From: Octopus vulgaris | Lineage: Eukaryota | Length of the DNA stretch: 64,000 nucleotides | Reading direction: 5' to 3' | NCBI GenBank assembly: GCA_951406725.2 | Contig: OX597818.1 | Coordinates: forward strand, 51,522,001-51,586,000 | Part shown: positions 1 to 64,000 of the stretch, one piece after another | Numbering within the stretch: the first letter of the stretch is position 1 | Layout: each line of letters opens with the position of its first letter | Made by a program: the position numbers and the translations under genes | The notes under the pieces: model-generated | The model's input: only the letters and a program-made list of their open reading frames with translations | Told to the model about the DNA's origin: nothing | Databases searched by the model: none

Positions 1-29719: not shown

Positions 29720-31385
29720 CACATATTAGTTTTAATCGTTTTTTTTATTATTTCTACTTGCTTTGTATTCATTCAAATATATTAGTTCATACATTTTAAT
29801 TTTAAGAACTTTTCATCTTGTATTTCCAAAGCAATTTGTTTATTTTATTCTAGCTTCGTCATTTGTTTCAAATTGAATGTTCTAGAAGCTTCTACCAATA
29901 TCTACAGATTGAAACTTATGATATATCTCGTCAGAAATATCTTTAAACATTTCGACAATCAAAATTTTTATAATTTGCTGTCGCATGATCACGAATTCTT
30001 ATGTGAAATTATGTAGTCCTTAAACTTAGAGAAATGAGTGATTGTCTTTAAAGAAATATTTCGTGACGTTGAGAGTATAGAACTCTAGGAAGAATGACGC
30101 TAATATTTCAAATTATCAATCTCTATTGTTTTCTGTGAAGAGATGGCCATGTGTCCCAATAATGAAATATGTTTACAATATCTGAGCAACTTTAAACTCG
30201 TACACACGTGGACGAAAATTTATTGGCGCAGATGTGACACAGTGGGAAGAAGCTTGCTTCCCCGAATCCTCTGCACCAATGATCCAAGTATGCTGAGCAC
30301 GTAGTCGTCGTAAAAGAGAGAAGTTATTCTCCAACGACGTACACTACAGTGACTAGCATATTTTTCCTTCTGAACCTACCTGAACGTACCAACAATAAAT
30401 AAGCACTTTCTGCAAATGCTTAAAAAGAAAGTACCAGTTACGCACTGGGGTCGATATAATCGACTTAATCCCTTTGTCTGTCCTTGTTTGTCCGCTCTCT
30501 GTTTAGCCCCTTGTGGGCAATAAAGAAATAAGAAACGTTAGCACGCTGGGCGAAATGCTTTCGTCTGTCTTTTCGTTCTGAGTTTAAATTCCGCCGAGGT
30601 CGACTTTGCCTTTCATCCTTTAGGGGTCGATAAATTACGTACCAGTTGCCTACTGAGGTCGATCTAATCGACTGGCCCCCTCCCCCAAAAGTTTCGGGCC
30701 TTGTGCCTAGAATAGAAAAGAATTTGCATCAGAATATTCTCTCTGTCATAAGATGTTACATAATAAACATACGTGCATATATTTACGCAAATAAAATGGG
30801 ACACATTCATAGAACAGAATACATACACAAGCAACAAGATACAACAGATTTAAACTTTCAGATATCCTCCGCCCCCAGCATACGTACAATGCCTCATTTC
30901 TGCTTTCACTCTGTTAAGTAGGATTTCTTTAAGGACAAAAGCAAACCTCACAATGGATTAATTATTTGATGCAAATAAAAACGAATTGTATGACGTCAAA
31001 GTATTGTATATGATATTATAATTGAATGCCTTAGTCTGTGTGCGGGCATGTGTGCGTGCGTGTGTGCGTGCGTGTTTGTGTATGCGCGTGTACACACACA
31101 TACGTATACACACACGCTCACACATATGCTCACACACACACACTCACTCACACACATAAATGAGCAGTAAATGATGTAGATTCAGAGAATCGTGTGGCTA
31201 TCACCCAGAAAGCTCCTCTTACGGACTCGGCTATCAGTCTACATAGTAATCCACTTACAGAGGAGTGTAATGTAGAGTCTCTATGTAACTAAAATCCAGA
31301 AGATCCGATCGAGAAAATTATGTCATAAACTAATAAATGTCTGGAAATATGACTTTTATGATCTCTATATATAAATATACACACG

Positions 31386-31474
<89 letters not shown>

Positions 31475-31475
<1 letters not shown>

Positions 31476-31660
31476 TGCTTGATTGCTATATTCACACATT
31501 TTTTTTATTCTCTCTCTGTTTATTTTCTTCTGTTCCTTTCTGTTGAAGAGCGTAGGCTCGAAATGTAAAAGATTTTCTCACTTTCCCGAGCGTCAAACTA
31601 ATACACCTGTTTGTTGTTCATACACTTCTCTTCGTCTTTTGTTTTTCTGTAAATTTCAAC
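31475..31660 (+). mobile_element. Penelope-type short repeat with variant hammerhead (31536-31571)
   Basis: CTTT-CTGTTGA-A-GAGCgtagGCTC-GAAATGTA-AAAG. Confidence 0.5.
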
Positions 31661-32087
31661 TCTATGTATGTGTGTGTGTGTGTGTGTGTGTATGCGTGTG
31701 TATTTACCTGTGTCGATAGAAACTGAACATATGCTCGCACGCACACACACTCACACTAAGCATTATATCATATATGAAAGCGCTAGAACTTTGTGGATAG
31801 TTTTAGAGCTATCAGTTGGGAAAGGAAATTACTAAAGGAAATTACTAAAGTCTTATGTCGAATATAATAACTTGTAAACTCGAAAGAAGAATCTTCGTAA
31901 ATTTCAATGAATGGAAAATGACGAGTTGATTTCGGGTGTGTGGTAAGTAGCTTGCTAACCAACCACATGGTTCCGGGTTCAGTCCCACTGCGTGGCATCT
32001 TGGGTAAGTGTATTCTATTATAGCCCCGGGCCGACCAATGCCTTGTGAGTGGATTTGGTAGACGGAAACTGAAAGAAGCCTGTCGTA

Positions 32088-32168
<81 letters not shown>

Positions 32169-32356
32169 TTGTGTGTCTGTGTTTGTCCCCCCGATGCTGG
32201 TGTGTTTTCGTCCCCGTCACTTAGCGGTTCGGCAAAAAAGAGACCGATAGAATAAGTACTGGGCTTACAAAAGAATAAGTCCCGGGGTCGAGTTGCTCGA
32301 CTAAAGGCGGTGCTCCAGCATGGCCGCAGTCAAATGACTGAAACAAGTAAAAAAAA

Positions 32357-32409
<53 letters not shown>

Positions 32410-32504
32410 TTATATATATATTTATATATATACACTAAGCATAGGGGCGCAAAGCAGTGTTTAGGTATGAGTAGAATTTAGGTTATTCTGCTCATACCTA
32501 AATA

Positions 32505-32552
32505 TACCCCTCCGCATACAAAGCATGTGCTCTACTATCTGAGCTAATACCT
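32505..32552 (-). pseudogene. tRNA-Ala fragment, heavily decayed
   Basis: cgcatacaaagcatgtgctctactatctgagctaatacc aligns to the tRNA-Ala 5' part; the adjacent spacer resembles 33079-33306. Confidence 0.6.
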
Positions 32553-32759
32553 TAGTAATTGTCAACTCGAAATGTTATTTCTCATTTGTATAAAGGTAAA
32601 ACATCTAAAAAAAAAACAACAAAATTATATGATTTGGAGGAGGCCATATTTGTAATCGATCTTTTAAATACGAGAAAGAATGTTCTTAAGTTGGAAGTGG
32701 AGGGAAAATGGGAAAAAAACAATATTGTAAAATGCATGTAAAATAGAATGCAATATATA

Positions 32760-32967
32760 AGAGGGGACGCTGAAAAAATCTGACTTTAAGGGTCTGGTGA
32801 AAGACCTGGGTGGAGGCCAAACCTTCCGAGTCCTTTTACAGAAACTGAAGGGCGCTGCAATAAGTGTGTGAATCTGTGAGTGGAATATGTTGAGTAAAAT
32901 CATAATTAACTGATCCTCCTGTATTTTCTTTTGCCCAAAGCCAGGAACTTTGCTGTAATCCCCTCGT
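32760..32967. mobile_element. mariner-like MITE in a tRNA spacer
   Basis: gagggga..aaaa..tg.cttt imperfect inverted ends (right end cccctcgta); absent from the paralogous spacer. Confidence 0.5.
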
Positions 32968-33005
32968 ATATATAAATGCAAGTAAAAAGAAAATATGCAT
33001 TTGTT

Positions 33006-33078
33006 TGGAGAACCCGGGGATTGATCCCAGTACCTCTAGCATGCAAAGCGAGCGCTCTACAAACTGAGCTAATTCACC
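33006..33078 (-). pseudogene. tRNA-Ala(TGC) probable pseudogene
   Basis: GGTGAATTAG start loses G3:U70; D-loop GG changed; mismatches in the anticodon and T stems. Confidence 0.8.
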
Positions 33079-33306
33079 AACATCCGATACTGTATGATGT
33101 TATTTCACGTTTAGACGAACGAGAAAAACATCTAAAACCAAATCACATGTTTAGTAGGAATTCGTATTTATATTTGATCTTCCAAATCTGAAAAAGAATG
33201 ATCTTAAATCGGAAGTGAACGGAATGAGTGAAAGGCAATATTGTAAAATGAAGTAAAATACAATAAATTAATAGAAGAGAGAGAGAGAAAGAAAAATGTA
33301 ATTGCT

Positions 33307-33379
33307 TGGAGAATCCGGGTATCGATCCCGGTACCTCTCGCATGCAAAGCGAGCGCTCTACCAACTGAGCTAATTCCCC
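33307..33379 (-). tRNA. tRNA-Ala(TGC), D-loop variant
   Basis: Intact cloverleaf with D-loop CAGTTGGTA. Confidence 0.93.
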
Positions 33380-33502
33380 AATCTTCGAAAAGAAACTCGC
33401 TGATTTTCACTTTAATATAAGTGAGTTTAACTAAAAATATGATTTAAAAGAAATCTATATTCTTATTCACATAATTTATTCTGCTATATTGAAATACCGG
33501 AG

Positions 33503-33734
33503 AGGCGGTGAGCTGGCAGAAACCTTAGCACGCCGGGCGAAATGCTTAGCGGTATTTCGTCTGTTGTTACGTTCCGAGTTCAAATTCCGCCGAGGTCGAC
33601 TTTGCCTTTTATCCTTTCGGGGGTCGATAAATTAAGTACCAGTTACGCACTGGGTTGATATAATCGATTTAATCCGTTTGTCTGTCCTTGCTTGTCCTCT
33701 CTGTGTTTAGCCTCTTGTGGGTAGTAAAGAAATA
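33503..33734 (+). mobile_element. SINE family B, monomer with TSD
   Basis: Head ggcggtgagctggcagaa, gagttcaaattc B-box-like, tail ..gtgggtagtaaagaaa; 18-bp TSD tatattgaaataccggag. Confidence 0.9.
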
Positions 33735-34446
33735 TATATTGAAATACCGGAGGTAAAAAGAAAGCCATTATCATACATCACGACCATAAGTAATTTACAA
33801 TTAAAGCTTTCTACCTTTACAAGAGCAATTAATAATTTGGTTTCAAATTTAGACACAAGGCCAGCAATTCAACAGAAGGGGGAAGTTGATTGTAGCGCCA
33901 TCAGTACTCAACTACTACTTATTTTATCGCCCCCAAAAGGATGAAAGGTAAAGTTGACCTCAGCGGGATTTGAACTTAAAACGTACAGCCGGACGAAATA
34001 CCGCTAAGAATTTTGCTCGGCGCGCTAGCGGTTCTGCCAGCTCGTCGATTTGGAACAGTTAATAAATTGTCAGCGCATTTCCTCTTATAGTAATGAAGGA
34101 GTGTTTAAAAGTTGGTTTCCAGGATTAATCCTCAGATGATTGGATTTAAAGGCCAATTATGTAATGGAAAAAAATTACCGTAAAACACAATACATACTGT
34201 ACTATTTGTGAAATGGAAGTTGGAAAACAATGTTCTATATATATTATGTACTTTATATTATTGTATGTTGTGTTTTGTATTTCAGAATGTTGTGTGATGA
34301 CATCTAAAGATATGCAAATGAGGCAGATGGCATAATGTATATCATTACGTTAATTTCATATTATTACGTCATCCGAAAATATCTAATATTTAAAAGGAAT
34401 TTAGAAAATTTTCACATATTGTTCAATAATTTATTCTGTATGGAAA

Positions 34447-34481
<35 letters not shown>

Positions 34482-35086
34482 GCCGTCTGAAGGCATGGGC
34501 ATCTAGGATATTTGCCAAATCAAGAGGCCCAATTTTTATTTATGTATAATGTGGTTTACCGTCAGGAAATAATACGACAAAGCAAAGCGCATCGATGAAC
34601 ATTGAAAAAAAACCTTTAGATTTCGGGCACAAAGGCCCATTTTCAGAAGTGCACAATCAGAGGAATGTGTATCTACGTAGATCCTGCTATTTGGATAGTC
34701 AGGTGAGTAGTGACCCCGTTATAGTCCGGTGCTTCAGCAAGTAACAACAACTGCTCAAATGATGGTGTAGTTGGTGCCGTGCAGGTTAGACTGGACGCAG
34801 TGGTGGAAGCCTGGGAGTGCACTGATTGACTCACGGTCCTGTAATACTGTGAAGCTGACCCTGCACGTGCGCCCCACCCCACACTCTCACACGCATGTAT
34901 ATTTACATTGACATGAATTTAAATGAGTACGGAAAGGGAGGCTTGTATTACGTTTAATAAGTGGGCGAGAAGGCCTCGCAATGAGCCCTACTCTTGACAA
35001 GAACACACGACTGCATACATTGCAAACCAAGCTGTCCCCATACTTACACATACATACATACATACATACATACATACATACATACA

Positions 35087-35117
<31 letters not shown>

Positions 35118-35929
35118 GCACATACATTCATAAATACATACATACATACAAAATAACCCTGTAGATGTTGAAATTCCAATGAAGGAACCTAGGATCTAGA
35201 TTAGAAACCGGTTCTTTCTCTATTGGCAAGAAATCTTGAAATAAACTGAATAATGATATACATACATACATACAAACATACATACATACATACATACATA
35301 CATACATACATACAAACATACATACATACATACATACATACAAACATACATACATACATACATACATACATACATACATACATACATACAAACATACATA
35401 CATACATACATACATATATACATACATACATACATACAAATGTATATACATACATAGACACATTCATACATATAAATATATATTTACATACATAGACACA
35501 TACATACATACATACATACATACATACATACATACATACATACATACATACAACTATATATATATATACATAGACACATACATACATACGTTCATACATA
35601 TATACAAATACATACATACATGCATGTATATATAATATTTTTACAGATAACAAGTGAGAGCTAAATATGATCTGTATAAAAAATGCGTAGAAGCGCTGAA
35701 ATGAATTTGAACGTAAACTCCGAATTTTTCATCCGGTACTAGGTTCTAAACACATATATATTTATACATGTACATATATACATACACATATGTTTACATA
35801 GAGCATAAAAATACAGAATACTAACAAGAGCATACATATCTTTTTACTCGACACCTGTTTCAAGAAGCTCGGAATAACGTAATAATCGTAATGTTTATAA
35901 TTCTCAGAATTTGCACGAATTTAAATGAG

Positions 35930-36008
<79 letters not shown>

Positions 36009-36841
36009 TCTCGCAATCGACATATAATAGACGTAGAAGTTACAAAATGCAATAAAGAATCCCAATTTCAAATACTATCGACAATGTCCCTACAAATTCA
36101 TATTTCTTGCATTCATCTTGTAACGAAGAATTTCTTCAAAGACAATGATTCACTTCTTTAACTTTCATGAATACTTTATTACATACATGAAGGAAACCAT
36201 GAAGTATAAGATATTTTAAAATTATGATCTAAAATTCCATGTGGATGAAATTCACGATATAAAACTCTCTGTTTGCTGCTTTGTATTACAGTAAAATTCC
36301 ACCCTTTAATGTATTATATTGACAGTTAACCAAGATGGCCGAACTGGTCGTCTGCATTTGAGAGGTACGGCGACCGACATCTGTTTTGCTTTCAGTTTTA
36401 TGCTTGCATTTCATTTTTAAATTCATCGCATTATGAAATTTTCAAGTTGTACATCTATTTCGAAGTTCAGAATAATTTTTCTCGTATTTTCAAATTAATT
36501 TGTCTTTTACTTCTTTATATCTTTTATATTTTTAGTCACGGAGCTTCGGCCATGCTTGGTCACTGCCTTGAAGGGTTTGGTCAAACAAGTGCTTATTTCT
36601 TTGTTAAATCCGGTACTTATTCTATCGGTCATTTTAGCTGAGCCGCTAAGTTGCGGATACATGAACAAACCAACACCGGTTGTCAAGCGGTGTGTGTGTG
36701 TGTGGGGGGGGGGGGAAACACAAACACACTGATATATATGGTAGACGGGTTTCTCTGAGTTTTCTGCCTACGAAATATAGTAAAATAGAATAAAATATAT
36801 TAATGCAAGTAAATTAAAAAAAAAAAAAGCGAAAATCTACT

Positions 36842-36914
36842 TGGAGAATCCGGGTATCGATCCCGGTACCTCTCGCATGCAAAGCGAGCGCTCTACCATT
36901 TGAGCTAATTCCCC
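36842..36914 (-). tRNA. tRNA-Ala(TGC)
   Basis: Intact 73-nt copy; flank homologous to that of 33307-33379. Confidence 0.95.
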
Positions 36915-37178
36915 AATCCTTGGAAGGAGCTTACATATTTTCACTTTAGTATAAATGAGCTAAACCAAAAATATGATTTAGAGGAAATCTATATTATTAC
37001 TCGCATAATTTCTCGTGACGTATCGAACTACTGAAGAAAAAAAAAAGAACAATGCTTTCTACTTATACATGAGCAATTAATAATTTGTCGAACATCTTTC
37101 ATCTAATAGTAATGAAGGAGAGTTTAAAAGTTGCTTACCGAGATTAAAACTCAGATGGCTGGATTTAAAACAAAAGTA

Positions 37179-37691
37179 CCGTAAATCCTCGGGTATAATC
37201 CGCATTTCCCCCCCAAAGTTTAATGGTCAAAATCCCTAGTGCGTATTATACACGAGGTCAAAAATGAAAATTATTTTCTAAGCAATGTCCGAGTCTCTAA
37301 TTGCTGTCCAGTAATGTTTATTCAGACGCATTTTGTGATGTCGGGCGCGAAAATACCTTAAGCTAAGCCTGAAAGCAATGAAGTCATAAAAGAATCATCC
37401 ATAACTTGCAGTAAGCAACATTTATTAAACGTTATTACTGTTATTTCTTTATTTTCTGCATACAAAATGCACAAAAAAGCTACACGTTTGCATTATGTTA
37501 TATATACAATAATAATAAAGGACGTTACCGTATACAGTTTTACAAACCAAGGACGTTATATAGACCTCCTTGACTCAAATTAGAGAAGGGGTGTGTATTA
37601 TACACAAGGTTTAGGTTTTTTCAGAGTTACAGCCCTCTAAAAATCCCCTGCATATTATACTCAAGGGTGGACTATACTCGAGGATTTACGG
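37179..37691. mobile_element. Tc1/mariner-pogo type MITE
   Basis: TIRs ccgtaaatcctcg.gtata / tatactcgaggatttacgg; TA TSD. Confidence 0.85.
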
Positions 37692-37773
37692 TATTAGCCT
37701 ATTATGCAATGGAAAAAGTTTTTGTAAAGCGCAACAGATTTACTTGTTGTCGAATGGAAGATAAAGAACAGTG

Positions 37774-37858
<85 letters not shown>

Positions 37859-38091
37859 AATAAAATATATGCATATATATAAACATATATGTACGTACCT
37901 ACCTCTACATGTACATATACACGCATATATGTGTACAGGACACCAAAAAGACGTCGAACACATAGAGAGACGAAAAACATAGACACAAACCAAGGAACAA
38001 GACAAGCAAAAAAAGAGAGATACAGGACAATAAGCACAACGAAAAATCCCCTTCTTCAGTCGCTAAGGTTTCATCTACTAAACGTTTCGAA

Positions 38092-38175
<84 letters not shown>

Positions 38176-38294
38176 ACCGCTTTAATGTATATTAATTTTA
38201 AACAACATGGATATATAACTAAAGCATTCAATTATAAAATCATAAGAGATAAGAAAGGAAAGCTAGGAAAAAGCGCACACGTGTTCAATCTCTG

Positions 38295-38325
<31 letters not shown>

Positions 38326-38347
38326 CGCACATATTGTTCCTCTAAGT

Positions 38348-38838
38348 CAGGGGTTACCAGACTTTTTTTCACGGTAGGTCAGATAACTGAGAGAATGGCG
38401 AGCGGGGGTCACATAACCATTTTGTTCAATAAAATTCAGTGAATACACAAAAAATAAAGACAACCAACATATTTATTTACCAGAAAAGTTATCAAAGAAG
38501 ACAACGTTAGCAATGAGATATCACATCCAGTGCACACATATCCGAATCTCACAAACTAAGCAGCAAAAAAGGTTAGTGAGATTTGTGAAACTGGTGTTTA
38601 GCTTTTAAGACATCATCAATATTTGCTTTGGAATTGCTGCATCCAACAAAGAAGAGAAATGCTTCCAAATGTTCATCAGTCAACCTCGTTCGATATTTGC
38701 TCACAGACATAAGTTGTTCCAAACACTGATGCCATACCAGAGGCAAACGAACTCTCATTGCAGGTTCTTACACAAAAGGCATAGTGCAGCGGCGGGCCGG
38801 ATGAACTGACCTCACGGGCCGTAGTTTGGTGACCATTA
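38348..38838 (-). mobile_element. internally deleted hAT element
   Basis: CAGGGGTTACC..GGTGACCATTA ends; TSD ctctaagt/ctctaagc; SKYRTRLTDEHLE dimerisation-domain remnant. Confidence 0.7.
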
Positions 38839-39306
38839 CTCTAAGCAATGGCTCGCTTAGAGAAGTGAGCCATTGCTCGTTACGCAATGCTCACAAAACA
38901 GTGATATTGCTAATATATTGGGTTGTCCGGAAAGTTCGTGCCGATTTATAGTAGCTTTCCTTTCGACTTATTTTAGAACATGGTTGAGTCCTTAAAGTAA
39001 GATTTGACTACACCTCCATTTAGAGCACAGTTTAAGCTACCAATATATATATTATGTTTAATATCACTACAACCACTTAAAATGAATTGTTTTTTTACAG
39101 CCCTAATGACAGCATATGGGAGTGCCAAACATTGCCTATTTTACTTGAATGAAGTAGAACAAATGATGAGAGAGAGAGAGAGAGAGAGAAAGAAAGAGAA
39201 AGGGAGAGAGAAAGAGAGAGAGATGAGCTTCATGAGAAATATATATAAGACAATAACTGCTGGTTAAAAAGAAACTAAGTATGAAATTACAAAATATTTC
39301 CAAACA

Positions 39307-39378
39307 AGGTTTCACCGAGACTCGAACTCGGATCGCTGGATTCAAAGTCCAGAGTGCTAACCATTACACCATGAAACC
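39307..39378 (-). tRNA. tRNA-Gln(TTG)
   Basis: GGTTTCATGGTGTAATGGTTAGCACTCTGGACTTTGAATCCAGCGATCCGAGTTCGAGTCTCGGTGAAACCT, 72 nt. Confidence 0.95.
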
Positions 39379-39911
39379 GCCAGCTGTTAAAATCCTGTGT
39401 CTGGGATATTTCCAGCTAATGTCAAATACTGGGTTCGATGTAACCGACATTTCCCGCTCTTAAAATTGCTGACCTCGTGCCAAAATTTGAAACCAATATT
39501 AAGCACTCATTAATTAATGTTTTAAATATAGTTCGATTTAGAGGGGCAGTAAATATAATTTTATATCGTAAGAACAGGAATAGTAGTGTTGTGGGCAACA
39601 TAGAAGAAAGCTAAATAATGGTTGGTTGATACCTCTCACTCGCAATGTCGTTTTCATATTTACGAATGAAAACTTCAAAACATTGAACAACGAATTCCTT
39701 TAATCCTCAATGTCTACTACTTTCTCGTAAACATGTTTTTTTTTTGTTTTTAACTTACGGGAATTACAGTTGCTGCCATAAACTGGTTGCTAATGAATCC
39801 AAATAAACAGTCTTCGGTAAATAAATAAAGCAATTGACCAGTGAATGAAAAATGTGACCCCTACACAAGATTTTAAAGATTAAAAAAAAAACGACCAACT
39901 TGGATTTACAG

Positions 39912-39983
39912 AGGTCTCACCGAGATTCGAACTCGGATCGCTGGATTCAAAGTCCAGAGTGCTAACCATTACACCATGAGACC
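39912..39983 (-). tRNA. tRNA-Gln(TTG)
   Basis: Intact 72-nt cloverleaf, acceptor stem GGTCTCA/TGAGACC. Confidence 0.95.
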
Positions 39984-40781
39984 TGTACTGCTAAACTGCT
40001 CAATGAATAAAAATATGTGATAATGATTTATGCAGAATGCTTTCCCATTCATTTTCAACTTGCTGAACTAATTTTTTTCCCCATTCTATCACAGATTGAT
40101 GCTAGCCACACTTAAAACTTCTGCTCCCCCTAACCATCTTCACCAAAATGTCTAGGGTCATCCAGAGCCTATTTTAGTTCTAACAGGATTAGGCGATTAA
40201 ATATTAAACATTAGACTGTGAGATATTTCCGACTAATGTCAAAATCAAAATTTAAACCCGGAATGATGAATGTAAGTGTGTTACCTACCATATCATGAAG
40301 GCTACGGCACATACATTCTACGATGGGCACAAGGGCCTAGAATTTTCGGGGAGTGGGCAAACCGATTATGTCGACCCCAGTGTTCAACTGGTACTTATTT
40401 TATCGGCCTCGAAAGGATAAAAGTCAAAATCGAACTCGACGAAAGAAATACCTATTTCTTTACTACCCACAAGGGGCTAAACACAGAAAGGACAAACAAG
40501 GACAGACAAACGGATTAAGTCGATTATATCGACCCCAGTGCGTAACTGGTATTTATTTAATCGACCCCGAAAGGATGAAAGGCAATTTTATTTTTCCATT
40601 TACACGCCCGCCATTTCTATTGATTAAAGCATTTAAGTTCTTGAGACTTGTGTACCATTCCTTTTGTGTGTGGGACATTCAGATTTGGACATGCGTGTCA
40701 CAAAACTAATATGGAATAATTCCTATAGAAAGTAATAGTGTAATTAATAGCGATTTATATCAAGAAAAATGCTTATACCTC

Positions 40782-40815
<34 letters not shown>

Positions 40816-40877
40816 CGTGCGCGCATTTCTTACGTCGAGTTTGACTTTGACTTTTATCCTTCCAAGGCCGATAAAAG

Positions 40878-41185
40878 TGGAGCCGCAATGGCCCAGTGGT
40901 TAGGTAGCGAACTCGCGGTCGAAGGATCGCGGTTTCGATTCCCTGATCGGGCGTTGTGTGTGTTTATTGAGCGAAAACACCTAAAGCTCCACGAAGCTCC
41001 GGCAGGGGTGGTGGCGACCCCTGTTGTACTCTTTCGCCCCAACTTTCTCTCACTCTCTCTTCCTGTTTCTTGAGTAACCCTGCGATGGACTGGCGTCCTG
41101 TCCAGCTGGGGGGAACACATACACCACAGAAACCGGGAAACCGGGCCCATGAGCCTGGCTAGGCTTGAAAAGGGCGCATAAAAAA
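40878..41185 (+). mobile_element. tRNA-derived SINE family C (V-domain-like)
   Basis: tggcccagtggttagg..gtttcgattcc head; ccctgcgatggactggcgtcctgtccag; flanked by gg.cgataaaa. Relatives ~2124-2328(+) and 5285-5418(-). Confidence 0.7.
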
Positions 41186-41644
41186 GGTCGATAAAATAAG
41201 TACCAGTTGAACACTGGGGTCGTTGTAATCGGCTAGCCCACTCCCCGAAAATTCTAGGCCCTGTGCCTATCATAGAAAGAATATTACCCTCTTAATTTTA
41301 AGATTGTATGTACCGTAGCCTTTTTGATATGGTAGGTAACACACTTAAATTTATCATTACGAGTTTAAATTTTGATTTTGACATTAGTCGGAAATATCTC
41401 ACGGAAATATCTCTTAATATTTAATCGCCTAATCCAGTTAGATCTAAAATAGGCTCTGGATGACCCTAGACATTTTGGTGAAGATGGTTAGGGGGAACTG
41501 AGCAGAAGTTCCAAGTGTGGCTAGCATCAATCTGTGATAGAATGGGGGGATGAGAATCTGTTCAGCAAGTTGAAAATGAATGGGACAGCATTCTGCATAA
41601 ATCTTTATCACATATTTTTATTCATTGAGGAGTTCAGCAGTACA

Positions 41645-41716
41645 GGTCTCATGGTGTAATGGTTAGCACTCTGGACTTTGAATCCAGCGATCCGATTTCG
41701 AATCTCGGTGAGACCT
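41645..41716 (+). tRNA. tRNA-Gln(TTG) with G53>T (possibly impaired)
   Basis: Matches the 39912 copy except CCGATTTCG instead of CCGAGTTCG in the T arm / B box. Confidence 0.8.
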
Positions 41717-42040
41717 TGGCATTTCTCTGTAAATTCGTGCAGCTGTTTCTTTTTTTTTTTAATCCTTAATACTTTCTTTCGTTGGAGAGCACGTTTTCCA
41801 TTCACTGTACGTATGTATATGAGATAGTTTGGGTGAAGCATTGTGTGATACAACTTTAAAGAAGGTTGTTGTTTAAGGCCAGGACAAAGCGAAAAAGTAC
41901 AAAAGTAAGCTACAAAAAGAAAAGAGAACATATATATATATATACAAACACACGCACAATCACAAACACACACACACATATATATAAGTATATATATATA
42001 CACACACAAGTGGAAAAAGCGGTAGATGGAAAAAGTCGTT

Positions 42041-42075
<35 letters not shown>

Positions 42076-42418
42076 CGTAGGCATAGTTGTGTGATTTGTA
42101 TTTTGTTTCCCAATCACATGGTTCCGGGTTCAGTTCCACACTATGCCACCTTGAGGAAGTGTCTTCTACTATTAACCTCGGTCCGACCAAGGCCTTGTGA
42201 GTGGATTTAGTAAACGGAAACTGAAAGAAGCCCGTCGTGTGTGTGTGTGTGTGTCTTTGTGATTAAATTTGGTTTGTTTTGTAACTTAGCGGCTCGGTAA
42301 AAAAAAAGAATAAGTGCCAAGCTTTAAAAAGCAATAAGCAGTGGGGTCGATTCATTCGATTAAAAATTCTTCAAAGTAGAGTTCCAGCATGGCCGCAGAC
42401 TAATGACTAAAAGATAAC

Positions 42419-42473
<55 letters not shown>

Positions 42474-43108
42474 TATGTGGGCACAGGACGTCATGAAACG
42501 TGTACAACACAAAAATACGAAGTACGAGTACATGGAATATGAACTATTTTTTTTCGAACAACGAAAGACACAAATGGAAAATAAGACAAGCAACTTAAAG
42601 AACGACCCTTCATCAGTTGTTGAGAGATATGCACGATAAAGTGATGGCTTGTTGCCTATATAATGTAGCAGTCCCAGGAAAGGAAATAATCTTACTGTTA
42701 TTTAGCTCCAAGTAACATCGTTTCTAGCTGACTATGCGACACAAACGTTCTGTGTCCTTATGTTTTCGAACAGGGGGGATCTCGTAAGAAAATATATTTT
42801 GAGGCGGTCATGAGCCAACAGGAATTTGGGATCTGACGATACGTCATAAAGCAAAACCCTTCATGGACGGGAAACCTAAGGTAATCCCATAAACCAGCCT
42901 TCTCCATTTTTAATATACACTGCTCTACATCTTAGAGTGTGCTTCTTGTTTGGGATTTCTTTCGGTTTCCGCCAACCAAATGTACTTCTTTCAGTTTCCG
43001 TCTACCGAATCCACTCACAAGTTTGGTCGGCCCGGGGCTATAGTTGAAGACACTTGCCCCAGAGTGGGACTGAACACGGAACCATGTGGCTGGTAAGCAA
43101 GCTTCATA

Positions 43109-43154
<46 letters not shown>

Positions 43155-43199
43155 ACACACACACACAAAACAAAAAATATGTGAACACAAAGTGTATAT

Positions 43200-43965
43200 G
43201 CTTCGGGTTTAAAAAAGTAGCATTCTTTCGATATAACTCGACAAAATCAAAACACTTCACTTCGGGTATTTCCGTGGAAGCAAATGAGGGTTCGATTCTG
43301 TTTTATGCTTGGGAATTTGCAGATTTTGCATACACATATAAAACAGGTAAGAACAAATACGCAAGGGAATCTTTTCGGTTTGAACGGCAGTTTTTAACAT
43401 AATTTCTAGGAAACTAAAAAAATTTAAACTTCGTATACTGGTAGAATGTGTTTATAAAACATCTTTTTCTTTTGGCTTTATTGAGAAAATTCTTAGTTTG
43501 TAAGATATTTGTTGTTTTTTTTCTTCAATTTCTGCAATTTCAACCAATCAATGACGTTTATTGAGTTGAAAACATTCTATGCCGTATGAATATGTCCCTC
43601 GTTTAAGAAACAGATTGGGTTTATTTACATTTCTGAAGAAAAAAAGATACCCTTTCTCCCACCCCTAACCCTAACCCTAACCCTAACCCTAACTAACCCT
43701 AACCCTAAAACAGATTGAAATGCAATAGATCGATACTAGGGTCATAATTATGGGTGACAATTTCATATGACACCGCTAGAAAAAACTGCCGTTCAAACCG
43801 AAAAGATCCACGCAAGGATTTTTTTTCTTCAAGTTTAAAATTGAGACATTGCTGGCATAATTTCGTTATATCTACTATACTCCACAACCCACGGAAATAC
43901 CCGAAGTGAAATGCCTCTACCTTGTCGAGCTATATCGAAGGAATGCCAAAAAAAATTTCGAACTT
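43200..43965. mobile_element. older foldback element hosting MITE copy 2
   Basis: ttcacttcgggtatttccgtgg (~43256) is inverted at ~43889; gcattctttcgatataactcgacaa is inverted at ~43922-43947. Confidence 0.65.
43367..43809. mobile_element. MITE with internal (TAACCC)n, copy 2
   Basis: Same TIR; TSD acgcaagg. Confidence 0.9.
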
Positions 43966-44195
43966 GGTGCTAAATATATTTTTTAAAACTCAGAAAACCC
44001 ACAAAAGAACGAAAAAAAAGTAGAAAAAAATATAAGCGAAAGACAAGCCTCTATAGTAAATGACTAAGTAAAAAATGTGCTAAGAATGAGCAATCTGTTA
44101 AGCAGCTAATCTGAACAGCCTCTAATTGACAGCTTTCTAAAAATCAGCATTTATCAGCGTTTAGTACGTATAACTTGACGAGCGCTTGACAAGTG

Positions 44196-44267
44196 GGTCT
44201 CATGGTGTAATGGTTAGCACTCTGGACTCTGAATCCAGCGATCCGAGTTCGAGTCTCGGTGAGACCT
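44196..44267 (+). tRNA. tRNA-Gln(CTG)
   Basis: Intact 72 nt, anticodon loop CTCTGAA. Confidence 0.95.
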
Positions 44268-44528
44268 TATATGCTTTTGCACTCTTGATGTTTTTTCTTT
44301 TTTCTTTTTAAATCTACCGTGTATGTAAATGCGTATATTTACATATCGCTATGTTTATTGTACTCTATATTTTCGTTGTAAAATTGAGGTGGTTAAGAAA
44401 CTTTCATTGTAACCACGTTGATTCGGGTTCAGTCCCACTGTGTTGCATGTCGGGTCTTCTGCTATCGCCCCGGCTCAACCGCTATCTTGTGAGTGAATTT
44501 TGTAGACGGAAACTAGAAGCTTGCCCTA

Positions 44529-44665
<137 letters not shown>

Positions 44666-44729
44666 GTCTGTCTGTCTGTCTGTCTGTCTGCCTGTCTGCC
44701 TGCCTGTCCGTCCGTCCGTCCGTCCGTCC

Positions 44730-44765
<36 letters not shown>

Positions 44766-45119
44766 TTCTCTCTCTCTATCTATCTGTATATATTAATTTA
44801 ACCATAAAGTCCATTCGGTTTTTGTTGGCCCTTTACTTACTCCAAAAGGTAGCAAACTTCAGCTTGTCCCTTGCGCATGCGTACTCATTAGATACTCGAC
44901 ACTGCAACGTATTCGACGCGAACTTGCGACGGGACAGGTTGTGCTTAGTGAAAATGGGGAACCAGATGACACCTCATGCTTTTTCATTTTACAGAGGTAA
45001 AAAAGTGACAGAAACCCGCCGGAAGACATCGTTTTGTGTTCATAGAAGAATGCTGTTACAGAACGAATTTTCAATAAGTGGTTTTCAAGATTTCGATCCG
45101 GCCAATTAAAATTAACAGC

Positions 45120-45550
45120 GGATCTTTTCGGTTTGAACGGCAGTTTTTTCTAGCGGTGTCATATGAAATTGTCACCCATAATTATGACCCCAGTATCGAT
45201 CTATTGCATTTCAATCTGTTTTCGGGTTAGGGTTAGTTAGGGTTAGGGTTAGGGGTGGGGGGAAGGGTATCTTTTTTCTTCACAAATGTAAATAAACCCA
45301 ATCTGTTTCTTGAACGAGGGACATATTCATACGGCACAGAATGTTTCACCTCAATAGACGTCATTGATTGGTTGAAATTGCAGAAATTGAAGAAAAAAAA
45401 CAACAAATATCTTACAAACTATAGAATTTTCTCAATAAATCTAAGATAAGAAGATGTTTTATAAACACATTCTACCAGTATACGAAGTTTAAAAGTGTTT
45501 AGTTATGTGGAAATTATTTTAAAAAACTGCCGGTCAAACCGAAAAGATCC
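45120..45550. mobile_element. MITE with internal (TTAGGG)n, copy 3
   Basis: Same TIR; TSD ttaacagc. Confidence 0.9.
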
Positions 45551-45883
45551 TTAACAGCATCATCAACGGCAATTATATTGACCACGATGGTTGCAGATAT
45601 TCCCCAAATATCTAAATCGATGTTGAAACTATCTACATCAGCTTCGTTCCTTCAGAAGGCTCGATGTTTGGTTTCCACAATAACTAAATGACGCTAACCT
45701 CACCCAGCGAATTTCCTCTCTTCTTCTCCTGCACTTCCATCAGGCTGGATAACCATGTATTTCCTTTGCGGTAGCGTATCTGTTTCTGTCTTCATTTCTG
45801 ATCTCTCTCTCTCTTTCTCTCTCTCTTTCTTTCTCTCTCTTTTTCTTTCTCTCTTTCTTTCTTTCTCTCTCTCTTTCTCTATT

Positions 45884-45925
<42 letters not shown>

Positions 45926-46049
45926 GCAGCTGAGTAACCTTGTACCTCCTCTACAGCAAGACACCTGTTTCTGTCTCTCTGTTTCACTCTAACCTTTCAT
46001 CATCCTACACAAGATCACATCCTTCAATGCCCTCTCTCCTCTTGAAAGT

Positions 46050-46380
46050 TGTTTTTTGTCTTGCAAGGTACTTGGTGACCCTGTCAGTGCAGGTGCCACT
46101 TAAAAGCACCCAGTCCACACTGTAAAGTGGTTGGCGTTTGGGAGGGCATCCAGCTGTAAAAAATATTGCCAAAACTGACCTCATCTGTGCTTGTGCCACG
46201 TAAAAAGCTCTAAGTCCACTCTGCTGAGTGGTTGGTCATAGGAAGGGCATCCAGCTGTAAAAATCCTGCCAAAACAATTACAGATGTCTGGTGCAGGCTT
46301 CTGCCTTGCTGGCTCCTGTCAAACCATCCAACCCATGCTAGCATGGAAGGCGGACGTTAAACGATGATGAAGATGATGAT
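46050..46380 (+). mobile_element. SINE remnant with duplicated central domain and (GAT)n tail
   Basis: Two copies of ggttgg..agggcatccagctgtaaaa; ends ggacgttaaacgatgatga. Confidence 0.6.
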
Positions 46381-47085
46381 TCGTTGCAGAAACGCGAAGA
46401 AAACGATCCTCTTTTGAAGAGAATAGTGACAGGGGAGGGAAAATGGATCGTCTATAACAATGTCAAGCGCAAATGATGATGGGAGAAACTCAGCAAGCCA
46501 TCACAAACAATCTCCAATGTAGGACTTCACTTGAAGAAGGTTATATTTTTAATTTGGTTGGATCGGACGGATGTTGTCTTTTATAGCTTCTTCTCAAGGA
46601 CAGGAATATCAGTCCGGATATGTAGTGTGACCAGTTGGCAAAGTAAATGTAGCGATCCACCAGAAACGTCCAGTACTTTCTAATCCCCAGGGCTTTGTAA
46701 TTCAATACGACAATATCAAACCGCACGCTTATTTACGGACGCGGTAGAAATTACTGGGGCTTCGCTAGGAATTTTTGCCCTAACCTCCATACTCGTCTAA
46801 CTGTGCTCCTTCGGACTTATATCAGTTTCGATCATCTCAAAATTCATTGAATGGACTGAACGTCACCTCTGAAGAGGATGATAAAAATTCACCAGGAAGA
46901 GTTTTTTTTGCCAATAAAGAAAGGAAATGCTTTGCGCAAGAAATAATCGATCTGCTCGCAAGATTGCAGAAAATACTGGAACGAAACGGTAATTATATCA
47001 TTGATTGAATAAATCAATTTGTGTTTAAAATTTGAGTCTTTTTTTTTTGCTTAAAAAATCGAGCGGACCTTCTGATCAACCCAGT
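46380..47085 (+). pseudogene. mariner transposase remnant
   Basis: LKRIVTGEGKWIVYNNVKRK and PYSSNCAPSDLYQFRSSQNSLNG are decayed IVTGDEKW and YSPDLAPSD motifs; TIR-like end ..aacccagta. Confidence 0.85.
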
Positions 47086-47639
47086 ATATGTGTATCTTTT
47101 ACTTGCTTCAGTCATTAGATTGCGGCCATGCTGGTGCACCGCTTTCAAGAATTTTTAGTCGAATGAACTGAACCCACCACTTATTTTTTTGTTAAGCCTG
47201 TACTTATTCTATCGGTCTCTCTGCCGAACCGCTAAGTTACAGTGGTTGTCAAGCGGTTTAGGGGACAAACACAAACAGAAAGATACACACGCACACACAA
47301 ACATATATATATACATATACATATAAACATACATTCATACACACATACATATATATATATATACACACACATATATATACATATATACATTCATACAAAC
47401 ACACACTCAAACATACACACACACATATATATAAGTATATATATGCATACACACACGCACACACACACACATATATATATGAATGAGTGGCTGTATAATA
47501 AGTAGCTTGCTTACCAACCACATGATTCCGGGTTCAGTCCCACTGCGTGGCACCTTGGGCAAGTGTCTTCTACTATAGCCTCGGGCCGACCAAAGCCTTG
47601 TGAATGATTTTGGTAGACGGAAACTGAAAGAAGCCCGTC

Positions 47640-47719
<80 letters not shown>

Positions 47720-48199
47720 ATATGTTTGTGTTTGTCCCCCCGACATCGATTGGCAACCGATGCTGGTGTGTTTACGCCCCCGTAACTTAGCGGTTCGGCA
47801 AAAAAGACTGATAGAAGAATTACTAGGCTTACAAAGAATAAGTCCCGGGGGTCGATTTGCTCGACCAAAGGCGGTGCTCCAGCATGGCCGCAGTCAAATA
47901 ACTGAAACAAGTAAAAGAGTAAAAGAGTATGTATATATATATATATATATACACAAAATCGGTCATTTTTGCAAACCGCTACTGCACTGTGACGTAACGA
48001 ACACCGTGTCACGCAGGTACTAACCCCAAAACATACACACACAATTACACACTTACACACACAGTCACATGCTTTTACACATGGCTATATATATCCGCTA
48101 ATCAGGTAATCTAATCGATTTGTAGTTATGCACCGGATGCCCTGTCAAATCAGCATTCATCAGCATATTCTACTTATATCGTCAGCGGGAGACGCCGTA

Positions 48200-48271
48200 G
48201 GTCTCATGGTGTAATGGTTAGCACTCTGGACTCTGAATCCAGCGATCCGAGTTCAAGTCTCGGTGAGACCT
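48200..48271 (+). tRNA. tRNA-Gln(CTG)
   Basis: Intact 72 nt, followed by a long oligo-T terminator. Confidence 0.95.
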
Positions 48272-48327
48272 CATGTGTTTTTTTTTTTTTGCATATACAC
48301 TTATTTTTAGTTTTTTAATCTGCTATA

Positions 48328-48571
48328 TAGTAATCCCTCGCCATATCGCGGTTCACCTATCACGGTTTATTATTTAAGCTTACGCCAATTCCTCTGTGGT
48401 GTCGTTTTGCATTTATAAGAAAATAAATATATACAAATTATGAAAATAATAACAATTTAAATAATAACAAATTATAAAAATAGAAATTATAAAAATAATA
48501 AAATTTTCACCTATCGCGAGGCCAAGGCGGGGTTTCGTGCGTAAATCCCGCGATAGTCGAGGGGGTTACTG
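48328..48571. mobile_element. Tc1/mariner-pogo type MITE
   Basis: agtaatccctcg..atcgcgg / cgcgatagtcgagggggttactg termini with TA flanks. Confidence 0.7.
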
Positions 48572-48588
48572 TATCTATACATATAGAC

Positions 48589-48789
48589 CAGTGCTTTTCA
48601 AACTTTTTGCTGGAGCGGAACCCCAAGGAAACATTCCACTGGCTCGAGGAACCCCTGTGTAATAATCTAATAGTCTTATGCACACATATCTGCATAGGAG
48701 AATTGAAAATTACTGCCGATTTTAGCAGTTTTGTAACTTCTTGCGGAACCCCTGGACTGTACTGGCGGAACCCTGGTTGAAAACCACTG
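48589..48789. mobile_element. hAT-type MITE
   Basis: TIRs cagtgcttttcaa/ttgaaaaccactg; perfect 8-bp TSD atatagac. Confidence 0.85.
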
Positions 48790-49420
48790 ATATAGACATA
48801 TCTAAAATTCAGGCTACATATGTTTTATAGATAGCAGAATCTACGCTATTATTTTTTTCATTGGTTTGTCATTTGACTGCGGCTATGCTGGAGCACCATC
48901 TTTAGTTGACCCCAGGACTTATTCTTTGCAAGCCTAATACTTGTTTTATCGGTCTCTTTGCCGAACTTCTAAGTTACGGGGACGTAAACACACCAATATC
49001 GGTTGTCAAGCGATGGTGAGGGGACAAACGTAGATACACAAACACACACACACACACACACACACACAAATAAACACACACACATACATACATATATACG
49101 ACGGGCTTCTTTCGGTTTCCGTCTTCTAAATCCACTCACAAGGCTTTGGTCGGCCCGAGGCTATAGTAGAAGACACTTGCTCAAGGTGCCACGCAGTAGG
49201 GCTGAACCCGGAACACTCCTGCGTCCCTTCCCTAATTTTTTATATTTATTTGCATACACAGCAACCACAGTTGGTAACCACGAACTATAAAATAAGCTTC
49301 TTTTCAGCTTATCGTATTTCGCTACGGGAAAAACTCACAACCTTCTGTTCCAATAAAACGCTATTGTTCCTGAAAGTTGTTTTTTTATATCTTCTATGGC
49401 CTGCTTGAAGTTTACTATTT

Positions 49421-49863
49421 GGATCTTTTCGGTTTGAACGGCAGTTTTTTAAAATAATCTCCTCGTAACTAAACACTTTTAAACTTCGTATACTGGTAGA
49501 AAGTGTTTATAAAACATCTTTTTCTCTTGGCCTTATTGAGAAAATTCTATAGTTTGTAAGATATTTGTTGTTTTTTTCCTTCAATTTCTGCAATTTCAAC
49601 CAATCAATGACGTCTATTGAGTTAAAAAGCATTCTGTGCCGTATGAATATGTCCCTCGTTTAAGAAACAGATTGGGTTTATTTACATTTCTGAAGAAAAA
49701 AGATACCCTTCCCCCCACCCTAACCCTAACCCTAACCCTAACTAACCCTAACCCTAACCTAAAACAGATTGAAATACAATATATCGATACTAGGGTCATA
49801 ATTATGGGTGACAATTTCATATGACACCGCTAGAAAAAACTGCCGTTCAAACCGAAAAGATCC
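49421..49863. mobile_element. MITE with internal (TAACCC)n, copy 4
   Basis: Same TIR; TSD tactattt/cactattt. Confidence 0.9.
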
Positions 49864-49934
49864 CACTATTTTCCTATACCTCAGATCTTACCTTTACCCC
49901 CCCCCCCCACACACACATATGTATATCTCTTTAC

Positions 49935-50035
49935 TCTTTTGTGAAGAACTATATGTGGGTCAGACTGGAAATGCACTATCAGAATGTTCACGTGTGCACC
50001 GACAGCAAATTAGAGACACAGATGCAACCATCTAG
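49935..50035 (+). pseudogene. GIY-YIG fragment, Penelope-like
   Basis: CEELYVGQTGNALSECSRVHRQQIRD. Confidence 0.55.
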
Positions 50036-50174
50036 AAATATGTGATCAGAAAATATTTATAATATTTCCATTCTACAAGTGAACTTGAGAGAAAAATCAC
50101 TGTTTACAAGTATCTTTTTAAAAATATTTTAATGTATCATATAGATGTAATTTTTGACGCTGAATCCGAATTTG

Positions 50175-50590
50175 GGATCTTTTCGGCTTGAACGGCAGTT
50201 TTTTCTAGCGGTGTCATATGAAATTGTCACCCATAATTATGACCCTAGTATCGATCTATTGCATTTCAATCTGTTTTAGGGTTAGGGTTAGGGGTGGGGG
50301 GAAGGGTCTCTTTTTTTCTTCAGAAATGTAAATAAACCCAATCTGTTTCTTAAACGAGGGACATATTCATATGGCACAGAATGTTTTCATCTCAATAGAC
50401 GTCATTGATTGGTTGAAATTGCAGAGATAGAAGAAAAAATACTACAAATATCTTTCAAACTATAGAATTTTCTCAATAAAGCCAAGAGAAAAAGATGTTT
50501 TATAAACACATTCTACCAGTATACGAAGTTTAAAAGTGTTTAGTTACGTGGAAATTATGTTAAAAACTGCCGTTCAAACCGAAAAAATCC
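50175..50590. mobile_element. MITE with internal (TTAGGG)n, copy 5
   Basis: Same TIR; TSD cgaatttg. Confidence 0.9.
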
Positions 50591-51157
50591 CGAATTTGTT
50601 GTTCATTTATTCTAAAAAGAAATTTGCAAAAATGTTACAGGTATTCAAATTTTGATAATATTCAGAATTTTTAGCCAATCAGAAAACAGCGCGCTCGCTG
50701 TCTCTTCCATCATCGGGGTGGGGGTGGGGTGCATCATCTTGTCAGAACATTGTTACTTCCCTTATGGCAGGTACACATACACTAACGCAGGCTTGAAACG
50801 CTGTTTGATTTTTCTTTTCAGCGTAGAATGTTCACCATCCTACTTCCATTGCACACCCACGCGCAAAAAAAAAAAAAAATTCAGCACGGGCATATGGCGT
50901 AGTGGTTAAGAGCGCGGGTTACTAACCCCAAGATTCCGAGTTCGATTTCAGGCAGTGACCAAGCAAAGAAAATTAATACAAAGAGTCACAAAACACGAGC
51001 AAAACAAAAAAACTGTTTTCGGTATTTAATGAAGCTGGCAAATACAAACAAGAAGTCATACTACCTAACAAAGAAGAAGAAGAAGAAGAAGAAGAAGCCA
51101 TAAAGCAGATGAAATCCAAACTAAAACTAGAGCAGGAACGGACCTCTTATATAGAGT

Positions 51158-51230
51158 GGGGAATTAGTTCAGATGGTAGAGCGCTCGCTTAGCATGCGAG
51201 AGGTACCGGGATCGATGCCCGGATTCTCCA
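51158..51230 (+). tRNA. tRNA-Ala(AGC), D-stem C>T variant
   Basis: GGGGAATTAGTTCAGATGG...TTAGCAT...ATTCTCCA; the change gives a wobble pair in the D stem. Confidence 0.85.
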
Positions 51231-51275
51231 ATAGCCGGTTGTTTAGGCTAAACCACCACCGCCACCACCACCACC

Positions 51276-51308
<33 letters not shown>

Positions 51309-52287
51309 TATAAAGGAGATGATAATGATGATGATGATAATTGAAATGTAAAAATACCTGGGAAATGTTGTTGACAACATTTCTAAAAAATAGCTCAACA
51401 ATTACTGCTTTGGCCAGGGTCAAAATACAGGTGTCTCTTGGCATGTTCAACAAACCGTGACACCTAAACCAATCACCAATCAACTTAAATAATTTGTTAC
51501 ATTCCGAGTTCAAATTCTGCCGAGGTCGACTTTGCCTTTCATCCTTTTGGGGTCGATTAAATAAGTACCAGTTACGCTCTGGGGTCGATATAATCGACTT
51601 AATCCGTTTGTCTCTCCTTGTTTGTCCTCTCTGTATAGCCCCTTGTGGGTAGTAAAGAAATAGGTATTTAGTCTCCCGTTACGTTCTGAGTTCAAATTCC
51701 ACCGAGGTCGACTTTACCTTTCATCCTTTTGGGGTCGATTAAATAAGTACCAGTTACGCTCTGGGGTCGATATAATCGACTTAATCCGTTTGTCTCTCCT
51801 TGTTTGTCCTCTCTCTGTATAGCCCCTTGTGGGTAGTAAAGAAATAGGTATTTAGTCTCCCGTTACGTTCTGAGTTCAAATTCCACCGAGGTCGACTTTA
51901 CCTTTCATCCTTTCGGGGTCGATAAATAAAGTACTAATTTCGCACTGTGGTCGATCTAATCGACTTACTCCGTTTGTCTGTCCTTGTTTGTCCCCTCTAT
52001 GTTTAGCCCCTGTGGGCAGTAAGGAGAAATATATTAATAATAATCCTTTTTACTATAGGCAAAAAGACCTAAAAGTTCTGGTAGACTAATCAATTATATT
52101 GACTCCAGTTAATAACTGGTACTTATTTTATTGACCCGAAAAGACTGATAGGCAAAGTCGACCTCGGCAACATGTCAACATAGAACGTAAAACCAGACAA
52201 AAACGCCACTAAACATTCTGTCCGGAACGGTAACGAGTCTGCAAGCTTAAAATTTATTACTATTATTAATACCCATAGTAAGAGAGT

Positions 52288-52360
52288 GGGGAATTAGCTC
52301 AGATGGTAGAGCGCTCGCTTAGCATGCGAGAGGTACCGGGATCGATGCCCGGATTCTCCA
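52288..52360 (+). tRNA. tRNA-Ala(AGC)
   Basis: Intact 73 nt, anticodon AGC, G3:U70. Confidence 0.95.
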
Positions 52361-53319
52361 ATAGCCGGTTGTTTAGGCTGAATCATTCTAATTTTTATTA
52401 CTTTTATACGTATTGTATTTGTGAGTGCACGCATGATATTCAGCGAGATATACGTTTGTATGTGTGACAGAACCAAGTCTATTCGTACATTAACCGGTGG
52501 CCACCACCATTGTTGAAATTTTGTCTCACTATTAACAATACCGAAAAAGGATCGAATGTATACGAAACAAGGACAGAAAAACGGACGACGCTACACGAAA
52601 AACAAAAAATAATACGAATATAAATAGAAAAAACAATAATAATAATAATAACAGGACAAAACGACAGGCGTCTTTCGACTTTAGACAGTTGAACTTAGCT
52701 GGCGTATTTGAAAAAATAATGCCTTATAAAGACGAAGAAAGCGGTGTTATCGTGGCACTGGTCAGAAGCGGAAAGGCTATAGCTAGCCAGCGGTCACGTG
52801 AGAAGAGAAGAGAGAGAGAGAAAAGGGGCAAAGGAATTAAAGAGAGGGAGAAGAGAGAGAAAAACAGGAACAAAGGTATTAAGGAGGGGGAGAAGAAAGA
52901 GAGCGTTCCAAGGATTGGCGGGACAAAAGAAAGACAGGGTCAGTGAAGTGCAAAGCAAGAAATGCACGCCAGCTAAGTTCAACTGTCTAAAGTCGAAAGA
53001 CGCCTGTCGTTTTGTCCTGTTATTATTATTATTATTATTGTTTTTTGTATTTATATTCGTATTATTTTTTGTTTTTTTTTGTATTTATATTCGTGTAGCG
53101 TCGTCCGTTTTTCTGTCCTTGTTTCGAATACATTCGATCCTTTTTCGGTATTGTTAATAGTAAAACAAAATTTCAACAATGGTGGTGGCCACGAATAGAC
53201 TTGGTTCTGTCACACATACAAACGTATATCTCGCTGAATAAGAACATGCGTGCACTCACAAATACAATACGTATAAAAGTAATAAAAATTGGAGTTGTTT
53301 AGCCTAAACAACCGGCTAT

Positions 53320-53392
53320 TGGAGAATCCGGGCATCGATCCCGGTACCTCTCGCATGCTAAGCGAGCGCTCTACCATCTGAGCTAATTCCCC
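53320..53392 (-). tRNA. tRNA-Ala(AGC)
   Basis: Intact; inverted copy of 52288-52360. Confidence 0.95.
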
Positions 53393-53456
53393 GCTCGTTT
53401 ACAATAGGCATTAATAATAGTAATAAACTTATATGTATAAACTTATATATGTATAG

Positions 53457-53576
<120 letters not shown>

Positions 53577-53687
53577 GGAGAGAGACATACTTACATGCAT
53601 GCATTTATACATACATACATACATACATACATACATACATACATACATACATACATACATGCATACATACATACATACAATATTGTA

Positions 53688-53820
53688 AACAATAACTCTC
53701 TACTTGAGTGGGCCATAGTGCCCAAATTCTGACTTGAAAGACTTCACCAGGTGGTGCTATTAAGTTAGACATGGCCTGGGCCAATAATGGCCGAAACCTA
53801 TCAAAGTATCAAAGTAAGTA
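53688..53820 (+). mobile_element. 3' tip of the same CR1/L2-group LINE
   Basis: caggtggtgctattaagttagacatggcctgg shared with ~22500-22530. Confidence 0.75.
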
Positions 53821-54798
53821 CATACATACATACATACATGCATGCATACATACATACATACATACATACATACATACATACATACATACATACATACATA
53901 CATACATAGAAGGAGTTTCTTTCAGTTTCCGAGGGTTTGATCAGCCCGAAGCTATGATAGAAGACACTGAACCCGCAACCAAGTGGTCGTGGTGGTGTTA
54001 CAAATAACATTAATTAAATTATATTATACATTCTACAAATGAATTCAGGAAAATCCTTCAAAAAAAAAAAATATCCAACGCTTAAACAAAATCATTAAGT
54101 AGTTAACTTTTCTTAAGGCCTTATAATCAAGATGGCGTTAACTTCCAATAACAAAACGTTGTGTTTTATTTTTTAAAATAGGCCCCTCTAATACACTGTT
54201 ATACAAATCTTTCAAAGAAATCGTGTGTATATTTTTCATATATTAGAAATCTATTTTTTTCTTCTGCAATTTCCCAATAAGTATTTTATCCAGAACATTA
54301 AATGCAATGCAATAAATATAGTTATATTATTTATCTCTATTCAATATAGTTGTTAAGTCTTAATATACTTCAACGAAGTAGCTTTTCTTAATTTTCGTTC
54401 ATTATCCACACAGGACAGTAAAAGCAGAGTAATAACTCATATTTTCACAGATATTTCAAAATAGATATCAGAATAAAAATACGATTATTAACTTCTCTTA
54501 TGATTTAAGTAACGATTTATATATTCATTATTGATATGTATATCGTTTATTGATTTACCACTCTCTCTCTTTACTCTTTTACTCTTTTACTTGTTTCAGT
54601 CATTTGACTGCGGCCATGCTGGAGCACCGCCTTTAGTCGAGCAACTCGACCCCGGGACTTATTCTTTGTAAGCCCAGTACTTATTCTATCGGTCTCTTTT
54701 TTGCCGAACCGCTAAGTGACGGGGACGTAAACACACCAGCATCGGTTGTCAAGCAATGCTAGGGGGACAAACACAGACACACAAACACAGACATGCAT

Positions 54799-54833
<35 letters not shown>

Positions 54834-57400
54834 CGACAGGCTTCTTTCAGTTTCCGTCTACCAAATCCACTCACAAGGCATTGGTCGGCCCGGGGCTATA
54901 GCAGAAGACACTTGCCCAAGATGCCACGCAGTGGGATTGAACCCGGAACTATGTGGCTGGTTAGCAAGCTACTTACCACACAGCCACTCCTGCGCCTATG
55001 CTCCTGCGCCACTCCTGCGCCACTCCTGCGCCACTCCTGCGCAAAAGTACCAGGGTACTTTTGCTATAACGAAATCTATATATTATGTTACATTCAGTGT
55101 TTCTTCGACTTCGGTCGACTTTGCCTTTCACCCTTTCGGGGTCGATAAATTAAGTACCAGTTACGCACTGGGGTCGATATAATCGACTTAATCCGTTCGT
55201 CTGTCCTTGTTTGTCCCCTCTGTGTTTAGCCCCTGGTGGGTAGTAAAGAAATTGGTATTTCGTCTGCCGTTACGTTCTGAGTTCAAATTCCGCCGAGGTC
55301 GACTTTGCCTTTCATCCTTTCGGGGTCGATTAAATAAGTACCAGTTACGCACTGGGGTCGATATAATCGACTTAATCCGTTCGTCTGTCCTTGTTTGTCC
55401 CCTCTATGTTTAGCCCCTGGTGGGTAGTAAAGAAATTGGTATTTCGTCTGCCGTTACGTTCTGAGTTCAAATTCCGCCGAGGTCGACTTTGCCTTTCATC
55501 CTTTCGGGGTCGATTAAATAAGTACCAGTTACGCACTGGGGTTGATATGATCGACTTAATCCGTTTGTCTGTTCTTGTTTGTCCCCTCTGTGTTTAGCCC
55601 CTTGTGGGTAGTAAAGAAACAAGAAATAGTACCTCTAAGGGATCTTTGTGGTTTTCGTCACTCTCTTTACTCTCCCTTTTACTCTTTTACTTGTTTCAGT
55701 CATTTGACTTTGGCCATGCTGGAGCACCGCCTTTTTTTTTAGTCGAGCAAATCGACCCCAGGACTTAATCTTTGTAAGCCTAGTACTTATTCTATAGGTC
55801 ACTTTTGCCGAACCGCTAAGTTACGGGGATAAACACACCAGCATCGGTTGTCAACCGATGTTGGAGGACCAAACACAGACACACAAACATACACACACAT
55901 ATATATATATATACATATATACGACGGGCTTCTTTCAGTTTCCGTCTACCAAATCCACTCACAAGGCTTTGGTCGGCTCGAGGCTATAGTAGAACACACT
56001 TGCCCAAGGTGCCACGCAGTGGGACTGAACCCAGAACCATGGGGTTGTTAAGCAAGCTACTTACCATACAGCCACTCCTGCGCCTATGTTTACAATTTTA
56101 TTCCAATTTGATATATGAATTAAGTTTTGTATACTAATTACGAAAACGAAATTTATTTTTCCTATAGATCCATTATTAAGAGTTATTAGCCGTTAAAATT
56201 TGCAAAATTTGGGTATTTTAGCCAATCAGAAGCGAGTATTTTAGGAGTGGCTGTGTAGTAAGTAGCTTGCTTACCAACCACATGGTTCCGGGTTCATTCC
56301 TAATGCGTGGCAAGTGTCTTCTACTATAGCCTCGGGCAGACCAAAGCCTTGTGAGAGGATTTGGTAGACGGAAACTGAAAGAAGCCCGTCGTATATATGT
56401 ATATATATATGTATGTGTGTGTATATGTTTGTGTGTCTTTGTCCCCTCCCCCCATCGTTGCTTGACAACTGATGGTGGTGTGTTTACGTCCCCGTAACTT
56501 AGCGGTTCGGTAAAAGAGACCGATAGAATAAGTACAAGGCTTACAAAGACTAAGTACTGGGATCGATTTGCTCGACTAAACGCGGTGCCCCAGCATGGCC
56601 GCAGTCAAAGGACTGAAACAAGTAAAAGAGTATCACCGTGGCGGAAAGTTCTGTTTCCATATTAACCAAAGATGCTGCGCATGCGCGCAAGGAGAAGGAG
56701 CTGCAAGAAAGATAATCTTTATATAATGATATTCTTCTGTATTTCTCCGTCACAACATATAAATGAGAAAGGAAGGGATGATCGATGAATAAGGAAGGAA
56801 AGGACGATGGCAAACTGGTAGAGGGAGTATATGCGTGTCTATGTAAAGGGAGGTATGTGAATTTTTTGTGCGCGTGCGTGTGCGTGTGTGTGTGCAATGG
56901 AAGTGGGATGGTGAACATTCTACGCTGAAAAGAAAAATTAAACAAAATTTCAAGTCTGCGTTGGTGTATGTGTGCCTGCCATAAGGGAAGTAGCAAAGTA
57001 CTCATGATTTTTGCTTCGTTTTTTTTTTTTTGCATGGGCGCATGTAAGTATTTCATTTATATCTATACGTATTTTCTACTGAAGAGGAAAAAAATCTATT
57101 ATGAGATTAATTCCGAAATTGATTCAATATAGAAATAACGAACTTTTTAAAAAATTCTGTTGGCTAGCTTTCCTCGATTTCAGCACAACGTATTTTTGTA
57201 GTGGGTATATAATAATATGTGGAAATTGACGATTTAAAAGTCTGTTATCAGCATATTGGCATAGAAATAATTTTCCTTTGCCCTTGTTTATAAGTTGTCT
57301 ATAATTTTAACCTTTAAAGGTATTTTAATATGCTGCCACCTTTTTGATGAATTTTTTTTCTGTAAAAAAACTTCATCCTATATTAGTAGTAGTAGTAGTA

Positions 57401-57481
<81 letters not shown>

Positions 57482-57560
57482 GACAGAAAAATATATATAT
57501 ATATAGACAGAAAAAGACTGATAGACAGACAGATAGACAGATAGACAGACTAATAGTTAG

Positions 57561-58520
57561 ATATGTTTCTTTATTAGTCACACAGGGTTGCACACAGACG
57601 GGACAGATTACAAAGTAGAGCTTTTCTTTTTGGAGAGAGAAAAAAAAAGTGGGGTAGGTTTTCGATCAAAAGGGATCGTAAAAAGGAAAGAAGAAAAAAA
57701 AGGGAAGAAAAAAAGAAAAAAAAAATGATCAATAGGGATCGTGTATCACAGAAATGTCAAGATGTTAAGTGTAAAAAGGAAAGCAGATAAGGTTTACCCG
57801 TGGAAAGAAAAGCCAACGGAAAAGACCACGGTAACCTCGGTCAATAATGTTACATGTTACCACATTTGTTTGCAAGTAGGCAACCCTCTGTTTTAGATTT
57901 TTCCGGGTTCATAGGATTATGCTCAAGGTGGCTTTGTCATTTATACGTGCCATCCTTGCTACATTCACCCATCTTTTTTTGAAACATTCGCTAGACAAAA
58001 CTTGCCTCTCTACCCTCACTTTCCTTTTCAAGTGATACTTGAAGAAGTTGATGAGAGATTGACCAGAGAGGAAAGTGTTTGTCTCTAATCCTTTCAGACG
58101 CGTCCACCAGATACATTATTTCACCATAGCCACAAGAATGATGAAAATAGCTCTTCCTTCCCGTTTGAAGGAAGGAGGCGGGACAATATTGACAATAGAC
58201 TCGACTGATAAACCGACTCGTCCCCCACGTGACAGCAGTCGTTCGACATAAGCCAACAGGTCGGAAATTGTTGGACGCTGCACGAGTGCGTGCAGAACGG
58301 TTTCGTCGCTCTGACCGCATCTCGAGCAGGTGGGCCCCGTGTTTCTTGAGCCGTGTCTGTAGAGCTTATCCCGAACGGGTAGCGCTTCTCGATAGCACTG
58401 CCAGGCCAGGGATCTCTGGAAGTTGTCCATGGGCCCTGGCCCGAAAGTCGTCCTGAACAGGCGGGTCAGGTATTCCTCGTCGACGTCCAGGTTCGCCCCG
58501 AGATGGCTTAGTTGCTTGAG
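57561..58520 (-). mobile_element. L1/Tx1-like LINE 3' fragment (zf-RVT region plus 3' UTR)
   Basis: [31 protein letters not shown]; ends aataaagaaacatat; both ends abut GATA/GACA repeats. Confidence 0.8.
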
Positions 58521-58527
58521 AGATAGG

Positions 58528-58585
<58 letters not shown>

Positions 58586-58607
58586 TGTAGACAGATAGAT
58601 AGATAGG

Positions 58608-58650
<43 letters not shown>

Positions 58651-58668
58651 GTAGATAGATAGAAAGAC

Positions 58669-58715
<47 letters not shown>

Positions 58716-58832
58716 GATAGACTGATAGATAGATTGGTAGACAAATAGGTAAATAGAAAGATAAAGAAAGTGGGAGGTAAAGAGTTGATAAATGCGAAGG
58801 AGGGGAGTAGAGAGAAGGGAGGGGAGTAAAGA

Positions 58833-58866
<34 letters not shown>

Positions 58867-59458
58867 AGGGAAGGTGTGCGAGAGAGATATAGAGAGTAAA
58901 AAAATGAGAAGGATGAGAAGGAAAGAGTAGATAAAGCAAAACGAGAGGGATGGAGTAAATGGTAAGTGGCAGGCGAAATAGTGATAGATGGTGTGGGAGA
59001 GAGAATGAGAGAGAGACTATGAGTGAAGTAAAGAGAAGACAGGAAAAGAAGAAAAGAAAAGAAAAGGCAAAGAGGAAGGCAGAGAGAGAGAGAGAGAGAG
59101 AAAGAGTGAGTGAGTGAGTGAGTGAGAGAGAGAGAGAGAGAGAGAGACGGAGAGGTGAAATTCAAACCGCTCACGAACGCCAAGAGAGAGCAGCCCGCCT
59201 TTTACAGTCTTTGTATTATGTTTCTCCGTAGACAGCTGCTGATACAGCACAAGCTCTCTGCATTTATATAAGTCAGCAAATACACACGAGGCTGTTCTAA
59301 TTTCTCGTAGGTGATATAAATAAGAAATACAAGCTGAAATTAGTCTTTGATTTAATTTATTTTTCATCATAATAAAAGATAAATCCATTTGCAAAAAAGA
59401 ACAAAAACAAAAACAGTAAAGTGTTTATATAGTAATTTTGAGTCATTAATGTCGACTT

Positions 59459-59531
59459 GGGGAATTAGCTCAGATGGTAGAGCGCTCGCTTAGCATGCGA
59501 GAGGTACCGGGATCGATGCCCGGATTCTCCA
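59459..59531 (+). tRNA. tRNA-Ala(AGC)
   Basis: Intact 73 nt. Confidence 0.95.
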
Positions 59532-59752
59532 ACTGTTAATTTTAGTTCAATCCTTTAACATTAAAGGAGTAATTTCATTTTCTTTCTAATTTCTCCGTAT
59601 ACACACATACACGCGTATTGCAACTGATCATCGTTGTCGAGTTTTTGTTTTTTCAGTATTGTTAATAGTGAAACAAAATTTCAACCTATGGTGGTGGCCA
59701 CCGTTTAATATACGAATAGACTTAGTTCTGTCACACATACATACATATATAT

Positions 59753-59982
59753 TTCTTTACTACCCACAAGGGGCTAAACACAGAGAGGACAAACAAGGAC
59801 AGACAAACGGATTAAGTCGATTACATCGACCCCAGTGCGTAACTGGTACTTAATTTATCGACCCCGAAAGGATGAAAGGCAAAATCGACCTCGGCGTAAT
59901 TTGAACTCAGAACGTAGCGGCAGACAAAATACCGCTAAGCATTTCGCCCAGCATGCTAACGTTTCTGCCAGCTCGCCGCCTT
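59753..59982 (-). mobile_element. SINE family B monomer directly downstream of tRNA-Glu
   Basis: Full head-to-tail copy on the minus strand. Confidence 0.9.
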
Positions 59983-59995
59983 GTAAAATATAACG

Positions 59996-60067
59996 TTCCC
60001 ATGCCGGGAATCGAACCCGGGCCGCCTGGGTGAAAGCCAGGAATCCTAACCACTAGACCACATGGGA
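59996..60067 (-). tRNA. tRNA-Glu(TTC)
   Basis: TCCCATGTGGTCTAGTGGTTAGGATTCCTGGCTTTCACCCAGGCGGCCCGGGTTCGATTCCCGGCATGGGAA; 72 nt, intact cloverleaf. Confidence 0.95.
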
Positions 60068-60176
60068 AGTCACAACATACATATATATCGCTGAATAAGC
60101 ACATACGTACACACAAACTAGTAATACATATAAAAGTAATAAAAAGAAGAGTGATTCAGCGTAAGCAACTAGCCAT

Positions 60177-60249
60177 TGGAGAATCCGGGCATCGATCCCG
60201 GTACCTCTCGCATGCTAAGCGAGCGCTCTACCATCTGAGCTAATTCCCC
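60177..60249 (-). tRNA. tRNA-Ala(AGC)
   Basis: Intact 73 nt. Confidence 0.95.
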
Positions 60250-61165
60250 ACTCTCTTGCTATATTCCTTAATAATAGTAATAACCTTTAAGCTTGCAGAC
60301 TTGTTACCGTCCCGGACAGATTGTTTAGTGGCATTCTTGTCTGGTTTTACGTTCTATGTTGATATGTCGCCGAGGTCGACTTCGCTTCTTAGTATTTTCG
60401 GGTGAATAAAATAAGTACCAGTTATTAACTGAGGTCGATGTAATCGCTTAGTCTACCGAAACTTTTAGGTCTTTTTGCCTATAGTAGAAAGGATTATTAT
60501 TAATATATATCTCCTTACTGCCCACAGGGGCTAAACATAGAGAGGACAAACAAGGACAGACAAAGGGAGTAAGTCGATTAGATCGACGCCAGGGCGAAAC
60601 TGATACTGTATTTATCGACCCCGAAAGGATGAAAGGCAAAGTCAACCTCGGCGGAATTTGAACTCAGAACCTAACGGCGGACGAAATACCCATTTCTTTA
60701 CTACCCATAAGGGTCTAAACACAGAGGGGACAAACAAGGACAGACAAACGGATTAAGTCGATTATATCGACCCCAGTGCGTAACTGGTACTTATTTAAAC
60801 GACCCCAAAAGGATGAAAGGCAAAGTCGACCTCGGCGGAATTTGAACTCAAAACGTAACGGCAGACGAAATACGGCTACGCATTCCGTCCTGCGTGCTAA
60901 CGTTTCTGCCAGCTCACCGCCTTTATAAAATAAGTACCAGTTATTAACTGGGGTCGATGTAATCGCTTAGTCTACCAGAACTTTCAGGTCTTTTTGGCTA
61001 TAGTAGAAAGGATTATTATTATTATTAATAGTAATAATGGGTGAATTTCTTTTATCTTTTTTTTTTCTACTTGATTTTATCATTGAACTGCGGCCAAGCT
61101 GGGGCACCGCGTTAAAGCATTTGCTCGAACAAATCGCTCCCAGGTCATATTTTAAAATCTGAAAC

Positions 61166-61415
61166 GGTACTATTTAAGAAGAGTGGTCCCGGTGCGCACA
61201 CTCGCGTACTCGTGCATCCGCGCTAGCTAGTCGTGACTAGTCGATCCTACAACGACTACCTAGCAAAGTAAATAAAACATGAAATAAATAATTTTTTTAA
61301 ATAAAGTAAATAAAACACAAAAATACAAAGTAAGGATCGACTAGTCACGACTAGCTAGTGCGGATGCGCGAGTACGCAAGTGCGCGCACCGGGACCACTC
61401 TTCTTAAATAGTACC
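61166..61415. mobile_element. foldback MITE with ~85-bp TIRs, nested in a SINE
   Basis: GGTACTATTTAAGAAGAGTGGTCCCGGTGCGC.. inverted at the other end; 9-bp TSD atctgaaac/atctgatac. Confidence 0.9.
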
Positions 61416-61517
61416 ATCTGATACTTGCACTCCTGATTTCTATTGCCGAACCGCTAGGTTACGAGAACATAAACAAGCCAACACCGGTTGTCAAGCAGTG
61501 ACAAGGCTAAACACTAA

Positions 61518-61577
<60 letters not shown>

Positions 61578-61878
61578 GGGCTTCTACAAAGTTTCCATCT
61601 ATAAGATGCATTGGTCGGCCCGATGCTCTTGTAAGAGACACTTATCCCTTTACTCAAGGTGCCTGTATAGGATTGAACCCGAAACCACGTAGTTGCAGCA
61701 TGATCTGCTTAACTGCAGAGCCACACTTGGTTCTTTGGTATCCTGGCATGAAGTGCTCGTAGAAATACCACAGTTATTTTGAAAATTGTTGGATGTAATT
61801 GTATATTTTTCTTAAACATTTAATTTTTTTTAGATGAAAATCCACATAGACAGTATTGAAAAGGTATCAGTCAATCAG

Positions 61879-61940
<62 letters not shown>

Positions 61941-61948
61941 CATCCATC

Positions 61949-62011
<63 letters not shown>

Positions 62012-62059
62012 CATCCATCCATCCATCCATCCATCCATCCATCCATCCATCCATCCATC

Positions 62060-62118
<59 letters not shown>

Positions 62119-62228
62119 AATGGGTGCGCTTTTCGACTCGTATCAGTCTACGCACCGCCCTTAACAGGTCTGGCGGATTTCTTTCAACGTCTAGAAGTAT
62201 TCTTGGGAACGTCTCGTCCATTACTCTT
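62119..62228 (+). mobile_element. L1/Tx1-like endonuclease fragment inside (TATC)n
   Basis: [33 protein letters not shown] resembles the APE-endonuclease VYAP region. Confidence 0.6.
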
Positions 62229-62444
62229 ATCTATCTATCTATTTTATTACTCTTTTACTCTTTTATTTGTTCCAGTCATGTGACTGTGACCGACCCCAGG
62301 ACTTATTCTTTGTAAGCCTAGTACTTATTCTATCTGTCTTTTTTGCCGAACCGCTAATGTTACGGGGACGTAAACACACCAGCATCGGTTGTCAAGTGAT
62401 GTTGGGAGGACAAACACATACACACACACATACATATATATACA

Positions 62445-62831
62445 TACTAGCAGTATCGCCCGGCGTTGCTCGGGTTTGTAAGGGAAATAACTATAAAGCA
62501 CTTTTAGAGAGTTATAGCCAAAAAATAGCAAAAAAAAGGGAAAAAAATGATGGTAAATTTTTTTGATAGTTAAAAAGGCCGAGTTGCGTCCCCTACACCA
62601 TCTGCGGTTTGTGTTTCTGATTGTCGACCCCATGTCGAATTTATCGATCTTTTTCTGAACTAGGGGAACTTTTCAAAATTTTCGCTGCGTTAGTTTTGAA
62701 TTATGACATTGGGCTATGTGTGTGTCAAGTTTCATCAGAATCGGTTGAAAGCCGTGGTCAGAGTGAGGGTACAAGCAAACAGACACACAGAAACACGCAC
62801 AGACAAACTGCCGTTTATATAGAGAGAGATA
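62445..62831. mobile_element. non-autonomous Helitron/Helentron-like insert within a SINE microsatellite
   Basis: tactagc..gcccggcgttgctcggg start and acagacaaac..tttatatagagag end; interrupts SINE A. Confidence 0.45.
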
Positions 62832-62985
62832 TACGACGGGCTTCTTTCAGTTTCCGTCTACTAAATCCGCTCTCAAGGTTTTGGTCGGCCTGAGGCTATA
62901 GTAGAAGAGACTTGCCCAAGGTGCCACGCATTGAGACTGAACCCGGAACCATGTGGTTGGTAAGCAAGCTACTTACCACACAGCC

Positions 62986-63024
<39 letters not shown>

Positions 63025-63030
63025 TCTATC

Positions 63031-63390
63031 GATTTTTTTTATTTGCAAAAAAAAAAGAAATATAACATGTGACTTCATTGACCGAGGTTACCGTGGTCTT
63101 TTCCTTAGGCTTTTCTTTCCAGGGGTAAACCTCACCTATCTTCCCCTTTACATTTCATATTGACATTTCTGTGATAACGATCCCTATTGATCTAATTTTT
63201 TTCCTTCCCCTCCCCCCCCCCTTAAAAAAAATTTATTTTATCCCCCCCTTTTTTTGTCCTCTTTCTTTCCATTTACGATCCCTTTTGATCGAAAACCAAA
63301 CCCCCTTATTTTACCCCCAAAAGAAAAGCTCTACTTTGTAATTTTGCCCTGTCTGTGTGCAGCCTTGTGTGGCTAATAAAGAAACATATC
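63031..63390 (+). mobile_element. 3' UTR of the same L1/Tx1-like family
   Basis: ttgaccgaggttaccgtggtcttttcc and gaaaagctctactttgtaat shared with 57561-57900(-); follows (TATC)n. Confidence 0.8.
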
Positions 63391-64000
63391 TATAGATCGA
63401 ACTATTTATCTGTCTGTTTGTTGAAAAAATGTCCACGCGATAATGAAAGGTTCATAGAAAATGCAAAGTTCTGCACATCGTTTTCTCTTTTTTTCCTGAA
63501 AACTATAAAAAGTAATAATTTTTTTGTTTGTGTTTTAATAAAAATATAAGTGCGAGTGTACCTAGCTGGCCAATGTACTCTCCTTCGACCTTTGATTACC
63601 CTGTCAGTATGAAATGTATTGCTGTTGGATAACCCTTTCTACTGTAGGCACAATGCCTGAAAATTTTGGGGGGAGGTTTATATCGACCCCAGTGCCTAAC
63701 TGGTGTCCTTTCTGCACTGTTTTTGGTGAAGAAGCGAGTTAGACGGATCTGCTCTTCTTTGTGCCTCCTGTCGCGATGTGGGTTGACCTGGGATTTCAGG
63801 TAGAAATTTGTACAGGTGCTTTTTGAAGATTTCCACATCTGCACTTCGCAAATCTCTGACTTTGTTTAGCCAGATGTTAATACAATTGTGGTCCTCTGAA
63901 ACCCAAGCTGTTGCAGTACTGGGTCCTTATCCGAGATGAAGAAGATGAAATCTTTATTATCATGCAGGCGTTGGAGTGGCTGTGTGGTAAGTAGCTTGTT

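What the first reader, a model, noticed from the sequence alone, without database searches (positions are those of the whole stretch)
59739..60088. Intact tRNA-Glu gene apparently delivered by a SINE (tRNA plus SINE inside one TSD pair)
Seen: on the minus strand the order is a 7-nt leader, an intact tRNA-Glu(TTC), a ~14-nt spacer containing only T4, and a complete SINE B. The unit is bracketed by a 14-bp direct repeat acatacatatatat (59739-59752 and 60075-60088). The flanks are paralogous to 53155-53320 and, inverted, to 52360-52540, where the site is empty and carries a single acaaacgtatatct. Inference: a Pol III transcript read through a weak terminator into the SINE and was retrotransposed whole. 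That would be 5' transduction creating a new tRNA gene, or the birth of a dimeric SINE. It would explain the lone Glu gene in an Ala block.
Basis: partly seen in the sequence, partly recalled or inferred. Interest (0 to 1): 0.85.

Follow-up and report, generated by a model that had tools for sequence, protein, structure and literature searches.

The report
Precursor tRNA fused to SINE retrocopy
An intact glutamate-tRNA sequence, still carrying a precursor-type tail and stop signal, sits joined to a short mobile repeat inside one insertion that is missing from duplicated copies of the site; it was likely made when the copying enzyme jumped from the repeat's RNA onto an unfinished tRNA, a rare form of a known process that could give rise to new tRNA genes.

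Summary
A 322-nt unit (tRNA-Glu-TTC, 7-nt trailer, T4, 4 nt, complete 228-nt SINE) plus one extra copy of a 14-nt target is absent from two paralogous segments. No TSD surrounds the SINE alone, so tRNA and SINE most likely arrived in one retrotransposition event (about 0.9). The SINE has 5 private changes in 228 nt while the host duplication is about 10% diverged: an insertion, not a deletion elsewhere. The tRNA lacks CCA and ends in a native-type trailer and T4, so the template was a precursor. The '7-nt leader' may be target-derived. Source locus, siblings, polymorphism and expression are untested (no genome held, no reads laid). A 5S rRNA-T6-SINE junction in the same window may be a second case. 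Verdict: new variant of known chimeric retrocopies; moderate interest.

The parts
60075..60088 (-). 5' copy of the target-site duplication (14 nt)
   Evidence: single copy at the empty paralogous sites
60068..60074 (-). 7 nt between TSD and tRNA: pre-tRNA leader, or target-derived (longer TSD with a 3-nt loss plus one base); unresolved
   Evidence: 6 of 7 nt match the target 3 nt beyond the 3' TSD, chance about 0.014
59996..60067 (-). intact tRNA-Glu(TTC) sequence, no encoded CCA
   Evidence: (66.5 bits)
59985..59995 (-). 7-nt 3' trailer and T4 run, Pol III terminator-like
   Evidence: first T>=4 run lies 6-12 nt after the gene in 10 of the 16 other tRNA genes of the window
59981..59984 (-). 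4-nt junction; at least the last A is the SINE's usual first base, the rest SINE 5' extras or untemplated
   Evidence: solo TSD-bounded copies carry 1, 4 and 8 extra nt ending in A
59753..59980 (-). complete SINE B copy, 228 nt, 5 private substitutions (one in the B-box-like motif, two create T4 runs)
59739..59752 (-). 3' copy of the TSD; first 3 nt double as the end of the SINE tail
53135..53400 (+). paralogous segment with the empty site
52280..52560 (-). inverted paralogous segment with the empty site; homology to the focal region extends to 51664 (89.4% over 805 nt)
60177..60249 (-). resident tRNA-Ala(AGC) gene about 100 nt upstream of the insertion, same strand
18968..19416 (-). possible second case: 5S rRNA copy, short trailer, T6, directly followed by the head of the other SINE family (SINE A, from 19297); no TSD found

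Best explanation
The 322-nt unit is a single insertion holding an intact precursor-type tRNA-Glu joined at its T4 run to a complete SINE, and it is likely a chimeric retrocopy made when a LINE reverse transcriptase copied the SINE RNA to its 5' end and then likely switched onto (or met, already ligated) the UUUU end of a nuclear pre-tRNA-Glu. Steps: (shown) insert absent at paralogous sites, one TSD round both parts, none round the SINE alone, same orientation, no CCA, trailer plus T4; (inferred) target-primed reverse transcription began on the SINE tail with 3 nt of match to the target, copied the whole SINE with its few 5' extra bases, continued on the 3' U-run of a pre-tRNA that still had its trailer, and was closed at or a few nt before the tRNA's mature 5' end; (inferred) because the trailer and T4 came along, the copy has internal promoter and terminator and could be transcribed as a tRNA gene; (untested) whether it is.
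For: One 336-column gap against both paralogs. TSD 14 nt flush with both ends of the whole unit; best match round the SINE alone is 6 nt, 40 nt from the tail. SINE 5 private changes of 228, 8 of 228 against the window majority, against about 10% for the host duplication. Trailer geometry as in native genes: first T>=4 run 6-12 nt after the gene in 10 of 16, exactly T4 in 8 of 16 (counted by eye). The donor sequence stops at that first T4: 7 of those 8 native genes have a longer back-up T run within 70 nt, the insert has none. The 4 nt between T4 and SINE head fall in the range of extras on solo copies (1, 4, 8 nt, all ending in A; 3 of 6 other insertions examined had a clear TSD). Published chimeras of U-ended Pol III RNAs have this form: full-length U6 ending in 5-7 T joined in sense, 6-19 bp TSD (PMC6789731); a U6atac/Alu chimera with a 14-nt TSD, and pre-tRNA retropseudogenes are cited as known (PMC4476161). 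A 5S-T6-SINE A junction in the same window has the same geometry with a stronger terminator.
Against: A T>=4 run within 5 nt of the head also precedes 2 of the 9 other SINE B heads, so a source SINE inserted just behind a tRNA terminator is not improbable, and back-up T runs behind native T4 suggest that T4 leaks. Small-RNA/SINE template-switch chimeras are described as very rare in human, and switching as nearly restricted to U6 and U6atac. Human tRNA/L1 chimeras are mostly antisense tRNA halves (PMC13174262), unlike this one. The 5S case has no TSD and its SINE lacks about 85 nt of 3' end, so it may be two events. The source tRNA-Glu gene is not in the window and could not be examined. The LINE partner was not identified.
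Confidence: 0.55

Rival explanations
1. Read-through / 5' transduction: a SINE B copy sits directly behind the T4 of a tRNA-Glu gene elsewhere; Pol III reads through T4, and the unprocessed tRNA-SINE RNA is retrotransposed whole by its SINE tail.
For: Explains one TSD, same orientation, full-length SINE and native trailer without any switch. T4 is often backed by longer T runs in native genes, 7 of 8, as expected of a leaky signal. T-rich sequence precedes 2 of 9 other SINE B heads. A tRNA promoter would be a strong driver (general knowledge).
Against: Needs the source SINE to have landed within 0-3 nt of the first terminator; no source-TSD remnant or spacer is visible. No sibling in the window. 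The RNA must escape RNase Z cleavage (general knowledge). If any of the two T4-creating SINE changes predate the insertion, more read-through is needed. It would not readily explain the 5S-T6 junction, if that is a like event.
Confidence: 0.33
2. Two successive insertions at one point: a pre-tRNA retrocopy (or the SINE) came first and made the TSD, and the other part inserted later at its edge without a recognisable TSD.
For: 3 of 6 other SINE B insertions examined show no convincing TSD; PMC4476161 reads one U6atac-Alu junction without TSD as two events.
Against: The TSD is flush with both ends of the whole unit, its first 3 nt match the SINE tail, nothing is lost from either part and orientation agrees; needs a second hit at one exact base.
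Confidence: 0.07
3. The unit is older than the duplication and was deleted between the repeats in the other lineage, or came by DNA-level copying (gene conversion) from another locus; the repeat is local TA/CA slippage.
For: The 14-mer is low-complexity, 13 occurrences in the window; the two empty sites are one lineage.
Against: SINE divergence (2.2% private) is well below the divergence of the duplication (about 10%); the two TSD copies are identical to each other and both differ from the empty sites at the same 3 positions; ends coincide with RNA ends.
Confidence: 0.05

Closest known systems
U6/L1 and U6atac/Alu chimeric retropseudogenes (PMC4476161, passages and section 6 whole; PMC6789731, passages)
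   Same: Full-length Pol III RNA ending in its T run, joined in sense to the 5' side of a retroelement, one TSD round both.
   Different: The 5' partner is a pre-tRNA with trailer, the 3' partner a complete tRNA-type SINE of an invertebrate, not a 5'-truncated L1; no poly(A) tail; RtcB ligation needs a 2',3'-cyclic phosphate and a 5'-OH, which a pre-tRNA end and an intact SINE start are not expected to have (inference), so switching fits better than ligation.
tRNA/LINE-1 chimeric insertions in human, n = 21 (PMC13174262, passages)
   Same: tRNA and retroelement inserted together, 9-19 bp TSD.
   Different: Those are mostly tRNA halves in antisense (twin priming); this is a whole tRNA in sense with trailer and terminator.
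Pre-tRNA and 'tailless' tRNA retropseudogenes (Schmitz 2004, seen only as cited in PMC4476161)
   Same: Precursor tRNA used as template by LINE machinery.
   Different: Here the 3' end is supplied by a SINE and the terminator is kept.
Complex (dimeric) SINEs with a tRNA-derived left monomer, e.g. Twin of Culex, B1-dID (SINEBase PMC3531059, passages and reference titles)
   Same: tRNA-type module followed by a second SINE; proposed to arise from such fusions.
   Different: One copy known, left module is an undegenerate tRNA with its terminator; not a family.
Octopus tRNA-derived SINEs OK/OR1/OR2 (Ohshima and Okada 1994, seen only as citation)
   Same: Recalled resemblance of SINE A and SINE B and of the repeat landscape to octopus genomes; O. 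vulgaris is 11.6% SINE (PMC13282606).

Membership tests
Chimeric retrocopy (small Pol III RNA + retroelement, U6/L1 type) | one TSD flanking both parts, empty site with one copy | tested here: met
Chimeric retrocopy (small Pol III RNA + retroelement, U6/L1 type) | both parts in the same orientation, small RNA 5', retroelement 3' | tested here: met
Chimeric retrocopy (small Pol III RNA + retroelement, U6/L1 type) | small RNA full-length and ending in its T run at the junction | tested here: met
   4 nt follow T4, within the range of SINE 5' extras
Chimeric retrocopy (small Pol III RNA + retroelement, U6/L1 type) | the two parts are not neighbours at any source locus (joined at RNA or cDNA level) | not tested
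   no genome held, no reads laid; source gene not in window
5' transduction / read-through retrocopy | source locus with the same tRNA-SINE adjacency and native upstream flank | not tested
   not in the window; genome not held
5' transduction / read-through retrocopy | 5' end at a transcription start upstream of the mature tRNA | tested here: inconclusive
   7 nt present, but 6 match the target sequence
Dimeric (complex) SINE family, SINEBase definition | at least 100 interspersed copies per genome | tested here: inconclusive
   1 copy in 64 kb; genome-wide number unknown; definition from PMC3531059
Dimeric (complex) SINE family, SINEBase definition | transcribable as one Pol III unit (no internal terminator) | tested here: not met
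   T4 after the tRNA and two more T4 runs in the SINE half
Functional tRNA gene | intact cloverleaf, anticodon, internal promoter boxes | tested here: met
Functional tRNA gene | downstream terminator | tested here: met
   T4 at +7, like native genes; no long back-up run
Functional tRNA gene | purifying selection | tested here: inconclusive
   1.3-1.6 changes expected if neutral, chance of none 0.21-0.27; no source gene to compare
Functional tRNA gene | Pol III occupancy, locus-specific pre-tRNA | not testable with these tools
   needs ChIP or pre-tRNA reads
Processed (mature) tRNA retropseudogene | encoded CCA, no trailer | tested here: not met
   the three bases after the discriminator are not CCA; trailer present
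Octopus OK/OR1/OR2 SINEs | sequence identity to the published consensus | not tested
   consensus not available in the papers read; resemblance recalled only

The most novel reading that the evidence does not exclude
In this lineage the SINE-mobilising reverse transcriptase routinely jumps onto U-ended nascent Pol III transcripts (pre-tRNA, pre-5S), so very abundant SINEs act as couriers that plant complete, terminator-equipped, working tRNA genes in new clusters: a retroposition route to tRNA gene birth, with the 5S-T6-SINE A junction in the same 64 kb as a second footprint.
Probability: 0.15. Interest if true: 0.72.

Novelty: new variant of a known kind. Interest (0 to 1): 0.42.

Why it matters
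tRNA retrocopies are usually dead ends (mature, CCA-bearing or truncated, no terminator). A precursor copy that brings trailer and terminator can in principle work at once, so this structure shows a way in which tRNA genes could move between clusters by retroposition, and a snapshot of the fusion step proposed for the origin of complex SINEs. The paralogous empty site makes the event unusually clean. As a single old insertion with unresolved mechanism it is a good example rather than a discovery; a genome-wide count would decide whether it is more.

Tried and rejected
No whole genome is held and no reads were laid, so source locus, siblings and presence/absence stay open. Run search: 14 of 24 listed rows hold 0.49-0.78 of 51 sampled words, under 7 coded organism labels; about half of the words can come from the SINE and tRNA alone, so unlaid shares say nothing on presence of the insert; the 0.08-0.10 shares in unrelated RNA samples are no evidence. 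Metagenome scan with a SINE-head motif: 27 loci, 0 of 27 extend beyond 21 nt and all are 54-76% GC: chance matches. Organism check through a LINE RT fragment: 3844 hits, best named ones 39-44% identical, organism not identified. Rfam at E<=0.5: among the 150 of 184 rows shown no further small-RNA fragment at a SINE head; the rest are sub-threshold microsatellite matches. Selection test on the tRNA: no power. SINE B preference for tRNA genes: 6 of 11 loci within 500 nt, 4.5 expected, P = 0.26, rejected; a point within about 100 nt of a tRNA gene has chance 5-9%. TSD for the 5S-SINE A unit: none above 7 nt. SINE fold: z = -0.72, uninformative. First SINE alignment mixed tail pieces into the head columns; its percentages were discarded and redone. 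Slippage, twin priming (same orientation) and mature-tRNA retrocopy (no CCA) rejected. Literature: searches gave 0 papers; others gave nothing relevant by listing; 10, 17, 32, 52 led to the papers cited; none of the ten showed a whole pre-tRNA-SINE chimera, but the library lacks most subscription papers (two look-ups failed) and no supplements were read (Table S3 of PMC13174262 could hold a full-length sense case). Earlier scan notes: nothing for this genome or this SINE.

Full report
1. Observation. On the minus strand the sequence reads: 14-nt repeat (60075-60088), 7 nt, tRNA-Glu(TTC) (59996-60067), 7-nt trailer, T4, 4 nt, SINE B (59753-59980), 14-nt repeat (59739-59752). ARAGORN finds 17 tRNA genes in the window, 11 Ala, 5 Gln and this one Glu; Rfam scores it 66.5 bits over the whole model and all stems pair. 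The SINE matches five other near full-length copies in the window at 91-95%. Two paralogous segments, 53135-53400 and 52280-52560 inverted, lack exactly 336 columns and have one copy of the target, 11 of 14 identical. The 14-mer alone would be weak: it occurs 13 times in the window, and 523 of 63,600 positions have a 14-nt match at spacing 336, nearly all in simple-repeat arrays. The empty sites make it a TSD. They are, however, two arms of one inverted duplication (flanks 3-7% apart), so one lineage.

2. Direction and age. The focal segment and the 52-kb segment are 89.4% identical over 805 nt; flanks next to the insert differ by 6-7% (left) and 24-25% (right), while the tRNA-Ala genes in them differ at 0 of 73. 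The SINE in the insert has 5 private substitutions in 228 nt (3 at CpG) and 8 differences from the majority of the 18 other units. Both TSD copies are identical and share 3 differences from the empty sites. The insert is therefore younger than the duplication: an insertion, not a loss elsewhere (inference).

3. One event. The TSD is flush with both ends of the whole unit; round the SINE alone the best match is 6 nt, 40 nt from the tail. The SINE tail of other copies ends three bases beyond the point where the alignment stops, and those three bases are the first three of the 3' TSD: priming with a short match, usual for target-primed reverse transcription (general knowledge). I put a single event at about 0.9.

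4. The template was a precursor. There is no CCA. The first T>=4 run comes 7 nt after the gene; in the 16 other tRNA genes it comes at 6-12 nt in 10 and is exactly T4 in 8; 7 of these 8 have a longer T run later within 70 nt (counted by eye). The insert copies the donor only as far as the first T4. Either it is a true leader with microhomology, or the TSD was about 23 nt with a 3-nt loss and the tRNA starts one base from its RNase P end, i.e. a 5'-processed, trailer-bearing intermediate. I rate these about even.

5. How the two RNAs were joined. Of six other SINE B insertions examined, three have a clear TSD (18, 15, 9 nt) and carry 1, 4 and 8 extra bases ending in A before the head. The 4 nt between T4 and the head of the focal copy are of this kind, so terminator and SINE start may abut with no genomic spacer. 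That is the anatomy of chimeras of U-ended Pol III RNAs: full-length U6 ending in 5-7 T, sense, 6-19 bp TSD (PMC6789731, passages); a U6atac/Alu with a 14-nt TSD (PMC4476161, section 6), whose authors name the terminal U run as a feature favouring switching and cite human pre-tRNA retropseudogenes. Against: they call RNA/Alu chimeras very rare; 2 of the 9 other SINE B heads also have a T>=4 run within 5 nt upstream, so a source SINE right behind a terminator is not far-fetched; and back-up runs suggest T4 leaks. My odds: switch or RNA joining 0.55, read-through 0.33, two events 0.07, DNA-level 0.05. The test is the source gene, which is not in the window; no genome is held and no reads were laid.

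6. A possible second case. A 5S rRNA copy at 19321-19416 (68.3 bits, model 14-109) is followed by a short trailer, T6 and directly the head of the other SINE family; 1 of 6 SINE A heads has such a T run. T6 would be hard to read through, which would favour switching, but this SINE lacks about 85 nt of its 3' end, the 5S start runs into a microsatellite and no TSD above 7 nt was found. It is a lead, not evidence of weight.

7. Function. Internal promoter and T4 are present and the copy lies about 100 nt behind a tRNA-Ala gene, so transcription is plausible (about 0.4, inference). Intactness does not show selection: 1.3-1.6 changes are expected under neutrality, chance of none 0.21-0.27. As founder of a dimeric SINE it is poor: one copy in the window, a change in the SINE's B-box-like motif and two new T4 runs at SINE positions 55 and 97. 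SINE B shows no clear preference for tRNA genes (P = 0.26).

8. Comparison. It works like U6/L1 and U6atac/Alu chimeric retrocopies and meets three of four defining features; the fourth (no adjacency at a source) is untested. Human tRNA/L1 chimeras (n = 21) are mostly antisense halves (PMC13174262, passages). Template switching is the standard proposal for module exchange in mollusc SINEs (PMC4758252, passages) and dimeric SINEs are a recognised class (PMC3531059, passages). PMC4824008, PMC13282606 and PMC11260458 were seen as passages; Buzdin 2003, Schmitz 2004, Feschotte 2001 and Ohshima and Okada 1994 only as citations. Ten searches showed no report of a whole pre-tRNA fused to a SINE, within a library that lacks most subscription journals; no supplements were read. 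That the host is an octopus, and any family name for the SINEs, is recall; one search did not identify the organism.

9. Verdict. Real feature, correctly described, one retrotransposition event from a precursor tRNA and a SINE. Mechanism more likely a reverse-transcriptase switch at the terminator than read-through, but open. New variant of a known kind; interest 0.42, rising to about 0.7 if a genome-wide count shows that this is a regular route to working tRNA genes.

Noticed in passing
window 18968-19416 (-): Degenerate 5S rRNA copy with trailer and T6 abutting the head of a SINE A copy that lacks its last ~85 nt; same geometry as the tRNA-Glu unit, no TSD found.
   Followed up: partly
window 2329-2735, 4571-4981, 26331-26860, 51498-52025, 55113-55618, 60512-60921: SINE B often forms head-to-tail dimers and trimers in which later units restart at position 48 of the element; at least two such arrays lie inside one TSD (9 and 15 nt), so tandem forms may be retrotransposed as units or expand in place.
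   Followed up: partly
window 52280-53400: Inverted duplication carrying two tRNA-Ala(AGC) genes on either side of a ~590-nt element with long terminal inverted repeats (about 52550-53140).
   Followed up: no
window 52288, 53320, 59459, 60177: tRNA-Ala(AGC) copies are identical (0 of 73 differences among the three aligned) while their flanks differ by 3-25%: purifying selection or conversion. Three have their first T>=4 run only 31 nt downstream and 51158 has none within 70 nt.
   Followed up: partly
window 26162-26232 (-), 32505-32551 (-), 33006-33078 (-): Decayed tRNA-Ala copies inside the cluster: gene birth and death.
   Followed up: no
window 21224-22462 (+): Open reading frame with the C-terminal part of a LINE reverse transcriptase (relatives carry PF00078, 39-69% identity); not shown to be the partner of either SINE.
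   Followed up: partly
window 54998-55050 (-): SINE A copy preceded by short tandem repeats of its own first ~11 nt.
   Followed up: no
window 8300-11900: About 3.5 kb array of a 4-nt repeat, unusually long.
   Followed up: no
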